Notes under the pieces: model-generated | What the model saw: only the letters and a program-made list of their open reading frames with translations | The model's database searches: none | What the model was told of the DNA's origin: nothing | IMG/VR virus record: IMGVR_UViG_2537561933_000012 | Length of the DNA stretch: 26,813 bases | Direction: 5' to 3' (one strand) | Origin: a virus | Taxonomy: Duplodnaviria; Heunggongvirae; Uroviricota; Caudoviricetes | Made by a program: the position numbers and the translations under genes | Shown: positions 1 to 26,813 of the stretch, piece after piece | Position numbering within the stretch: the stretch's first letter is position 1 | Layout: each line of letters opens with the position of its first letter

Positions 1-267
1 TTACTCTGCAGGTGAAGTCGGCCACTCAATATCAGGTGCGGTTGATGTATCAACACGGTTCAGCAACACCCGATACTTCTTCCAGGCTTCCAGCAACGAG
101 TTTTCTTCCTCCGTTGCGATCTCCAGATCTACAGCATCCTGAAGTGGCGCAATATGCTCACTGAATTCCTGGATGTAGAACTGTGTGGTGACGGTCTTCC
201 AGCCATTCGGCTCCTGCTGTATCGAAGCATACCAGGCTATTTCAATATCGCTATGCTGCGGCAGCAT
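1..267 (-). pseudogene. Tail fibre assembly protein (Tfa), C-terminal fragment, 88 aa ORF
   Basis: Translation ends ...[32 protein letters not shown], matching the recalled C-terminus of lambda Tfa; far too short for a full Tfa (~190 aa). Confidence 0.6.
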
Positions 268-323
268 TTAACCCCTTGTAATTCATCGCCACAATTGATT
301 TAATTCACAAATAAAACTATAAC

Positions 324-992
324 ATGGTGAAATTAATGAAAAAAAACACAGATGATGGGGCTAAAATTTACACACCACTTACCCTAAAGCTTTATGACTG
401 GTGGGTTTTGGGAGTATCAAATCGGCTTGCATGGGGATGTCCTACAAAGGAACACCTTCTTCCACACTTTCTGGAACATTTAGGTAACAACCATCTGGAT
501 ATTGGTGTTGGAACTGGGTTTTACCTTACTCACGTACCTGAGAGTAGTCTGATATCTTTAATGGATTTGAACGAAGCTAGCCTGAACGCGGCATCGACAA
601 GGGCTGGGGAATCAAAAATTAAACATAAAATTAGCCATGATGTTTTTGAACCTTATCCCGCGGCATTACATGGTCAATTTGATTCCATTTCCATGTTTTA
701 CCTTCTTCACTGCCTGCCTGGAAATATATCTACAAAAAGCTGTGTAATACGCAATGCGGCGCAGGCCTTAACTGACGATGGAACTCTATACGGAGCCACA
801 ATTCTTGGTGACGGCGTTGTGCACAATAGCTTCGGTCAAAAACTGATGCGCATTTACAATCAAAAAGGCATCTTTTCAAACACAAAAGATTCCGAAGAAG
901 GCTTAACACATATACTCTCAGAGCATTTCGAGAATGTTAAAACCAAGATTAAAGGTACTGTAGTAATGTTTTCCGCTTCAGGGAAAAAATAG
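324..992 (+). CDS. Class I SAM-dependent methyltransferase (prophage YbcY/YmfD-like), 222 aa
   Basis: Glycine-rich motif I LDIGVGTGFYL; located between two tfa fragments as in the DLP12 tfaD-ybcY-tfaX arrangement (recalled). Confidence 0.7.
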   Translation: MVKLMKKNTDDGAKIYTPLTLKLYDWWVLGVSNRLAWGCPTKEHLLPHFLEHLGNNHLDIGVGTGFYLTHVPESSLISLMDLNEASLNAASTRAGESKIKHKISHDVFEPYPAALHGQFDSISMFYLLHCLPGNISTKSCVIRNAAQALTDDGTLYGATILGDGVVHNSFGQKLMRIYNQKGIFSNTKDSEEGLTHILSEHFENVKTKIKGTVVMFSASGKK

Positions 993-1046
993 CATCCAGC
1001 CGCAGCACGTTCTTGCGCACGACGTGCTGCGGCATAATCTCAATGA

Positions 1047-1172
1047 TTACTCCCTGACAGGGTTCGTAGGCCACTCAATATCAGGTGCAGTTGATGTACC
1101 AACACGGTTCAGCAACCCCCTGCATGCCTTCCATGCCGCCAGCAATGATGTTTCCTCCTTCGTTGCATATAC
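1047..1172 (-). pseudogene. Second Tfa C-terminal remnant (decayed, no start codon), direct repeat of the 3' end of the 1..267 fragment
   Basis: Minus-strand frame reads ...[39 protein letters not shown]-stop, interrupted upstream by stops; about 55 nt near-identical to positions ~30-90. Confidence 0.5.
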
Positions 1173-1439
1173 TGCTCACCTTTTTCACCCACGATTAACC
1201 AACAGCCAGATTCGCAGGCACGCCCCACCACGGCATATTCATACGCTTGCCATGTCCGAACATTTCAATCCAGCGATATTATGCCTGGGGTGTTCAAGCG
1301 CAATGAAGTACGTATTGTATCTTCGCGATTTTTTATAGGCTAATTGACGCGCAATTCTGAGCGGGGAGCGCACAATCAAACAGCACAGAATGGATCGCTG
1401 ATATTTATCCTTTTGTCGGTTTATCAAACAACAAGAGAG

Positions 1440-2654
1440 TCAATAGCGGATTGTCCCTACATCCATTTCTGGCGAATCCACTAACCAGAAATTATCTGGC
1501 TTTACAGCCAGAATGATCCAGGCAGTGTTTGTTGTTGATGACCAGGAAGGCAGCACATCGTATGCCGGGTCATCGCAAGAATCACGATAACCGTACTCAT
1601 TAAAAAGTGGAGCCATTGCTGCCACAAGATTCACCGCATTCAGCTCATTACCCAGCTTGCGCTCAAAAAGTGCCACCCCTGCCGTTCCTTCCACCCACAC
1701 GCCACGGCTGTGACCACTATAACCATAATCAGGGTGGTACGGTGTGTAACCCGTGGTTTCCCTCGTACCAAATAAAAAACGCCCCATATATTTTCGGCAC
1801 TTAGCCGCTTTCTCAGCATCAATATTGGCAACAAACAATCCGCCCCAGGAAGACTGATCCAGCGCCGCTGCGTTGTCATAGTGGGTTGAATGAACCCCCT
1901 GTCGAAATCGGCCTTCATCTTCCACCCACAGACCTCTGATGATGCTCTTTGCCAGCCTGTCAGCCCGCTCACTGAAACCGTCAAATCCCAGCCGTCCCAT
2001 CAGTTCAAACAAAAACCAGATATCAACGTTATGCTCCAGTGCGCACCATTCGGCGACAAAAGTTTCATCAAAATTGCCGTCCACATAACGCCCCTGCCCC
2101 CCTTTATACAGGCCTTCACGCAGGTCGCCTGGTGTGCTCACCAGAAAAGTATCCAGCCAGGCAATGCCTGCCAATAGCTTTTCTCTGACCCGCGCAGTCT
2201 GAGTACCGTCCGGATACTTCTCCAGATAGAAAGCAAGAGCATAATAAACCCATGCCGCATTGCCCAAGCGGTAATAGGTACGCGGTGACATGGCAGACAG
2301 CCTGTTAACAAAAAACTTTACTCCACCGTTTTCATCAACAAGCGCACACAAGCCCGCAACGTATCTTTCTACAGCCTCATGTCGCTGAACCATCAACGCC
2401 AGTGCTGCCAGCGCCTGGTCATACGTGTAACACCGATCTTTCATCCCCCTGATCACTTCGGGGTCTGCGTCCTCCGGCATCCAGTAGCTACGAATGAGCA
2501 GTGGAAACTCCAGCGTTGTGATCCACGCATTATCCTCAATCCGAATAAGACGAAACTGTTTTGCTCCCGTCCAGCAACGTCTGAAATAGAAAGTTCCGTC
2601 ACTATTCAAATTAGCGTCGCCGTTAAAATACTCTCCGGTTGTATAAGCATACAT
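1440..2654 (-). CDS. Hypothetical 404 aa protein at the deletion junction after the truncated portal; possibly a tail-fibre-associated or hydrolase-like cargo protein
   Basis: Long ORF with protein-like composition, directly upstream of the tfa remnant; no motif recognised with confidence. Confidence 0.5.
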   Translation of the reverse strand: MYAYTTGEYFNGDANLNSDGTFYFRRCWTGAKQFRLIRIEDNAWITTLEFPLLIRSYWMPEDADPEVIRGMKDRCYTYDQALAALALMVQRHEAVERYVAGLCALVDENGGVKFFVNRLSAMSPRTYYRLGNAAWVYYALAFYLEKYPDGTQTARVREKLLAGIAWLDTFLVSTPGDLREGLYKGGQGRYVDGNFDETFVAEWCALEHNVDIWFLFELMGRLGFDGFSERADRLAKSIIRGLWVEDEGRFRQGVHSTHYDNAAALDQSSWGGLFVANIDAEKAAKCRKYMGRFLFGTRETTGYTPYHPDYGYSGHSRGVWVEGTAGVALFERKLGNELNAVNLVAAMAPLFNEYGYRDSCDDPAYDVLPSWSSTTNTAWIILAVKPDNFWLVDSPEMDVGTIRY

Positions 2655-3235
2655 ATCGACTTTATACTTTTCAGGTTCAGCCTGTTGCTCTCATCACTGG
2701 TCATGGGAATAAAGTCCGGCTCGAGCGCCTCCAGCCAGAAATGAACACCGGCAGAAGGCGTCAGGCTGTTTATGCGCCCGGAAACCATCTGGGCAAACAC
2801 CTCACCATCGCGCAGCCAGGTACGCAGCATCAGACGTTCCAGCATCGGACGGGTAAACTGCCCGGTGACCTCCGGACTGACAGACCATTCACTCCATCGG
2901 GTGCGTATCTCCGCTGCCAGATCACGGGCAATGGCCCCATTGCGTAATACCGGATGTGGCTCGACAATAATCCCGTTTTTCCCCACCCCCCGTTCTTCCA
3001 GCTTGTCAAATACACCAATGACCAGATCGTGGTTGTTATCAAGGTAACGGGCCTGCTCACGTAACGACACGGCCCCGTACTGGCTTAACTGATCGGCAGT
3101 TCGGTTCTCCCGTCGGGCTTTGTGTGTCCGCGTCGTTTTTACGGCCTCATAAGCCTGGATCACCGCACGGGAACGCAGCCTTGCCGCTTTCCATCCTGGT
3201 GAAAAAACGCCAATCACATCATCAAGAATTGCCAT
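2606..3235 (-). pseudogene. Portal protein, N-terminal fragment (truncated near ~2700)
   Basis: Position immediately after gpW-like gene with ATGA stop/start overlap at 3233-3237 (lambda order A-W-B); ORF frame ends after ~210 codons while the full-length 404 aa ORF starts in another frame. Confidence 0.45.
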
Positions 3236-3447
3236 CAGAACCTCGCCAGCCGGTACCCGGGATGCCCCCGTCGTCGTGTAATCAGAGCCGCAAGGCGGCG
3301 CTCCCACTCCTGCCGCCCCTGCCGGATCTCAGATAAGTTTTCCATGGTCATCTGCTGACCATTAAAAGTGACGGATTTTCCGTCCAGCACCGCCATTTCA
3401 GCTTCCGTATAACGCTGAATCATGGCTTCGATATCATTCTGGTTCAT
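3235..3447 (-). CDS. Head-tail joining protein gpW-like
   Basis: About 70 aa, C-terminal RRRGHPGY resembling lambda W RRRGPAGF; GGAGG Shine-Dalgarno 7 nt upstream of ATG at 3447; ATGA overlap with terminase stop. Confidence 0.6.
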   Translation of the reverse strand: MNQNDIEAMIQRYTEAEMAVLDGKSVTFNGQQMTMENLSEIRQGRQEWERRLAALITRRRGHPGYRLARF

Positions 3448-5546
3448 AACCATCCTCCAGAAGTCAGCCAGGGGTTAACATCGTCAGTTACTGTTTTCTT
3501 CCGTTTTTGTTTTTTAACAGGCGTGGATACCGGTTCCGGTGAGGATGACGGTTCGGTACTGTCCTGGACACACTCCAGCCAGGTTTCCCGGCTCGCCCAC
3601 TCCGGTGCATCCGGCCAGCGGATCTTTTCGTATCCATGCAGAATGACCAGAGCCTCGGCATACACCATCAGGTCAAAAGCTTCGTTGGCACCGCGACCCG
3701 GCTTACTCCATTTCCCGTCACTGCTCCGCTCTTCATACGTCAGTTCGTCGTAAAACCAGCTCCCCAGCCAGTCAGGGAAATGCACATAGCCTGGACCTGG
3801 CGAGTCACGCCATAACGCGTTATTCACCCGGTCTTTCAGGGCATCCGTCTGAAGAAGCCAGAGCGGCACATCACCTGCGGCCTGCGCCCGGCGGCCCGTT
3901 CGTCCGGTGTTATCAGGGAATGTACGGCTGATCAGTTTTGCGCGCCGGATGCTGTCCCCCTTAAACAGGTAAATACGTTTACCAAGGCCATCACGACGGC
4001 AACGACGCCAGAATTTATAGGCATTATCAGTGACCCCGTCTTCACCGCCGGAGTCCACCGCCATTGCCATCAGTCGCATTTGTTGAGAAGGATCGGAGGC
4101 CAGCGGCCAGCTTTTATGAAAAACATCCGTCAGCAGGACATCCCAGTCTTCCGGATAGCTGGCCGGATCAATTCGCTGGCTCTCCCCGTCGCTGTCACCG
4201 CGCAATGACTGCGTGATGTTGTAACGATCAATAATCCAGCGTTCGCCACGGCTGCCATAGCCCGTTACCTGAACCACAAAACGGCGATGACGTCCCGCCT
4301 GCACATCCACTGTCGCCACAAGGAAATTAACGCCATCCGGCACACTGCGGGAAGGAACTGGCTCTGCCCGCTGCTCAAGCAGTTCACTTTTTCGTTGCTC
4401 CATGCTGGCGCGGGGAAGATAAGGTAATCCCCAGTCGGTATTGATAACCGTCTTGAGTGTTTCTTCACTTCCGGTTGTCTCGTATTCCTGTTCTGCAGTA
4501 AGCAGTTTGTAAACGAGTTGCGAGAGTGTCTGGTAAGCAGCTGCCGGACCCTCCATCCAGAATGACGCAATACGTGAGCGTCGGGGATCACCATAACGAC
4601 TGCCATCCGCATTGATGGATTCACCATCCCGCAACCAGACCCCACGTCCGTTCAGCTCACGTTTTTGTTCAGGCATAATCCGTCCTGAACAGGAAGGACA
4701 CTGAATATAAGCCGCCTCACTTGCCAGCACGGGATCGGCAATATCACGGAAACCAGCAACCACATCGCCGCAGGGCTGAAAATACTCACCACAGTGTGGA
4801 CAAGGCCAGTACCAGCGACGGCGATCGCCACGGTTATAGAGCGACAGTATCCCCGTGGTTGGTGGAGCCTCATGCGGTGAAGTCCGTCGCCATTTCACAT
4901 CCTTCACATCCCTGCCGGGGGAACTCTCCACAAGCGTCATACCACTGGACATAAATGTTGTGGTACGTTTTGAGGCAAGAGAGAAAGCATCCCCCTCGCC
5001 ATCAATATCTTCCGGAAAACGGTCATAATCCGTCAGCGCGACGCATTTATAATCTGATGAGGACATGATATTGACTGACGGCCAGCCGATTTTCAGGTAG
5101 TTACCAGCAAGGAATGTTCTGTCATAAACGTTGTTGTCATTTTTGTTCGGACTCAGGCGACTGACCACTTCCGGGCTGACGCGAAACGTTCTGGCGAGTC
5201 GTTTTTTGGAGTGTTCGCGGGCTTTTTCCTCCGTCATCTGTATGATCAGCATATCAGCAGGATCGCAAATCACGTTGTAAATCCCCCAGCCGTCAATCAG
5301 GCCGATAGTCTTACCAGTTCGTGCCGGGCCAACAAATATCACTGCGTCGTATTCACGCGAGGCCAGGCAGTTCATCGGCTCAATAACATACGGTGCCACC
5401 AGCGGATCCCACGGGACTGAATTCCCGGCCCCCATGGGCACCCGCATATACTGAGCAACGGCATCAGCAACCCGCATTCGTCTCGGTGCGCGAAGGATAT
5501 AACCTGAATCGGTTCGTGCTGCCTTTGCGGTTTCCTGATTCAGCAT
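3444..5546 (-). CDS. Terminase large subunit, lambda gpA family, 700 aa
   Basis: Long ORF with CPHCGEYF zinc-finger-like motif as in lambda gpA (CPHCGEEQ); start overlaps small-subunit stop (TAATG). Confidence 0.9.
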   Translation of the reverse strand: MLNQETAKAARTDSGYILRAPRRMRVADAVAQYMRVPMGAGNSVPWDPLVAPYVIEPMNCLASREYDAVIFVGPARTGKTIGLIDGWGIYNVICDPADMLIIQMTEEKAREHSKKRLARTFRVSPEVVSRLSPNKNDNNVYDRTFLAGNYLKIGWPSVNIMSSSDYKCVALTDYDRFPEDIDGEGDAFSLASKRTTTFMSSGMTLVESSPGRDVKDVKWRRTSPHEAPPTTGILSLYNRGDRRRWYWPCPHCGEYFQPCGDVVAGFRDIADPVLASEAAYIQCPSCSGRIMPEQKRELNGRGVWLRDGESINADGSRYGDPRRSRIASFWMEGPAAAYQTLSQLVYKLLTAEQEYETTGSEETLKTVINTDWGLPYLPRASMEQRKSELLEQRAEPVPSRSVPDGVNFLVATVDVQAGRHRRFVVQVTGYGSRGERWIIDRYNITQSLRGDSDGESQRIDPASYPEDWDVLLTDVFHKSWPLASDPSQQMRLMAMAVDSGGEDGVTDNAYKFWRRCRRDGLGKRIYLFKGDSIRRAKLISRTFPDNTGRTGRRAQAAGDVPLWLLQTDALKDRVNNALWRDSPGPGYVHFPDWLGSWFYDELTYEERSSDGKWSKPGRGANEAFDLMVYAEALVILHGYEKIRWPDAPEWASRETWLECVQDSTEPSSSPEPVSTPVKKQKRKKTVTDDVNPWLTSGGWL

Positions 5547-6039
5547 TACTCCTCCCGCTGTAATTCCTCCTCATCATCCGCACCTGCTTCGGTCACCCGC
5601 AGGGCTATCTGATCGCGCAGATCATCAATAATGGACTGAACACGGCTCACAGCGGCAGGCTGCAGACCGCAGTCACGTTCAAGAATATCCGGTAATGTCT
5701 CCAGCCCTGCACGACCGCTTTTGCCCAGATGGCAAACTCTCGTCTGACATCACTGGCCGGAATGAGTTGTGCCGTTTCCTGTTCGAACTTAAGACGCTCA
5801 CGTTCAGACTGATACCAGGCTTTGCGCTCATGCGCGTCCATTTCGCCTTCTGCAACCGGCGGTGGTAATGCCAGAAATGCCGACACAATATCAACCACCC
5901 GATAAAGCTTGAGGTTGCTTTCATGCCCCCCTGCAACGGGTAGATTTTGCAGCCTTGCCGCAGCAGTCTGGCGATGTACACCTGACAGTGCCGCCAGTTG
6001 ACTGATATTCAGCGTCAGATTTTTTAACTCTCGATCCAT
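5546..6039 (-). pseudogene. Terminase small subunit (lambda Nu1-like), disrupted by a -1 frameshift near 5700-5712
   Basis: N-terminal 100 aa in the frame starting at 6039 (HTH-like LNISQLAALSGVHRQTAAARL); C-terminal ~60 aa (GLETLPDILERD...ADDEEELQREE) in another frame ending at the TAA that overlaps the large-subunit ATG. Confidence 0.6.
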
Positions 6040-6159
6040 ACCCGCTCCAGAATGTTTTAAACATGCATCTTGCGAACAACTTTAGGCAAACGGTGTTAGT
6101 GATGAACAAAAAACAATCAAAATCGACACCGCAAAAATAAAATCACTGTAATATCAATA

Positions 6160-6230
6160 CATTACAGTAGTGGTGATGACGAATGAAATTTCAAAAACTA
6201 GCCTTTTTCCGCGACGCTCCCGCCCCGTGG
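6160..6230 (-). other. cos site (cosN/cosB region) of lambda type
   Basis: Minus strand reads GGGGCGGGAGCGTCGCGG...GCTAGTTTTTGAAATTTCATTCGTCATCAC, resembling the recalled lambda left end GGGCGGCGACCTCGCGGG...TTCGTCATAAC; sits ~170 bp upstream of the terminase small subunit. Confidence 0.5.
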
Positions 6231-6488
6231 CAGGCCCCCCCACCGGAAGGACCCGCCAAAATGAGAGTGATTATCACCATTGCTGATGAATAAATTGATG
6301 AAAATCATTGAAACGCCTTTCAGCAAGATAACGGCGACGGTCGTTGTTGAACTCCGTAACTCTGCTACTAAGGTTAAAAGCATGGCCATCTTTTGCCACC
6401 GGCAAATCTTCAATGGATTTCCCCTGCCGGTTTTTTATTCCTCACATTATCGCAGCCCCTCAGTGAAGGGCTGCTGTAATGCCTGCTG

Positions 6489-6854
6489 TTACTCAGTAAC
6501 GACCGCGCCTTCCGGTAATTTCATACCGGCAAATACCGGCAGCCCGGGGATCGTTATCTGCAGCTGGTTAGCCAGGGAGTTAATCTCAGCGACCAACACT
6601 GGCTTCGTATAGCGCCATGCCGCCAGCCCTTGTCCACAGAAGCTCGCCATATCTTTTTTCTGATCAAACTCATGACACTTCATATTGAGCTGCGCACTTA
6701 AGCTGTTGCGATGCTGAAGTTCTCCGGTGAAGTAGTCATCCAGGACTTTATAGGCTGCATATTTAAATCCGGGGTTTAGCCATGCTGCATAATCATAAGC
6801 AACAAACTTCCCGCCATATGTTCCACCGTGTACACCGCGCTCAGTAAAAACCAC
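6489..6854 (-). CDS. Hypothetical phage protein between Rz and cos (position of ybcV/ydfO-type genes), 121 aa from a GTG start
   Basis: ORF with protein-like composition; family not recognised. Confidence 0.4.
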   Translation of the reverse strand: MVFTERGVHGGTYGGKFVAYDYAAWLNPGFKYAAYKVLDDYFTGELQHRNSLSAQLNMKCHEFDQKKDMASFCGQGLAAWRYTKPVLVAEINSLANQLQITIPGLPVFAGMKLPEGAVVTE

Positions 6855-6875
6855 AGATTCGTGTTTTTTCTCCAG

Positions 6876-7343
6876 CTACTTAATGCGCTGGGTGCGGATA
6901 TATTCCTGCGCCCCTTCCAGTTGCTTCTGCATCGTCATCAACCGTTCTCTGAGGGTGAAATAATCCCGTTCAGCGGTGTCTGCCAGTCGGGGGCTGGTTG
7001 CATTATCCATGCTGGTGGGTCCGGTGGCTTCACGCACGGCTGCGGAGCAACTGGCATTGACCCGCAGGCGCTTACGACCAGCGGCAACATCAGCGCGCAG
7101 AGTTTCATTTTCAGTTTTCGCATCGGCTAACTCCTTCGTGTATTTTGCATCGATCGCAGCAACATCACGCTGACGCTGCTGCATGTCAGCGATGGTGGCG
7201 GTCGCCTGCTTCAGCTCACTGACTTTTTTATCACGCTGTTCTTTGTAGGCGATGGCGTTATCACGGTAATGATTCAGCCCCAGACTAAGCACAACACAGG
7301 CCACCAGCAGCATAGCAATCACTACATACAGAACACGGTTCAT
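6876..7343 (-). CDS. i-spanin Rz
   Basis: Starts MNRVLYVVIAMLLVAC... with N-terminal TM segment; ...RLADTAERDYFTLRERL... as in lambda Rz; the track ORF begins at an upstream GTG, ATG at 7343 preferred. Confidence 0.85.
   Translation of the reverse strand: MNRVLYVVIAMLLVACVVLSLGLNHYRDNAIAYKEQRDKKVSELKQATATIADMQQRQRDVAAIDAKYTKELADAKTENETLRADVAAGRKRLRVNASCSAAVREATGPTSMDNATSPRLADTAERDYFTLRERLMTMQKQLEGAQEYIRTQRIK
6938..7123 (-). CDS. o-spanin Rz1 (lipoprotein), embedded in Rz in the +1 frame
   Basis: MRKLKMKLCALMLPLVVSAC lipobox, proline-rich PPDPPAWIMQP; fully nested within Rz. Confidence 0.85.
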   Translation of the reverse strand: MRKLKMKLCALMLPLVVSACGSMPVAPQPCVKPPDPPAWIMQPAPDWQTPLNGIISPSENG

Positions 7344-7344
7344 A

Positions 7345-7518
7345 TCACCACCAACGGATTGCCCAGACCAGAACAGCGACCGCCACAAGGCGAATTGCAA
7401 AGGCCGTTGCCCGAATAAAATCAGCACTCATCTGTTTAAATAAATTGTTGTGTATGCAACCAGTGCAGTACAAATAATCCATGCAACTGGCGTCAGTATA
7501 TGTCTGATGCCCCGGCAT
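7345..7518 (-). CDS. Small ORF, 57 aa, C-terminal hydrophobic segment
   Basis: MPGHQ...FIRATAFAIRLVAVAVLVWAIRWW, stop 2 nt before the Rz ATG; below the ORF-track size cutoff. Confidence 0.25.
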   Translation of the reverse strand: MPGHQTYTDASCMDYLYCTGCIHNNLFKQMSADFIRATAFAIRLVAVAVLVWAIRWW

Positions 7519-7611
7519 ACCGCGATGATTTTTGCGGCATCGTCAGCACCCTGCGAAGTTGTTTCTGCTTTTATCATCAGTTGCCATGTCCCTCATGACA
7601 CCCATCACCAC

Positions 7612-7755
7612 TCACGATTTCAGAGCAACAATCAATTTTGCCAGCCCATACAGCATCGGAGACACGGCGATGCCAACCGCCACCCACTTAATGGCAAAAG
7701 CCACCGCCCGGATAAGGCAGAGATTCGCCGTATTTTCTGTCTTATCTACAAACAT
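7612..7755 (-). CDS. Small ORF, 47 aa, predicted TM peptide
   Basis: MFVDKTENTANLCLIRAVAFAIKWVAVGIAVSPMLYGLAKLIVALKS; hydrophobic core related to that of the 57 aa ORF. Confidence 0.25.
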   Translation of the reverse strand: MFVDKTENTANLCLIRAVAFAIKWVAVGIAVSPMLYGLAKLIVALKS

Positions 7756-7846
7756 ATGCTATCGCTGCAACCGCAAAACCAATTGCCCCGATCATTGCCG
7801 ATAATGCAAGAATAATTCCGGCAATATTTGCTGCTTTAGGTGTCAT
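7742..7846 (-). CDS. Small ORF, 34 aa, predicted TM peptide
   Basis: MTPKAANIAGIILALSAMIGAIGFAVAAIAYVCR; AGGGTG Shine-Dalgarno-like sequence 4 nt upstream of the ATG. Confidence 0.3.
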   Translation of the reverse strand: MTPKAANIAGIILALSAMIGAIGFAVAAIAYVCR

Positions 7847-7926
7847 ACTGCACCCTATACTCAGAAAGGTTTTATTGTTATCCTTTACCTGCATGAATTA
7901 TATCCATGTCTGATTTGTCAAAATGC

Positions 7927-7966
7927 AACCCCGGACTGTTCCCCCAGCCGGGGTTTTACTTTTATT
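7927..7966 (+). terminator. Rho-independent terminator-like hairpin, stronger on the plus strand
   Basis: AACCCCGG...CCGGGGTT stem followed by TTTTACTTTTATT; no plus-strand protein gene upstream. Confidence 0.35.
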
Positions 7967-8045
7967 CACTTACCTTTTGCCAGTTTGCAGGATTTCGTGT
8001 TATCCGCTCGCGGGAGCACACGCCATTTTTCAGCAAAATATTCTG

Positions 8046-8579
8046 CTAGCTGTCGATACCCCAGCACACCAGTGCCGCTTCCTGGTCACGGCGAATAACC
8101 TGTCCATAGCAGTTATTTGAACGTATGCGGCAATCGCGTCCACCATCTTTTATCCACCAGCGAATCGCCTCGCATGCACCCTTACGATCACCGGCATTCA
8201 GCCGCTTATAAAACGTCGACGGGAAACACTTACCGGGGCCAATGTTATAGGGACAAAATGACGCTATACCCGCTTTCTGGGGTTCGCTCAATGGCACTTT
8301 GATGTTTTTCTCCACCCATGCCAGCGCCTTATCACGCTCAATGGCGTTAACCTGGTCGCATTCTTCCTTCGACAGCTTCATTCCCGGTATGACGGGCTTA
8401 CCATCCACCATTGTGGCACCACGACAGATGGTCCATATACCGGAACCATCGCGGTATGCCGTAGTGTGGTTACCCTCTTTTTCATCCAGAAACTGGTCAA
8501 GTATTTGAGGAGCAGACGCGCCTGCAGCAATCAGCGCCAGAACAGCAGCTGACAGGCCGTATTTGATTTTTGCGCTCAT
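8046..8579 (-). CDS. SAR endolysin, T4-lysozyme-like (GH24), 177 aa
   Basis: N-terminal G/A-rich hydrophobic SAR-like segment GLSAAVLALIAAGASA; E...D...T catalytic spacing in EGNHTTAYRDGSGIWTICRG. Confidence 0.9.
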   Translation of the reverse strand: MSAKIKYGLSAAVLALIAAGASAPQILDQFLDEKEGNHTTAYRDGSGIWTICRGATMVDGKPVIPGMKLSKEECDQVNAIERDKALAWVEKNIKVPLSEPQKAGIASFCPYNIGPGKCFPSTFYKRLNAGDRKGACEAIRWWIKDGGRDCRIRSNNCYGQVIRRDQEAALVCWGIDS

Positions 8580-8634
8580 GGATATTTATCAGGATGCTAC
8601 CAATGAAAGATACTGGAAAGCCAACTGCAAAAAG

Positions 8635-8949
8635 CTAACAACCCGTAATCGAGTTATCAGAACTGTTAATTTTTATGGTATACCGCGCCTCTGAACAGGG
8701 GCGCGTTTCTGGCAACAGCTCGTCCCCTTCACATAACCCGGCAGCAACATCCAGGAAGACCTGTCTGATGCTCCTTCTGGCTGCTGCCTCATAAAACTCC
8801 AGCGCTGCACCTTCAACACGGTCCAGCGAGATGTCCAGGTCAAAAATTTCACCGTCAAAGCGTTTTTTGTCCCGTAACGCTAAAGTTACCGTAACTTTAT
8901 TCTCAAAATTGCGGATCCCTTTCACAATCAGTTCATAGTTTTGAGTCAT
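8635..8949 (-). CDS. Small phage protein between holin and endolysin (YdfR-like position), 104 aa
   Basis: ORF in the position ydfR occupies between essQ and rrrQ in Qin (recalled). Confidence 0.5.
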   Translation of the reverse strand: MTQNYELIVKGIRNFENKVTVTLALRDKKRFDGEIFDLDISLDRVEGAALEFYEAAARRSIRQVFLDVAAGLCEGDELLPETRPCSEARYTIKINSSDNSITGC

Positions 8950-8953
8950 TGAA

Positions 8954-9169
8954 TTACTCTCCCCGTGCAGCCTTACGCTTGTCTTCTCTGATTTTGAAGT
9001 ACAGATTTGTCAGATAAGTCAGGAAGCCCAGAACCAGACTCCCCAGTACACCAATCGCAGCCCACTGTGACGGACTGCCCTGATCAAGCCACTGTAAAAA
9101 CCAGTAGCCAGCACTGCCTGCGGAGGTGCCATAGGCAATGCCCGTTGAAATTTTGTCCATGGATTTCAT
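8954..9169 (-). CDS. Pinholin, S21 family, 71 aa with dual-start motif
   Basis: [29 protein letters not shown]... near-identical to recalled phage 21 S; Met1 and Met4 give the antiholin/holin pair. Confidence 0.85.
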
Positions 9170-9229
9170 AGCCTCACCTCCGCAAATAACGGATGGCGTA
9201 GTTTTACACTGAGAAATGAAAGGGATTTG

Positions 9230-9254
9230 AAAAGAAAAGCCCGCAAAAGCGGGC
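9230..9254 (-). terminator. Terminator-like hairpin between tRNA array and holin
   Basis: GCCCGC-AAAA-GCGGGC stem-loop followed on the minus strand by TTTTCTTT. Confidence 0.3.
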
Positions 9255-9329
9255 GAAACAATATATACAGTAAGGAAAGCACTCTATCCAACAAACCACC
9301 CACAGTTAATCGGAATAAAAGCAGAGTGC

Positions 9330-9402
9330 TTATGAATGATCGCCTGCCCGAAGGTTAGTATTTCTGCACAGCAATTTTGCAAAAAAAGGCGATCATTCAT
9401 AA
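9330..9402. repeat. 15 bp perfect inverted repeat (TTATGAATGATCGCC / GGCGATCATTCATAA) with 43 nt spacer
   Basis: Read directly from sequence; lies in the late transcript leader between the tRNAs and the holin. Confidence 0.6.
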
Positions 9403-9461
9403 CTTAAACGTCCTTCAGTCACTCCGGGATTTCCCATCATCGCAGACTGAAAGACTCTGAC

Positions 9462-9536
<75 letters not shown>

Positions 9537-9539
9537 ATA

Positions 9540-9615
<76 letters not shown>

Positions 9616-9617
9616 AC

Positions 9618-9694
9618 TGGACCGCCACCGGGGACTCGAACCTCGCACACTCAACTTAAAGAGTTGACGCTCTTTCCTGATGAGCTAGTGGCGG
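9618..9694 (-). tRNA. tRNA of uncertain identity (anticodon positions read UUU, Lys-like, but loop is UCUUUAA with C at position 33)
   Basis: Acceptor CCGCCAC/GTGGCGG, T-loop TTCGAGT, CCA encoded; non-canonical anticodon loop and one A-C mismatch in the T-stem. Confidence 0.5.
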
Positions 9695-9695
9695 T

Positions 9696-9771
9696 TGGTG
9701 GCCCTTGCTGGATTTGAACCAGCGACCTGGCGATTATGAGTCGCTCGCTCTCACCACTGAGCTAAAGGGCC
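9696..9771 (-). tRNA. tRNA-Ile2 (anticodon CAU, ileX/ileZ-like)
   Basis: GGCCCTTTAGCTCAGTGGT...CTCATAA...GGTTCAAATCC...AAGGGCCACCA, close to recalled E. coli ileX. Confidence 0.8.
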
Positions 9772-9780
9772 GGGCGCAGG

Positions 9781-9809
9781 ATAATAACGTTACGAAATCA
9801 ATGTTGCAA
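9781..9809 (-). promoter_or_regulatory. Sigma70-like promoter for the tRNA array
   Basis: On minus strand: -35 TTGCAA (9809-9804), 17 nt spacer, -10 TATTAT (9786-9781), ~10 nt before the tRNA-Ile 5' end. Confidence 0.5.
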
Positions 9810-9889
9810 GCATTCAAAAATCACCTGGTTAAAAATCACCCTTATCTCCTCCACCAGCGCATTCACCATGTCTATCCGAGATAAGTGAC

Positions 9890-9917
9890 ACAAAAAAACC
9901 CGCTTGATGCGGGTTTA
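9890..9917 (-). terminator. Rho-independent terminator (minus strand), possibly the tR-prime equivalent
   Basis: AAACCCGC-TTGAT-GCGGGTTT hairpin followed on the minus strand by a 7-T run. Confidence 0.6.
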
Positions 9918-9961
9918 AGTTGTGTGGCGAAGCGACCACTCTTAACAGATTAAGATAGTTT

Positions 9962-9991
9962 TTGCGTACGCGTTAGTGATTTTTTCATAAT
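9962..9991 (+). promoter_or_regulatory. Candidate promoter for the plus-strand cargo operon
   Basis: -35 TTGCGT (9962-9967), 18 nt spacer, -10 CATAAT (9986-9991). Confidence 0.3.
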
Positions 9992-10003
9992 TATCTGTAT
10001 CCT

Positions 10004-10915
10004 GTGGCTATTTCTCTTGCGCAAAGGATGCTTTTGATGACGCAGCAACTCGAAAACATGCCAATAACAGAAATCGAAATTGCCTACGGTGGAGAGGCAT
10101 ACGCAGATAATCAGATCGACGCGAAAACATTAGGCGAAGCCTTAACCTCTCTTAGTGCCCTGATTGAACACGCCGAAAAAATAATTAATGGCGAAACAGC
10201 AGAGCCGAAAGTCAACATCAAGGCAACAAAAGAAGGTTCATTTACTTTGCTTGTTGCTGTGATGGGGAGCATAAAAACTATTAACGCCCTTGGCCTCGTT
10301 GCAGGTGGTGGAGTTGCCGCAGGTGGCGTACTCGGGATAATCGAATGGCTCAAAGGGCGTAAAATCAGCTCCATTGTCGTCGATGAACAAAAAGATACAG
10401 CAGAAATCGAAGTGGATGGTGAGAAGGTTAAATGCAGTAACGACATTCAAAAATTAATAACCAGTCCAATCATCCGAAAAGAACTGGATAAATTAATCTA
10501 TAAACCCCTGCAGACTGAAAAACCATCCACGTTCTCAGTTTCACAGCAGAAGCATAAGGTAGTCAGGGTGACGCAAGCTGAAGCAGTAAGTTTTAAAACT
10601 GCAAAATCCACCTTTGTCGAGAAAACGCACGTAACGACACGCCAAGCTAATGTACATTTTGCTAATGTTCGATTCAAGCAAGGCAAAAGCTGGGATATCA
10701 TCCTGCCAAATGGCGAAGAAGTTAGCGCATCTATGAAAGATGAGGCTTTTCTTGAACGGGTTGAACACAACCAAGCAGCATTCTGTAAGGGTGATCTTTT
10801 TGTTGTAGAACTGACAGAAACAACAAAAGAAACAAATGGCGCGCTGTCTAAACCACGCTATAGTATTACTAAGGTTATACGCCACAGAGCGGCGGCAGAT
10901 AGGAAACTACTTTAA
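10004..10915 (+). CDS. Cargo operon gene 1: hypothetical protein with internal Gly-rich hydrophobic segment, up to 303 aa (true start uncertain: GTG 10004, ATG 10028/10037/10058)
   Basis: Long ORF; segment LLVAVMGSIKTINALGLVAGGGVAAGGVLGIIEWL looks membrane-associated; no family recognised. Confidence 0.6.
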   Translation: MAISLAQRMLLMTQQLENMPITEIEIAYGGEAYADNQIDAKTLGEALTSLSALIEHAEKIINGETAEPKVNIKATKEGSFTLLVAVMGSIKTINALGLVAGGGVAAGGVLGIIEWLKGRKISSIVVDEQKDTAEIEVDGEKVKCSNDIQKLITSPIIRKELDKLIYKPLQTEKPSTFSVSQQKHKVVRVTQAEAVSFKTAKSTFVEKTHVTTRQANVHFANVRFKQGKSWDIILPNGEEVSASMKDEAFLERVEHNQAAFCKGDLFVVELTETTKETNGALSKPRYSITKVIRHRAAADRKLL

Positions 10916-10918
10916 ATC

Positions 10919-11164
10919 ATGTCAATCCTAAGCATTATGCTTTACATCACTGTATTCATGGCTGTCGCAGCGACGGTCAGATATGCTGTGCTTAGGTTCT
11001 TGGTTTGGGTAAAGCCGAATGCGTATATTGAACTAACCTACACCGATCCTGAAGGCAGAACCGCTAAAAGGAAAGTCAGCGTTAGAAACGAAAATGACGC
11101 AGAAGAGTTGGCGCTACTGCTACGCGAACTCAAAACTCGCAACGAAGCAAGGGCAGGAAGGTGA
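10919..11164 (+). CDS. Cargo operon gene 2: small membrane protein, 81 aa
   Basis: N-terminal TM helix ILSIMLYITVFMAVAATVRYAVLRFLVWV then charged tail; starts 3 nt after gene 1 stop. Confidence 0.6.
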   Translation: MSILSIMLYITVFMAVAATVRYAVLRFLVWVKPNAYIELTYTDPEGRTAKRKVSVRNENDAEELALLLRELKTRNEARAGR

Positions 11165-11551
11165 ATGGCGAACACTAAATCCTACCTGGCAATGCAGGCA
11201 TGGTTTACCACCCTTATCACTGCGGGATTGAATTTCCTTTTTGACTGGCTTCCTCAATTAGCCTTCTTCAAATCATTGGCGCCTGGAGCTGCTGTCGGCT
11301 TATCTCATGTGGTAATTCTTCTTATCGCTTACATAGGTTTGCCTACGCTTAATGATGTAAGAATGAAAAGGGAAATAAAAACGGCCAGAAAATTCATCAC
11401 GAACTGCCTGGCCAACCCTAACCTAACACCAGACCAAATTGCGCACTACAACCAATGTCTTATCGATCTAGACAATAAGCTATTAAAAAACATAAATATT
11501 CGTATTGATGCTTTATCTGACGCCGAATCGAAAGCTCAAGCAAACGAGTAG
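11165..11551 (+). CDS. Cargo operon gene 3: membrane protein, 128 aa, two predicted TM helices
   Basis: Hydrophobic segments WFTTLITAGLNFLFDWL and AAVGLSHVVILLIAYIGLPTL; start abuts gene 2 stop. Confidence 0.6.
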   Translation: MANTKSYLAMQAWFTTLITAGLNFLFDWLPQLAFFKSLAPGAAVGLSHVVILLIAYIGLPTLNDVRMKREIKTARKFITNCLANPNLTPDQIAHYNQCLIDLDNKLLKNINIRIDALSDAESKAQANE

Positions 11552-11564
11552 TAACAGTCATAAC

Positions 11565-11921
11565 TTATGATAGAATCAAGCATATACATCCATCAATAAA
11601 GCCTAATGCAGTTTGCAGCTCCTTTCTTATAGTTCCATCTGAGCACCTGCGTTTCTTCGCGATTGAGCGTAGAGAAACACCAATAACAAAGTGAGCTATG
11701 AGCAGCTCATATTCCTCTGGTTTATACTTTCGCAACCGAGCCACACAACCGTCTATCATGATGCCTTCATCATCATCACACTGGAGACGTGACTTTTTGC
11801 CATGTGGCAAAAGCCTCTTGAAGCCCGCTGCTATCGGTTGCCAATCGACACCGCTATTTTCTGCTGCAGCCCATGCCCCCCAGCGATCTAAAACCTCATA
11901 CATATCACGCCCCATTACCAT
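11565..11921 (-). CDS. Late-gene antiterminator Q (QuuD/QuuQ-like)
   Basis: WGAWAA...IAAGFK...CDDD motifs as recalled for K-12 QuuD; position downstream of rusA. Confidence 0.6.
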   Translation of the reverse strand: MVMGRDMYEVLDRWGAWAAAENSGVDWQPIAAGFKRLLPHGKKSRLQCDDDEGIMIDGCVARLRKYKPEEYELLIAHFVIGVSLRSIAKKRRCSDGTIRKELQTALGFIDGCICLILS

Positions 11922-12276
11922 CGCCTCTGATTTCGCAAATCTTCACGCCCAGCCGCCCACCAGGAACGAGCTGACCGCGCACAATATTGATTTCATCAAA
12001 CTGCTCGTCGTCTATAAGTAGTCCGGCATGCGTCAGCGCATCCAGTGGTGCCTTCAGGATATTGTCCAGGTCGCGGCGGCGCTTATCCGGTGGCTCTGCA
12101 ATCACCTTTATCGCCAGCCTTCCGGACAGGCTTAATTTCAGCCGCTGCTGGCGAACAATAAGCGCCACAGCCCGGCGATAACGCTTTCCCTCCTCCGAGA
12201 TAAAATATGTGCTGCCACGGCGTCGCCAGTAAGTGTTCACCGTCGGCGGGTAAGGTAAAACCAAATCTATGAGCAT
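11905..12276 (-). CDS. rusA: Holliday junction resolvase RusA
   Basis: PDKRRRDLDNILKAPLDALTHAGLLIDDEQ matches the RusA catalytic core (K-12 [30 protein letters not shown], recalled). Confidence 0.85.
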   Translation of the reverse strand: MLIDLVLPYPPTVNTYWRRRGSTYFISEEGKRYRRAVALIVRQQRLKLSLSGRLAIKVIAEPPDKRRRDLDNILKAPLDALTHAGLLIDDEQFDEINIVRGQLVPGGRLGVKICEIRGDGNGA

Positions 12277-12288
12277 CAGTCACCTCTT

Positions 12289-13338
12289 TTACCCAAGCAC
12301 GCCAGTTGCAAAGGCGTGATCAAGAAAACGAAAAATTAAATCAACCTGAGAACCATGCTTTTCTTCGAACGCCAGCGGATCCGCATGAAGCTCGTTGTGA
12401 TGCTCCCGACACAGCGGTAGCGTGAAAATATCGTGAGATTTTGTCCCCATTCCGCCCTGACCATGACCAATCAGGTGATGGGGATCGTCGGCTGGCTTAC
12501 CACAACACGCACACGGCTGTGTCTTCACCCAGCGAGTGTATTTCTCGTTAACCCAGCGGCGACGTTTAGGTCGTTTCATGAAAGATTCCGGAGACTCAGG
12601 ATCAACGGCAATGCTGACCACCGTCTTTTCCTGTGGTGGGTTCTGTTGCTGGTGGGCGTGAGGCAGCGGCGCAAGATTTTTTGTGCGCTGTTTCAGTATG
12701 CTGGTGGCGGTCTGCTCTCCCGGTACGATGTCGCTTTCACGGTACATGGAGCGGATTTTTTCCACACGCAACCCCAGCGAACGACGTAATACCGCTTCCG
12801 GTAGCGCGTCCGCCACCTGATTGCGGACCGCCCACCAGGATAATTCAGCCAGAGATAATTCACGCTCCTGCGTACCGCTTATTGCGTGACCGATGACGTC
12901 AATCATCCATGCTGACAGGTTTTGATGAGCAAGTTGCTCGAGTGATTCGGATGTCTGGTCACGCAGCTGGTTGTCGCAGTGCCAGCACAACACCATTGCG
13001 CCGGTACCATAACGGTGAATAACGGTTTCGCTGTGATGATAATCGCCGTGTGGCCACTGGCAGGATTTAATATGGCGCAACAGCCAGTCAGACAATGCAC
13101 CAGCACCACCAGCAGCACGAATCACCCGCTCATCGCTGAAAAATGGCAGTAATGATTTATCCTCCGCCAGCGGCTGGCGAACGGCAGGAACGACCCCGGA
13201 CGGCAGACCGCGCATGCTTTTTGGCTCCGGTTCAACCAGCACTCTGCCGTTATGGAATACCTGCATGGATTCACGACCTGGCTTAACGATAACCACCCCA
13301 AGTTCCGGCACCAGAACAGGTCGAAGTAATACCCGCAC
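12289..13338 (-). CDS. DUF968/YdfU-like nin-region protein with C-terminal Cys/His cluster, 349 aa
   Basis: C-terminal CACCGKPADDPHHL...CREHHNELH (HNH/zinc-finger-like); position between a small nin ORF and rusA as in Qin ydfU (recalled). Confidence 0.55.
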   Translation of the reverse strand: MRVLLRPVLVPELGVVIVKPGRESMQVFHNGRVLVEPEPKSMRGLPSGVVPAVRQPLAEDKSLLPFFSDERVIRAAGGAGALSDWLLRHIKSCQWPHGDYHHSETVIHRYGTGAMVLCWHCDNQLRDQTSESLEQLAHQNLSAWMIDVIGHAISGTQERELSLAELSWWAVRNQVADALPEAVLRRSLGLRVEKIRSMYRESDIVPGEQTATSILKQRTKNLAPLPHAHQQQNPPQEKTVVSIAVDPESPESFMKRPKRRRWVNEKYTRWVKTQPCACCGKPADDPHHLIGHGQGGMGTKSHDIFTLPLCREHHNELHADPLAFEEKHGSQVDLIFRFLDHAFATGVLG

Positions 13339-13339
13339 G

Positions 13340-13612
13340 TTACCTCCAGATGCGTTGCTGGAATGTGCGGGACGGACGCGGTGGGCGTTCGGAATAAGGG
13401 AGCCTGACAGAAATTATCCAGTGTCGGAAGTCAGGGCCGAGGTCTTTCTGAAAGTCGTACCCACGCCTGCGGTAGTTCTGAATCAGCCATTCGGCCTGTT
13501 CTTCAGTGCATGGGGCATGCTGGTACCAGTCATATTTGAATGTATGAGAACGCCGCCCGTGCCAGCTGGCAAGGTCGGTATCAGAATTGTGATGTTTGGT
13601 ATTGTGCGCCAT
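13340..13612 (-). CDS. Hypothetical nin-region protein, 90 aa
   Basis: ORF whose stop abuts the DUF968-like start; family not recognised. Confidence 0.4.
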   Translation of the reverse strand: MAHNTKHHNSDTDLASWHGRRSHTFKYDWYQHAPCTEEQAEWLIQNYRRRGYDFQKDLGPDFRHWIISVRLPYSERPPRPSRTFQQRIWR

Positions 13613-13682
13613 CGGTTTTCTCTGCTGGCGCAGCAGGTGCCAGTTGTTCAGGCTGGCCTGTAGATTGTAAACCAGAATACGT

Positions 13683-13710
13683 AAAACAAAAAACCCGCCG
13701 AAGCGGGTTA
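13683..13710 (-). terminator. Rho-independent terminator downstream of the HTH-peptidase gene
   Basis: AACCCGC-CGAA-GCGGGTT hairpin followed on the minus strand by TTTTTTGTTTT; the 23 bp core is identical to 15523-15545. Confidence 0.6.
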
Positions 13711-13713
13711 TGC

Positions 13714-14835
13714 CTAGTGAATTTTGCCTCTAAGAGTTCGGTAAGATTGTAGTGAAACAACATCACCACTTCCTGGCAGTTCATGAACCGCAGGAAGATC
13801 ATCTCCTACTAACTCATAAAAAATGTCCACTTCTATATCCATTTCATCAGCTATACGCTGTGGGTCGTATCCTAACTCTTCAAATAAAAACGATAAAGCC
13901 CGACGGAATAACTCAGGACGCTCATGAGGGATTAGATAATCTTCTTTTTCATCAATAGCTTCCCCTTTCCGTTTCAACCCCATAAATGCAGTTCTGTACT
14001 GCTCATCAGTCAAAAGTCCTAATTGATGAGCCCTGTAAACAATGGCAGCCTTACTTACTTTCCATGTCAACTTAAATTGGCTTAGTCCCTGCCAATTTAT
14101 CCTCCCCCCCACAGGTCTTGGAAAATATTTCGCCATCGACGTTCTGGGAAGCAACAGAGCAGAGGCAAAACGGTTTGCCTGGGATTCAGTTAATCTATCC
14201 CCAGTAGAAATTCCTTCATGAAGAATCAAATGGGCAACCTCATGAGCAATATCAAAGCGTTGCCTACAAGGTGAATTTTTAGCTGTATTTCGAACAATAA
14301 AAGGCCTTCGTAGAGGAACAGACAGTGCATCTACTTCATCCGAAACGGAGTCAAATGAAGTAACAAACGCCCCAAGTTTCTCGGCAAGGCGAGTCATATT
14401 TTCAATTGGGCCAAAGCCTAAGCCCCACTCAATACGACATTTTTCTGCCGCTCGCTCGATATCTTCTTGTGTATGGACACGAAATTCAGGAAATCGAACA
14501 GGTGACAAATTAAGGTTATCTTCAAATACATCAATAAAACGACGATAAAACTCAGCCTTAGCGAGTGTTGATAGCTTCGTTGACATCCTTGTCGAGGCGC
14601 GTTTACGAAAATGTACAATCTCTTCATTAACAGGAGAATGTTCCTGCCCTTCGAAAAAGGCGGGCTTCACGCGCAAAACCTCGGCTAATTTATTTATAAG
14701 CTCTGGGGATGGAGTAGCTGAACCAGACTCCAGTCGCTGTACATACTGGCGTGTTTTTTCAACCTTCTCAGCAACCTGCTCCAGAGATAGCTCGTGATAC
14801 AGACGAGCAAGTCTTAAATTAGTACCGTTAAACAC
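13714..14835 (-). CDS. XRE-family HTH fused to ImmA/IrrE-type (M78-like) zinc metallopeptidase domain, 373 aa, GTG start
   Basis: N-terminal HTH (LSLEQVAEKVEKTRQYVQRLESG); HEXXH motif HEVAHLILH; GGGTGA Shine-Dalgarno-like sequence before the start. Confidence 0.75.
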   Translation of the reverse strand: MFNGTNLRLARLYHELSLEQVAEKVEKTRQYVQRLESGSATPSPELINKLAEVLRVKPAFFEGQEHSPVNEEIVHFRKRASTRMSTKLSTLAKAEFYRRFIDVFEDNLNLSPVRFPEFRVHTQEDIERAAEKCRIEWGLGFGPIENMTRLAEKLGAFVTSFDSVSDEVDALSVPLRRPFIVRNTAKNSPCRQRFDIAHEVAHLILHEGISTGDRLTESQANRFASALLLPRTSMAKYFPRPVGGRINWQGLSQFKLTWKVSKAAIVYRAHQLGLLTDEQYRTAFMGLKRKGEAIDEKEDYLIPHERPELFRRALSFLFEELGYDPQRIADEMDIEVDIFYELVGDDLPAVHELPGSGDVVSLQSYRTLRGKIH

Positions 14836-14845
14836 ATTTCACCCA

Positions 14846-15439
14846 CTATTTGCTATTTTGTTTCTTTTCCTTCTCAGTCTTAGACGCACTGATAGGTTCT
14901 AGTTCGATAGGTACCGGTGCTGGAGGTACATCATCGACAGAGTTCAGCATAACAACACGGTCCGCACCATATGTCCAAGTTGACACGATCTCACCAAACA
15001 CGTTATAGCCATTAAAAATGACTCTACCCCCCTCGCCTTCAAATTCAGGCTTTTCAACCACAAAGCGATGCATAGTTGGAGTAGTCTCCTCTGACTCAAA
15101 GAGTCGATCAGCATCATTTCTTTTGAAAAAACCGCGTTTCTTGGGGTTATCTGCGTCATCAGTAAAGAAACGAATAGGGACATTCCCAATTGAAAACGTA
15201 AGATCCATGCCAGGATTAAGTAGTCTTAACCAGTCATATGTCTTTCGTACGCACATTTGTAGCAACGCCTGCCGCTGACGCCCAAATGTACAACCACCAC
15301 GAGTGTAATTATCATCATAGGGCGATGACAATAACTCATGAGTAATATCCTGTATCCTGAGCAACTCCTCAGCTATAATGGTTAAACGCACCTCTGTTAA
15401 CTCAGGAAAGAACTCCCAAGGGAATGGATGGTTCTGCAT
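14846..15439 (-). CDS. Hypothetical protein, ~197 aa, upstream partner of the HTH-peptidase gene (candidate effector)
   Basis: ORF ending 10 nt before the HTH-peptidase start; ATG at 15439 with GGAG about 10 nt upstream; no family recognised. Confidence 0.55.
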   Translation of the reverse strand: MQNHPFPWEFFPELTEVRLTIIAEELLRIQDITHELLSSPYDDNYTRGGCTFGRQRQALLQMCVRKTYDWLRLLNPGMDLTFSIGNVPIRFFTDDADNPKKRGFFKRNDADRLFESEETTPTMHRFVVEKPEFEGEGGRVIFNGYNVFGEIVSTWTYGADRVVMLNSVDDVPPAPVPIELEPISASKTEKEKKQNSK

Positions 15440-15520
15440 AGACACTTCTCCGCCTAATCCGTGCAAAAAACGACTTTTGTCAACCAAGATATTGGTGCAT
15501 ATTCATAATTTTGTCAACCA

Positions 15521-15546
15521 ATAAAAAACCCGCCGAAGCGGGTTAA
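15521..15546 (-). terminator. Rho-independent terminator upstream of the two-gene cassette
   Basis: Same AACCCGCCGAAGCGGGTT hairpin plus T-run as 13683-13710. Confidence 0.6.
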
Positions 15547-15889
15547 GTGCGGGTGCGTTGAGGATGCCTGACACATCAGAGGTGGCGAGGGATTTCTCCC
15601 TCGCCTGGTCTCTTACTCCTCAGGTTCGTAAGCTGTGAAGACAGCGACCTCCGTCTGGCCGGTTCGGATTCGTACCTCGCAGAGGTCTTTCCTCGTTATC
15701 AGTACCGCAACAATTTCGTATTCATGATTCATTTCATCTAAAACAGTTCATAAACCTAAATAAATTCAAAAAATCACAACACAAATAAATATAAATTATC
15801 TCATCCTGAAGAACGATAGGATTATTTAGAATTAATAACAATTAATGTAACAATAATTATCAATCCAGATTATTCAAATAAAATGTCAT

Positions 15890-16936
15890 TTACCATATGG
15901 AGTTGTGAATGAACTTTAATTCATTTTTTATTTTGTTAACAGATAAATTCACGGATGTCCTAACTCTATTCACAGTCATTGCATCTCCTGGATTTAACAA
16001 CTCTAATGGTTTAGACTTAGCACTTGACATTCTGCCACTACCCAGAAAATCATCAAGAATCACAATGTGATTATTAGGATCATCTGTTGTAAAATTACTA
16101 ATATTTTGTCGAATTACCTCTCTTACAGCTTCGATGTACATTTTTGTCTGTTGATTTGGTTTATTCCTTGCTCCTGCCACTGTTGACCATCCGCAATGGG
16201 TAATAACCACCATCTGAATTTTTGGTGTATGGCCATCAGACGGCATTATCTTTCTAAATTCTGATGTTGGTTTAGTCAGAGTATCAATAAGTAATCTTAA
16301 TGAATTAATCGATTGCTGATCTGTCCTCACTGGAACTATTAAAGCATCTGTTGCATGCCAAGATAAATGCGTCGCTCCAGAGAAAAAAGGTGATGTATCA
16401 ATTAACGCTTTTGTAGTACCAGTTTCAACCATTTCTCTGGCTATTTCTTTCTTCAGAGAAAAAAGAATTGTATCAATAACAACCTGCTGAGTAGCCCCAG
16501 AAATTGTTCTGGCTTGAGCCAGAGCATTCGCCATTTGCGTAGGTAGAAGATAAAGTTGACTATCAGATTGAATAAAATAGTTATTCTTGCCCGCAAACCA
16601 AGCATTAGTTGATGATACTAGCTTTGCAGCACGCGTTGCAAATCCAAGCCCTGGAACAAAATAAGGCATTAAGAGGTCATTTGCAGTTGTGCTAGACGAA
16701 GATGCATAATTATTGTCAAAAAAATATGATAAATTTCCTTGCGGGCACGTATCCACGATTAATGCGTTATCCGCCAAATATGACAGATTAAAAGTTAAAG
16801 ATGTCTTACCAATGCCTCCCCGTAAATTACATACTGTATATTTATCATATTTCGGCAAATTAAGACTTCTTACATTACCGTCAGCAACTTCGAATTGACG
16901 CTCTATCAGAGCATTAACATTTGATTCACTAGTCAT
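15890..16936 (-). CDS. ParA/MinD-like P-loop ATPase (deviant Walker A), 348 aa, in an AT-rich island
   Basis: Walker A-like NLRGGIGKTS near the N-terminus; GGTGG Shine-Dalgarno-like sequence before the ATG; flanking DNA conspicuously AT-rich. Confidence 0.65.
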   Translation of the reverse strand: MTSESNVNALIERQFEVADGNVRSLNLPKYDKYTVCNLRGGIGKTSLTFNLSYLADNALIVDTCPQGNLSYFFDNNYASSSSTTANDLLMPYFVPGLGFATRAAKLVSSTNAWFAGKNNYFIQSDSQLYLLPTQMANALAQARTISGATQQVVIDTILFSLKKEIAREMVETGTTKALIDTSPFFSGATHLSWHATDALIVPVRTDQQSINSLRLLIDTLTKPTSEFRKIMPSDGHTPKIQMVVITHCGWSTVAGARNKPNQQTKMYIEAVREVIRQNISNFTTDDPNNHIVILDDFLGSGRMSSAKSKPLELLNPGDAMTVNRVRTSVNLSVNKIKNELKFIHNSIW

Positions 16937-17143
16937 ATCGCCACCATTAGTTTTACACTTTTATTGATGATATGGAAAACTAACCTAGTTGTCAACAATG
17001 GATTAAAAAACAAACACACAAGCGTTTATCAAAAGCACCTTGATTGGTGATACTACCGTGTCTTTCAGCCAAACAGTTCAGTATGTAAAGCGAATCCAAC
17101 ATCAATTAAGAACGTTTTCAGCGCTCCCCCAGTTGTCTAGATG

Positions 17144-17420
17144 TCAAACTTCATGCGCTCTCCTGTCGAAATAAACGTACTGATTAATCATGCCCAAGGA
17201 CATTTCGCGTTTTACAGCGATATCACGGCGGGGAACTCCACACTGATGAAGCTTCCGCACTAGCTCAATATCGCTTTGCGGATGTTTTTTTGATTGGTTA
17301 TAACCCCCCCTCTTAACATCCTATTGATACCCAGTTCCTGCGCTTTCGCTCTGACAGCATAACTAGAACGATCAATCAACCCTCCTATGCTTTCGGCCGT
17401 CAACGCGTCTACACAATTGC
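17144..17420 (-). pseudogene. HTH-like small ORF disrupted by a frameshift at a C7/G7 homopolymer (17304-17310)
   Basis: Frame 1 reads LTAESIGGLIDRSSYAVRAKAQELGINRMLRGG, frame 2 continues YNQSKKHPQSDIELVRKLHQCGVPRRDIAVKREMSLGMINQYVYFDRRAHEV. Confidence 0.35.
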
Positions 17421-17876
17421 CTAAGCGCCATGATTTCCCTCATGCACAACCTGTTCACCGAATGTCTCTCGAAAACCATTCTGGTAAAATGCCAGTACAC
17501 GCTGCATAGCTTCGCTCTTCCGGCACTCGCGACAGATTATGTTCTGACGCCTGTCGTAGCGACGTATTTCTCCGTCAGGTAATGACCAGATAAGGTCCGG
17601 ATCAACCGCAGATGGTTTCTTCAGCTTTGCCCTTGAGAGCTTTTTACGGGCATTTTGCCAGTCCTTACGCGCCTGTTCAGACGGGAATAACCCGTAACCA
17701 GAGTTGTATACATCGCCACTGGCAACCAGCTCTCTGGCCAGAACGCTCATCAGATATCTTGTTGCCCCAGTTTTAGTTTCCAGTTGTCGTAACGTCTCGC
17801 GCCCACTCTGGCGTACGAGTTCAACAACCTGCCCTTTAATTTTTTCCCGCTCTTCTTGTGTAAAAACTTTTGCCAC
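17421..17876 (-). CDS. Hypothetical replication-module protein, 151 aa
   Basis: ORF immediately downstream of the replication initiator; basic, Cys pair CRECRK; family not recognised. Confidence 0.45.
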   Translation of the reverse strand: MAKVFTQEEREKIKGQVVELVRQSGRETLRQLETKTGATRYLMSVLARELVASGDVYNSGYGLFPSEQARKDWQNARKKLSRAKLKKPSAVDPDLIWSLPDGEIRRYDRRQNIICRECRKSEAMQRVLAFYQNGFRETFGEQVVHEGNHGA

Positions 17877-17916
17877 AAGCCCTCCTGAAAATTACCTCAT
17901 GACCAGAAATTAACAC

Positions 17917-18993
17917 TTACCCCCTGAAGCCCGGCGGAATTTCGTTATCCGGTTCAGAAATATGATTCACACAACGCTGGTTGTTCGTGCCGCTTACCGG
18001 GAGCAACCAGGGGTTCTCAAAATTCCGGTCCGGTCCAAAAAACGTCGTCGCTCGCTGAACAAATTCCGTTCCCGTTTTCCCGGTAGCCGCCAAGTATCTT
18101 GCGTAACGCCTCACGCCATCCAGCATGGCCTCTGGTGGCACCCCCTCGCGTAATCTGGCCTTCCAGGCACTGAAAGCGGATTTCTTCGGGTTTGCCCCGG
18201 CACGCAACGGGTATTCCCGCCAGACCTGTTCGAACACATCAGGATAATCCACTCGTCCCACAGGCTGCCCGGTGTTTTCCGGGACTACCCGATCGGCTTC
18301 CCGCTGAATGGCGGAATCGGCTTCAGGCTGCTGAAGTTGGTGTGATTGCTCCTGCCTTGCGGTCATCACCTGCTGCACAGCGCCCGAATCGGCTTTCAGC
18401 GCATACGCTGAATCGGCTTCCGGTGTCGTGCCTGCGGGCTGGCCAGGAGTGACGGTCTGAACATCCCCTGCCTGGTTCGTGGCGTTTTTTACGCCATGGA
18501 CCATAGTGTTTTGATCTTCTTGATCTGTATCTTTATCTGTATCTTTATCTGTCGTGACTCGTCGTGACATGTGCGTGACATTTCGTGACTCGCCGTGACA
18601 ATCGCCATTTTGTTCCCGCTTTCTTTCCCTCTCTCGCTGCGCCCTCTTGCGCTCTGCCGGAGATTTTGCGGTTTGCGAAATATTGCCGTTGTCCTCTTTC
18701 AGCACCTGGCGTTTTTCCCATCCAGTGATTAAATCACCATCAAGTACCCGCCCCTGCATCGTCTGCAAAATTGAATCAATTACCTCTTCTGTCACGTCGA
18801 GCGCACTTGCCAAATCTTCTGTCGTGACATCAATGTGACCTCGCGTGACATTTCGTGACGCGCTCACCAGGAGGTGGATATACACTGCCATCACTGTTGC
18901 AATTGGCTGCCCTGACCCCCTGGCAATTGTTCGCCACTTAGGGTCATTTGGCATGTCATGCCATAATCTGAGCCAGGCGTTAGCCATACTCAC
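17917..18993 (-). CDS. Replication initiation protein (lambda O functional analogue, YdaU/DUF1376-like N-terminus) containing the origin iterons
   Basis: N-terminal MANAWLRLWHDMPNDPKWRTIARGSG; two iteron arrays inside the gene; acidic TDKDTDKDTD stretch encoded by one of them. Confidence 0.6.
   Translation of the reverse strand: MSMANAWLRLWHDMPNDPKWRTIARGSGQPIATVMAVYIHLLVSASRNVTRGHIDVTTEDLASALDVTEEVIDSILQTMQGRVLDGDLITGWEKRQVLKEDNGNISQTAKSPAERKRAQRERERKREQNGDCHGESRNVTHMSRRVTTDKDTDKDTDQEDQNTMVHGVKNATNQAGDVQTVTPGQPAGTTPEADSAYALKADSGAVQQVMTARQEQSHQLQQPEADSAIQREADRVVPENTGQPVGRVDYPDVFEQVWREYPLRAGANPKKSAFSAWKARLREGVPPEAMLDGVRRYARYLAATGKTGTEFVQRATTFFGPDRNFENPWLLPVSGTNNQRCVNHISEPDNEIPPGFRG
18515..18600. 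repeat. Origin iterons: five CGTGAC repeats at 10-11 bp spacing preceded by tandem ATCTGTATCTTT repeats
   Basis: CGTGAC at 18553, 18563, 18574, 18584, 18594, read directly from sequence. Confidence 0.7.
18790..18860. repeat. Second iteron cluster (CGTGAC/TGTGAC x4 plus an inverted GTCACG copy)
   Basis: Copies at 18823, 18834, 18843, 18854; GTCACG at 18791. Confidence 0.5.
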
Positions 18994-19058
18994 CTCTTTT
19001 GATACCGAATCTTTTTACTCACAAATTGCCGGAAGTGATCCGGTATGAATATTGCGAG

Positions 19059-19484
19059 TCAATGCACAGCCACAATATTTCCTGCAGGGCCACCACGATT
19101 CATCTGGTTGAAACCAGCGATCGCCACTGCGACAAAATCATCAGCGTCTCTCACCAGTCGTTCCCGCGTCTCCACTAGTTCCCGAAAATACGCTGAGCTA
19201 TGACTGCGCATTCGGGCCACCAGCAGAGGTGGCATTGCTTTTTCGATAGCTGGTAACAACGCCTGAATTTTTTTAACCGCATCAGGGGTGTCTTTCTCCA
19301 CCCAGCGGAAAATTTTCTGAGTATTGCGAGCCAGGGCTTCCGGATGGCTGTCGTCATACAGTTCCGGGAACGTCATTCCCAGCTCGAAATACGCTTTGGT
19401 AATTTTCGCAGCCGGTACTTTTTCGCCGTCCGGATGCGCCCAGGCATTCATCGCCATGCGGATGTGTTCATGCTTGATTTTCAT
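19059..19484 (-). CDS. YdaT-like protein (cII position), 141 aa
   Basis: Size and position after the Cro-like gene as for ydaS-ydaT in Rac (recalled); no sequence comparison made. Confidence 0.45.
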   Translation of the reverse strand: MKIKHEHIRMAMNAWAHPDGEKVPAAKITKAYFELGMTFPELYDDSHPEALARNTQKIFRWVEKDTPDAVKKIQALLPAIEKAMPPLLVARMRSHSSAYFRELVETRERLVRDADDFVAVAIAGFNQMNRGGPAGNIVAVH

Positions 19485-19735
19485 GAATCAACTCCCATCA
19501 GCTTTTTCGTAGTAGTTTTATTCCTGCCAATAGTTAAAATTGCATCGGCAGAAAATAATCCGTTTGATGCAAGAGCGATTTTTTCAGCGTAATTTGTTTC
19601 GCCGGTATATTCTGTGCGAGGCAATTTTCCGTTATCCATCCATTTATAGATTGCTCTTTGGCTGACACCACAAACGTCGGCCACAACAGCAACGCGAACA
19701 GTTTTGATTACATCTTCAAGTGTTTTCTGGTTCAT
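19481..19735 (-). CDS. Cro/DicC-like HTH regulator, 84 aa from the ATG at 19735
   Basis: HTH-like VADVCGVSQRAIYKWMDNG; GAGGGTGAT Shine-Dalgarno before the ATG; divergent from the repressor. Confidence 0.6.
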   Translation of the reverse strand: MNQKTLEDVIKTVRVAVVADVCGVSQRAIYKWMDNGKLPRTEYTGETNYAEKIALASNGLFSADAILTIGRNKTTTKKLMGVDS

Positions 19736-19822
19736 ATCACCCTCACAATGTGAACTTTGAGTACATGCCATAACAGAACTGACAGTACATTCAAGAGCGA
19801 ATATCATTGAACTTATGGTTCA
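19736..19822. promoter_or_regulatory. Divergent promoter/operator region between the Cro-like and repressor genes
   Basis: Related sites TGAACTTTGAGTACA (19751-19765) and TGAACTTATGGTTCA (19808-19822, overlapping the repressor ATG); GTACAT half-sites at 19761 and 19785. Confidence 0.4.
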
Positions 19823-20234
19823 TGAAGATAAAGCGCGTAAAGAGTTCGCCAGTAGGCTTGCGCTAGCCTGTGAAAACGCTGGTTATGAACAACATGGAAG
19901 GCAGGCAGAAATTGCCCGTCGAATGAAATTAACACCAAAAGCGGTTAGCAAATGGTTTAATGGCGAAACAATTCCTCGCCGGGAGAAATTAAGGGAATTA
20001 GCAACACTAATAGGAACAACACCAACCTATCTTTTGGGAGAGGATACAGAAGAAAGTGGACAGGTACGTTTCTATCAGGAGTTAAATCCAAGACAAAAAA
20101 TCATCATTGACCTTCTGGACGAGCTCCCTGACAGTGAGACAGATGAACTTTTAAAAACTCTTGAAGAGAAAAAACAGAAGTACAATGCAATTTACGAAGA
20201 GTTAGCACGAAAGAAAAAACAAAAAGCCTCTTAA
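19815..20234 (+). CDS. dicA: Prophage repressor, DicA-like XRE-family HTH, 139 aa, no peptidase domain
   Basis: HTH AEIARRMKLTPKAVSKWFNGE; followed by the ydfA-ydfB-ydfC-DicF-dicB operon as in Qin. Confidence 0.6.
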   Translation: MVHEDKARKEFASRLALACENAGYEQHGRQAEIARRMKLTPKAVSKWFNGETIPRREKLRELATLIGTTPTYLLGEDTEESGQVRFYQELNPRQKIIIDLLDELPDSETDELLKTLEEKKQKYNAIYEELARKKKQKAS

Positions 20235-20304
20235 ACCAGCATAAATCCGGTAGCGCCTTCCTCCGGGTTTGTGCTTCACTTTATCCCATCTCATTTTTTT
20301 ACAC

Positions 20305-20352
20305 ACAAAATGTACTAAAAGTACTTTACAACAATGAACGCAAAGTACATTA
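20305..20352 (+). promoter_or_regulatory. Candidate left operator/promoter region
   Basis: Palindrome GTACTAAAAGTAC (20312-20324) and AGTACAT (20344-20350), sharing the GTAC(A/T)T half-site with the right operator region. Confidence 0.35.
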
Positions 20353-20531
20353 TATGCCTACCACCCACCCCGCCCCACAGAATGCAGGGCAATACTTCGA
20401 GTTACCAAGCAGTGGTCAGGGGTTAAGTAGCCAGCCCGAGGCGTAAGAACATGACGGCAGGGTTCAACTTTAATAACTATGCAGCAGGTTTTTGTTCCGC
20501 TACCCCGGCGTTAAGGGGAAATGAGGTCAGC

Positions 20532-20687
20532 ATGGATACTATCGATCTTGGCAACAGCGAATCTCTGGTATGTGGCGTGTTCCCCAACCAGGACGGTACG
20601 TTCACCGCGATGACGTATACCAAAAGCAAAACGTTTAAAACCGAAAATGGTGCCCGTCGCTGGCTGGAAAGAAACTCAGGTGAGTGA
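20532..20687 (+). CDS. ydfA: YdfA-like small protein, 51 aa
   Basis: MDTIDLGNSESLVCGVFPNQDGTFTAMTYTKSKTF...; GAGG Shine-Dalgarno; size and position match Qin ydfA (recalled). Confidence 0.55.
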   Translation: MDTIDLGNSESLVCGVFPNQDGTFTAMTYTKSKTFKTENGARRWLERNSGE

Positions 20688-20688
20688 T

Positions 20689-20817
20689 ATGGATTTCGAC
20701 ACAATCATGGAAAAGGCTTACGAAGAATACTTCGAAGGCCTTGCCGAAGGCGAAGAAGCTCTCAGCTTCAGCGAATTTAAACGGGCGCTTTCCAGCTCGG
20801 CAAAATCTAACGGCTGA
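20689..20817 (+). CDS. ydfB: YdfB-like small acidic protein, 42 aa
   Basis: MDFDTIMEKAYEEYFEGLAEGEEALSFSEFKRALSSSAKSNG; not in the ORF track (below cutoff); starts 2 nt after the ydfA stop. Confidence 0.5.
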   Translation: MDFDTIMEKAYEEYFEGLAEGEEALSFSEFKRALSSSAKSNG

Positions 20818-20846
20818 TAAGCGAAACAGCACCGCGAGGAATCAGT

Positions 20847-21065
20847 ATGCAGAAACGAGAACCCGTCATCATCGCGCCAGACTATACCGATGATGAGCTT
20901 TATGAGTGGATGCGCCAGAAAATTAAGGCCGCGCAGGACCTGAAATGGGCCAATGAAGCCAAGGCTAAGCAGGCTGAAAATCTGTCCGCTCTGGAGCAGG
21001 ATATCACCAATTTGGAAAAAGCAGCGGCATTAAGCATTGCCAGAATGATTACATACCCACGTTAA
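20847..21065 (+). CDS. ydfC: YdfC-like protein, 72 aa
   Basis: Size and position match Qin ydfC (recalled). Confidence 0.55.
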   Translation: MQKREPVIIAPDYTDDELYEWMRQKIKAAQDLKWANEAKAKQAENLSALEQDITNLEKAAALSIARMITYPR

Positions 21066-21087
21066 TAGCTAACCAACGAGGCTAATA

Positions 21088-21462
21088 ATGGAATTTAAAG
21101 ATTTACCAATGCAATTCCAGGAAATGGCAGCGAATATAGTTCGTTCCCAACTGGCGACTCTTGACCTGAGTACCGTAGAAAAAGAAACCATCGATACTAT
21201 ATCCGGTAACGTGCGTCGTGCCTTTATCGGTCTGTACGAAGAGAAGCAGCTCTCTGATAACCAGGATTTACATGAAAAATACCTCCTGGAATTAATGGAT
21301 ATCATTGATAAGGGGTTTGGCTTGTTAATGAAAAAGAAAGGGATTCGGATAGAACCCCTTAAGAACCATTTTACTGAGTGCGGCATTAATCCCAGCGATT
21401 TAAACCATCCCGCCACAGATGGGAGTGTTACAGTTAGCCATGAAATTTCGATTAATCATTAA
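21088..21462 (+). CDS. Hypothetical protein, 124 aa, inserted between ydfC and DicF
   Basis: ORF with ACGAGG Shine-Dalgarno; no family recognised. Confidence 0.5.
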   Translation: MEFKDLPMQFQEMAANIVRSQLATLDLSTVEKETIDTISGNVRRAFIGLYEEKQLSDNQDLHEKYLLELMDIIDKGFGLLMKKKGIRIEPLKNHFTECGINPSDLNHPATDGSVTVSHEISINH

Positions 21463-21673
21463 AATCAATTGCACTTTCAATAAGTGATGCCATCTCATTG
21501 CATTTTGTTGAATTCATCTTACGCAATGAGTCACAAATTTCCGCTGGCTTTGATGACGCAGGCAACTTAGCAGCAAGTAGCATAATTGCCGTTTTTATAG
21601 CAGTGAGCTCATCCGCAAGTCCAGCAGGAGAAACATCGTGGTTAAACTGGATATTTACATTTTTACTAGTCAT
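21452..21673 (-). CDS. Hypothetical protein, 73 aa, convergent with and overlapping the 124 aa gene by 11 nt
   Basis: ATG at 21673 preceded by a strong AGGAGG Shine-Dalgarno 5 nt upstream. Confidence 0.5.
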   Translation of the reverse strand: MTSKNVNIQFNHDVSPAGLADELTAIKTAIMLLAAKLPASSKPAEICDSLRKMNSTKCNEMASLIESAIDFND

Positions 21674-22004
21674 TTCACCCTCCTGAGGGTTGGTAATTAA
21701 GGAGTTCTCCACGGGTCAGGTGGAGTGCGTGCGCCGGACACGGGTGAGCATCCGGCACTGGCAGTTTACTGGAAGGATATATCCCTGAAAAGTCAGGACA
21801 TAACGCGAAAGCGCACGGCGAAGTTATTCTGTCTGTACGGTGTCGTTAAATTTAATTCGACCGTGCGCTTCCGGTTGTGGCAATCCGCGAAATGGCGCGG
21901 CGGTAAGTATGGCGGGGTTATTCCTTCCCCGTTGAGGACACCGGGTTGTCAGGTTGACCATACGCTTAAGTGACAACCCCGCTGCAACGCCCTCTGTTAT
22001 CAAT

Positions 22005-22062
22005 TTTCTGGTGGCGTTTAGCGGTATCAGTTTTACTCCGTGACTGCTCTGCCGCCCTTTTT
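22005..22062 (+). ncRNA. dicF: DicF small RNA with intrinsic terminator
   Basis: TTTCTGGTGGCGTTTAGCGGTATCAGTTTTACTCCGTGACTGCTCTGCCGCCCTTTTT, two mismatches to the recalled K-12 DicF; upstream of dicB. Confidence 0.75.
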
Positions 22063-22066
22063 AAAG

Positions 22067-22214
22067 TGAATTTTGTGATGCGGTGAATGCGGCTAAGCGC
22101 ACGCGGAACAGTTAAAACCAAAAACAGTGTTATGGGTGGGTTCTCTGTATCCGGCGTTAATTGTTAACTGGTTAACGTCACCTGGAGGCACTAGGCACCG
22201 CATCACAAAATTCA
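22067..22214. repeat. 19 bp perfect inverted repeat (TGAATTTTGTGATGCGGTG / CACCGCATCACAAAATTCA) enclosing 110 bp between DicF and dicB
   Basis: Read directly; right arm ends 17 nt before the dicB ATG. Confidence 0.65.
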
Positions 22215-22231
22215 TTGTTGAGGACGCGATA

Positions 22232-22420
22232 ATGGAAACGTTATTACCAAACGTTAATACGTCTGAAGGTTGTTTTGAAATTGGTGTCACTATCAGTAAC
22301 CCAGTATTTACTGAAGATGCCATTAACAAGAGAAAACAAGAACGGGAGCTATTAAATAAAATATGCATTGTTTCAATGCTGGCTCGTTTACGTCTGATGC
22401 CAAAAGAATGTGCACAATGA
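22232..22420 (+). CDS. dicB: Cell division inhibitor DicB, 62 aa
   Basis: METLLPNVNTSEGCFEIGVTISNPVFTEDAINKRKQERELLNKICIVSMLARLRLMPKECAQ, near-identical to recalled K-12 DicB; GAGGACG Shine-Dalgarno. Confidence 0.85.
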   Translation: METLLPNVNTSEGCFEIGVTISNPVFTEDAINKRKQERELLNKICIVSMLARLRLMPKECAQ

Positions 22421-22608
22421 ATTCAGCATTTGCGCTTGTTCTGACAGTTTATCTTGTTTCCGGAGAGTCAGTTGATATTGCAGTCAGTGTTCACAGGACA
22501 ATGCAGGAATGTATGACTGCAGCAACCGAACAGAAAATTCCCGGTAACTGTTACCCGGTCGATAAAGTTATTCACCAGGATAATAACGAAATCCCGGCAG
22601 GTCTTTAA
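22417..22608 (+). CDS. ydfD: YdfD-like lysis protein, 63 aa, N-terminal TM
   Basis: MNSAFALVLTVYLVSGESVDIAVSVHRTMQECMTAATEQKIPGNCYPVDKVIHQDNNEIPAGL; overlaps the dicB stop (ATGA). Confidence 0.8.
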   Translation: MNSAFALVLTVYLVSGESVDIAVSVHRTMQECMTAATEQKIPGNCYPVDKVIHQDNNEIPAGL

Positions 22609-22939
22609 AACAGTTCCGTAATAAACATCCGCTTTCATTCTTATATGCCAGCAATGGCAGGGATTTGTTCACCCTTAAATCTGTAATGAGGTAAAACAAA
22701 ATGAGTAAACAGTCTTTATTTGCGCCGCCATTCCGGACGAACAGGCAATAAAGGAAGAAGGTGCCGTCACTGTAGCCACTGCCATTGAAGCCGGTGATGA
22801 ACGTCGCGCCCGCGCAAAATTTCACTGGCAATTCCTGGAGCATTATCCGGCTGCTCAGGACTGCGCTTATAAATTTCTTGTTTGCGAGGATAAACCCGGT
22901 ATATCCCGCCCTGCCCTCGATTCCTGGGATGCTGAATAT

Positions 22940-25174
22940 ATGCAGGAAAACCGCTGGGATGAGGAGTCTGCTTCCTTTGTCCCGGTTGAGACTGAATCAG
23001 ATCCGATGAACGTCACTTTTGACAAGCTGACCCCTGAAGTACAGAACGCTGTCATGGTTAAGTTCGACACATGTGAAAACATCACCGTTGATATGGTGAT
23101 TAGCGCGCAGGAATTGTTGCAGGAAGACATGGCAACATTCGACGGACATATCGTTGAAGCGTTGATGAAAATGCCAGAAGTTAACGCCATGTATCCAGAA
23201 CTTAAGTTGCATGCCATCGGGTGGGTTAAGCATAAATGTAAGCCTGGAGCTAAATGGCCCGAAATTCAGGCAGAGATGCGCATCTGGAAAAAACGTCGCG
23301 AAGGTGAACGCAAGGAAACCGGAAAATACACGTCTGCTGTTGATCTCGCCCGCGCCAGAGTCAACCGACAGCACACTGAAAATTCAACAGGAAAAATCAA
23401 CCCGGTCATTGCTGCCATTCATCGCGAATACAAGCAGACATGGAAAACACTGGATGACGAACTGGCCTACGCTCTCTGGCCTGGTGATGTGGATGCCGGA
23501 AACATTGACGGCAGCATCCATCGCTGGGCAAAAAATGAAGTTATCGACAACGACCGCGAAGACTGGAAGCGTATCTCGGCATCGATGCGCAAACAGCCTG
23601 ATGCCCTTCGCTACGACCGCCAGACTATTTTTGGCCTTGTCCGTGAACGTCCGATCGACATTCACAAAGATCCTGTGGCACTGAACAAATACATTACTGA
23701 ATACCTGACTACAAAGGGCGTGTTTGAAGATGAAGGAACAAATCAGAGCGCAACTGATACTCTCTCGTCGCCAGTACCAGAAACTGATGCAGTGGAAACG
23801 GCAATTCCAGACAACGAAAAAACCGAATGCAAAGTGGAAGTCGAACCATCTGTAGAACGTGAGGGGCCGTTCTACTTCCTCTTCACCGACAAGGATGGCG
23901 AAAAATACGGTCGCGCAAATAAACTTTCTGGTCTGGATAAGGCGCTGTCTGCTGGGGCTACTGAAATCACGAAAGAAGAATATTTCGCCCGCAAAAACGG
24001 TACATACTCAGGTTCACAACAAAATACTGGTGCATCTGACACGACCGCACAACCAGGGTCAGTAAAAGTTACCGCTGACGAAGTAAACAAAATTATGCAG
24101 GCAGCCAATATCAGCCAGCCTGACGCCGATGAACTGCTTGCAGTATCACGTGGTGAATTTGTTGAAGGGATTAGCGACCCGAATGATCCGAAATGGATTA
24201 AGGGGATCCAGACCCGCGATTCTGTGAACCAGAACCAGCAAGAAACGGAACAGAACGACCAGAAAGCGGAACAAAACAGCCCAAATACGCAACAAAACGA
24301 GCCAGAAACGAAACAACCTGAACCAGTAGTGCAACAGGAACCGGAAAAGATCTGCACCGCCTGCGGTCAGAGCGGTGGCGGCAACTGCCCTGATTGTGGT
24401 GCGGTGATGGGTGACGCAACATACCAGGAAATATTCGATGGAGAGAATCAGCCTGAAGTTCAGGAAAATGATCCGGAGGAAATGGAAGGCACTGCGCATC
24501 AGCACAAGGAGAACACTGGCGGCAATCAGCATCATGCCAGCGATAGTGAAACTGGCGAGGCGTCAGATCCCTTAATTAAGGCAAACGGTCATCATAATCT
24601 CACATCCACCAGCAGAGCGGGGATTCATCTGATGATCGACCTTGAAACCATGGGAAAAAATCCCGATGCCCCGATTATCTCAATAGGTGCAATATTTTTC
24701 GATCCGCAAACCGGAGATATGGGACCGGAATTTAGTAAGACTATCGATCTGGAAACTGCTGGCGGAGTCATTGATCGGGACACCATTAAATGGTGGCTTA
24801 AACAATCACGCGAAGCGCAATCTGCCATTATGACCGATGAAATCCCGTTAGATGATGCACTGTTACAATTGCGGGAATTTATCGACGAAAACTCCGGTGA
24901 ATTTTTTGTTCATGTCTGGGGAAATGGAGCCAACTTCGACAACACGATTTTGCGCCGTTCATACGAACGGCAGGGGATCCCCTGCCCGTGGCGTTACTAC
25001 AACGATCGCGATGTACGCACAATCGTTGAGCTGGGGAAAGCCATAGACTTCGATGCCAGAACGGCTATTCCATTCGAAGGTGAGCGCCATAATGCACTTG
25101 ATGACGCCCGTTACCAGGCAAAATACGTTTCAGCTATCTGGCAAAAACTGATCCCGAGTCAGGCTGATTCTTAA
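22940..25174 (+). CDS. Large recombination-module protein with C-terminal DEDDh 3'-5' exonuclease domain, 744 aa from ATG 22940 (possibly longer)
   Basis: C-terminal MIDLETMG (Exo I), FDNTILRR, HNALDDA (Exo III) motifs; CTACGQSGGGNCPDCG zinc-ribbon-like; Q/E-rich linker; frame open upstream to 22709. Confidence 0.7.
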   Translation: MQENRWDEESASFVPVETESDPMNVTFDKLTPEVQNAVMVKFDTCENITVDMVISAQELLQEDMATFDGHIVEALMKMPEVNAMYPELKLHAIGWVKHKCKPGAKWPEIQAEMRIWKKRREGERKETGKYTSAVDLARARVNRQHTENSTGKINPVIAAIHREYKQTWKTLDDELAYALWPGDVDAGNIDGSIHRWAKNEVIDNDREDWKRISASMRKQPDALRYDRQTIFGLVRERPIDIHKDPVALNKYITEYLTTKGVFEDEGTNQSATDTLSSPVPETDAVETAIPDNEKTECKVEVEPSVEREGPFYFLFTDKDGEKYGRANKLSGLDKALSAGATEITKEEYFARKNGTYSGSQQNTGASDTTAQPGSVKVTADEVNKIMQAANISQPDADELLAVSRGEFVEGISDPNDPKWIKGIQTRDSVNQNQQETEQNDQKAEQNSPNTQQNEPETKQPEPVVQQEPEKICTACGQSGGGNCPDCGAVMGDATYQEIFDGENQPEVQENDPEEMEGTAHQHKENTGGNQHHASDSETGEASDPLIKANGHHNLTSTSRAGIHLMIDLETMGKNPDAPIISIGAIFFDPQTGDMGPEFSKTIDLETAGGVIDRDTIKWWLKQSREAQSAIMTDEIPLDDALLQLREFIDENSGEFFVHVWGNGANFDNTILRRSYERQGIPCPWRYYNDRDVRTIVELGKAIDFDARTAIPFEGERHNALDDARYQAKYVSAIWQKLIPSQADS

Positions 25175-25246
25175 TGTTCAACTGTCGCCGGTTGTGACTG
25201 GTATTCTGCAACCGGCGCTCGTCTGATGTAAGAGATAAAGAAATCG

Positions 25247-25498
25247 ATGAGCGAAGTAATCATGATTGTCTCTCCCGGCAAATGGGTATCCGAAGAGCAG
25301 TTAATTGCGCTGAAAGGAATAAAAAAAGGTACGTTAAAAAAGGCCCGGGAAAAATCGTTTATGGAAGGAAGGGAATATAAGCATGTCGCTCATGACGGTA
25401 TGCCATGGGATAACAGTCCATGCTTTTACAACCTGGAAGAAATTGATCGCTGGATTGAGCGCCAGGCATCAGCAAGACCAAGACGTCATCTTACTTGA
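25247..25498 (+). CDS. xis: Excisionase-like DNA-binding protein, 83 aa
   Basis: Small basic ORF immediately upstream of the integrase. Confidence 0.55.
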   Translation: MSEVIMIVSPGKWVSEEQLIALKGIKKGTLKKAREKSFMEGREYKHVAHDGMPWDNSPCFYNLEEIDRWIERQASARPRRHLT

Positions 25499-25532
25499 CT
25501 AAAAGCCACACTAACTAATGAGAGAAGTTGAA

Positions 25533-26813
25533 ATGAAATATCCGACAGGCGTGGAAAACCATGGAGGGAAATTACGTATCTGGTTTGTTTATAAAGGCGT
25601 AAGAGTCAGGGAAAATCTGGGGGTTCCTGACACAGCAAAAAACAGGCGCGTTGCAGGTGAACTACGCTCCTCTGTTTGTTACGCAATAAAAACTGGTGTT
25701 TTCGACTATGCAAAACAGTTTCCCTCCTCACGCAATCTGGAAAAATTTGGTGAGGCCCGACAAGATTTAACCATAAAAGAACTGGCTGAAAAATTTCTGG
25801 CACTGAAAGAAACTGAAGTCGCCAAAACATCACTCAACACATACCGTGCCGTCATCAAAAATATCCTGAGCATAATCGGTGAAAAAAATCTTGCCTCATC
25901 GATTAATAAAGAAAAATTACTGGAGGTTCGTAAAGAGCTACTGACTGGATACCAGATCCCCAAAAGTAACTATATTGTTACACAACCAGGGAGATCGGCT
26001 GTAACTGTAAATAATTACATGACAAATCTTAACGCCGTGTTCCAGTTTGGTGTTGATAACGGTTACCTGGCAGATAACCCGTTTAAGGGGATCTCGCCAT
26101 TAAAGGAATCAAGAACCATTCCGGATCCTCTTTCGCGGGAGGAATTCATCCGTCTTATCGATGCGTGCAGAAATCAGCAAGCCAAAAATTTATGGTGTGT
26201 TTCTGTTTATACTGGCGTTCGCCCTGGTGAGCTGTGTGCACTTGGATGGGAGGACATAGATCTGAAAAATGGAACAATGATGATCAGGAGAAATTTAGCA
26301 AAAGACCGTTTCACGGTCCCAAAAACACAGGCGGGAACCAATCGGGTCATTCATCTTATTAAGCCAGCAATCGACGCTCTCCGGAGTCAGATGACATTAA
26401 CGAGACTGAGCAAAGAGCATATCATTGATGTTCACCTCAGAGAGTATGGCAGAACAGAAAAACATAAATGCACCTTTGTTTTTCAACCTGAAGTGTCAGC
26501 GAGAGTAAAAAATTATGGTGACCATTTTACCGTTGACTCAATAAGGCAGATGTGGGACGCAGCGATAAAACGTGCCGGACTCCGCCATCGAAAATCATAT
26601 CAGTCGAGACATACTTATGCCTGCTGGTCGCTGACAGCTGGTGCTAACCCGGCATTTATAGCAAACCAGATGGGCCATGCAGATGCGCAAATGGTATTTC
26701 AGGTATACGGAAAATGGATGTCTGAAAACAATAATGCACAGGTAGCTTTGTTAAATACACAGTTAAGCGAGTTTGCCCCAACCATGCCCCATAACGAAGC
26801 AATGAAAAATTAA
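25533..26813 (+). CDS. int: Tyrosine site-specific integrase (lambda Int family), 426 aa from the ATG at 25533
   Basis: C-terminal catalytic region ...SRHTYACWSLTAGANPAFIANQMGHADAQMVFQVYGKW with His and terminal Tyr; GAGAGAAG Shine-Dalgarno before 25533 (track start 25518). Confidence 0.85.
   Translation: MKYPTGVENHGGKLRIWFVYKGVRVRENLGVPDTAKNRRVAGELRSSVCYAIKTGVFDYAKQFPSSRNLEKFGEARQDLTIKELAEKFLALKETEVAKTSLNTYRAVIKNILSIIGEKNLASSINKEKLLEVRKELLTGYQIPKSNYIVTQPGRSAVTVNNYMTNLNAVFQFGVDNGYLADNPFKGISPLKESRTIPDPLSREEFIRLIDACRNQQAKNLWCVSVYTGVRPGELCALGWEDIDLKNGTMMIRRNLAKDRFTVPKTQAGTNRVIHLIKPAIDALRSQMTLTRLSKEHIIDVHLREYGRTEKHKCTFVFQPEVSARVKNYGDHFTVDSIRQMWDAAIKRAGLRHRKSYQSRHTYACWSLTAGANPAFIANQMGHADAQMVFQVYGKWMSENNNAQVALLNTQLSEFAPTMPHNEAMKN

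What the first reader, a model, noticed from the sequence alone, without database searches (positions are those of the whole stretch)
7345..7966. A ~600 bp insert between endolysin and Rz with tandem small hydrophobic ORFs and an antisense-oriented terminator
Endolysin and Rz are normally adjacent or overlapping. Here they are separated by ~600 bp holding three small minus-strand ORFs (34, 47 and 57 aa) with TM-like segments; two share a related motif (RAVAFAIKWVAVGIAV versus RATAFAIRLVAVAVLV), suggesting duplication. Upstream of the first ORF is a strong hairpin with a T-run on the plus strand (7927-7966), positioned to terminate an antisense RNA over the leader. This layout resembles type I toxin-antitoxin loci (hok/sok-like), or the peptides could be lysis modulators; alternatively the region is a decayed membrane-protein gene.
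Basis: partly seen in the sequence, partly recalled or inferred. Interest (0 to 1): 0.55.

Follow-up and report, generated by a model that had tools for sequence, protein, structure and literature searches.

The report
Small membrane-protein genes inside phage lysis operon
The stretch between the endolysin and Rz genes of this E. coli prophage carries four real, conserved genes for tiny single-helix membrane proteins, preceded by a conserved terminator hairpin; it is a common, uncharacterised add-on to phage late operons and shows none of the tested hallmarks of a toxin-antitoxin locus or of a broken gene.

Summary
About 700 bp separate the lysozyme gene (8579..8046, minus strand) from Rz (7343..6876). 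The interval holds small hydrophobic ORFs and a strong hairpin at 7927-7955.

There are four genes, not three:
- orfA: 7894/7846..7742, 50 or 34 aa.
- orfB: 7755..7612, 47 aa.
- orfD: 7431..7345, 28 aa.

orfB, orfC and orfD are under purifying selection (pN/pS 0.18, 0.10, 0.30). orfB and orfD are paralogs. The orfB core occurs in 29% of complete E. coli genomes, always labelled hypothetical.

orfB relatives sit between endolysin and Rz, or a 60-aa lipoprotein, next to three unrelated endolysin types. orfA and orfC relatives also occur among tail genes. They therefore look like portable cassettes.

The hairpin is conserved with compensatory changes. In most relatives its better U-tract is on the sense strand.

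No antisense promoter, known type I toxin family, Rfam family or longer parent gene was found.

Best reading: late-operon accessory inner-membrane peptides, read through the terminator under Q and translationally coupled to Rz. Their function is unknown. Interest is moderate.

The parts
8046..8579 (-). Lysozyme gene (R21-like, annotated rrrQ/lysozyme). It forms the upstream border of the slot.
   Evidence: PF00959, E = 1e-24. RefSeq annotation as lysozyme.
7927..7966 (.). Conserved intrinsic-terminator-like hairpin. The stem is AACCCCGG/CUG...CAG/CCGGGGUU at 7927-7955, with an A-tract on one side and a U-tract on the other. Plus-strand tail: UUUUACUUUUAUU. Sense (minus-strand) tail: UUGCAUUUUG.
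   Evidence: Fold energy and z-scores. Present in every related locus in three sequence types, with 92% of cells paired, 2 pairs changed on both sides, and 0 of 500 shuffles reaching the covariation score. Scored as a sense-strand terminator in L027.
7742..7894 (-). orfA: 50 aa from the ATG at 7894, or 34 aa from the ATG at 7846 (MTPKAANIAGIILALSAMIGAIGFAVAAIAYVCR). It has one Gly/Ala-rich transmembrane helix.
   Evidence: phrog_12997, E = 5e-7. Five protein clusters in E. coli and Citrobacter, invariant from M17 onward. Relatives carry a GGGGG Shine-Dalgarno before the internal ATG. Sometimes annotated as WP_001197231.1. DNA variation is too low for a selection test.
7612..7755 (-). orfB: 47 aa, a single-helix membrane protein. 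The conserved core is RAVAFAIKWVAVGIAVSPMLYGLAKLIVALKS. Its start overlaps the end of orfA by 14 nt.
   Evidence: phrog_1115, E = 4e-19. 88 protein clusters. pN/pS 0.18, the lowest of six frames. AF2 model is one helix, pLDDT 85. Core present in 1587 of 5426 E. coli genomes. Annotated as WP_000496062.1.
7428..7577 (-). orfC: 49 aa, with a conserved N-terminal part (KAETT.QGAD.AAKIIAVCRGIRH) and a C-terminal transmembrane helix.
   Evidence: 29 protein clusters in E. coli and Salmonella, 65-98% identical. pN/pS 0.10, variable columns 13/8/41 by codon position. Best of six frames. Shine-Dalgarno pairing -6.1 kcal/mol. AF2 model is one helix, pLDDT 80.
7345..7431 (-). orfD: 28 aa (MSADFIRATAFAIRLVAVAVLVWAIRWW), a paralog of orfB of the '...IRWW' subtype. 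Its start overlaps the orfC stop (ATGA). Its last codons carry the Rz ribosome-binding site (GGTGGTGAtATG).
   Evidence: Same PHROGs as orfB. BLASTP against orfB, E = 1e-4. pN/pS 0.30. Subfamily members P0134 and P0136. Annotated as WP_085950722.1.
6876..7343 (-). Rz (i-spanin), with Rz1 (o-spanin lipoprotein) embedded at 7123..6938. It forms the downstream border and is translationally coupled to orfD.
   Evidence: PF03245, E = 7.5e-50. Rz1 ORF with lipobox VVSAC. Shine-Dalgarno pairing -6.2 kcal/mol lying inside orfD.

Best explanation
The interval is a modular, moron-like insertion in the late (lysis) operon of an E. coli lambdoid prophage; the identical copies are in human-stool and other E. 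coli isolates, which I recognise from memory as mostly enterotoxigenic strains. It carries four genuine genes for single-helix inner-membrane peptides from three families: orfA, the paralogs orfB and orfD, and orfC.

Shown:
- orfB, orfC and orfD are under purifying selection in their annotated frames.
- All four lie on the same strand as holin, lysozyme and Rz.
- They are chained by overlapping or abutting stop and start codons: orfA-orfB, and orfC-orfD-Rz.
- A structurally conserved terminator hairpin always precedes such cassettes.
- No promoter-like site lies between the hairpin and the ORFs.

Inferred:
- They are transcribed only as part of the Q-antiterminated late transcript, which reads through the hairpin. 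They are therefore silent in the lysogen and made together with holin, endolysin and spanin.
- Rz translation is coupled to orfD.
- The peptides insert in the inner membrane at the time of lysis. There they act as dispensable accessory factors, most likely tuning membrane integrity or lysis timing, rather than as core lysis proteins.

The cassettes are exchanged between phages at conserved borders: the hairpin and leader on the 5' side, and the GGTGGTGA-T-ATG linker on the 3' side.
For: Coding:
- pN/pS is 0.18, 0.10 and 0.30 for orfB, orfC and orfD, and the annotated frame is the best of six.
- Family alignments have conserved starts and ends.
- PHROG membership.

Membrane character:
- Hydropathy.
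- Single-helix AF2 models.

Operon membership:
- The layout Q, tRNAs, holin, DUF1327, lysozyme, small ORFs, Rz, terminase is all on one strand.
- ATGA and TGAtATG junctions are visible in the sequence.
- No promoter-like site on either strand, and none on the sense strand in relatives.

Association with lysis genes:
- 75 of 80 orfB-family loci have an endolysin upstream and Rz or a 60-aa lipoprotein downstream.
- This holds across three unrelated endolysin folds (PF00959, GH108, Peptidase_M15_4) and unrelated holins.

Slot variability:
- The slot is empty in K-12 Qin.
- It holds Ant in an Stx2a phage and in PhiR5_1.

Hairpin:
- Conserved, with compensatory changes.

Precedents for small accessory transmembrane lysis proteins:
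- Lcc6 (bioRxiv 10.1101/2024.01.23.576932).
- Mu releasin (PMC9239132).
- P1 LydC/LydD (PMC9025707).
Against: - No expression data of any kind were available.
- Shine-Dalgarno sequences of orfA, orfB and orfD are weak. The lysozyme's is too.
- orfA coding cannot be tested from DNA variation.
- orfA and orfC relatives also sit between tail-module genes and at a prophage end. A lysis-specific role therefore cannot hold for those two families.
- phiP27 has the lipoprotein-type cassette without any of these ORFs. They are dispensable there.
- A terminator inside an operon is odd unless antitermination is assumed.
- No homology to any characterised accessory lysis protein.
Confidence: 0.55

Rival explanations
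1. Lysogen-expressed moron. The peptides are made from the repressed prophage, from an unrecognised promoter downstream of the hairpin, and serve the host or prophage. Possible roles are superinfection exclusion, membrane stress tolerance or colonisation.
For: - The cassettes are portable and appear at classic moron sites: after a tail-fibre assembly gene at a prophage end in L148, in the tail module in L117 and L149, and in the R-Rz slot that elsewhere holds Ant.
- A terminator flanks each cassette, as in morons.
- The window has a perfect TATAAT (7902-7897) and a TTGACA (7921-7916) after the hairpin.
Against: - The two hexamers are 13 nt apart, and the arrangement is not conserved in L020, L148 or L149.
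- The consensus scan finds no sense-strand promoter in the window or in three relatives.
- The terminator lies upstream of the ORFs, not downstream.
- The ORFs are translationally coupled to Rz, which must stay silent in a lysogen.
Confidence: 0.2
2. Type I toxin-antitoxin or antisense-controlled toxin. A plus-strand small RNA ending at the hairpin's T-run (7954-7966) represses translation of orfA or another peptide, which is a membrane toxin.
For: - The peptides have the size and hydrophobicity of type I toxins.
- The hairpin is followed by UUUUACUUUUAUU on the plus strand.
- In relatives carrying the 60-aa orfB form, an antisense promoter-like site (TAGTCA-18-TATACT; my reading of the L023 sequence gives TATAAT) would produce an RNA of about 65 nt across the ribosome-binding site, ending at the hairpin.
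- HokW-sokW shows that a prophage type I toxin can aid lysis (PMC8621323).
Against: - No plus-strand promoter in the window. The best candidate, TTGTTA-18-TATATC, is 8 of 12 by my own reading and would give an RNA that contains only the hairpin.
- The antisense site in relatives occurs at chance frequency (1 found against 1.0 expected), and that leader is absent from the window.
- No Hok, Ldr, Ibs, TisB or similar family match, and no Rfam match.
- No fold-back-rich mRNA.
- Outside the R21-type context the antisense U-tract is poor while the sense U-tract is kept.
- The ORFs are embedded in and coupled to the late operon.
Confidence: 0.08
3. Translational leader only. The small ORFs matter chiefly because their translation delivers ribosomes to Rz (or to the lipoprotein gene), and the peptide sequences are incidental.
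For: - The Rz ribosome-binding site lies inside the last codons of orfD.
- The same GGTGGTGA-T-ATG linker joins different small ORFs to Rz, to the lipoprotein and to a 115-aa tail-module gene.
Against: - Amino-acid sequences are under purifying selection, at a level like the lysozyme for orfC.
- Four ORFs are far more than coupling needs.
- In Qin, Rz is coupled directly to the lysozyme gene.
Confidence: 0.05
4. Decayed remnant of one larger membrane-protein gene, or non-coding filler whose ORFs arise by chance. This includes the long plus-strand ORF at 7450-7815.
For: - Several hydrophobic ORFs lie in different frames.
- Long antisense stop-free runs of up to 126 codons occur in several relatives.
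Against: - No homolog longer than 96 aa was seen among the protein hits or the ORFs read in related loci.
- The families recombine independently with intact frames.
- The sense frames have the lowest pN/pS of all six frames, and the plus-strand ORF frames do worse.
- L117 keeps orfC although its longest antisense run is only 58 codons.
Confidence: 0.03

Closest known systems
Lcc6 of Shewanella prophage LambdaSo (bioRxiv 10.1101/2024.01.23.576932)
   Same: A very small (65 aa) single-transmembrane phage protein of previously unknown function, in a lambda-like phage with a pinholin, a SAR endolysin and Rz/Rz1. It shows that small transmembrane proteins can be extra lysis factors.
   Different: Lcc6 is encoded far from the lysis genes, near xis. 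It has an N-terminal transmembrane segment with a 43-aa cytoplasmic tail, and it is essential for lysis. No sequence relationship was tested or is apparent. The window's peptides are optional across related phages.
Phage Mu releasin gp25 (DUF2730) and P1 LydC/LydD (PMC9239132, PMC9025707)
   Same: Accessory membrane proteins encoded alongside SAR endolysins that modulate endolysin release or lysis timing.
   Different: No DUF2730 or holin-family match for any of the four peptides. The orfB family also accompanies non-SAR endolysins (GH108, Peptidase_M15_4), so it is not SAR-specific.
Lambdoid morons, for example bor, and the Ant gene in the R-Rz slot of Stx2a phages
   Same: Extra genes inserted between two late genes that are adjacent in other phages, bounded by a factor-independent terminator. 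The very same R-Rz slot holds Ant in Stx2a_F723 and PhiR5_1.
   Different: No recognisable promoter of their own. The terminator is upstream rather than downstream. The ORFs are translationally coupled to the next late gene.
hok/sok-type type I toxin-antitoxin loci, for example hokW-sokW of Sp5 (PMC8621323)
   Same: Hydrophobic peptides of 60 aa or fewer encoded in a lambdoid prophage, with a nearby hairpin that could end an antisense RNA.
   Different: No Hok-family match, no antisense promoter, no stand-alone transcription unit and no fold-back mRNA.
PHROG families 1115, 3246 and 4493 (orfB, orfD) and 12997 (orfA)
   Same: Direct sequence membership.
   Different: All are annotated 'unknown function'. 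orfC matches no PHROG at a meaningful E-value.

Membership tests
Type I toxin-antitoxin (hok/sok-like) | Toxin belongs to a known type I toxin family (Hok/Gef, Ldr, Ibs, TisB, ShoB and others) | tested here: not met
   No Pfam or NCBIfam match at E <= 1 for any of the peptides.
Type I toxin-antitoxin (hok/sok-like) | Small hydrophobic membrane peptide under 60 aa | tested here: met
   28-50 aa. Kyte-Doolittle 17-residue maxima are 1.87-2.46. AF2 models are single helices.
Type I toxin-antitoxin (hok/sok-like) | Cis-encoded antisense RNA gene with its own promoter, overlapping the toxin's translation start | tested here: not met
   A hairpin with a plus-strand U-run exists. No promoter-like site was found on the plus strand and no Rfam family. 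This is a consensus scan only; an atypical promoter cannot be excluded without RNA data.
Type I toxin-antitoxin (hok/sok-like) | Autonomous toxin transcription unit with a stable, highly folded mRNA | tested here: not met
   The ORFs lie inside the late operon and are coupled to Rz. Folding z = 0.06 for 7340-7760. The z of -2.76 for 7742-7966 is, judging from the predicted structure, largely due to the hairpin.
Accessory phage lysis proteins (antiholin, releasin, Lcc6-type) | Membrane protein encoded in, and co-oriented with, the lysis cassette | tested here: met
   75 of 80 orfB-family loci lie between an endolysin and Rz or the lipoprotein.
Accessory phage lysis proteins (antiholin, releasin, Lcc6-type) | Homology to a characterised accessory lysis protein (DUF2730 releasin, LydB/C/D, RI and others) | tested here: not met
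   No Pfam match. The only PHROG 'holin' hit is orfA against phrog_526 at E = 0.036.
Accessory phage lysis proteins (antiholin, releasin, Lcc6-type) | Exclusive association with lysis genes | tested here: not met
   orfC and orfA relatives occur between tail-module genes and after a tail-fibre assembly gene. The orfB family was seen only in lysis cassettes among the 80 loci examined.
Accessory phage lysis proteins (antiholin, releasin, Lcc6-type) | Deletion or overexpression changes lysis timing or the release of endolysin | not testable with these tools
   Needs genetics in an inducible lysogen.
Moron (Juhala/Hendrix sense; definition recalled from memory, no paper read here) | Inserted between genes that are adjacent in related phages | tested here: met
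   rrrQ and rzpQ overlap in K-12 Qin. The slot contents vary between relatives: Ant, orfE, phrog_6632.
Moron (Juhala/Hendrix sense; definition recalled from memory, no paper read here) | Own promoter allowing expression from the repressed prophage | tested here: not met
   No sense-strand sigma-70-like site in the window or in L027, L028 or L117. Consensus scan only.
Moron (Juhala/Hendrix sense; definition recalled from memory, no paper read here) | Flanking factor-independent terminator | tested here: met
   Conserved hairpin with a U-tract, but positioned upstream of the ORFs. In L148 there is a hairpin on both sides.
PHROG 1115/3246/4493 and 12997 | Significant profile match | tested here: met
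   orfB E = 4e-19, 9e-15 and 2e-13. orfD E = 2e-6, 2e-5 and 0.017. orfA E = 5e-7 against phrog_12997.
Frameshifted remnant of a single known gene | A longer intact homolog collinear with the small ORFs | tested here: not met
   The longest relatives seen are 96 aa for orfB (an ORF in L023/L038; 87 aa among database proteins), 79 aa for orfC and 50 aa for orfA. The 83-aa forms are orfE-orfB fusions.

The most novel reading that the evidence does not exclude
The hairpin-led small transmembrane ORFs are a previously undescribed class of portable late-operon cassettes in enterobacterial temperate phages. Each has a conserved terminator hairpin and leader at its 5' end and a translational-coupling linker at its 3' end. 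The class comprises families orfA, orfB/orfD and orfC, plus orfE (phrog_4906) and phrog_6632 seen in relatives. On this reading the terminator makes them strictly antitermination-dependent, and the peptides tune the final membrane events of infection: lysis timing, collapse of membrane potential, or spanin or holin activity. In some variants a short antisense RNA ending at the same hairpin would add control.
Probability: 0.2. Interest if true: 0.6.

Novelty: new member of a known kind. Interest (0 to 1): 0.4.

Why it matters
About 29% of complete E. coli genomes, including O157:H7, O104:H4 and ST131 strains, carry at least one orfB-family gene in a prophage lysis cassette. No paper in the searched library names these proteins.

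Recent work on Lcc6 and on Mu releasin shows that holin, endolysin and spanin are not always the whole lysis machinery. These peptides are cheap to test as extra timing or membrane factors. In Stx-type and ETEC prophages, lysis timing affects phage release; by my own inference it would also affect toxin release.

For annotation, the case shows that one conserved 49-aa gene (orfC) is missed in the RefSeq records examined. It also shows that a tool-free ORF reading merged two genes into a false 57-aa ORF.

Tried and rejected
- **Known protein families.** Pfam, NCBIfam and PADLOC scans of the peptides found nothing.
- **Known RNA families.** Rfam at gathering threshold over the window, and at E <= 5 over 7200-8200, found nothing relevant in the interval.
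- **Phage records.** tblastn of orfA and orfC against 50,697 phage records gave no match. orfB matched only 12 records.
- **Species-representative genomes.** The GTDB peptide-pattern scan gave 64 pattern hits but no true relative. The degenerate DNA pattern hit only three Clostridia-type loci, which I take to be chance matches. The family appears to be absent from species-representative genomes.
- **Distant relatives.** A profile search of 1.84 billion representative proteins found only 17 clusters, all 87 aa or shorter, with no link to a larger family.
- **Literature.** Searches by accession, PHROG id and topic found no description of these genes. The Stx-phage lysis-cassette survey (PMC8136144) and the spanin census (PMC6139136) do not mention them in the passages I searched.
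- **Sense promoter after the hairpin.** TTGACA and TATAAT are present, but the spacer is 13 nt and the pair is not conserved.
- **i-spanin partner idea.** I considered that orfB and orfE might be i-spanin-like partners of the 60-aa lipoprotein in Rz-less cassettes. I rejected it as a requirement because phiP27 has the lipoprotein without them, and, by my own reasoning, their segments outside the membrane are too short to span the periplasm.
- **Plus-strand gene.** The 121-aa ORF at 7450-7815 is rejected by the six-frame pN/pS comparison and by its lack of conservation as a unit.
- **Other copies.** No further copy of the hairpin or of any of these families exists elsewhere in the window.
Full report
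**1. What is in the sequence**

All genes of this part of the window lie on the minus strand. In order they are:
- a class II holin (9169..8954);
- a DUF1327/YdfR gene (8949..8635);
- a PF00959 lysozyme (8579..8046);
- an interval of about 700 bp;
- Rz (PF03245, 7343..6876), with the Rz1 lipoprotein gene embedded (7123..6938);
- a truncated KilA-N/ORF11CD3 gene;
- the terminase genes.

The same 801 bp are 99-100% identical in 31 complete E. coli genomes; I recognise several of these strains from memory as enterotoxigenic E. coli. In one of them, RefSeq shows a Q antiterminator and four tRNA genes upstream of the holin. This is therefore the late operon of a lambdoid prophage.

In K-12 Qin the homologous lysozyme and Rz genes overlap by 4 nt with nothing between them. 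"Insert" is a fair description.

**2. The ORFs**

The interval holds four co-oriented small ORFs:

| ORF | Coordinates (minus strand) | Length | Note |
|---|---|---|---|
| orfA | 7894 or 7846..7742 | 50 or 34 aa | two possible starts |
| orfB | 7755..7612 | 47 aa | start overlaps the end of orfA by 14 nt |
| orfD | 7431..7345 | 28 aa | ATG overlaps the orfC stop (ATGA) |

The orfD stop lies one base before the Rz ATG (TGAtATG). The Rz ribosome-binding site (GGTGGTGA) lies inside the last codons of orfD.

In that overlap, 23 of 38 variable alignment columns are third positions of orfC and only 5 are third positions of the 57-aa frame.

**3. Are they genes?**

I used 147 related loci from IMG/VR and from phage and genome records. 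Against these, pN/pS relative to the window is:

| Region | pN/pS |
|---|---|
| orfB core | 0.18 |
| orfC | 0.10 |
| orfD | 0.30 |
| lysozyme | 0.11 |
| Rz | 0.46 |

- The annotated frame has the lowest pN/pS of all six frames for each of the three ORFs. This also disposes of the long plus-strand ORF at 7450-7815.
- orfA has only 5 variable DNA columns, so its coding status rests on other evidence. Protein relatives at 74-84% identity are invariant from Met17 on. There is a PHROG match. Relatives carry a GGGGG Shine-Dalgarno before the internal ATG.
- All four peptides have one strongly hydrophobic segment. AlphaFold models orfB and orfC as single long helices.
- orfB and orfD are paralogs: BLASTP E = 1e-4, and both match PHROGs 4493, 3246 and 1115. 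The short '...IRWW' form of orfD is a real subfamily.

**4. Distribution**

- The orfB family has 88 clusters at 90% identity. Nearly all named members are from E. coli or Salmonella, and all carry hypothetical or uncharacterised labels.
- A profile search of 1.84 billion representative proteins finds just 17 clusters, none longer than 87 aa.
- The orfB core DNA is nevertheless present in 1587 of 5426 complete E. coli genomes, including O157:H7, O104:H4 2011C-3493 and ST131 strains.
- orfC has 29 clusters in E. coli and Salmonella. It is not annotated in the three RefSeq E. coli records examined that carry it.
- orfA has 5 clusters, in E. coli and Citrobacter.
- None of the families is in K-12 Qin, and none was found in the GTDB species-representative genomes.

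**5. Genomic context of relatives**

Of 80 orfB-family viral loci, 75 have an endolysin gene upstream and Rz or a 60-aa lipoprotein (phrog_7528) downstream:

| Upstream endolysin | Downstream gene | Loci |
|---|---|---|
| R21-type lysozyme (PF00959) | Rz | 63 |
| GH108 + PG_binding_3 | lipoprotein | 8 |
| Peptidase_M15_4 | lipoprotein | 4 |

- The holins are unrelated between the two cassette groups: class II holin against Phage_holin_8 plus Phage_holin_3_7.
- The slot is variable. It can also hold a 44-aa transmembrane ORF (orfE, phrog_4906), a phrog_6632 transmembrane ORF, or an Ant antirepressor, as in Stx2a phages and PhiR5_1.
- orfC and orfA relatives are not confined to lysis cassettes. 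They also lie between a 237-aa and a 115-aa gene of a tail/baseplate module (L117, L127, L131, L149). They are also found next to a DUF4376 tail-fibre-assembly gene: upstream of DUF1353 in L122, and at a prophage end in L148.
- phiP27 has the M15/lipoprotein cassette without any of these ORFs. The peptides are therefore optional, portable accessories.

**6. The hairpin**

- The stem-loop at 7927-7955 is strong on both strands. It has an A-tract on one side and a U-tract on the other.
- A homologous hairpin precedes the small-ORF cassettes in every context examined. It occurs in three sequence types with compensatory differences: 92% of cells paired, two pairs changed on both sides, and 0 of 500 shuffles reaching the covariation score.
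- In most relatives the sense-strand tail is a good U-tract (UUUUGUGUUU, UUUUCUGUUU, UUUUUGUAUC). The antisense tail is good only in the R21-type context, and it is poor in L148 and L149. The window's sense tail (UUGCAUUUUG) is the weakest of the set.
- In L148 the hairpin follows the upstream gene's own terminator, and a second copy follows orfA. The hairpin therefore appears to belong to the cassette.
- The 3' border is also conserved. The linker GGTGGTGA-T-ATG joins different small ORFs to Rz, to the lipoprotein gene or to the 115-aa gene.

**7. Testing the type I toxin-antitoxin idea**

- No known toxin family matches, and no Rfam family.
- No sigma-70-like site on either strand of 6800-9400, against 2.8 expected by chance.
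- No excess RNA structure outside the hairpin.
- The best plus-strand candidate I could find by eye, TTGTTA-18-TATATC, is 8 of 12 and would give an RNA made of the hairpin alone.
- Relatives with the 60-aa orfB form have an antisense TAGTCA-18-TATACT site. It could give an antisense RNA of about 65 nt over the ribosome-binding site. That is a chance-level count, and that leader is absent from the window. I keep it as a lead only.

**8. Most likely mechanism**

Shown:
- four conserved small membrane-protein genes;
- the same strand as, and tight coupling with, the lysis genes;
- a conserved terminator hairpin in front;
- no promoter of their own by consensus scan.

Inferred:
- Expression occurs only from the Q-modified late transcript, which reads through the terminator. 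This rests on established lambda biology, recalled from memory. The peptides are then made together with holin, endolysin and spanin, and are silent in the lysogen.
- Rz translation is coupled through orfC and orfD.
- The peptides insert in the inner membrane and act as dispensable modulators of the late membrane events.

Lcc6, Mu releasin and P1 LydC/LydD are functional precedents, but there is no homology to them (bioRxiv 10.1101/2024.01.23.576932; PMC9239132; PMC9025707). The occurrence of orfA and orfC in tail modules argues that at least those two are general late-expressed membrane peptides rather than lysis-specific factors.

**9. Novelty and verdict**

- The genes are already in the databases as hypothetical proteins and unknown-function PHROGs. 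I found no publication that describes them.
- They are best filed as new, uncharacterised members of a known kind: small accessory, moron-like genes in phage late operons. Their cassette architecture is unusual, with the terminator first and a coupling linker last.
- The type I toxin-antitoxin reading is not supported, and the decayed-gene reading is refuted.
- Interest is moderate. The family is very common in pathogenic E. coli prophages and easy to test, but nothing here would strongly surprise a phage-lysis specialist.

Noticed in passing
window 8635-8949 (-): A DUF1327/YdfR-family gene (104 aa) sits between the holin and the lysozyme gene. It is another conserved lysis-cassette gene of unknown function (PF07041, E = 5e-39). 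In relatives it is variable or replaced.
   Followed up: no
L020, L023, L028, L105 and others; phiP27 NC_003356.1 20679-20858 (L150 2501-2680): Lysis cassettes with a GH108 or Peptidase_M15_4 endolysin and Phage_holin_8 plus Phage_holin_3_7 holins have no Rz/Rz1. They end with a 60-aa lipoprotein (phrog_7528, lipobox LLVGC, with a mature part of about 29 aa containing 3 Cys). In phiP27 this ORF is not annotated in its correct frame. It may be an unrecognised outer-membrane-disruption component.
   Followed up: partly
window 7987-8047 (-); L020 about 2848-2907: The roughly 60 nt immediately after the lysozyme stop (GCAGAATATTTTGCTGAAAAATG...) recur at 77-81% identity just after the lipoprotein gene in the GH108 and M15 cassettes. 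It could be a shared boundary or linker sequence for modular recombination.
   Followed up: no
L027 and L028 2424-2453 (antisense strand): A promoter-like site (TAGTCA-18-TATACT; my reading of the L023 sequence gives TATAAT) lies inside the 5' end of the 60-aa orfB-type gene. From it, an antisense RNA of about 65 nt would cover the ribosome-binding site and end at the hairpin. The count is at chance level, and the site is not present in the window.
   Followed up: partly
L148 590-1000: An orfA homolog at a prophage end is flanked by homologous hairpins on both sides. It is preceded by the upstream gene's own terminator, giving two terminators in tandem.
   Followed up: partly
window 7450-7815 (+): A 121-aa plus-strand ORF runs antisense to orfC, orfB and part of orfA. 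Similar stop-free antisense runs of 100-126 codons exist in several relatives. The six-frame pN/pS comparison favours the minus-strand genes. It is probably a by-product of hydrophobic codon usage.
   Followed up: yes
window 9465-9771 (-) and 9239-9254 (-): Four tRNA genes lie between Q and the holin. In the identical RefSeq locus they are annotated Ile, Lys, Thr and Gly. A strong terminator-like hairpin (GCCCGCTTTTGCGGGC followed by a T-run) follows them, just upstream of the holin.
   Followed up: no
window 22006-22057 (+) and 41-244 (-): A DicF small RNA (68.6 bits) and an IS009 RNA (129.2 bits) match Rfam at gathering threshold elsewhere in the window.
   Followed up: no
window 6489-6854 (-): The 121-aa ORF downstream of Rz matches only the C-terminal end of KilA-N plus an ORF11CD3 domain. 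It looks like a truncated antirepressor-type gene, and RefSeq calls it a DNA-binding protein.
   Followed up: no

Follow-up and report, generated by a model that had tools for sequence, protein, structure and literature searches.

The three-gene cassette that lies between the Q antiterminator gene and the tRNA/lysis block of an E. coli prophage is probably a prophage-borne anti-phage defense, a proteobacterial system of three genes related to gp29-gp30 of Mycobacterium phage MichelleMyBell. Since the product of its first gene is distantly related to a known abortive-infection protein, the cassette most likely represents a little-studied defense rather than an unknown. Systems of the gp29-gp30 kind are known, and mechanistically unsolved; the three-gene form is new. 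We analyzed a stretch of viral DNA of 26,813 nucleotides (IMG/VR record IMGVR_UViG_2537561933_000012), referred to here as the window.

Layout and coding evidence of the cassette

The cassette holds three packed plus-strand genes, A, B and C, with the following features in and around it:

9462-9771, four tRNA genes, left flank of the cassette
9896-9916, minus strand (late-gene strand), strong intrinsic terminator, AAACCCGCATCAAGCGGGTTT followed by a T-run
9917-9994, plus strand, conserved 78-bp segment upstream of A, likely promoter/operator region
9985-9994, no strand, left direct repeat, TCATAATTAT
10037-10915, plus strand, gene A, 292 aa from ATG 10037
10919-11164, plus strand, gene B, 81 aa
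11165-11551, plus strand, gene C, 128 aa
11558-11568, no strand, right direct repeat, TCATAACTTAT, overlapping the Q stop codon (compared with prophage MS20657)
11565-11921, minus strand, Q antiterminator (PF06530, E 1e-44), context outside the cassette and convergent with it

Beyond the tRNA genes follow a P21-type holin, DUF1327 and a lysozyme, each on the minus strand. The stop of A and the start of B are 3 nt apart, the TGA stop of B directly abuts the ATG start of C (gap of 0 nt), and 13 nt separate the stop codons of C and Q in all E. coli and Citrobacter copies examined. An earlier note on this DNA had described a tight plus-strand trio with gaps of 3 and 0 nt, convergent with Q and separated from it by 13 bp devoid of a terminator. 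All of these features are present in the sequence, and a terminator scan detected no terminator in the 13 nt between the two stops. The same scan placed the strong terminator at 9896-9916, immediately to the left of the conserved leader of the cassette. The cassette is also AT-richer than its neighbors, as had been claimed, but the difference is modest (43.1% GC in the cassette versus 45.9% in Q, 49.6% in the lysis genes, 54.1% in DUF968 and 55.1% in RusA).

Full-length PHROG matches were obtained for each of the three genes (E 1e-56 to 1e-94), and comparison with the Citrobacter and Plesiomonas orthologues gave dN/dS values of 0.035-0.10 at dS of 0.95-1.6. These values reflect strong purifying selection on each of the genes. 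The PHROG matches and the low dN/dS values together establish A, B and C as real genes and not chance open reading frames. The longest open reading frame of gene A extends from 10004 to 10915 on the plus strand and would encode 303 aa from a GTG. However, a ribosome-binding site (AAAGGA, 10023-10028) lies ahead of the ATG at 10037, RefSeq uses this ATG as the start, and positions 10020-10039 are conserved in the Citrobacter and Plesiomonas copies while GTG 10004 is not. The true start is therefore almost certainly ATG 10037, giving a protein of 292 aa; the protein of about 300 aa in the earlier note corresponds to a real gene, the start of which must be moved to 10037.

Family assignment of protein A and its membrane partners

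The earlier note proposed a PADLOC scan and considered none of the three proteins recognizable. For A this last statement does not hold. In the PADLOC scan, A matches model PDC-S42 almost from end to end (E 3e-53). The model likewise matches all 44 diverse A-family members that were tested and, with an E value of 1.6e-16, MichelleMyBell gp29. Direct alignment of the A-family profile with gp29 using hhalign returned a probability of 98.9% and an E value of 3e-17 over 270 of about 300 columns. Judged by these alignments, A is a full-length remote homologue of gp29. It also matches the NCBIfam entry NF053583, 'LAPAL motif-containing putative phage structural protein', with 225 bits against a cut-off of 60; the motif reads LGEAL in A and LAPAL in distant members of the family, which comprises about 2,900 sequence clusters. 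In the GenBank record of a Vibrio element, the A homologue bears the note 'MMB_gp29_gp30__gp29', the DefenseFinder profile name for gp29. Three entries that have been kept separately, DefenseFinder MMB_gp29_gp30, PADLOC PDC-S42 and NCBIfam LAPAL, are thus joined, and 'structural protein' in the NCBIfam name is probably a misnomer. The PDC families are by definition genes that lie within BREX, DISARM or type I restriction-modification loci. PADLOC treats PDC-S42 as a candidate single gene; here it includes the studied gp29 and, in Gammaproteobacteria, heads a conserved operon of three genes. Current models miss two obligatory-looking membrane partners of A.

No Pfam family matched A, and some distant homologues gave a weak, sub-threshold and uninformative match to the N-terminus of DUF7946. 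A search of the literature for PDC-S42, 'LAPAL motif', DUF7946 and the RefSeq accessions returned no match, as did the supplements of the PADLOC-embedding and DefensePredictor papers; a published name for the cassette may exist. Homology to Abi_alpha, considered on account of a neighboring gene and a vague resemblance of motifs, was rejected (probability 0.1%).

Protein A is organized in four regions: an N-terminal strand-helix module, a glycine-rich hydrophobic hairpin with a GxxxGxxxG pattern (residues 69-105, from hydropathy), a middle domain rich in beta structure and an OB-like barrel at the C-terminus. Fold searches with the model of A yielded nothing beyond weak OB/S1-like matches, to the C-terminal barrel and to the tandem-OB domains of proteasomal ATPases, and found no enzyme or pore fold. 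In distant homologues, the segment that corresponds to the hairpin is not hydrophobic, so membrane insertion by A may not be general.

Protein B carries a single transmembrane helix at its N-terminus and ends in a short charged domain that hydropathy predicts to be cytoplasmic. It matches phrog_27630 (E 8e-56), shows a dN/dS of 0.065 and is not annotated in the RefSeq records examined; its architecture recurs beside A homologues of Orbaceae, Serratia, Pasteurellaceae, Vibrio and Pseudomonas. Protein C matches phrog_26468 (E 7e-89; dN/dS 0.08-0.10) and is predicted to cross the membrane twice and to continue in two long cytoplasmic helices, in keeping with an AlphaFold model of four helices. 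Its second transmembrane helix carries an invariant Ser47-His48 in the alignment. Hydropathy thus agrees with the earlier description of a glycine-rich protein of about 300 aa accompanied by small proteins with one and two transmembrane helices. Neither B nor C matches Pfam, NCBIfam or PADLOC models, including the Pfam holin, antiholin and spanin families, and both are encoded on the strand opposite the holin, lysozyme and spanin block.

Papers that cite the original MichelleMyBell study treat gp29-gp30 as a prophage-encoded defense of the abortive-infection type (PMC6426606, PMC8549241, PMC11856565). PMC11856565 presents it as a toxic protein and a membrane protein that defend against lytic phages, and PMC6426606 describes it as abortive-infection-like, with adsorption and injection proceeding. 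Plating of phage Tweety is reported to fall by four to five orders of magnitude (PMC8549241), and Tweety gp54 provides a precedent for tracing the trigger through escape mutations. The two systems, that of the cassette and that of MichelleMyBell (a cluster N mycobacteriophage), resemble each other in the length of the first protein (292 aa in A, 310 aa in gp29), in a small membrane-protein gene that comes next with overlapping or abutting codons, and in their location in a temperate-phage accessory region beside lysis genes. They differ in that the identity of A and gp29 is about 21%, that the hosts of the cassette are Gammaproteobacteria, whereas DefenseFinder was reported to detect gp29-gp30 only in Actinobacteria (bioRxiv 10.1101/2023.03.30.534874), and that the cassette has two membrane partners (B with one helix; C with two helices and about 70 cytoplasmic residues) where MichelleMyBell has a single membrane protein of 67 aa with two helices. 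Similarity of B or C to gp30 was not detectable (probability of 0.4% for C versus gp30). Since the gp30 slot is filled by two different membrane proteins, the architecture is analogous and not homologous.

The overall logic is also similar to that of lambda RexA-RexB and RexAB-type systems (Sbash gp30-31, CarolAnn gp44-43 and P. putida RexAB), which pair a prophage-encoded soluble protein of about 280-370 aa with membrane protein(s). Rex-type systems are described as damaging the membrane and aborting infection (PMC6426606, PMC12894663), the very outcome that we propose for the cassette. Moreover, relatives of the cassette take exactly the place of rexAB, behind cI and in its orientation. Homology was nonetheless rejected for both components: the A family matched RexA, the DUF4747-type soluble component, with a probability of 0.1%, and C matched RexB with an E value of 1.6. 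The cassette has three genes instead of two, and B and C, with one and two transmembrane helices, provide no four-helix effector. RexB has four transmembrane helices. The same number is described for CarolAnn gp43 and Sbash gp31 (PMC6426606).

Mobility, flanking repeats and regulatory signals

The A-B-C trio is kept across Gammaproteobacteria down to 23-29% identity of A, and in these relatives A is followed by two small membrane proteins with coupled or overlapping start and stop codons. Its locations vary. In Plesiomonas, Avibacterium and a metagenomic prophage, the trio lies directly after a cI-type repressor gene and in the same orientation; other E. coli prophages carry it behind hokD in their nin region. 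One chromosome has it between HicAB and PIN toxin-antitoxin pairs, and it also occurs on Pseudomonas megaplasmids and directly upstream of the co-oriented lysis cassette in Orbaceae and in Gilliamella Mu-like prophages. It is found in a non-tailed Vibrio element of the Vinavirales as well as in tailed phages. This distribution indicates that the three genes travel together among accessory sites of temperate phages, satellites and plasmids. In the Gram-positive phages A2 and vB_LmoS_188, A is present alone, in or beside the lysogeny module. Because these phages carry A without a membrane partner, A, and not B or C, forms the core of the system.

In E. coli, 37 of 5,426 complete genomes have the cassette, which forms a discrete indel of 1.57 kb between direct repeats of 10-11 bp. 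The cassette-less prophage MS20657 has a single copy of the repeat at the junction, and the cassette is absent from related prophages with the same kind of Q and from near-identical prophages. This comparison of Q-lysis intervals bears out the earlier suggestion of a discrete accessory operon. One internal deletion was also observed, in which A and B were lost completely, and C for the most part, in a single event.

The 78-bp segment upstream of A is conserved in Citrobacter prophages and retains about 71% identity in a Plesiomonas prophage with a post-cI cassette, a distance at which synonymous sites are already saturated. The segment lies 7 nt after Q in 14 E. coli genomes without the cassette, and in MS20657 it is followed by a terminator that resembles the one at 9896-9916 but has another loop. 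Conservation of the segment beside cI in Plesiomonas favors its belonging to the cassette, which in turn favors deletion between the repeats in the cassette-less genomes over insertion in the others.

A promoter proposed in the earlier note (TTGCGT at 9962-9967, an 18-nt spacer and CATAAT at 9986-9991) failed a consensus scan, its -35 hexamer having 3 of 6 matches. A possible late promoter at the 3' end of Q (11596-11567) consists of TTGATG and TATCAT with an 18-nt spacer; MS20657 has the same sequence, but it is not conserved in Citrobacter. A second candidate lies just upstream of the tRNA genes (9809-9781). Promoter scan and comparisons located neither the cassette promoter nor the phage late promoter with confidence, which makes the regulatory part of the model below conjecture.

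Proposed function and competing explanations

The homology of A to gp29 and PDC-S42, the indel, the mobility of the trio and its prophage accessory location, including the post-cI slot in relatives, all support the role in superinfection exclusion or abortive infection that the earlier note had proposed from gene architecture. The purifying selection on A, B and C adds to this support, as does RosmerTA, a known defense system carried by the same prophage. Among the points that speak against a defense, B and C are unlike gp30 and match no PADLOC model, and NCBIfam names the A family a putative phage structural protein. On balance, the most likely function would be that of a lysogen-expressed, membrane-linked abortive-infection system. 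The operon would be transcribed in the lysogen from its own conserved 120-bp leader. B and C would reside in the inner membrane, their C-terminal domains facing the cytoplasm, and would bind or restrain a cytoplasmic or peripheral A. Upon infection by a second phage, a phage product would be sensed, the two beta-barrel (OB-like) domains of A being the best candidates for the sensor, and the complex would damage or depolarize the membrane through the glycine-zipper hairpin of A, a channel of B and C, or both. The infected cell would then no longer support phage growth. Given that the cassette is antisense to early and late transcripts and that no terminator follows Q, lytic transcription of the prophage itself may silence the cassette during induction.

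A bolder version of this model is doubtful. It holds that the three-gene form is a distinct and widespread family in which the gp29-like A itself attacks the membrane by means of its glycine-zipper hairpin, with the two small membrane proteins serving as its gate. Lying antisense between Q and the terminator downstream, the cassette would then have a self-immunity switch: Q-driven or read-through transcription would silence it at induction, and read-through in the lysogen would produce an anti-Q RNA that helps to keep the late genes off.

Two small inner-membrane proteins, as B and C are predicted to be, are typical of known exclusion proteins. In addition, relatives of the cassette occupy lysogeny-module positions, and the A homologue of Listeria phage 188 adjoins a gene annotated 'putative superinfection immunity protein'. 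Superinfection exclusion at entry, in which B and C, helped by A, would block DNA injection and leave the cell alive, is nevertheless unlikely, given that Gram-positive phages have A without the membrane partner, that PMC6426606 places the action of the MichelleMyBell system after adsorption and injection, and that gp29 is described as toxic in PMC11856565. That same reported toxicity would suit an addiction or toxin-antidote module that stabilizes a mobile element and has no primary anti-phage role, with A as toxin and B/C as antidote or the reverse. The trio does reside on plasmids, prophages and satellites and beside hok, HicAB and PIN-PhD modules, and the single deletion of A, B and most of C would fit as well. 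We consider an addiction module distinctly unlikely in view of the strong phage-specific defense phenotype reported for the closest studied relative (PMC8549241). Clean loss of the cassette from otherwise similar prophages argues in the same direction. Many toxin-antitoxin modules act as defense systems, and the addiction reading therefore overlaps with the abortive-infection defense that we favor.

The lambdoid Q-lysis interval holds many accessory genes unrelated to defense, such as porins and toxins, and in MS20657 it contains an ADP-ribosyltransferase AB5-type toxin pair. Reverse-oriented genes of this kind (nmpC/lc porins, stx and other toxins) share with the cassette the hotspot, the self-contained organization, a GC content below that of their neighbors and presence or absence among otherwise similar prophages. 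They encode proteins unrelated to A, B and C, however, and the cassette also uses post-cI, nin region and plasmid sites. B and C being membrane proteins without assigned function, the cassette could conceivably confer a lysogenic-conversion function unrelated to phages (envelope stress tolerance, or immunity to bacteriocins or contact-dependent inhibition), but the homology of A to a studied defense protein and the independent recovery of its family as genes embedded in defense loci render this very unlikely. A role of the cassette products as structural or lysis-accessory phage components is extremely improbable and already largely refuted by context, even though the NCBIfam name, the adjoining lysis genes and the trio co-oriented upstream of the lysis cassette in Orbaceae and Gilliamella point that way. 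In the window the cassette is transcribed against the late operon, near-identical prophages lack it, and elsewhere the trio is found beside cI, within the nin region, on megaplasmids, inside a toxin-antitoxin islet of a chromosome and in both non-tailed and tailed elements; no match to a holin, endolysin or spanin family was found. Genomic context likewise argues against A being a virion structural component.

The cassette would add one more defense family to hundreds. The gp29-gp30 system is a studied defense without known mechanism that has been examined only in Mycobacterium, and a clear gp29 homologue in E. coli lambdoid prophages brings the family into the most tractable genetic system. 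The convergent arrangement of Q and cassette offers a testable case of transcription direction controlling a potentially suicidal prophage system.

Layout and gene content of the cassette

The early-right and late genes of the prophage occupy the minus strand in the order DUF968, RusA, Q, four tRNAs, P21-type holin, DUF1327 and lysozyme, and three plus-strand open reading frames (A, B and C) are interposed between Q and the tRNAs.

Features of the Q-tRNA interval
9462-9771, minus strand, four tRNAs
10004/10037-10915, plus strand, ORF A (two candidate starts)
10919-11164, plus strand, ORF B
11165-11551, plus strand, ORF C
11565-11921, minus strand, Q antiterminator (PF06530)

Several features described in the earlier note were recovered directly. 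The genes are tightly packed, with gaps of 3 nt between A and B and 0 nt between B and C in the window sequence. C and Q are convergent, their stop codons lie 13 nt apart, and a scan of this 13-nt gap revealed no terminator-like site. The cassette is also AT-richer than its neighbours (43.1% GC versus 45.9% for Q, 49.6% for the lysis genes and 54-55% for RusA and DUF968). The plus-strand operon of three genes stands, but A is best taken to begin at ATG 10037 instead of GTG 10004, given a good ribosome-binding site, the RefSeq start and its conserved surroundings; the stretch around this ATG is kept in three genera and the GTG further upstream is not. All three are genuine genes: each has a full-length match to a PHROG family, and dN/dS across them is 0.035-0.10 at dS ~1-1.6. 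No annotation of gene B appears in the RefSeq records examined. Note that a 36-aa RefSeq 'antiterminator' ORF nearby (WP_086259018.1; 9829-9939, minus strand) overlaps an intrinsic terminator hairpin, translates into nothing Q-like and looks like a spurious call. The tRNA at 9696-9771 was typed by ARAGORN as Met (anticodon CAT); in RefSeq the identical gene is tRNA-Ile of the lysidine-modified CAT type.

Protein A and gp29 of phage MichelleMyBell

The earlier note recognised none of the three proteins. This no longer holds for A; its partners B and C are without a named family here. A Pfam search with A gave no match. It matched the PADLOC model PDC-S42 (E 3e-53) and scored 225 bits (cut-off 60) with the NCBIfam model NF053583, 'LAPAL motif-containing putative phage structural protein'. 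All 145 PDC families are untested candidates, defined by the embedding of their genes in BREX, DISARM or type I restriction-modification loci (bioRxiv 10.1101/2024.01.29.577857). An exhaustive profile search recovered 2,917 cluster representatives of the A family (E <= 0.001), and among the matches listed nearly all relatives are 280-320 aa long and align end to end.

In the GenBank record of a Vibrio integrative element, the A homologue carries the label 'MMB_gp29_gp30__gp29', which led to a comparison with gp29 (310 aa) of Mycobacterium phage MichelleMyBell. At the level of profiles, A was shown to be homologous to this studied abortive-infection-type defence protein: gp29 aligned with 270 columns of the A-family profile (probability 98.9%, E 3e-17), and PDC-S42 also matches gp29 (E 1.6e-16). 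Its partner gp30 (67 aa) has two hydrophobic helices, and the gene for it overlaps the 3' end of gene 29. Papers that cite the original study describe a defence of unknown mechanism against lytic phages, composed of toxic gp29 and putative membrane protein gp30 (PMC11856565), in which adsorption and injection proceed, as is typical of abortive infection (PMC6426606), and under which plating of Tweety falls by four to five orders of magnitude, an effect countered by Tweety gp54 (PMC8549241). Since DefenseFinder reportedly detects gp29-gp30 in Actinobacteria only (bioRxiv 10.1101/2023.03.30.534874), the link of gp29 to PDC-S42 and to enterobacterial prophages appears to be absent from current tools.

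The cassette is not categorically new; it is a three-gene proteobacterial form of the gp29-gp30 type of system and belongs to the untested family PDC-S42. Protein A joins three database entries that had been kept apart (MMB_gp29_gp30, PDC-S42 and NF053583), two partner genes that were unannotated or unmodelled are identified as B and C, and a mechanistically unsolved defence becomes reachable in E. coli through the A homologue.

The AlphaFold model of A (mean pLDDT 77, pTM 0.67) comprises an N-terminal strand and long helix carrying the 'LAPAL' motif (here LGEAL), a poorly predicted hairpin, a beta-rich middle domain and a C-terminal barrel, with no recognisable catalytic or pore fold. The Gly-rich hydrophobic segment noticed earlier corresponds to this hairpin, which hydropathy places at residues 69-105; it carries GxxxGxxxG in enterobacterial members and is charged in distant ones. 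A is probably a soluble or peripheral rather than an integral membrane protein. As anticipated, B has one transmembrane helix (N-terminal) and C has two (hydropathy, and AlphaFold for C), followed in the model of C by two long helices. By the positive-inside rule, applied to the sequences, the C-terminal domains of both are predicted to be cytoplasmic and could lie within reach of A. Ser47-His48 is invariant among C homologues. When C was aligned with gp30 by hhalign, the sole paired stretch, AVGLSHVV (C 43-50) with VIGVTHLV (gp30 53-60), was not significant (probability 0.4%); it falls in the second membrane helix of each and holds a small residue (Ser or Thr) followed by His.

Conservation, genomic position and mobility

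The B- and C-like architectures next to A homologues were checked by sequence. A is followed by a ~80-90-aa protein with one transmembrane helix and a ~125-160-aa two-helix protein with a helical tail, with abutting or overlapping codons, and the association of A with two small inner-membrane proteins was shown to be an obligate-looking pairing.

Contexts of the trio (identity of A where recorded)
Citrobacter
Orbaceae and Gilliamella Mu-like prophages (46-47%)
Serratia element with P4-like primase genes
Second E. coli lineage (52%)
Plesiomonas
Avibacterium and a metagenomic prophage (23-25%)
Pseudomonas megaplasmids
Vibrio Vinavirales element
Chromosomal islet between HicAB and PIN-PhD pairs (29%)

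A stands without partners in Lactobacillus phage A2, Listeria phage vB_LmoS_188 and one distant 'LAPAL' member. It is therefore the core of the system, with lineage-dependent membrane partners, gp30 in mycobacteriophages and B plus C in Gammaproteobacteria. The second, divergent E. coli trio (loci L007-L010, ~6001-7507; identity to the window 52% for A, 45% for B and 24% for C) lies in the nin region of other lambdoid prophages between hokD and DUF968 flanks, in the direction of early transcription, and its C has diverged much faster than its A.

Sites occupied by the cassette or by A
Between Q and the downstream terminator: window, 37 of 5,426 complete E. coli genomes, Citrobacter
nin region, after hokD: other E. 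coli prophages
Directly after a cI-type repressor, co-oriented: three lineages
Upstream of lysis genes: Mu-like prophages (Orbaceae, Gilliamella)
Between endolysin and integrase: phage A2
Inside the lysogeny operon: Listeria phage 188
Between lysis genes and integrase: MichelleMyBell

All are accessory or lysogeny-module sites, and the slot directly after cI corresponds exactly to the rexAB slot of lambda. The family spans tailed phages, a non-tailed phage-like element, satellites and plasmids, a spread that excludes a structural or lysis role and is expected of a defence cassette. The 'structural protein' name of NF053583 is at odds with this distribution and is probably misleading. Homology of the cassette proteins to RexA, RexB or Abi_alpha was sought and none was found.

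A further 14 E. coli genomes match the query only over its first 78 bp (window 9917-9994; 91% identity); in the three of these that were listed, the segment lies where a Q-family gene ends. In strain MS20657, examined in detail, the last ~60 nt of Q are identical to the window, and the 78-bp segment starts 7 nt beyond the Q stop, with the same terminator coming next. Junction comparison with this strain defined the cassette as a 1.57-kb indel between direct repeats at 9985-9994 (TCATAATTAT) and 11558-11568 (TCATAACTTAT, including the Q stop codon), present in MS20657 as a single copy; this supports the earlier view of a discrete unit in the Q-lysis interval. The cassette-less arrangement could be an empty site or a deletion product. 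In Plesiomonas, with the cassette placed after cI and synonymous sites saturated, the 78-bp segment and the next 42 bp are kept at ~71% ahead of A, so the segment is probably part of the cassette, as a promoter or operator region. On that view, deletion between the repeats is more likely than an empty site. An independent internal deletion in strain TUM9757 (L025, 3180-3400), between two copies of GATGCTTT (10027-10034 and 11507-11514), removed A, B and most of C from an otherwise isogenic prophage and joined the cassette leader to the last ~40 nt of gene C; the cassette is therefore dispensable for prophage maintenance. The Q-holin interval of MS20657 (L033, 1059-2345), whose cassette-less prophage has the same kind of Q, holds a toxin pair, a scabin-related ADP-ribosyltransferase and a subtilase-family AB5 binding subunit.

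Proposed function, regulation and other genes of the prophage

The abortive-infection idea of the earlier note gains support from the homology of A to gp29, from its pairing with two small inner-membrane proteins and from the lysogeny and accessory sites of the trio, and we consider an anti-phage defence of the gp29-gp30 kind a reasonably probable function. The membrane mechanism is offered more tentatively, as somewhat doubtful in its specifics. In the lysogen, the cassette's own leader would drive its expression, and the cytoplasmic tails of B and C would hold or position A. On infection a phage product would be sensed, plausibly through OB-like barrels of A, and the complex would compromise the membrane, aborting the infection. 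The second-hand report of toxic gp29 hints that A may be the toxic component.

With 13 bp and no terminator between convergent C and Q, cassette transcripts in the lysogen would be expected to read on into Q as anti-Q RNA. Conversely, early or late phage transcripts would run antisense through the cassette up to the strong terminator at 9916-9896, so that the resident phage could switch the cassette off during its own induction. This scheme is conjecture. A scan of the window did not pinpoint a late promoter for this type of Q; one candidate, near the stop codon in the 3' end of the Q gene, lacks conservation in Citrobacter. A promoter-like site (9781-9809, minus strand; TTGCAA, 17-nt spacer, TATTAT) directly upstream of the tRNA cluster, or a second terminator-like hairpin (9239-9254) between tRNAs and holin, could be part of a late promoter/terminator pair. 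Four copies of the 9-mer AAAAATCAC are present in the window (0.5 expected by chance). Three of them lie within 170 bp (9816-9824 and 9831-9839, plus; 9976-9984, minus) and flank the terminator at 9896-9916, with a direct pair on one side and an inverted copy on the other. These may be regulator binding sites, perhaps for Q.

Other genes of note lie in the same prophage. Just upstream of the integrase (25518-26813), a 744-aa protein (22940-25174) has a C-terminal Rv2179c-like 3'-5' exoribonuclease domain (E 9e-67) and ~560 N-terminal residues without a family match. The nin region harbours a complete RosmerTA defence system (13714-15487, minus strand), with matches to RmrA (HTH and M78 peptidase, 373 aa; E 4e-201) and RmrT (213 aa; E 7e-92). 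A 348-aa ParA/MinD-like ATPase without defence assignment (15890-16936) adjoins it, and related prophage L001 carries hypothetical genes, hokD and queH in the RosmerTA region.

Follow-up and report, generated by a model that had tools for sequence, protein, structure and literature searches.

The window, the whole stretch of 26,813 nucleotides that was analysed, carries between positions 13683 and 15546 a two-gene cassette read from the minus strand. The initial annotation had described a 197-aa ORF, a gap of 10 nt from its stop to the next start, and an ORF in which an XRE-type HTH is joined to an M78 peptidase, and ORF reading places each of them at the coordinates given below. In the direction of transcription, the features are as follows.

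15523-15545, minus strand: upstream terminator copy, the 3′ hairpin and T-run of a truncated hok locus and the upstream boundary of the cargo (scan match 15544-15527).
15495-15517, minus strand: box O1, TTGACAAAATTATGAATATGCAC, a putative RmrA operator that holds the -35 element TTGACA at 15512-15517.
15489-15494, minus strand: predicted -10 element CAATAT, 17 nt after the -35, read from the sequence.
15461-15483, minus strand: box O2, TTGACAAAAGTCGTTTTTTGCAC, the second bipartite box, which lies downstream of O1 by 34 bp and overlaps the predicted transcription start.
15446-15451, minus strand: Shine-Dalgarno GGAGAA of rmrT, likewise read from the sequence, 6 nt before the ATG.
14846-15439, minus strand: rmrT, ATG start, in agreement with the RefSeq CDS; its product is a soluble acidic protein of 197 aa with T46 in a conserved DDNYTR motif.
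13714-14835, minus strand: rmrA, GTG start, 373 aa, in agreement with the RefSeq CDS; its product starts with an XRE HTH (residues 1-65), joined by a linker that bears the invariant HFR motif H75-F76-R77 to an M78 Zn-peptidase (about 120-270), and is helical in its C-terminal part.
13688-13710, minus strand: downstream terminator copy, 3 nt past the rmrA stop, predicted to end the rmrTA transcript and forming the downstream boundary of the cargo.

RefSeq labels the two products 'hypothetical protein' (identical to WP_001179382.1) and 'helix-turn-helix domain-containing protein' (identical to WP_000481765.1). The 197-aa protein is matched over residues 1-197 by the 198-position PADLOC profile for RmrT (PDLC03929, 5.1e-92), and the 373-aa protein by that for RmrA (PDLC03943, 4.3e-201, positions 1-368/370), and these full-length calls bear out the choice of the Rosmer RmrA component as a model for the regulator. 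As in the RosmerTA definition of DefenseFinder/PADLOC, the HTH and the M78 peptidase lie in a single RmrA protein, adjacent to and co-directional with an RmrT of a catalogued family. The toxin-first gene pair is kept across Proteobacteria, with an RmrA homologue directly downstream of the RmrT homologue in 31 of 32 genome loci. The pair is a RosmerTA toxin-antitoxin/phage-defence module that has been catalogued before and characterised in part; it is already known and not new.

The domain fusion read from the sequence of RmrA holds in profile searches, as Pfam HTH_3 matches residues 7-61 (1.5e-12) and Peptidase_M78 residues 151-269 (8.4e-17), with the HExxH motif at H198-E199-x-x-H202. H198, E199, H202 and E217 are invariant, and the fold matches are to a lambda-repressor-type HTH and an intact zinc peptidase of the ImmA/IrrE/CapP type, the two being connected by an extended linker that carries the HFR motif. 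The NCBIfam spr1629 antitoxin model also hits RmrA (4e-51), below the model cut-off.

RmrT has a pI of 5.1 and no transmembrane segment (maximum KD19 0.82), and its AF2 model reaches a pLDDT of 82; residues 186-197 form a Lys-rich, disordered tail. The family falls into 422 or more clusters at 50% identity, and in its alignment the invariant DDNYTR, which contains T46 in the window protein as well, is the most conserved motif. The protein matches phrog_5786, and it had no match in Pfam or NCBIfam and none to a PHROG of known function, while its alignment profile retrieved nothing from the PDB sequences even at E = 10. Profile and sequence searches thus returned no phage structural or replication protein, the kind of match that the initial annotation had named as speaking against its proposal, and the blanks among known-function PHROGs, Pfam families and PDB sequences argue against an ordinary phage protein. 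Nor did Pfam reveal an informative domain in ten remote or longer members that an exhaustive profile search had collected; the longer members look like gene-call chimeras. Several candidate relationships were rejected. Remote homology to the RmrT of E. coli OLC-716 was not supported (BLASTP E = 7; hhalign probability 0.39%, E 0.16), and a comparison with the toxin of the other Rosmer subtype that occurs in this slot was likewise negative. A co-linear [YT][TS]RG...[FY]G stretch shared between Rosmer toxins is tempting, but it lacks statistical support, and the VDQLF segment, considered as a clamp-binding motif by analogy with RipA and DnaN, misfits the QL[SD]LF consensus and reads DRLF in the window allele.

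The activity of the pair can be approached through an almost identical module studied in E. coli E101, in which clpP is essential owing to E101_02645/E101_02644 (Rousset et al. 2021, Nat Microbiol; 10.1101/2020.05.25.114553). The antidote E101_02644 has the same accession as that of the window, and the toxins, both of the 197-aa family, are 99% or more identical; their accessions differ (WP_001179380.1 in E101), and therefore at least one residue differs between them. Both modules are prophage-borne, and nothing material sets them apart. The 197-aa protein, which had been put forward as the candidate effector, is accordingly 99-100% identical to the protein that Rousset et al. studied as the toxin of a toxin/antidote module. 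In E101, the clpP suppressors had lost the prophage or carried the toxin substitution T46S, and K-12 that was given the module came to require clpP (10.1101/2020.05.25.114553).

The same authors give 33% and 42% identity between the E101 pair and Vmi480/Vmi470 of Vibrio mimicus MGIVmi1 (10.1101/2020.05.25.114553), which also has the toxin gene first (198 aa), a 5-nt gap, an HTH plus Zn-peptidase antidote (362 aa) and its own promoter, and which resides on a mobilisable genomic island, whereas the window pair resides in a prophage. Vmi480 is lethal in E. coli, co-expressed Vmi470 rescues the cells, and vmi470 could not be deleted alone (Luo et al. 2015, PMC4671572). In Streptococcus pneumoniae, the Rosmer-type RipA/RipB (Spr1630/Spr1629; RipAB) shows ClpX-dependent neutralisation (10.1101/2025.09.02.673660); RipA targets the DnaN clamp, and the window RmrT has no RipA-type NCBIfam/Pfam match. 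In Pectobacteriaceae, a Rosmer system becomes toxic on ClpX depletion, and the antidote gene is essential where present (10.64898/2025.12.09.693261). These experiments, performed by others with the identical antidote and a near-identical toxin or with homologues, show that the upstream protein is toxic, that the downstream protein acts as a protein-level antidote, and that neutralisation fails on ClpP or ClpX depletion.

A layer of transcriptional control probably accompanies this neutralisation. The leader was said to contain an 11-bp direct repeat; the repeat TGGTTGACAAAA is present on the minus strand at 15475-15486 and 15509-15520, as described, but its length is 12 nt, and the match is exact to 13 nt as TTGGTTGACAAAA. 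The chance expectation is 0.14, and one of 100 shuffles reached two matches. Each copy turned out to be one arm of a 23-bp bipartite box, TTGAC-N13-TGCA, and in the form TTGAC-N13-TGCAM this pattern has only two occurrences in the window against 0.16 expected. Two such boxes, 31-34 bp apart and with a conserved -10 between them, stand in all 32 leaders compared, from Enterobacterales to Betaproteobacteria, while the box spacers and flanks have diverged among the loci. This phylogenetic footprint strongly supports the suggestion that the repeats are (predicted) binding sites of the HTH, and O1 and O2 are probably the operator of RmrA. Since O1 contains the consensus -35, RNA polymerase and not RmrA could account for some of its conservation.

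The rmrTA promoter escapes a scan for the strict sigma-70 consensus, as only three of the six -10 positions match, so the promoter call rests on cross-species conservation: the -10 consensus is c.A..AT, with A2 and A5-T6 kept across 23 diverged leaders. No conserved -10 follows O2, which is therefore not a second promoter.

Operator-like boxes conserved over a promoter are also what would be expected if RmrA were only a repressor and the cassette a stress switch that works by transcription alone, after the pattern of ImmR/ImmA, DdrO/IrrE or CapH/CapP; DNA damage or another signal would then lead the peptidase to cut its own HTH and thereby induce the effector. The invariant HFR in the linker could be the site of such self-cleavage, and HTH cleavage was suggested by NetFlax as well (PMC10440598). 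However, the antidote works from heterologous promoters, as Vmi470 rescued cells from Vmi480 under PBAD (PMC4671572) and RipA/RipB works in trans (10.1101/2025.09.02.673660), so that neutralisation must be at least partly post-transcriptional; and the perturbation known to activate such modules is a lack of ClpP or ClpX rather than DNA damage, a signal for which this analysis gave no sign of an input to the module and the literature searched contained no report. The switch as the sole mode of control is therefore improbable, although autoregulation of this sort may coexist with protein-level neutralisation and is in that respect compatible with the explanation preferred here.

The resemblance to those switches is one of folds shared with ImmA, IrrE and CapP and hence not one of membership: they consist of a separate repressor cleaved by an M78 protease, whereas RmrA carries both domains in one ORF. 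Moreover, CapH/CapP, ImmR/ImmA and DdrO/IrrE (PprI) are triggered by DNA damage or ssDNA, the known trigger of Rosmer is ClpXP loss, and an RmrA-type antidote, unlike them, neutralises its partner post-transcriptionally. PD-lambda-2 (Vassallo et al. 2022, PMC9519451), an anti-phage system, also places an Xre-HTH/peptidase fusion beside a toxin-like gene, but it has three genes with a HigB-type first component, and its HTH-peptidase is itself toxic (PMC9519451). In classical type II toxin-antitoxin systems Lon or Clp degrades a labile antitoxin, and protease activity thereby activates the toxin, whereas in Rosmer, according to the published data, depletion of ClpP or ClpX does so. Such systems are also autoregulated bicistronic operons with an operator at the promoter; the candidate counterpart here is the pair of boxes, which in 32 of 32 loci overlap the -35/spacer and the transcription start.

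The cassette was also described as bracketed by two copies of one terminator. The repeat AAAAAACCCGCCGAAGCGGGTTA is indeed exact at both sites, which lie 1835 bp apart, can be lengthened to 25/26 nt, and was matched in none of 100 shuffles even with three mismatches. In the terminator scan each copy is an intrinsic terminator on the minus strand, made up of a 7-bp stem with a TTCG loop, followed by a T-run. The upstream copy, however, is part of the adjacent hok locus and not of the cassette. The only Rfam result is a sub-threshold isrK-like match at 15523-15604, over that copy. A corresponding empty site (L002) has a single terminator copy with the same hok-side flank.

The host element is a lambdoid, Qin-like cryptic prophage of E. 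coli, and the cassette is cargo in a variable slot of it, the hokD/DUF968 (ydfU) slot, which has the replication genes on one side and the Q/nin-type genes on the other. The GC content of the cassette is 41-45% versus 52-57% in the flanks. Of 5426 complete E. coli genomes, 23 carry the cassette, and the phage genome collection contained no close relative.

In ICEBs1 and in some phages, induction is controlled by a pair of an HTH protein and an ImmA-like peptidase. Given also its place between the replication and Q/nin-type genes, the cassette might be taken for the lysogeny or induction circuit of the prophage itself (repressor/antirepressor). However, a separate divergent HTH immunity pair lies elsewhere in the prophage (L001, 19799-20552), related prophages have either no cassette or unrelated cargo at the same site, and the pair is found on plasmids and in other non-phage contexts too. 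The circuit is largely refuted by the empty-site comparison, and we regard it, together with the ordinary phage replication or structural protein argued against above, as extremely improbable.

The mobility of the family raises another question, namely whether the module is a selfish addiction system that only maintains its prophage, plasmid or island by post-segregational killing and has no role in defence. The RmrTA family is present in 22 PLSDB plasmid records, on the mobilisable island MGIVmi1 and in prophages, and the essentiality of the antidote gene wherever the system is present agrees with addiction. Against this, of the four suppressors of clpP knockdown in E101, three had simply lost the prophage and stayed viable (10.1101/2020.05.25.114553), which argues against strong post-segregational killing; other alleles of the same slot carry other defence or toxin-antitoxin cargos, including a second Rosmer subtype, and Rosmer systems with other toxins defend against phages. 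Addiction alone is thus unlikely, though it is the alternative to which we give the most weight.

Phage defence has been verified for the Rosmer systems of E. coli OLC-716 (Millman et al. 2022) and of Gordonia phage Kita (NetFlax, PMC10440598). The OLC-716 system shares the toxin-then-antidote order, and its RmrA, whose gene could not be deleted (Millman et al. 2022), has the same architecture as the window RmrA and is 31% identical to it (2e-38); its RmrT, of 239 aa, is by sequence unrelated to that of the window, and its defence phenotype is therefore not simply transferable. The Kita pair, RmrT(D5)/RmrA, has the Rosmer architecture and is phage-encoded like the window pair, but its RmrT acts at the membrane and depolarises it, whereas the window RmrT is acidic and soluble, with no hydrophobic segment. 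Because the window RmrT has no detectable relation to a defence-verified RmrT, and the literature searched contained no report of a phage-defence phenotype for its family, we infer anti-phage defence for modules with an RmrT of the Vmi480 subfamily from their relatives.

Based on these findings, we propose that the cassette very likely belongs to the Vmi480/Vmi470 subfamily of RosmerTA toxin-antitoxin/abortive-infection modules and sits, as low-GC cargo, in the hokD-DUF968 (ydfU) slot of a Qin-like cryptic prophage. First, a sigma-70 promoter of its own (TTGACA, 17 nt, CAATAT), just past the hok terminator, would transcribe the operon, and RmrA would repress it by binding the two 23-bp boxes (TTGACAAA-N-TTTGCAC), one over the -35 and spacer and the other over the transcription start. 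In the uninfected cell, RmrA together with ClpXP would hold the soluble cytoplasmic RmrT inactive or degraded. Upon phage infection, perhaps through disturbed RmrA or disturbed ClpXP-dependent turnover, RmrT would be freed and would arrest or kill the cell, so that the lysogen population would be protected.

More speculatively, and with little expectation that all of it holds, the RmrT family may represent a new enzymatic toxin that acts in the cytoplasm, perhaps a highly divergent relative of the PD-(D/E)xK nucleases, a superfamily characterised by an alpha-beta-beta-beta-alpha-beta core and a D...(D/E)xK catalytic motif. Its inactivation would need the RmrA peptidase as well as ClpXP, in a module that would guard host ClpXP proteolysis, and the hok-terminator hairpin may serve as the recombination joint for swaps of toxin-antitoxin and defence cargo in lambdoid prophages. 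If this were true, the toxin would be freed and the infection aborted whenever a phage inhibited or saturated ClpXP or attacked RmrA.

In conclusion, this work is an annotation and not a discovery, in that a pair left as 'hypothetical' in RefSeq is a catalogued defence/toxin-antitoxin system; beyond the initial annotation, it adds the 23-bp double box, the hokD/DUF968 slot with its one-terminator empty site, and a soluble RmrT unrelated to the defence-verified RmrT. The survey statement that RmrT depolarises membranes should not cover this RmrT family, which is soluble and bears no relation to the RmrTs that had been studied. The hokD-ydfU slot offers a clean comparison of empty and filled sites, and the deeply conserved double (putative) operator may provide groups working on the Rosmer mechanism with a ready-made regulatory assay. 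In some E. coli strains, it is this very allele that renders clpP conditionally essential, and the module therefore bears on the reading of essentiality screens and, where ETEC-type strains contain it, on strategies directed against ClpP.

Judged by its sequence profiles, the two-gene cassette is RosmerTA, and PADLOC settles this identity: the 197-aa protein matches the RmrT model PDLC03929 end to end (5.1e-92, 1-197 of 198 positions), and the 373-aa protein matches the RmrA model PDLC03943 (4.3e-201) together with all other RmrA models. In Pfam, the 373-aa protein contains HTH_3 (residues 7-61) and Peptidase_M78 (151-269), and no match was found for the 197-aa protein. The initial annotation had described a 197-aa ORF followed after 10 nt by an HTH/peptidase ORF, set between identical 23-bp terminators, and had named Rosmer; its observation and its interpretation both hold. 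The same two CDSs are present in the RefSeq annotation.

14846-15439, minus strand: rmrT, ATG ORF of 197 aa
13714-14835, minus strand: rmrA, GTG ORF of 373 aa, starting 10 nt after rmrT
13688-13710 and 15523-15545, minus (coding) strand: terminator copies, exact 23-bp repeat AAAAAACCCGCCGAAGCGGGTTA
15475-15486 and 15509-15520, minus strand: leader repeat TGGTTGACAAAA, two occurrences versus 0.14 expected

The AAAAAACCCGCCGAAGCGGGTTA copies are spaced 1835 bp apart, reach 25/26 nt when extended, and had no match in any of 100 shuffles, even with three mismatches allowed; the textbook intrinsic terminators located on the coding strand by the terminator scan are these two copies. As had been proposed, both are in place around the pair, but the upstream one belongs to the neighbouring hok locus. 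Likewise, the leader direct repeat lies in two copies where it had been placed, with a length of 12-13 nt instead of 11. Over the 1864-bp cassette, the sole difference from strain 99-3165 is at window 15029 (C here, A there), which is synonymous in rmrT.

PADLOC and DefenseFinder already list RosmerTA, and the allele of this cassette has already been studied experimentally. In E. coli E101 and TA054, clpP is essential through a prophage TA module (Rousset et al., Nat Microbiol 2021; bioRxiv 10.1101/2020.05.25.114553) consisting of the toxin E101_02645 (WP_001179380.1) and the antidote E101_02644 (WP_000481765.1); the requirement is suppressed by prophage excision or toxin T46S, and clpP becomes essential in K-12 given the module, except with the T46S allele (10.1101/2020.05.25.114553). 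The window RmrA translation is identical to WP_000481765.1, that is E101_02644, and the window RmrT is identical to WP_001179382.1, a near-identical allele of the E101 toxin in which T46 is present. Rousset et al. also gave 33% and 42% identity to Vmi480/Vmi470 of Vibrio mimicus (10.1101/2020.05.25.114553), wherein the 198-aa first gene kills E. coli, the cells are rescued if the second gene (HTH/Zn-peptidase) is co-expressed, and that second gene alone is not deletable (Luo et al., PMC4671572). The RosmerTA definition by Millman et al. cites both studies.

RmrT itself is an orphan family. A word-indexed search gave 80 homologues, which are about 197-208 aa long and reach down to 39% identity, and an exhaustive profile search gave 422 cluster representatives at E <= 0.001, nearly all of about 200 aa; neither a Pfam domain in the family nor a PDB relative by sequence was found. 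The invariant residues are P7, L19, D42, Y45, R54, R90, F92, D94, D95, P99, D111, L113, R125, F126 and W155, and the best-conserved motif, DDNYTR, holds the suppressor site T46. The family differs from other Rosmer toxins. The Kita-phage RmrT is a membrane protein that depolarises membranes, whereas the window RmrT lacks any hydrophobic segment (maximum KD19 0.82) and its pI is 5.1; RipA, the Streptococcus pneumoniae Rosmer toxin, acts on the DnaN clamp, and the window RmrT has no RipA-type match in NCBIfam or Pfam. The defence-verified Rosmer system of Millman et al., from E. coli OLC-716, has an RmrA 31% identical to that of the window (2e-38), but its RmrT is 239 aa versus 197 aa and shows no similarity (BLASTP E = 7; family profile-profile probability 0.39%). 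It is established that the Rosmer subtype of the window behaves as a TA pair and depends on ClpP; anti-phage defence would follow by analogy from the family.

Three groups of structures match the predicted RmrA model (pLDDT 91.8). RmrA is thus akin to the pairs of a repressor and an M78 protease, with both parts in one chain and an extra helical C-terminal part. Among 49 sequences, down to 50% identity, H198, E199, H202 and E217 (HExxH ... E-x3-NRF) are invariant, and so is H75-F76-R77, situated in the linker, extended and unstructured, that joins the HTH to the peptidase domain. This His-Phe-Arg motif is a candidate self-cleavage or pseudo-substrate site. Residues 75-77 correspond to window ~14605-14613, minus strand.

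An RmrA homologue directly follows the RmrT homologue in 31 of 32 genome loci, the exception (L037) having the toxin as its first 76 residues only. Alignment of the leaders revealed that the repeat of the initial annotation is one arm of a 23-bp box, TTGAC(A/G)-N12-(T)GCA(C/A), occurring twice per leader, 31-34 bp apart, in all 32 loci, which range from Enterobacterales to Betaproteobacteria, Xanthomonadales and Methylomonas. The two sites in the window are its only matches to the pattern, versus 0.16 expected. Each box is an imperfect dyad, TTGACAAA / TTTGCAC, and the 23 distinct leaders with 34-bp spacing give the consensus ggTTGACAaAa.....aat.tGCAc.A..AT...ggTTGACAAa.tt....tttTGCAc, with diverged spacers and flanks.

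15495-15517, minus strand: box 1, including a consensus -35
15489-15494, minus strand: predicted -10 CAATAT, 17 nt after the -35, with A2 and A5-T6 conserved
15461-15483, minus strand: box 2, spanning the predicted transcription start

No conserved -10 was found after box 2. From this arrangement we infer a sigma-70 promoter with two putative RmrA operators under negative autoregulation, and RNA polymerase contact may explain part of the box 1 conservation.

A lambdoid, Qin-like prophage in a degraded state makes up the window; it lies between the E. coli genes potB and potC, and strain 99-3165 has a 99.9%-identical copy whose annotation lists terminase, lysis genes, four tRNAs, Q, RusA, DUF968, a hok pseudogene, ParA, replication genes, an immunity pair, dicB, a recE-like exonuclease, xis and int. 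Since its tail, portal and tail-fibre genes are truncated, the prophage is cryptic. An IS1B-family element lies in the early-left region at ~21337-22034 (L001, a locus with its own coordinates, 21655-22352), between ydfABC-like genes and dicB. Four tRNA genes lie downstream of the Q antiterminator (9462-9771, minus strand): Gly-tcc, Thr-tgt, Lys-ttt and one with a CAT anticodon, called Met by ARAGORN and Ile by RefSeq.

The GC content of the cassette is 41-45% versus 52-57% in the flanking phage genes. It is found at >= 99% identity in 23 of 5426 complete E. coli genomes, and a 3.5-kb query comprising the cassette and both flanks is covered >= 80% in 22 genomes, so nearly all carriers share the context. 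Thousands of genomes have the flanks (hokD on one side, the small ORF and DUF968/ydfU on the other), and what lies between them varies.

Window, 13340-15715: hokD-[cargo]-small ORF-DUF968(ydfU)
L002: empty
L005 (K-12 Qin): rem
L003: different Rosmer subtype (RmrT PDLC03933, 7.5e-10; RmrA PDLC03947, 5.5e-102)
L004: split HTH + ImmA/IrrE pair
H61: RelE/ParE + HTH pair

In lambdoid prophages of E. coli, the hokD-ydfU slot is a hotspot for cargo. The empty site has a single hairpin copy, agreeing in its left flank with the window's left copy and in its right flank with the right copy, and the filled sites of the window, L003 and L004 have one hairpin copy on each side of the cargo; this comparison places the crossover within the hok terminator hairpin, as would fit either a cargo inserted at the hairpin or one precisely deleted between the repeats. 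Plasmids also carry the RmrT family, and the isolated-phage collection has no close relative.

Within the hok locus, hokD (~15613-15714, minus strand) is annotated in RefSeq as a pseudogene without its N-terminus. A sub-threshold Rfam match to isrK (RF01394, an Hfq-binding sRNA; 15523-15604, minus strand; 31.2 bits versus a gathering score of 50, E 4.9e-4) spans the full model 1-77 and takes in both the upstream terminator copy and the truncated hok locus at its 3′ end; it may mean that the Gifsy-1 isrK locus and the 3′ region of the hok mRNA are homologous. Directly upstream of hokD, the region 15700-16936 comprises a 28%-GC stretch and a ParA-family ATPase ORF of 348 aa (15890-16936; Pfam AAA_31 8e-10, phrog_164 3e-30), with only weak PRTase_III-A/ShosT matches in PADLOC. 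This region appears to be a second and independent insertion of low-GC cargo, by which hok was truncated.

With regard to mechanism, the toxicity of the upstream protein and the antidote role of the downstream one have been shown by others for the window's allele or homologues. The antidote works from heterologous promoters too (Vmi480/Vmi470, PMC4671572; RipA/RipB, 10.1101/2025.09.02.673660), so that at least part of its action is at the protein level, and loss of ClpP or ClpX frees the toxin (10.1101/2020.05.25.114553; 10.64898/2025.12.09.693261; 10.1101/2025.09.02.673660). We propose that the two leader boxes would mediate autoregulation of rmrTA, that the RmrA peptidase and ClpXP could co-operate to inactivate or clear RmrT, and that phage infection might release RmrT.

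To what is already known, this work makes minor additions, namely that a predicted double operator is conserved, that terminators bound the cargo slot, and that the RmrT family is an orphan one. In a classical type II system Clp activates the toxin, whereas in RosmerTA Clp protects, and by this reversed protease logic, seen in the published data, the module is not a classical type II system. With Clp in this role, such modules might monitor ClpXP function.

What the first reader, a model, noticed from the sequence alone, without database searches (positions are those of the whole stretch)
15546..16936. AT-rich island with a lone ParA-like ATPase and a GC-rich structured non-coding segment
A 348 aa protein with a deviant Walker A (RGGIGKTS) lies alone in strongly AT-rich DNA inside the early-right operon. 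No partner ParB or centromere-like repeats are visible. Its 3' flank (15546-15720) switches abruptly to GC-rich sequence with stable hairpins (for example GGCGAGGG-ATTTCT-CCCTCGCC at 15584-15605) and no convincing ORF. It could be an sRNA, a remnant of another gene, or a regulatory RNA element tied to the ATPase.
Basis: partly seen in the sequence, partly recalled or inferred. Interest (0 to 1): 0.55.

Follow-up and report, generated by a model that had tools for sequence, protein, structure and literature searches.

The report
Hok toxin remnant beside solo ParA-like gene
The "structured non-coding" GC-rich block is the leftover 3' end of a common hokD toxin gene, cut off when a foreign single-gene cassette landed in this E. 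coli prophage; that cassette encodes a partner-less ParA-type ATPase of unknown function, which in most relatives travels across bacterial phyla with its own promoter and a palindromic DNA site.

Summary

**GC-rich block (15523-~15714, minus strand).** It is not an sRNA tied to the ATPase. It is codons ~22-51 of hokD plus the hok 3'UTR hairpin and terminator. It is 95-99% identical to hokD loci in about 4,200 E. coli records. The sok/mok leader and the N-terminal membrane segment are gone, and RefSeq already calls it a pseudogene.

**ATPase (15890-16936, minus strand).**
- Its AT-rich cassette occurs in only 14 of 5,426 E. coli genomes. RosmerTA lies next to it as an independently variable cassette.
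- The family is compact and very conserved: 50-67% identity across at least six phyla, dN/dS about 0.02.
- No neighbouring gene is conserved across about 135 loci, so there is no ParB.
- Arg replaces the signature lysine and Cys replaces the catalytic Asp, as in BcsQ. This implies ATP-driven dimerisation with very slow hydrolysis.

**New finding.** A palindrome (TTAGTTTTnC...GnAAAACTAA) overlaps or brackets the gene's promoter. It is detectable in about two-thirds of homologue loci, at an outer span of 37 or 58-59 bp. A distant phage subfamily instead has 19-bp iterons.

I infer a self-regulating single-gene cassette. Its biological role is unknown.

The parts
15523..15545 (-). Intrinsic terminator of the hokD transcript (AACCCGCTTCGGCGGGTT followed by a T-run). 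It now probably also ends the ATPase transcript.
   Evidence: Terminator scan, stem 15527-15544. Identical in the intact hokD locus of strain Ec-U5.
15584..15605 (-). GC-rich 8-bp hairpin in the hok 3'UTR, just downstream of the hok stop codon.
   Evidence: Sequence; part of the minimum-free-energy fold; conserved in intact hokD with one arm substitution.
15613..15714 (-). 'hokD: the 3' two-thirds of a Hok/Gef type I toxin gene (about codons 22-51, ...LITRKDLCEVRIRTGQTEVAVFTAYEPEE). It lacks the sok/mok leader and most of the N-terminal membrane segment, so it is a pseudogene.
   Evidence: Pfam HOK_GEF 2.8e-16, positions 14-42 of 42; phrog_251 2.2e-17. 95-99% nucleotide identity to hokD in about 4,200 E. 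coli records. Homology with the intact locus breaks at about 15707-15716. RefSeq annotates it 'Hok/Gef family, missing N-terminus'. Rfam sok scores 111 bits in the intact locus and is absent from the window.
15715..15732 (-). Foreign AT-rich sequence that happens to supply an in-frame ATG, producing the chimeric 39-aa ORF (MNHEYEIVAV + the Hok C-terminus).
   Evidence: ORF list; alignment with intact hokD shows no homology upstream of about 15714.
15733..15889 (.). AT-rich spacer (about 24-28% GC) between the ATPase stop codon and the hok remnant. It is not conserved with any homologue locus.
   Evidence: Composition. Homology to the Enterobacter copies ends one base after the stop codon.
15890..16936 (-). 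Solo ParA/MinD-family ATPase, 348 aa. Walker A is R39-GGIGK44-TS, C64 sits at the catalytic Asp position, and Walker B is IDTSP (D180).
16941..16945 (-). Probable Shine-Dalgarno sequence (GGTGG), 5-9 nt upstream of the ATG and directly after the right palindrome arm.
   Evidence: Read from the sequence. GGAGG or GGTGG occupies the same place in homologues.
16947..16957 (-). Right arm of the promoter palindrome (TGTAAAACTAA on the minus strand).
   Evidence: Conserved across phyla at fixed spacing.
16967..16972 (-). -10 hexamer TATCAT, lying in the spacer between the two palindrome arms.
   Evidence: Promoter scan, 11 of 12 matches together with the -35 element.
16973..16983 (-). Left arm of the promoter palindrome (TTAGTTTTCCA).
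   Evidence: TAGTT...AACTA at a span of exactly 35 nt in 38 of 90 unique homologue upstream regions, against 0.5 expected.
16990..16995 (-). -35 hexamer TTGACA. BLAST homology between the window and the Enterobacter (L006-L009) copies ends here; for two other copies (L101, L114) it runs to 17007.
17144..17475 (-). Decayed, frameshifted remnant of the small HTH 'DNA-binding protein' gene that follows the DUF977 gene in other lambdoid prophages. It marks the right-hand junction of the rearrangement.
   Evidence: blastn 68-74% identity to annotated DNA-binding/HTH genes. Close homology (>85% nucleotide identity) to other prophages resumes at 17481. It is broken into 38-aa and 47-aa ORFs.
13714..15487 (-). 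Downstream neighbour: the RosmerTA defence pair (RmrT 14846-15487, RmrA 13714-14835). It is an independently variable cassette and is not part of the ATPase unit.
   Evidence: PADLOC RmrT 6.9e-92 and RmrA 4.3e-201. Present with intact hokD but without the ATPase in Ec-U5. Absent from an otherwise 98%-identical ATPase-bearing prophage, L098.

Best explanation
**Shown.** Two unrelated things sit side by side.
1. The GC-rich structured block is the dead 3' end of a hokD type I toxin locus: the last 30 or so codons, the 3'UTR hairpin and the terminator. Hok mRNAs are heavily folded, which explains the structure. The sok antisense gene, the mok leader and most of the Hok membrane segment were lost in a replacement event.
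2. That event brought in about 1.4 kb of AT-rich foreign DNA between the DUF977 gene and hokD, in the nin region of a lambdoid prophage.
3. The foreign DNA is a single-gene cassette. It has a near-consensus sigma-70-like promoter and one ORF, and the old hok terminator lies downstream.
4. The ORF encodes a ParA/MinD-fold P-loop ATPase from a compact family under strong purifying selection. The family has spread horizontally across at least six phyla and always occurs without a conserved partner gene.
5. A palindrome is detectable upstream of the gene in about two-thirds of homologue loci (TTAGTTTTnC ... GnAAAACTAA). Its half-sites overlap or bracket the promoter, with an outer span of 37 bp or of 58-59 bp. 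The roughly 21-bp difference is two helical turns.

**Inferred.**
- The palindrome is a DNA operator. Because nothing else is co-inherited with it, the ATPase itself is the likeliest binder, so the unit would autoregulate.
- The protein keeps its ATP-binding residues (K44, T45, D62, D180). It carries Arg in place of the trans-acting signature lysine and Cys in place of the water-activating Asp, the same two changes that make BcsQ a stable ATP sandwich dimer with very weak ATPase activity. I therefore expect an ATP-dependent dimer switch whose hydrolysis is slow or needs a trigger.

**Speculative.** The position argues for an accessory role in competition between mobile elements or in exclusion, rather than segregation of this integrated prophage. 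The cassette sits in variable cargo slots of prophages, plasmids and islands. It lies next to toxin-antitoxin and defence cassettes, and in a distant subfamily directly downstream of a cI-type repressor.
For: **hok remnant**
- Pfam HOK_GEF 2.8e-16 over profile positions 14-42 of 42.
- Matches to hokD-annotated loci in 4,704 of 5,426 E. coli genomes, about 4,200 records at 95-99% identity.
- The homology breakpoint lies inside the hok ORF.
- Rfam sok scores 111 bits in an intact locus and is absent here.
- RefSeq annotates a pseudogene.
- RNA fold z = -4.35.

**Cassette**
- Window 15715-17480 is found in only 14 genomes.
- Homology to the Enterobacter (L006-L009) copies (83.6% nucleotide, 96% amino acid) runs from the -35 hexamer to one base past the stop codon.
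- The promoter matches 11 of 12 consensus positions.
- Gene GC is below locus GC in five of six hosts checked.
- RosmerTA and the ATPase vary independently.

**Family**
- 706 homologues were found.
- Only 30 representatives score E<=1e-30 among 1.84 billion.
- 50-67% identity across Proteobacteria, Desulfobacterota, Firmicutes, Bacteroidota, Cyanobacteria and Planctomycetes.
- dN/dS 0.02 at dS about 1.5.
- No neighbour cluster is shared beyond near-identical loci in about 135 loci.
- In Aeromonas plasmids it sits beside a separate canonical ParA plus a small partner.

**Fold and active site**
- AlphaFold2 pLDDT 87.
- R39 and C64 are invariant in 39 sequences.
- C64 aligns with Soj D44 and McdA D38.
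- BcsQ carries the same Arg/Cys pair and retains ATP (PMC7840130; BLASTP).

**Palindrome**
- 38 of 90 unique upstream regions have TAGTT...AACTA at a span of exactly 35 nt, and 2 more at 36 nt, against 0.5 expected.
- Two discrete outer spans occur, 37 bp and 58-59 bp.
- Arm symmetry is 79% against 34-45% for slid controls, with 58 two-sided changes against 33 +/- 4.5 in shuffles, 0 of 500 reaching the observed value.
- The -35 element abuts the left arm and the -10 element lies between the arms in Proteobacteria and Desulfobacterota. The whole promoter lies between the arms in the 58-bp class. The palindrome abuts a consensus -10 in Lachnospiraceae.
- The RNA fold of the window copy is no better than chance, z = -0.47.
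- The 36%-identity phage subfamily has 4-6 direct repeats at an exact 19-bp period in 17 of 18 unique loci. There the gene lies directly downstream of a cI-like repressor.
Against: - Nothing shows that the ATPase binds the palindrome. No HTH or RHH domain is detected in it, and an unlinked factor cannot be excluded.
- Arm covariation fits an RNA or DNA hairpin as well as an operator. Only promoter geometry and the roughly 21-bp spacing step favour duplex DNA.
- The promoter is a consensus match, not a mapped start site. The scan found no more promoter-like sites in the region than in shuffled sequence (6 against 6.2).
- About a third of homologue loci show no palindrome under my criteria.
- The protein matches no PADLOC defence model above noise.
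- In Lachnospiraceae and some other non-proteobacterial genomes the immediate neighbours sampled are ordinary housekeeping genes. That fits a mobile-element-competition role poorly.
- There is no expression or phenotype evidence of any kind.
Confidence: 0.6

Rival explanations
1. One reading: the GC-rich block 15546-15720 is an sRNA or cis-regulatory RNA functionally tied to the ATPase.
For: - The block is strongly structured (z = -4.35).
- It ends in an intrinsic terminator.
- It gives a weak isrK-like Rfam match, E = 2e-4.
- It would form the 3'UTR of the ATPase mRNA, so a 3'UTR-derived RNA cannot be excluded.
Against: - It is hokD coding sequence plus 3'UTR.
- It occurs in more than 4,000 genomes without the ATPase.
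- ATPase homologues elsewhere carry no similar sequence downstream.
- The isrK score is 31 bits against a gathering score of 50, and the match is equally present in intact hokD.
Confidence: 0.04
2. The ATPase is an ordinary partition ATPase. Its ParB and centromere lie elsewhere in the prophage, and it serves an episomal stage.
For: - It has a ParA fold.
- It is annotated 'ParA family'.
- A repeat element lies upstream, as in type Ib par loci.
- Homologues occur on small plasmids.
Against: - No ParB is annotated in the flanking ~28 kb of this prophage and adjoining chromosome, which carries int and xis next to potC.
- No partner is conserved in about 135 loci, and there is no small downstream ORF.
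- The Aeromonas plasmids already carry a separate canonical ParA plus a small partner.
- Many copies are chromosomal singletons.
- The catalytic Asp is replaced.
Confidence: 0.05
3. The ATPase plus its palindrome (or iterons) is a one-protein partition or positioning module. The same protein would bind the specific site and the nucleoid, tethering or segregating whatever replicon carries it.
For: - The repeat element and the gene are co-inherited across phyla.
- The distant subfamily has iteron-like 19-bp arrays.
- It occurs on plasmids, integrative elements and temperate phages.
- The closest structural relatives are the cargo-positioning ATPases McdA and ParA.
Against: - The site sits exactly on the promoter, which simple autoregulation explains.
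- Each locus has a single site of two half-sites, not an array.
- Many copies are in chromosomes, where partition is not needed.
- A ParA with impaired hydrolysis would be a poor gradient motor.
Confidence: 0.12
4. The palindrome acts as an RNA hairpin in the 5'UTR, controlling mRNA stability or translation, and not as a DNA operator.
For: - The arms co-vary, and in some lineages pairing extends to 15-16 nt.
- In Lachnospiraceae the element lies between the -10 and the SD.
- Read-through from the phage early operon would transcribe both arms.
Against: - In most non-Firmicute loci the predicted -35 overlaps the left arm and the -10 lies between the arms. In the 58-bp class the whole promoter lies between them.
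- Spacing comes in two classes about 21 bp apart, while loop sequence and arm length vary.
- The window copy folds no better than shuffled sequence, z = -0.47.
Confidence: 0.15
5. In biological role, the gene is a single-gene anti-phage or anti-plasmid exclusion determinant expressed from the lysogen.
For: - It sits in a variable cargo slot next to RosmerTA.
- Homologues lie beside TA modules (CbtA, ParE, HicA), PDC-M38 and a HEPN PDC-M34B-like gene.
- One lies after attP in a P2-like phage, where the related phage has different cargo.
- In the distant subfamily it lies directly downstream of cI on the same strand, the position rexAB occupies in phage lambda (that comparison is from my own knowledge).
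- It has its own promoter.
Against: - No PADLOC model matches above noise.
- dN/dS of 0.02 and 50-67% identity across phyla are atypical for fast-evolving defence genes.
- No phenotype has been reported.
- Neighbours in Lachnospiraceae are housekeeping genes.
Confidence: 0.25

Closest known systems
hokD (relF) and other chromosomal hok/sok type I toxin-antitoxin loci of E. coli
   Same: The last 29 residues are identical to HokD (LITRKDLCEVRIRTGQTEVAVFTAYEPEE). The 3'UTR hairpin, the terminator and the position upstream of the nin-region genes in Qin-like lambdoid prophages also match. From my own knowledge, inactivation of chromosomal hok loci by rearrangement is well known.
   Different: Here the breakpoint lies inside the ORF. 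The sok/mok leader is missing entirely and is replaced by the ATPase cassette. The remnant cannot encode the membrane segment.
BcsQ, the cellulose-secretion SIMIBI/MinD-like ATPase (PDB 6yar, 6yb5)
   Different: This protein keeps the cis Walker A lysine (K44), where BcsQ has Thr. There is no BcsR partner and no bcs operon. The protein is about 100 residues longer. The NCBIfam score is 31 against a cut-off of 158. The gene is mobile and solo.
McdA (carboxysome positioning) and type Ib ParA/Soj
   Different: Those ATPases work with an adaptor (McdB or ParB) encoded next to them and keep the catalytic Asp. Here no adaptor is conserved and the Asp is Cys.
Type Ia ParA (P1 ParA, F SopA), which autoregulates at an operator in its own promoter
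   Same: A ParA-family gene preceded by an inverted repeat overlapping its promoter. These structures are among the highest-ranked Foldseek matches (TM-score 0.56-0.58 normalised to the query). That P1 ParA represses its own promoter through such a repeat is from my own knowledge.
   Different: Type Ia ParAs bind the operator through an N-terminal winged-HTH domain of about 100 residues and have a ParB co-repressor. This protein has only a 30-residue N-terminal helix before strand 1 and no ParB.
STM14_3218, the orphan ParA-like gene in the Gifsy-1 immunity region of Salmonella 14028s (Kurasz et al. 2023, PMC9879122)
   Same: A ParA-like ATPase without ParB in a strain-variable slot of a lambdoid prophage. 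The three-gene region containing it is needed for a host phenotype (RtcR activation) and lowers phage yield 2-4 fold.
   Different: It is 279 aa and part of a three-gene unit. It is an analogy of context only.

Membership tests
Hok/Gef type I toxin (hok/sok locus) | A conserved Hok C-terminal (periplasmic) region | tested here: met
   Pfam HOK_GEF 2.8e-16, profile positions 14-42 of 42. Near-identical DNA to the annotated hokD of Ec-U5 over this region.
Hok/Gef type I toxin (hok/sok locus) | A full ORF of about 50 aa with an N-terminal transmembrane segment | tested here: not met
   Homology starts at about codon 22. The first 10 residues of the 39-aa ORF are unrelated. RefSeq notes 'missing N-terminus'.
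Hok/Gef type I toxin (hok/sok locus) | A sok antisense RNA, mok leader and 5' regulatory fold | tested here: not met
   Rfam sok RF01794 scores 111 bits in the intact locus L002. There is no hit in the window at the gathering threshold or at E<=10.
ParA/MinD (SIMIBI) P-loop ATPases | The ParA/MinD fold | tested here: met
ParA/MinD (SIMIBI) P-loop ATPases | A deviant Walker A, KGGxGK[ST], with an N-terminal signature lysine | tested here: not met
   The motif is R39-GGIGK44-TS. The cis lysine is present, but the signature lysine is an invariant Arg in 39 of 39 family members.
ParA/MinD (SIMIBI) P-loop ATPases | A water-activating Asp in switch I (Soj D44, McdA D38, MinD D40) | tested here: not met
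   An invariant C64 aligns with Soj D44 and McdA D38.
ParABS-type partition system | An adjacent ParB, ParG or other adaptor gene | tested here: not met
   None in the annotated prophage. No neighbour is conserved in about 135 loci.
ParABS-type partition system | Centromere repeats next to the operon | tested here: inconclusive
   One conserved palindrome (two half-sites) lies on the promoter, and 19-bp iterons occur in the distant subfamily. Whether either acts as a centromere cannot be told from sequence.
ParABS-type partition system | Carried on a replicon that needs active segregation | tested here: not met
   This is an integrated prophage with int and xis next to potC. Many homologues are chromosomal singletons.
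BcsQ (cellulose biosynthesis) | Meets the NCBIfam TIGR03371 / Pfam CBP_BcsQ thresholds, with a bcs operon and BcsR partner | tested here: not met
   TIGR03371 scores 31.4 bits against a cut-off of 157.85. CBP_BcsQ scores 16.9 against 21.3. Both cover the N-terminal 45 residues only. No bcs genes are nearby.
Known anti-phage defence systems (PADLOC v2) | A match to a defence-protein model | tested here: not met
   The best match is PRTase_III-A at E = 1e-4 over 42 residues. That stretch lies inside the ParA core strand and loop (HIVILDDFLGSGR), so I judge it spurious.
Rfam sRNA families (isrK and others) for the GC-rich block | A score at or above the family gathering threshold | tested here: not met
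   isrK scores 31.2 bits against 50, and rsmX 24.9 against 56.

The most novel reading that the evidence does not exclude
The ATPase and its upstream palindrome (or 19-bp iterons in the distant subfamily) form a previously undescribed one-component ParA module. A partner-less, slowly hydrolysing ParA-fold protein would recognise a specific DNA site in its own promoter without a classical HTH or RHH domain. The module would move as a single-gene cassette between phages, plasmids, islands and chromosomes of at least six phyla. It would act either as a minimal self-tethering or partition device, or as a new kind of exclusion switch between mobile elements.
Probability: 0.3. Interest if true: 0.7.

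Novelty: new variant of a known kind. Interest (0 to 1): 0.45.

Why it matters
**hok remnant.** This is routine. It removes a false lead for a new sRNA and shows how a decayed type I toxin locus can look like a structured non-coding element.

**ATPase.** This is the part worth keeping. ParA/MinD ATPases are understood as two-component machines, an ATPase plus an adaptor on a cargo. Most 'orphan' members have no known cargo. Here is an orphan clade with four notable properties:
- It is extremely conserved yet promiscuously transferred.
- It always occurs alone.
- It shares the hydrolysis-crippling Arg/Cys substitutions of BcsQ.
- In about two-thirds of homologue loci it carries a phased palindromic site on its own promoter.

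If the protein binds that site, it would be a self-contained ParA module. It would also be a tractable system of about 1.1 kb for asking how a ParA fold reads specific DNA and what such a switch does for a prophage. The independent turnover of this cassette, RosmerTA and hokD also marks this nin-region slot as a cargo hot spot.

Tried and rejected
- **Rfam on the window.** Scans at gathering and at E<=10 gave no family for the GC block beyond sub-threshold isrK and rsmX hairpin-plus-terminator matches.
- **PRTase hint.** PADLOC PRTase_III-A and ShosT and Pfam PRTase-CE matched residues 262-311. I rejected this because the motif HIVILDDFLGSGR lies in a core ParA strand and loop of the model, and every structural neighbour is a ParA/MinD protein.
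- **Partner-gene search.** Six-frame ORFs of at least 50 aa within 5 kb in about 135 loci were clustered by all-against-all BLASTP. Only near-identical prophages shared neighbours. No small ORF was conserved downstream in the phage subfamily.
- **Flanking RNA or DNA.** Only the ORF and about 60 bp upstream are shared between copies.
- **Extra operator copies.** Half-site matches in the 26.8-kb window occur at chance level (8 against 8.8 expected), and only the promoter pair is real.
- **RNA-hairpin reading of the palindrome.** The window copy folds with z = -0.47.
- **Literature.** The accession WP_000200161 gave no hits. Searches for ParA-like genes with defence or prophage terms, and for orphan ParA in prophages, gave only the Gifsy-1 analogy. 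The RsoM1USA paper lists the gene as unexplained cargo.
- **Pooled neighbour scan.** I planned a pooled Pfam scan of about 165 neighbour ORFs but abandoned it as too noisy, because high-GC genomes give many spurious ORFs. I replaced it with 20 targeted neighbours.
- **Residue-to-operator correlation.** N-terminal helix residues (RQxxIS against RQxxIA) appear to track operator class. This is not controlled for phylogeny, so I do not use it as evidence.
Full report
**Setting.** The window is a lambdoid (Qin/DicF-type) prophage of enterotoxigenic E. coli. The region studied (window 13000-19500) is 100% identical to NZ_CP029981 and to 13 other genomes. Its early-right genes run on the minus strand in this order: a replication gene, DUF977, the ATPase, hok, RmrT/RmrA, DUF968, RusA and Q. 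All features below are on the minus strand.

**1. The observation**

The ORF, the RGGIGKTS motif, the AT-rich composition, the jump in GC at 15500-15700 and the hairpin at 15584-15605 are all as described. The GC-rich block folds far better than shuffled sequence as RNA, at -79.6 kcal/mol with z = -4.35. So the structure is real.

Two statements are wrong. First, there is a recognisable ORF in the block. Second, there is a repeat element next to the ATPase.

**2. The GC-rich block is a truncated hokD**

- The 39-aa ORF at 15613-15732 matches Pfam HOK_GEF at E = 2.8e-16, but only over profile positions 14-42 of 42. It also matches phrog_251 'MokW-like host killing'.
- Megablast of 15400-17200 against 5,426 complete E. 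coli genomes finds the first ~310 bases in 4,704 genomes. About 4,200 records match at 95-99% identity. The listed matches are annotated hokD.
- Alignment with an intact locus (strain Ec-U5, L002) shows near-identity from the terminator up to about 15707-15716. That point lies inside the hok ORF at about codon 21-22. Upstream of it there is no similarity.
- In the intact locus, Rfam's sok model, which covers the sok/mok leader, scores 111 bits. In the window it is absent even at E<=10.
- RefSeq already annotates a 'Hok/Gef family protein, missing N-terminus' pseudogene here.
- The only Rfam matches in the block are sub-threshold: isrK at 31 bits against 50, and rsmX. They cover the 3'UTR hairpin plus terminator and occur identically in the intact hokD locus.

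The block is therefore not an RNA element belonging to the ATPase.

**3. The island**

The segment from about 15715 to 17480 is present in only 14 genomes. Its right-hand part, 17144-17475, is a frameshifted relic of the small HTH gene that follows DUF977 in other prophages, at 68-74% identity. About 1.4 kb is therefore truly foreign.

Comparison with the closest non-E. coli copies (Enterobacter cloacae complex, 96% amino acid identity) is informative. DNA homology (83.6%) runs from 16995 to 15889, which is from the -35 hexamer to one base beyond the stop codon. The promoter is TTGACA-17-TATCAT, matching 11 of 12 consensus positions, and its core is conserved in all five close copies.

dN/dS between these copies is 0.02 at dS of about 1.4-1.6. 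The gene's GC is below that of its host locus in five of six genomes checked. This is a single-gene cassette with its own promoter, and the old hok terminator lies downstream.

RosmerTA (PADLOC RmrT 7e-92, RmrA 4e-201) is a separate cassette. It occurs with intact hokD and no ATPase in Ec-U5. It is missing from an otherwise 98%-identical ATPase-bearing prophage, L098.

**4. The ATPase family**

- A search of 5.8 billion proteins gives 706 hits. The top 120 are all about 346 aa and at least 62% identical, from Enterobacter, Yersinia, Aeromonas, Burkholderia, Massilia, Desulfovibrio, Sulfurovaceae, Mariprofundales and Magnetococcales.
- An exhaustive HMMER scan of 1.84 billion representatives finds only 30 with E<=1e-30. 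Canonical ParAs appear only at about 1e-6. The clade is compact and isolated.
- Species-representative genomes add Lachnospiraceae (dozens of species), Selenomonas, Clostridium, Paenibacillus, Muribaculaceae, Pseudanabaena, Synergistaceae and Thermoguttaceae, at 50-67% identity.
- In about 135 loci no neighbouring ORF cluster is shared beyond near-identical prophages.
- Contexts vary. They include TA modules (CbtA/CbeA, ParE/PaaA2, HicA), the edge of an integrative element, Tn3 and resolvases, integrases, and the candidate defence systems PDC-M38 and a PDC-M34B-like HEPN gene. In Lachnospiraceae and some other non-proteobacterial genomes the immediate neighbours sampled are plain housekeeping genes.
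- On Aeromonas plasmids the gene sits alone beside a separate canonical ParA plus a small partner.
- In the P2-like Ralstonia phage RsoM1USA a 35%-identical homologue lies after attP. The authors noted it as cargo absent from the related phage RSA1.
- In about 20 viral contigs the same distant subfamily lies directly downstream of a cI-type repressor on the same strand.

**5. Fold and active site**

The ATP-binding residues are conserved (K44, T45, D62, D180). Two catalytic positions are not canonical.
- The signature lysine is an invariant Arg (R39).
- The residue aligned with Soj D44 and McdA D38 is an invariant Cys (C64). These are the Asp positions replaced by Ala in the deposited Soj (2bek) and McdA (6nop) sequences.

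BcsQ has the same Arg/Cys pair. It is purified as an ATP-loaded sandwich dimer with only weak ATPase activity (PMC7840130). The BLASTP alignment used a BcsQ sequence recalled from memory. I infer an ATP-dependent dimer switch with slow or partner-triggered hydrolysis.

**6. A conserved palindrome on the promoter (new)**

The window carries TTAGTTTTCCA (16983-16973) and TGTAAAACTAA (16957-16947) on either side of the -10 hexamer. The same element is detectable upstream of about two-thirds of homologues:

| Lineage | Left arm | Right arm |
|---|---|---|
| Enterobacter, Aeromonas | TTAGTTTTCC | GGAAAACTAA |
| About 35 Lachnospiraceae, Yersinia | ATTAGTTTTAC | GTAAAACTAAT |
| Desulfovibrio | CTAGTTCCGC | GCGGAACTA |
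| Muribaculaceae | CTAGTTTTGCA | TGCAAAACTAG |
| Thermoguttaceae | ATTAGTTTTGC | GGAAAACTAAT |

- Of 90 unique upstream regions, 38 have TAGTT...AACTA at a span of exactly 35 nt and 2 at 36 nt. Shuffles give 0.5.
- Allowing one mismatch, the outer span is 37 bp in about 50 loci and 58-59 bp in about 9. The difference of about 21 bp is two helical turns.
- Arm symmetry is 79% against 34-45% for slid registers. There are 58 two-sided changes against 33 +/- 4.5 in shuffles, with 0 of 500 shuffles reaching the observed value.

Geometry argues for duplex DNA rather than RNA.
- In Proteobacteria, Desulfobacterota and Bacteroidota, a TTGAC(T) -35 element overlaps the left arm. A good -10 element lies 17 nt on, between the arms.
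- In the 58-bp class the entire promoter lies between the arms.
- In Lachnospiraceae the palindrome starts 3-5 nt after a consensus TATAAT.
- The window copy folds no better than chance as RNA, z = -0.47.

The 36%-identity subfamily has a different element: 4-6 direct NCCTGC repeats at an exact 19-bp period in 17 of 18 unique loci. The remaining locus, phage RsoM1USA, has the motif at irregular spacing. No small ORF is conserved downstream in this subfamily.

Nothing but the ATPase is co-inherited with these sites. The simplest reading is that the ATPase binds them and represses its own promoter. This is an inference, because no DNA-binding domain is detectable.

**7. What it does**

This is unknown. 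I rank the options as follows.
- **(a)** An autoregulated accessory switch used in competition or exclusion between mobile elements. Its position in cargo slots, its TA and defence neighbours and the cI-adjacent subfamily support this. The very strong conservation and the absence of any PADLOC hit weigh against a classical defence gene.
- **(b)** A one-protein tethering or partition module.
- **(c)** A canonical partition ATPase. This is effectively excluded.

A loosely analogous case is the orphan ParA-like STM14_3218 in Gifsy-1. The three-gene region containing it affects RNA-repair induction and phage yield (PMC9879122).

**8. Verdict**

The GC-rich 'structured non-coding segment' is ordinary and already annotated. 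The ATPase is an uncharacterised, distinctive variant of the ParA/MinD family, and in most relatives it carries a co-inherited promoter palindrome. It is of moderate interest and is directly testable.

Noticed in passing
window 13714-15487 (-): A complete RosmerTA defence pair (RmrT 213 aa, RmrA 373 aa with HTH plus an M78 peptidase domain) lies immediately downstream of the hok terminator. It is present or absent independently of the ATPase cassette in related prophages.
   Followed up: partly
window 17144-17475 (-): A frameshifted relic of a small HTH 'DNA-binding protein' gene that normally follows the DUF977 gene. The last ~20 codons of the DUF977 ORF (17421-17480) also lie outside the region of close homology (>85% nucleotide identity) to other prophages.
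   Followed up: partly
window 22006-22057 (+); 41-244 (-); 9465-9771 (-): Rfam hits above the gathering threshold: DicF sRNA (68.6 bits), IS009 RNA (129 bits), and an array of four tRNA genes in the late region of the prophage.
   Followed up: no
L116-L136 and L005 (viral contigs; for example L123 7750-7922): The 34-36%-identity subfamily of the ATPase has 4-6 direct NCCTGC repeats at an exact 19-bp period upstream, overlapping a TTGAC -35 element. The gene lies directly after a cI-like repressor gene. The exception is phage RsoM1USA (L005), where the motif spacing is irregular and the gene lies after attP.
   Followed up: partly
L026 6675-10759 (Selenomonas sputigena), also L027: Here the ATPase homologue lies between a VWA (CoxE-like) gene and an RtcB RNA ligase gene. 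This is curious given that a different orphan ParA-like gene in Gifsy-1 is needed for RtcR/RtcB induction (PMC9879122). It may be coincidence.
   Followed up: no
ATPase residues 13-19 (window ~16880-16900) versus palindrome columns 15-17: Homologues with RQxxIS in the N-terminal helix tend to have TTCCnCC-type half-sites, and those with RQxxIA tend to have TTTTnC-type half-sites. This is a possible protein-DNA co-variation, not controlled for phylogeny.
   Followed up: partly
window 16984-16990 (-) and L006 upstream region: Enterobacterial copies carry extra AACTA/TAGTT core motifs. One (AACTAG) overlaps the -35 hexamer. In Enterobacter another TTAGTT lies in the spacer. More than two binding cores may therefore exist.
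   Followed up: no
window 15523-15604 (-) and L002 6124-6205 (-): The hokD 3'UTR (hairpin plus terminator) gives a reproducible sub-threshold match to the Salmonella Gifsy-1 sRNA family isrK (about 31 bits, E about 2e-4) in both truncated and intact loci. It may simply reflect a shared hairpin-plus-terminator architecture.
   Followed up: partly
L020 5432-7426 (-) and L087 6582-7757 (+): Candidate defence systems lie within 2-3 kb of ATPase homologues: PDC-M38 A+B (an OLD/AbiL-like ATPase plus a DUF3226 protein) and a PDC-M34B-like Swt1-HEPN protein.
   Followed up: no

Follow-up and report, generated by a model that had tools for sequence, protein, structure and literature searches.

The window analysed here, the whole 26,813-nt stretch of the IMG/VR virus record IMGVR_UViG_2537561933_000012 (Caudoviricetes), carries a convergent, overlapping gene pair between ydfC and the DicF sRNA of a Qin-type dicBF operon, and comparison with related loci indicates that this pair, here named type A, is one allele of a polymorphic cassette at a recombination hotspot. 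Both overlapping genes are real and under purifying selection. To the minus-strand member, orf73, we assign with about an even chance the role of a moron-type accessory gene in the 'sieB slot' of a Qin-like prophage, that is, an independent transcription unit lying backwards in the early-left operon. Its sequence context suggests that it is probably expressed in the lysogen and antisense-coupled to this operon. The features of the region are the following, with coordinates given for the window.

20847..21065, plus strand: ydfC, operon gene upstream of the cassette and its left flank
21086..21687: cassette of 602 nt absent from K-12 Qin, from TAATGGAA (orf124 start) to CACCCTCCTGAG (orf73 Shine-Dalgarno)
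21088..21462, plus strand: orf124, 124 aa, ATG start, from the ORF list
21338..21360, minus strand: terminator-like hairpin within orf124, AAGGGGTTCTATCCGAATCCCTT and then TCTTTTTCA
21452..21462: tail-to-tail overlap of orf124 and orf73, 11 nt
21452..21673, minus strand: orf73, 73 aa, ATG at 21673, from the ORF list and a reading of the start
21671..21756, minus strand: orf73 leader (5' UTR), 86 nt including the ATG at 21673-21671, with 83 nt before it
21679..21684, minus strand: Shine-Dalgarno AGGAGG of orf73, with a 5-nt spacer to the ATG
21704-21700, minus strand: CUCCU of leader helix 3, pairing with AGGAG at 21684-21680 of the Shine-Dalgarno
21725-21707, minus strand: leader hairpin 2
21756-21733, minus strand: leader hairpin 1
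21763..21791, minus strand: predicted orf73 promoter, TTTTCA (21791-21786), 17-nt spacer, TAAACT (21768-21763)
22006..22057, plus strand: DicF sRNA, a downstream operon element (Rfam RF00039, 68.6 bits, threshold 48)
22233..22420, plus strand: dicB, a cell-division inhibitor, listed for context only

The gene order in the window was dicA-like, ydfA (DUF1391), ydfB, ydfC, orf124, orf73 (backwards), DicF and dicB, and the constituents of a Qin-type dicBF operon, namely a DicA-type repressor, ydfA/B/C, DicF, dicB and ydfD, were all found in a single orientation. Within the operon, only orf73 departed from the plus strand. The preliminary description of this DNA had reported the two open reading frames with their 11-nt tail-to-tail overlap, the strong AGGAGG Shine-Dalgarno of the smaller one, and the convergence of the pair inside an otherwise plus-strand operon, and these observations were reproduced, the neighbours ydfC, DicF and dicB all lying on the plus strand. 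The frame of orf73 appeared in the ORF list as 21452..21712, 86 aa from a GTG, and the internal ATG at 21673 gives the 73-aa protein. When compared with homologues 67-74% identical, orf73 showed a dN/dS of 0.12-0.19 at a dS of about 1.2, and the values for orf124 were about 0.07-0.3 along its length. The small gene is thus conserved. These ratios, well under 1 in both genes, also make it extremely unlikely that the pair is a decaying or spurious annotation in a cryptic prophage, with no current function. Such a decay would agree with the frequent defects of Qin-like elements, with the IS1 insertions that interrupt the cassette in several genomes and with its loss from most loci; against it, the Shine-Dalgarno, the start codon and the leader have been kept across genera, and a member of the orf73 family is carried by the sequenced phage 118970_sal3.

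The limits of the cassette were obtained from a three-way alignment of the window, K-12 Qin and PPompW, in which the flanks were 95-100% identical. The ydfC-to-dicF spacer measured 940 nt in the window and 340 nt in K-12 Qin, and the extra DNA, 21086-21687, consisted of the gene pair plus the Shine-Dalgarno of orf73; its GC content was 38-43%, versus 50-55% in the flanks. The pair had been described as inserted between ydfC and DicF. Comparison with the Qin interval bore this out insofar as the pair is missing from K-12 and is extra to it, but the direction of the event was probably the reverse, because K-12 Qin retains the promoter-like box and the hairpins of the orf73 leader (61 bits with the leader model), so that its empty site has the appearance of a remnant left by a deletion. 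An earlier figure showed the variable DNA from ydfC to DicF as 'non-conserved genes' (PMC5069750, Fig. 9).

Among 120 IMG/VR loci with the backbone motif, 88 (about 73%) were empty, and the types found in non-empty loci were D (10 loci), A (three), E (two), B and F (one each). Lysogens with type A include the ETEC strains TW10598 and B2C, and F9792. Occupied Qin-like sites hold one of at least five alternative convergent pairs, with plus/minus products of 135/77 aa in D, 133/92 aa in E, 106-109/86 to 96 aa in B and 201/63 aa in F. All the alternative minus ORFs at the site are preceded by an identical CTCAGGAGGGTGA and ATG. The proteins behind this start differ: no BLASTP alignment was obtained between the minus proteins of A and B or of A and D, and those of B and E were 29% identical. 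A single diverged family comprising the minus proteins of A, B and E was considered and rejected, as hhalign gave no match between the A family and B/E; B and E are related. Reassortment was also detected, the LKH module being found with A-family as well as E-type ORFs, and the D module with types D and F alike. In the mechanism we propose, recombination would use two homology arms, the leader and, at the opposite end, the conserved 5' half of orf124. The segments exchanged between these arms would each carry a small ORF, unrelated to the others, together with a short stretch of orf124 tail, yielding alternative cassettes and a rewritten C-terminus of the overlapping orf124.

The leader shared by these cassettes is a structured RNA element, with two hairpins followed by a helix that sequesters the Shine-Dalgarno. 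Its covariance model (R1) scored 110 bits in the window and 55-108 bits in 20 other loci, and matched before types A, A*, B, D, E, F, G, H, I, J and K in Escherichia, Salmonella, Edwardsiella and Trabulsiella. Within the alignment, 95.7% of the cells were paired, three pairs showed compensatory changes, located in hairpin 2 and in the anti-Shine-Dalgarno helix, and the observed covariation was reached by none of 500 shuffles. Moreover, three out of four single-sided stem changes preserve a G-U pair on the minus strand only, and the RNAfold z was -2.57 for the minus strand versus -0.26 for the plus strand. The helix occluding the Shine-Dalgarno suggests restrained resting translation, a poor fit with simple constitutive expression in the lysogen.

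Across Enterobacterales, the leader precedes about ten unrelated small ORFs of 30-104 aa, one case being a Pro-rich peptide upstream of a protein that has two hydrophobic segments, and most empty sites retain the leader. In Edwardsiella, the leader precedes genes that are not embedded antisense, indicating that antisense placement belongs to the slot rather than to the leader itself. No known family was matched when the leader was searched against Rfam (E ≤ 5), and the leader model found nothing in the DNA upstream of Rac sieB. A GTDB scan was based on the hairpin-1 17-mer, a short GC-rich pattern, and nearly all its 120 rows were chance matches in high-GC genomes; the relevant rows were from E. 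coli, E. albertii, Edwardsiella and Trabulsiella only.

A weak sigma-70 promoter is predicted in front of the leader. The candidate scored 8/12 against the consensus, and a scan with a cut-off of 9/12 gave no minus-strand promoter upstream of orf73. Ahead of hairpin 1, at a distance of 2-9 nt (mostly 4-7), a -10-like box, often of the extended TGnTAnnAT form, was present in most of the dozen or so upstream sequences compared, which are unrelated to one another. Transcription would start near 21756, at the base of hairpin 1, run through the leader and orf73, enter the 3' end of orf124 by about 125 nt and stop at the terminator-like hairpin, giving an antisense-overlapping transcript of about 425 nt. 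An identical hairpin follows the minus ORF of type B, and such hairpins were found for types A, B, D and G; they were sought for types E and A* and not found. In the lysogen, silencing of the plus-strand operon by the DicA-type repressor would make expression of orf73 possible, and once the operon is active, opposing RNA polymerases together with sense-antisense pairing should turn orf73 off. Reciprocally, transcription of orf73 should trim that of orf124 and the read-through into DicF and dicB.

The same arrangement could serve a role in cis at the RNA level, in which the promoter facing the dicBF operon and the antisense RNA damp the transcription of DicF and dicB, be it leaky or induced, the protein being secondary. 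The gene converges on the operon promoter, about 1.4 kb off, and lies upstream of DicF and dicB, both toxic when expressed (PMC5069750); its transcript must overlap orf124, as there is no space for a terminator between the genes. The promoter and leader persist in empty sites such as that of K-12, and the 3'-overlapping antisense RNAs of OOP/cII and STnc6030 are active in prophages (PMC7067206). Nevertheless, we consider this role unlikely, since orf73 and its relatives are under clear selection at the protein level, most dicBF loci have no cassette, and the maintenance of ten or more different coding sequences behind the leader would be unnecessary for a purely RNA-level role. In addition, the family and the leader are found in prophages that have no DicF, in one case in a late operon. 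The earlier suggestion that expression of orf73 could modulate DicF and dicB by transcriptional interference is a possibility that draws no support from these comparisons, and DicF is unlikely to be the specific target of orf73, given the cassette-free dicBF loci and the DicF-less prophages that have the family and the leader. The orphan leader of empty sites could serve as an antisense RNA or within the plus-strand DicF precursor. A literature search retrieved nothing on the RefSeq protein accessions or on an antisense transcript between ydfC and dicF.

The plus-strand protein, orf124, matched phrog_6937 over its full length (E 1.3e-81), a PHROG family with no assigned function, and 239 homologues were found. 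It comprises a conserved N-terminal domain of about 55 aa, common to phrog_1363, 2151, 9419 and 33007, then a middle helix and a variable tail (91-124). The AF2 model contained helices at 8-23, 32-55 and 60-84, and the tail, with a pLDDT below 50, is predicted to be disordered. The sole near-match by Foldseek was an uncharacterised phi191 protein, aligned to the N-terminal domain.

This conserved start and variable end, with a different small ORF accompanying each tail type, is what would be seen if orf124 and orf73 were a cognate toxin-antitoxin or effector-immunity pair, with the C-terminus of the former matched to its small partner as happens in polymorphic toxin systems, and the orf73 family indeed recurs beside the 'LKH..EPNAGTEARI' module in four loci (L204, L209, L210 and L215). 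Part of this co-variation is forced: over its final 11-68 nt, the plus gene is complementary to the minus gene. Furthermore, orf124 was kept and orf73 deleted in at least 21 loci plus E. albertii, and the orf73 family has unrelated partners elsewhere, a zf-C4_ClpX protein in L207 and phrog_26625 in L208; the two genes are thus not an obligate couple. The reassortment of modules and minus ORFs, the predicted disorder of the orf124 tail and the lack of homology between the type A C-terminal domain and the LKH module argue in the same direction, and a cognate pair is disfavoured as quite improbable. The genes are convergent and orf124 stands alone at those loci, at odds with the co-transcribed, always associated genes of type II toxin-antitoxin systems. 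As for type I systems like B. subtilis txpA/RatA, neither product is hydrophobic and the antisense partner is protein-coding. Two candidate relationships among the partners were discarded: the type A C-terminal domain as a diverged 'LKH..EPNAG' module (hhalign probability 1%), and a resemblance, seen by eye, of the L208 partner to the orf124 N-terminal domain, which the PHROG HMMs did not support.

The product of orf73 matched phrog_7249 over its full length (PHROG HMM, E 5.8e-46). Its family has 17-19 clusters, all from Enterobacterales, in E. coli, Salmonella and Yersinia. The AF2 model (pLDDT 65) placed helices at 16-36, 43-52 and 56-71, and no transmembrane segment was found, the maximum Kyte-Doolittle mean over 19 residues being 1.27 with a membrane-span threshold of 1.6; orf73 is therefore predicted to be a small soluble protein with three helices. 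Pfam at E ≤ 1 gave no family for orf73 or for five further minus ORFs, NCBIfam had no match for orf73, the PADLOC v2 defence models matched neither orf124 nor orf73, and a PDB sequence search with the family profile returned nothing. Extending the Pfam, NCBIfam and PADLOC searches to eleven related cassette and partner proteins gave nothing significant, the weak PADLOC matches being BrxA (E 0.014) for a type B ORF, REase_II (E 0.022) for a type J ORF and Csx19 (E 0.0024) for the partner protein with the LKH module. Foldseek against PDB and BFVD gave no significant match with AF2 models of modest quality (pLDDT 65 and 60); histone-like matches, at E > 5, were dropped. Homology and structure searches of both proteins thus yielded no named family and no significant fold, in line with the preliminary view that neither is recognisable, and the matches obtained were PHROGs with no assigned function. 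As orf73 lacks a transmembrane segment and resembles neither SieB nor any of the defence models, it is its position that leads us to guess at a phage-host or phage-phage interaction in the lysogen, for example exclusion.

The genomic surroundings of the family were assessed in eight contexts, namely the window, Salmonella L204, Yersinia L207 and L208, E. coli L209, L210 and L215, and phage 118970_sal3. The gene overlapped the tail of an opposed phage gene in all eight, by 11-83 nt. Six of these contexts are an early operon beginning beside a repressor gene, and one member of the family lies in a late operon. This proximity to the immunity region would suit a small antirepressor that inactivates the prophage repressor and opens an SOS-independent route of induction; prophage proteins of 50-80 aa that inactivate cI, diverge fast and have few homologues are known (PMC10432266), and a restrained Shine-Dalgarno suits a tightly controlled inducer. 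However, no divergent transcription factor gene is adjacent, and several different DicA-type repressors accompany each of the types A, B, D and E, one repressor allele being found with all four. Since family members also reside in prophages of quite different repressor types, a repressor-specific antirepressor is disfavoured too, and we regard it as very unlikely.

The closest parallel in position is the superinfection-exclusion gene sieB of lambda and Rac, whose slot and orientation orf73 matches: backwards in the early-left operon, a few genes past the repressor. In lambda, the order is PL, N and sieB backwards, and N and sieB abut; in Rac, it is racR, ydaG, ydaF (DUF1391), sieB backwards, kilS and kilR, and ydaF and sieB overlap by 4 nt. 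Rac sieB is flanked by a DUF1391 gene and, on the far side, by an sRNA and a division inhibitor (kilS, kilR), much as ydfA-C and DicF, dicB flank orf73. The proteins differ. SieB is membrane-associated and has 162-184 aa, whereas orf73 has 73 aa, no hydrophobic segment, no sequence similarity to SieB and no match to its Pfam family; the upstream leader also differs from that of Rac sieB. In P22, the operon transcript supplies the antisense RNA sas, which controls sieB translation (PMC7067206).

The reading of orf73 as a moron-type gene is based on comparison with morons such as HK97 gene 15. Like them, orf73 is patchy among close relatives, with sharp boundaries and deviant GC (PMC3594210, PMC7067206), the cassette being extra DNA with sharp limits that is absent from 88 of the 120 loci; for orf73, a promoter and a terminator of its own are predicted, and its orientation would allow expression from a repressed prophage. 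Unlike morons, it has as leader a conserved structured 5' UTR common to many unrelated ORFs, and it always overlaps the 3' end of a neighbour, rewriting the C-terminus of the latter. In T4-type phages, the PeSL (promoter-early stem-loop) elements place a promoter and a stem-loop before diverse ORFs with no assigned function and appear to provide homology for shuffling (PMC2839356, PMC4122927). The orf73 leader is similarly promoter-proximal, contains hairpins and precedes about ten unrelated ORFs, but it belongs to temperate prophages of Enterobacterales and not to virulent T4-like phages, is longer, has a helix occluding the Shine-Dalgarno and bears no sequence relation to PeSL, and its cassettes are antisense to the host operon in the slot.

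An antisense position is typical of accessory loci, with OOP, sas/sieB and STnc6030 as precedents (PMC7067206). Lambda OOP/cII and BTP1 STnc6030 resemble orf73 in being convergent transcripts of lambdoid prophages that overlap an operon gene at its 3' end (PMC7067206); these are non-coding, whereas orf73 encodes a protein under purifying selection. A coding precedent is olg1/gene 10 of P. aeruginosa phage Fc02, where a 7.9-kDa protein expressed in the lysogen is encoded in antisense overlap with an early gene of the lytic operon and both products exclude superinfecting phages (PMC9936078). The phage and the sequences are unrelated, and the overlap there spans most of the genes, while that of orf73 is restricted to the 3' ends. 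The TF-smORF modules (Silpe et al. 2023, PMC10432266) are, like orf73, small, homologue-poor, variable and near immunity or accessory regions; orf73 differs from them in having no partner transcription factor gene and no correlation with repressor alleles.

A broader reading, which we advance more tentatively than that of a moron-type gene in the sieB slot, is that the leader is a portable platform combining an extended -10 promoter, two successive hairpins (the first at the 5' end) and the helix occluding the Shine-Dalgarno. It would define a hitherto undescribed class of exchangeable small-gene cassettes, distributed over the prophages and satellites of Enterobacterales and filling the sieB slot in lambdoid early-left operons. 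On such a platform, the occluded Shine-Dalgarno would make translation conditional; the converging transcript, RNA processing or infection, for example, might open it. The small proteins would then constitute a lysogen-encoded exclusion or counter-defence arsenal, and antisense placement would confer self-immunity on the resident phage, as sas does for P22.

These results place within the much-studied dicBF/Qin region a hotspot equivalent to the sieB slot, with interchangeable small genes behind one structured leader. The orphan leader of K-12, on the minus strand around NC_000913.3 1,649,045-1,649,130, predicts an unannotated antisense transcript against ydfC. If the encoded proteins prove to be exclusion, defence or regulatory factors, the leader would be usable as a search handle for further accessory genes, prophage biology would gain a set of very small soluble effectors, and the locus would be a compact example of lysogenic and lytic programmes coupled through sense and antisense transcription.

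A Qin-type dicBF early-left operon runs along the plus strand of the window, and two convergent ORFs, orf124 and orf73, lie between its ydfC and DicF genes. By window position, the features are:

19815-20234: DicA-type repressor, first in operon order
between the repressor and ydfC, plus: ydfA and ydfB
20847-21065, plus: ydfC
21088-21462, plus: orf124, 124 aa
21360-21338, minus: candidate terminator (hairpin and T-run), inside orf124
ATG at 21673, minus: orf73, 73 aa
21684-21679, minus: AGGAGG Shine-Dalgarno of orf73, 5-nt spacer to the ATG
21756-21671, minus: 86-nt leader upstream of orf73, with hairpin 1 (GCCGGAUGC, 6-nt loop, GUGUCCGGC), hairpin 2 (CUCCAC, 7-nt loop, GUGGAG) and a third helix pairing CUCCU with AGGAG of the Shine-Dalgarno
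21791-21763, minus: candidate promoter (TTTTCA, 17-nt spacer, TAAACT), ending 6 nt before hairpin 1
22006-22057, plus: DicF (Rfam, 68.6 bits)
22233-22420, plus: dicB
after dicB, plus: ydfD, then a RecE-like exonuclease

The ORF listing gives the minus ORF as 21452-21712 with a GTG start, and the internal ATG yields the 73-aa product. Listing and sequence confirmed the layout read in the preliminary description, i.e., a 124-aa plus ORF and a 73-aa minus ORF with an AGGAGG motif, overlapping by 11 nt in the ydfC-DicF interval; the feature exists, with more structure than was visible there. The DicF-dicB spacer also showed a sub-threshold Rfam match to STnc100 at 22069-22209 (plus; 34.7 bits vs. 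a gathering score of 47, E 1.5e-5). Elsewhere, an IS009 RNA element (129 bits) at 41-244 and four clustered tRNA genes at 9465-9771 (both minus) fit the late region of a lambdoid prophage.

A lack of conservation of the 73-aa ORF had been considered, but its dN/dS was 0.12-0.19 at a dS of ~1.2 (homologues from Salmonella, 74% identical, and a metagenomic contig, 67%), and profile searches retrieved its family, only 17-19 clusters, from E. coli, Salmonella, and Yersinia. For orf124, dN/dS was ~0.07-0.1 over the first 55 codons, 0.15-0.3 for the middle part and ~0.25 for the tail, and dS climbed from ~0.1 to ~1 toward the 3' end, a mosaic signature with divergence increasing toward the cassette core. 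The statement that neither protein is recognisable still holds: Pfam, NCBIfam, and PADLOC gave no match for either, and both matched, over their full length, PHROG families without known function. AlphaFold2 models, of three helices for orf73 (pLDDT 65) and of three long helices plus a tail predicted to be disordered for orf124 (pLDDT 60), found no significant Foldseek match in PDB or BFVD.

The spacer from ydfC to dicF measures 340 nt in K-12 Qin vs. 940 nt in the window, and alignment showed that 21086-21687, hereafter the cassette, is the exact stretch missing from K-12, with flanks 95-100% identical on both sides; the GC content is 38-43% in the cassette vs. 50-55% in the flanks. Thus, the extra DNA proposed from the sequence is present, and the same arrangement is not found in K-12 Qin, but its direction as an insertion is probably the wrong way round. 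The DNA that directly precedes the orf73 Shine-Dalgarno, with its two conserved hairpins, is still present in K-12 (covariance model, 61 bits), and in a third state, seen in at least 21 IMG/VR loci and E. albertii, orf124 is present while orf73 and half of hairpin 2 are gone. Because leader remnants persist in both shorter states, these look like deletions from a cassette-bearing ancestor. The orphan leader of K-12 Qin (NC_000913.3, ~1,649,045-1,649,130; 4046-4131, minus, in locus L003) keeps a promoter-like box and hairpins 1-2, with no Shine-Dalgarno and no ORF.

We then surveyed 120 IMG/VR loci retrieved with a backbone motif. The site was empty and K-12-like in 88, and occupied by a PPompW-type pair (+135/-77 aa, type D) in 10, the window pair (type A) in three, a +133/-92 pair (type E) in two, and +106-109/-86..96 (type B) and +201/-63 (type F) pairs in one each; in another 14, the ydfC motif was absent or a contig end intervened. 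Among 5,426 complete E. coli genomes, part of the query was found in 1,782 and at least 80% of it in 88. The plus proteins share ~53 N-terminal residues, differ downstream, and are assemblies of reassorting modules. The minus proteins gave no BLASTP alignment for A vs. B or A vs. D, and no hhalign match between the A family and B/E; only B and E are related (29% identity). All minus ORFs start at a constant distance from an identical CTCAGGAGGGTGA motif. The type B minus ORF has 86, 91, or 96 aa (L006, L021, L038), depending on how many copies of a 15-nt FNHES repeat it contains. In several ETEC genomes (complete-genome matches H1-H5; L012; protein P0122), IS1 insertions in the cassette have shortened orf124 to 104 aa, its tail now being IS1-derived, or fused orf73 to IS1-derived residues. 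A role of orf73 as a repressor-specific antirepressor (cf. PMC10432266) is disfavoured because cassette type does not track repressor allele: types A, B, D, and E were each found with several alleles, and one allele with all four types.

Eight contexts of the 73-aa family could be assessed: the window, Salmonella L204 (a Cox/P2-type prophage), Yersinia L207 and L208, E. coli L209, L210, and L215, and Salmonella phage 118970_sal3. In all eight, the gene is opposite in strand to its neighbours, and 11-83 nt of it are shared with the 3' end of the operon gene before it. In six, it sits in an early operon that begins beside a repressor gene, at a typical distance of two to four genes from that start; the L208 copy has a Q-like antiterminator on one side and a holin on the other, and the contig of L215 ends too soon for it to be placed within an early operon. 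Its partner is an 'LKH..EPNAGTEARI' module in four loci (L204, L209, L210, L215), a zf-C4_ClpX protein in one, phrog_26625 in one, and orf124 in the window. These changing partners, the reassorting modules and the loci with orf124 alone speak against a cognate two-protein system of orf124 and orf73, which is disfavoured. The suggested modulation of DicF and dicB by transcriptional interference is mechanistically plausible, but it cannot be the general purpose of orf73, since the cassette is missing from most dicBF loci and the 73-aa family is found in prophages without DicF too, DicF being absent from all its loci other than the window. Within the LKH module, the codons of the conserved EPNAGTEARIW motif form an 8-bp palindrome (CCAAATGC..GCATTTGG; L204 ~3240-3275, L209 ~5290-5320), ~90-110 nt beyond the small-gene stop codon, that could fold in either transcript. 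The L207 early-left operon has a second small antisense-strand gene (4149-4382, 77 aa), overlapping the tail of an LKH-module gene by 4 nt.

In the leader alignment (ten distinct versions), 95.7% of cells were paired, falling to 33-53% in slid controls; three pairs showed compensatory double changes, e.g., U-A to A-U in the anti-Shine-Dalgarno helix, and the covariation score was reached by none of 500 shuffles. Three of the four single-sided stem changes preserve a G-U pair on the minus strand only, the exception being a hairpin 1 change in L204 with the opposite strand behaviour, and folding was better than that of shuffles on the minus strand only (z -2.57 vs. -0.26 on the plus). This strand preference assigns the leader structure to the orf73 mRNA rather than to the DicF precursor, and occlusion of the Shine-Dalgarno hints that translation may be conditional. 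With a covariance model, we found the leader at 55-110 bits before types A, A* (a further leader-bearing type), B, and D to K, in Escherichia, Salmonella, Edwardsiella, and Trabulsiella; Rfam holds no corresponding family. Types I, J, and K are ORFs of 63, 91, and 104 aa. Type H (L234, L278, L442, L443, L446, Trabulsiella L375, and Edwardsiella L325 2181-2835) encodes a Pro-rich peptide of 30-36 aa (MLINQFG..P.PDGQVPYRP..) and, starting 8-14 nt further on, a 155-156-aa protein with two hydrophobic segments, neither matched in Pfam or PADLOC; the Edwardsiella unit adjoins an integrase and is not embedded antisense. In L204, an 80-aa ORF with a strong Shine-Dalgarno (2706-2948) spans the leader and has an ATGA overlap with the orf73 homologue, being either translated or a by-product of the structured leader; this prophage also carries a C4 antisense RNA (1900-1987; Rfam, 71.8 bits).

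A consensus promoter scan upstream of orf73 found none. Most of ~12 unrelated upstream sequences have a -10 box, in many cases of the extended TGnTAnnAT form, at 2-9 nt (mostly 4-7) 5' of hairpin 1, and because of this recurrence we place the probable mRNA start at the base of this hairpin. The putative terminator is shared by types A and B, in each case behind the ORF; types D and G have candidates that are weaker or stronger, and none was found for types E and A*. Both promoter and terminator of orf73 are predictions from sequence.

The gene orders of the window (dicA-like gene, ydfA (DUF1391), ydfB, ydfC, orf124, orf73 backwards, DicF, dicB), lambda (PL, N, sieB backwards and abutting N), and Rac (racR, ydaG, ydaF (DUF1391), sieB backwards with a 4-nt overlap, kilS, kilR) correspond, so orf73 fills the slot of sieB. 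It is not SieB itself, having no homology, only 73 aa, no hydrophobic segment, and a different leader. Rac (L425, NC_000913.3 1,418,405-1,419,311) shares the window layout of a DUF1391 gene and an antisense accessory gene, there sieB with its 4-nt tail overlap, followed by an sRNA (kilS) and an FtsZ inhibitor (kilR); the placement of an sRNA and a division inhibitor downstream of the antisense slot looks like a module layout that is conserved. The arrangement of orf73 resembles that of an antisense gene for a small exclusion protein, which overlaps an early gene (PMC9936078), antisense precedents (OOP, sas/sieB, STnc6030) appear in the transcriptomic picture of accessory loci (PMC7067206), and T4-type phages shuffle ORFs in conserved promoter-stem-loop cassettes similar to these leader-borne ones (PMC2839356, PMC4122927).

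Collectively, the best-supported reading makes orf73 a moron-type accessory gene that has a promoter and leader of its own, and this reading matches the moron definition (PMC3594210). We class it as a moron or sieB-slot occupant, and the shared leader as undescribed; an exclusion-like function is suggested by position only. Because orf73 is placed antisense in the early-left operon, it could be made while the operon is repressed, and on operon firing it would be coupled to it through convergent transcription; the proposed recombination arms are the leader and the conserved 5' half of orf124. For K-12, the orphan leader, directed antisense into ydfC, predicts an unannotated antisense RNA in MG1655.

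Follow-up and report, generated by a model that had tools for sequence, protein, structure and literature searches.

We detected, between the DicF sRNA and dicB on a 26,813-nucleotide stretch of viral DNA (IMGVR_UViG_2537561933_000012; hereafter the window), a 19-bp inverted repeat that is real and functional. On the + strand the repeat is an RNA helix, and this helix, P1, closes a structured domain (22065-22216). Rather than leaving a simple loop, the arms enclose 110 nt that form a conserved pseudoknotted domain with several helices (P1, P2, P4, P5 and a pseudoknot), which covariance models and alignments place in a diverged clade of the STnc100/PasD prophage RNA superfamily that falls below the Rfam threshold. 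RNase III probably cuts P1 in the read-through dicBF mRNA, uncoupling DicF from the toxin mRNA and excising the domain. The original prediction, made from the sequence, saw in the repeat a long-range stem that might serve as an RNase III site or translational control element, and it missed the enclosed domain and its kinship with STnc100-type RNAs. That domain appears to be the new element here, while the RNase III site is a known one.

The sRNA at the head of this arrangement is a typical DicF. Over its model positions 1-52, Rfam family RF00039 aligns to 22006-22057 (+ strand) with the terminator hairpin present and scores 68.6 bits, above the gathering score of 48; both this match and the K-12 alignment place the 53-nt K-12 form, including its terminator hairpin, at 22005-22057. 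The U-tract of the intrinsic terminator follows at 22058-22062 on the same strand; because it terminates DicF, all RNA downstream of it requires read-through. Two substitutions relative to K-12 had been proposed, and the alignment gives exactly two, A10G and G16A in DicF numbering. G16A costs the terminator stem its first pair, and cmscan marks this one basal pair as non-canonical. The other substitution, A10G, is in the 5' region of DicF, which pairs with xylR according to the passages on targets in PMC5069750; for pykA, those passages give a DicF3 mutant phenotype without a pairing statement. The locus is very common: of 5426 complete E. coli genomes, 4651 match a 481-nt query. DicF and the domain also occur, at 97% identity, in MT713136.1 (Aeromonas phage AP1, 254 kb) at 249906-250152, near the end of this jumbo phage record; an Escherichia prophage segment is unexpected in such a host, and the copy may be an assembly chimera.

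The repeat was found exactly where it had been predicted after the DicF terminator, with arms at 22067-22085 (TGAATTTTGTGATGCGGTG) and 22196-22214 (CACCGCATCACAAAATTCA) that are 19 nt long, 100% complementary and separated by 110 nt. Among inverted repeats with loops up to ~260 nt, it is the longest perfect one in the 26.8-kb window. Chance origin was ruled out with 200 block shuffles, in which the longest repeat reached 16 bp, once, and none reached 17 bp. Downstream, 17 nt separate the 3' arm from the dicB ATG at 22232, also as predicted, and the Shine-Dalgarno sequence GAGGA lies between them at 22220-22224 (22220-22234 with the start codon, + strand). The dicB coding sequence runs from 22232 to 22420 on the + strand and encodes a 62-aa product (Pfam DicB, E = 5e-39), and ydfD (22417-22608, + strand) overlaps its end. 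No sigma-70-like site that could serve as an internal dicB promoter was found on the + strand of 21700-22700, in agreement with PMC10448788, where no additional promoter was found. Within dicB, codons 2-10 (22236-22260) contain a direct repeat, AAACGTTATTAC / AAACGTTAATAC, that is predicted to form an AACGUU/AACGUU hairpin beginning 4 nt past the AUG.

Folding of the DicF-dicB interval, proposed as a check on the repeat, yields the predicted long-range stem. In the minimum free energy (MFE) fold of 22006-22260 the arms form a 21-bp closing helix (z = -5.06 against shuffles). Its 5' strand is 22065-22085, the 19-nt arm plus A22065 and G22066, and its 3' strand is 22196-22216, the arm plus U22215 and U22216; both are placed on the + strand by the repeat, the fold and covariation. 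Comparison with K-12, proposed as a further check, shows the pairing kept through two adjacent wobbles: a C to U change in the 5' arm and another in the 3' arm give K-12 a tandem U.G and G.U where P1 of the window has two G-C pairs (C-G and G-C). Since such wobbles pair in + strand RNA and are mismatches in DNA or in - strand RNA, the helix acts as + strand RNA. Arm changes in relatives are likewise compensatory or produce G.U wobbles. We examined these changes in an alignment (A3) of 29 distinct dicB-, kil- and tciA-type homologues, using a structure that we specified ourselves (P1, P2, pseudoknot, P4 and P5). In this structure 95.3% of cells are paired and 12 pairs have changed on both sides; its covariation score was reached by 0 of 500 shuffles, and sliding the partners by 1-3 columns lowered the paired cells to 33-41%. 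P1 itself has double changes in 7 of its 21 pairs (for instance, 17:161 from A-U to U-A or G-C, and 6:173 from U-A to C-G) and 90.6% of its cells paired. The loss of the repeat in relatives had been named as evidence against a function, and across the 29 homologues its pairing is largely kept.

The same observations bear on a DNA-level element, either a miniature transposon, the arms being its terminal inverted repeats of 19 bp, or a palindrome bound by a protein. Perfect arms bounding a module of ~150 bp that occurs in several genomic contexts would suit such an element, which we nevertheless consider scarcely credible. Arm variation preserves RNA pairing through G.U, leaving mismatches on DNA and on the - strand, the flanks carry no target-site duplication, and copies in P7, D6 and Klebsiella phages keep the core with unrelated outer arms. 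A covariance model built only from the dicB-type alignment (R1) is also strongly asymmetric, scoring 179.3 bits on the + strand of the window against 33.7 bits on the - strand. On the G.U variation, the strand asymmetry and the lack of a duplication, a miniature transposon or DNA palindrome was ruled out.

The domain, as it is read from 22065 to 22216, consists of P1, GAAU, P2, a pseudoknot strand, a variable insert, P4, an unpaired A, P5 and the 3' strand of P1. On the + strand, the first junction (J1/2, AAU at 22086-22088) is part of a near-invariant GGUGAAU in alignments A2 and A3. It leads into P2 (22089-22104, + strand), a 5-bp hairpin with a bulged A22101 and a UAAGC pentaloop that was recovered by RNAalifold and is 100% paired in A3. 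Across 49 superfamily representatives, RNAalifold shows its pairs 18:33, 20:31 and 21:29 switching from C-G to G-C in 12-15 sequences. The 5' strand of the pseudoknot (CAGUUAA, 22109-22115, + strand) is followed by the variable insert (22116-22152, + strand), whose length and sequence differ wholly between homologues. A conserved small ORF in the element, such as a 26-aa ORF at 22087-22167 or an in-frame GTG ORF from 22127, was rejected, as this middle segment is unrelated between homologues. P4 (22153-22179, + strand) has 8 bp (GGCGUUAA/UUAACGUC), of which 4 show both-side changes in A3, and an 11-nt loop in which UUAACUG (22164-22170) forms the other half of the pseudoknot. P5 (22181-22195, + strand; alignments including A3) is the hairpin CCUGG-AGGCA-CUAGG and contains GGAGG; one of its pairs is G.U in the window where most homologues have G-C. 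In the form CCNGG-AGGCA-CNNGG, the Shine-Dalgarno-like GGAGG of P5 is invariant in every sequence collected, which is partly circular because the retrieval pattern specified GGAGGCAC. P5 is flanked by UCACC and GCACC, either of which could pair with the invariant GGUGA. The conserved core can thus be written as GCGGUGAAU-GCGGCUNAGCGCACGC-GGAACAGUUAAAA-[variable 20-55 nt]-CCGGCGUUAAUUGUUAACUGGUUAACGUC-A-CCUGGAGGCACCAGG-CACCGC.

The pseudoknot joins the strand 3' of P2 to the P4 loop over 7 bp, and though its strands are invariant within the clade, they covary across the superfamily, where we found CAGUUAA/UUAACUG, CCAGUC/GACUGG, CUGGUGU/ACACCGG, GACUGAC/GUCAGUC, UCUGGUUA/UAACCAGA and CUGAUUA/UAAUCAG. 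Loop columns are inconsistently aligned in the covariance-model alignment, which made pair-counting unusable, and so each strand was compared with its cognate loop and with permuted, non-cognate loops. Mean cognate complementarity was 5.98 against 4.26 +/- 0.14 for permuted loops, and 0 of 2000 permutations reached 5.98.

The core is homologous to STnc100. A permissive cmscan matched STnc100 (RF02076) to 22055-22264 with 34.9 bits and E = 6e-6, below the gathering score of 47, and the alignment is full-length (model positions 1-206). Other copies of the clade, in Rac, P7, Klebsiella phages and Stx phages, score 32.9-44 bits, and true STnc100 copies, such as the three between Q and the holin gene of Fels-1, score 59-138 bits. 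Detection is reciprocal: R1 finds a single copy in the window (22062-22218, + strand) and recovers STnc100-type RNAs at E = 4e-17 to ~1e-6, including two of the three Fels-1 copies, with the third at 19.9 bits (E = 0.0015). A search with the 3'-core pattern TCACCNGGAGGCACNNGGCNCC returned more than 120 viral contigs with 112 distinct variants. In the joint alignment of 49 representatives, RNAalifold gave P1, P2 and P5 as consensus helices, with compensatory changes in 8 of 18 pairs. The clade thus shares with STnc100 and PasD (the latter from EPEC/EHEC prophages) the same helices, the near-invariant GGUGAAU ... UCACC-GGGAGGCACCCGG-CACC and a prophage location. It differs in P2 (GCGGC.../...GCACGC instead of CCCCC.../...GGGG) and in P1, which is 20-30 bp in lambdoid copies of the clade and 8-12 bp in STnc100-type RNAs. 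Among papers that use the term STnc100, our literature search found no link to the dicF-dicB spacer.

STnc100 and PasD are prophage sRNAs without a described function; both have been reported as abundant, discrete RNAs, Hfq binding has been reported for PasD, and Rfam files the family as sRNA. STnc-type copies have their own strong terminators 20-40 nt past P1, after a non-conserved spacer (66 of 84 copies), and 20 of the 84 lie directly behind late-promoter-like TTGAC-N17-TAnnnT sites downstream of Q; these features, together with tandem arrays, mark the STnc type as a stand-alone sRNA architecture. The window copy, unlike STnc100 in its Q-to-lysis region, is in the early-left operon as a gene leader, and after 17 nt it meets an ORF rather than a spacer and intrinsic terminator. 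Its clade carries neither a promoter nor a terminator of its own, and a downstream terminator was found for 2 of 30 dicB-type copies. Tandem STnc100-type domains were observed in Fels-1 (L134:2072-2285, 2486-2608 and 3609-3827), where three copies lie between Q and the holin gene and the third ends 46 nt before the holin start, and in another viral contig (L079:4370-5473 and 8381-8514) with at least 5 copies; each copy is usually then followed by its own terminator. EDL933 has 11 annotated STnc100 copies.

Late-promoter-like sites upstream and intrinsic terminators downstream of STnc-type copies could also recall put, the processive antiterminator RNA of HK022 that modifies RNA polymerase to read through downstream terminators. 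Like put, the domain is a cis-encoded structured RNA in lambdoid early or late leaders, yet a put-like role seems very unlikely. The put RNA has two stems and ~70 nt and binds the beta' zinc-binding domain of RNA polymerase, and it has no detectable homology to the domain. Moreover, the phages concerned encode Q, and the domain in the window comes after, not before, the only nearby terminator. A whole-genome R1 scan of HK022, which has putL and putR, gave no match even with filters off (best 12.1 bits, E = 0.06), and with no family member there, put-like identity was rejected.

The core is pseudoknotted, has several helices and keeps its junction and loop nucleotides (GGUGAAU, GCG, A and P5 CCGGGAGGCACCCGG) nearly invariant, and it might instead be a sensor, a riboswitch-like or protein-binding aptamer whose occupancy controls downstream expression through switching of P1. 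It is joined to a terminator in some loci and to a ribosome-binding site in others, as many as 5 copies stand in tandem on one contig, and the UCACC and GCACC beside P5 can both pair with GGUGA. We consider this improbable, however, as the genes downstream are functionally unrelated and there is no known ligand or protein partner. The Rfam classification as sRNA and the occurrence of STnc100 and PasD as discrete RNAs also argue against a sensor. When we checked for a riboswitch platform, STnc-type copies had no overlap between P1 and the terminator and no evident antiterminator, and dicB/kil-type copies had a weak predicted contact with the Shine-Dalgarno sequence.

In Enterobacteriaceae prophages the clade is found ahead of a variety of genes. 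By blastn, the interval 22052-22216 occurs without dicB in Rac-SA53, Stx phages 75/02 and POCJ13, an Actinobacillus-labelled phage, P7, D6 and Klebsiella phages, where it is always unannotated. The genes 3' of the domain are dicB, kilR/kil, tciA (TerB family, in the P1-like ban operon), a Rha/Ash gene or small unknown ORFs; they share no function, and in the loci collected the downstream ORF starts 32-66 nt past the domain. In an exact-pattern scan of one genome per species, the clade appeared in Escherichia, Shigella, Pseudescherichia, Klebsiella, Citrobacter and Enterobacter, along with a few metagenome bins labelled Veillonella, Collinsella, Nanosynbacter and unclassified Proteobacteria, where we suspect mis-binning. 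Directly 5' of the element, 22 of 30 dicB/kil-type copies have DicF or a DicF-like terminator hairpin with a T-run. P1 length tracks this context, being long behind a DicF-like terminator and short where the RNA has its own terminator, and it is 8-15 bp in the P7, D6 and Klebsiella copies. In Rac-SA53 (L003:1948-2002), with equivalents in other kil-type loci, the domain upstream of kilR is preceded by a DicF-like hairpin and terminator; the Rac hairpin scores 41.1 bits on Rfam DicF, below the gathering score of 48. We conclude that the clade is a portable leader module ahead of dicB, kil and other prophage genes, and that a DicF-like sRNA, an STnc100-like domain and a division-inhibitor gene form a conserved module.

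Passages on DicF in PMC5069750 and PMC9438474, citing Faubladier, Cam and Bouche 1990, describe, beside the 53-nt terminated form, a 72-nt DicF that RNase III generates from the full-length mRNA. Counting 72 nt from 22005 leads to 22076, 19 nt past the end of 53-nt DicF; this is the tenth nucleotide of the 19-nt 5' arm and lies 12 bp into the helix from its outer end. This position is coordinate arithmetic from secondary citations, and an error of +/-5 nt would stay inside the arm; the RNase III cut that makes 72-nt DicF would thus lie at 22076|22077, in the 5' arm of P1. In length, the 21 bp of P1 cover the approximately two helical turns (20 bp or more) of double-stranded RNA expected of an RNase III substrate. 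RNase III leaves a 2-nt 3' overhang, so that a matching cut in the 3' arm is predicted at 22206|22207; we know of no mapping of this cut. Consistent with cleavage here, Table S1 of an rnc-minus RNA-seq screen (PMC5371410) lists position 1649470, "intergenic dicF-dicB", for which the mutant gave 26 reads and each wild-type replicate 0, and flags it as known. From the offset of K-12-coordinate matches, this position corresponds to ~22093 in the window, inside the element; counts in the screen are low here and sites were forced to be at least 400 bp apart, so we take it as supporting evidence only, and the peak could be the shoulder of a second site that RNase III cuts upstream of DicF. Overall, the RNase III interpretation appears correct and is almost certainly not new, as the site of 1990 is at the same locus and has been known since then. 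In their passages on 72-nt DicF, the two citing papers give neither the dicB-side pairing partner nor the enclosed 110 nt.

An RNase III cut is also reported, in the accounts consulted, at the 5' end of a 190-nt DicF precursor. By arithmetic this cut is ~137 nt upstream of DicF, at ~21868, in the 3' arm of a hairpin (21806-21818 / 21861-21873) of 13 bp (92%) with a 42-nt loop, so DicF appears to be flanked by two separate RNase III hairpins. A single duplex joining the cuts upstream and downstream of DicF was rejected: complementarity by eye amounted to 6 bp, and the repeat search contained no such pair.

Taken with the clade comparison, these positions suggest how the locus could work. The domain occupies the stretch of the polycistronic dicBF mRNA that is made on read-through, after the DicF terminator and before the dicB ribosome-binding site, and its P1 appears to have been lengthened from the 8-12 bp of STnc100-type RNAs to ~20-30 bp in the lambdoid dicB and kilR/kil copies, which would make it an RNase III substrate. 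RNA polymerase would read through the DicF terminator, the domain would fold, and RNase III would then cut both strands of P1, at ~22076|22077 and at the predicted 22206|22207. This is predicted to yield DicF-72, a core of ~130 nt (22077-22206) and a dicB-ydfD mRNA whose 25-nt leader is 5'-monophosphorylated. As a net result, sRNA and toxin mRNA would be uncoupled and the downstream mRNA most likely exposed to decay. On the simplest reading, the long P1 lets RNase III do the job that a terminator does elsewhere, cutting the domain out and parting DicF from the toxin mRNA. Phage polycistronic mRNAs are known to carry RNase III helices in the lambda N leader, lambda sib and the T7 early R sites, and P1 would resemble these as an operon duplex cut by host RNase III that separates units and sets the stability or translation of a neighbour. 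It differs from them in that the helix encloses an independently conserved pseudoknotted domain instead of a simple loop and that one product is an Hfq-dependent sRNA.

A tentative alternative, compatible with RNase III processing, is that the domain acts as a translational gate, in which, on unprocessed read-through RNA, the long helix and its outward extension would keep the dicB or kil Shine-Dalgarno sequence masked by the terminal part of the DicF terminator and the U-tract until cleavage or opening licenses toxin translation. In 28 of 30 copies, 17-40 nt separate the domain from the start codon, and both the MFE fold and the partition function pair GAGG (22220-22223) with CCUU (22056-22059), giving the Shine-Dalgarno sequence a predicted unpaired probability of 0.13 (window) or 0.22 (K-12). 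A helix of ~30 bp is predicted for Rac kilR and would reach into the GG of GGAG (unpaired probability 0.02-0.03). The arms, however, stop 5 nt before the Shine-Dalgarno sequence, and the 4-bp extension is weak and crosses an internal loop. Predicted accessibility after cleavage is only 0.30-0.41 (from 0.13 to 0.30 in the window), and in kilR it drops, from 0.37 to 0.08. Gating cannot be the ancestral role of the domain, because no ORF adjoins the STnc-type relatives. Because the predicted masking is weak and inconsistent between dicB and kilR, we rank gating second. Of the two functions first suggested for the repeat, an RNase III site is upheld by the 72-nt end at ~22076 and the listing at 1649470, and translational control gains little from arms that miss the Shine-Dalgarno sequence and from so small a predicted gain in accessibility.

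For RNase III processing, the fate of the core would distinguish between two outcomes. One is that the ~130-nt pseudoknotted RNA is a third product of the dicF-dicB and DicF-like-kil operons, freed by RNase III rather than by its own terminator, and that the core (GGUGAAU, the P5 GGAGG loop and the pseudoknot) has a specific molecular function, for example, host-factor binding or sponging, sensing or catalysis; we regard this as rather unlikely. Wild-type coverage inside the core is 0 reads in the data of PMC5371410, which leans against a stable excised core in K-12 under repressing conditions, though low operon expression or library size selection could lie behind the zero. The absence of reads favours the other outcome, and we suggest with modest confidence that the helix is a processing and decay entry site that limits dicB expression.

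The DicF/DicB module of prophages, which blocks host cell division and confers protection against phage, is a textbook case, yet the uncoupling of the sRNA from the toxin mRNA has only been sketched. Placing the RNase III end in a 21-bp helix supported by covariation turns that sketch into an explicit, testable model with two cuts, a 25-nt dicB leader and an excised core. The sub-threshold STnc100/PasD clade, which Rfam-based annotation misses in its dicB-type form, ties the leaders of dicB, kilR/kil and tciA to abundant prophage sRNAs that have no described function. The pseudoknot model and its natural variants are thus a resource for working out the role of a widespread phage RNA fold.

Several smaller features were observed in the window and in related phages. 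Four tRNA genes (43.8-73.8 bits) lie at 9465-9771 on the - strand of the window, apparently in the late region of the same prophage and in the slot that STnc100 occupies in other lambdoid phages; the second-longest perfect inverted repeat of the window (16 bp, 9330-9402) adjoins this cluster. The domain is also found among tRNA genes in P7 and D6. Just upstream of it in P7 (L005:1804-1888), and at the equivalent position in D6, is a tRNA-Sec-like match of 46.6 bits (gathering score 47), which D6 annotation gives as tRNA-Ser with a UGA anticodon. D6 has a second, weaker copy of the domain (33 bits, L010:3179-3293) downstream of tciB, at a slightly later locus position than the tRNA-Ile of P7 (P7 locus 2863-2935), as judged from locus coordinates. 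At the start of the window, 41-244 on the - strand matches the Rfam IS009 RNA with 129.2 bits (gathering score 117).
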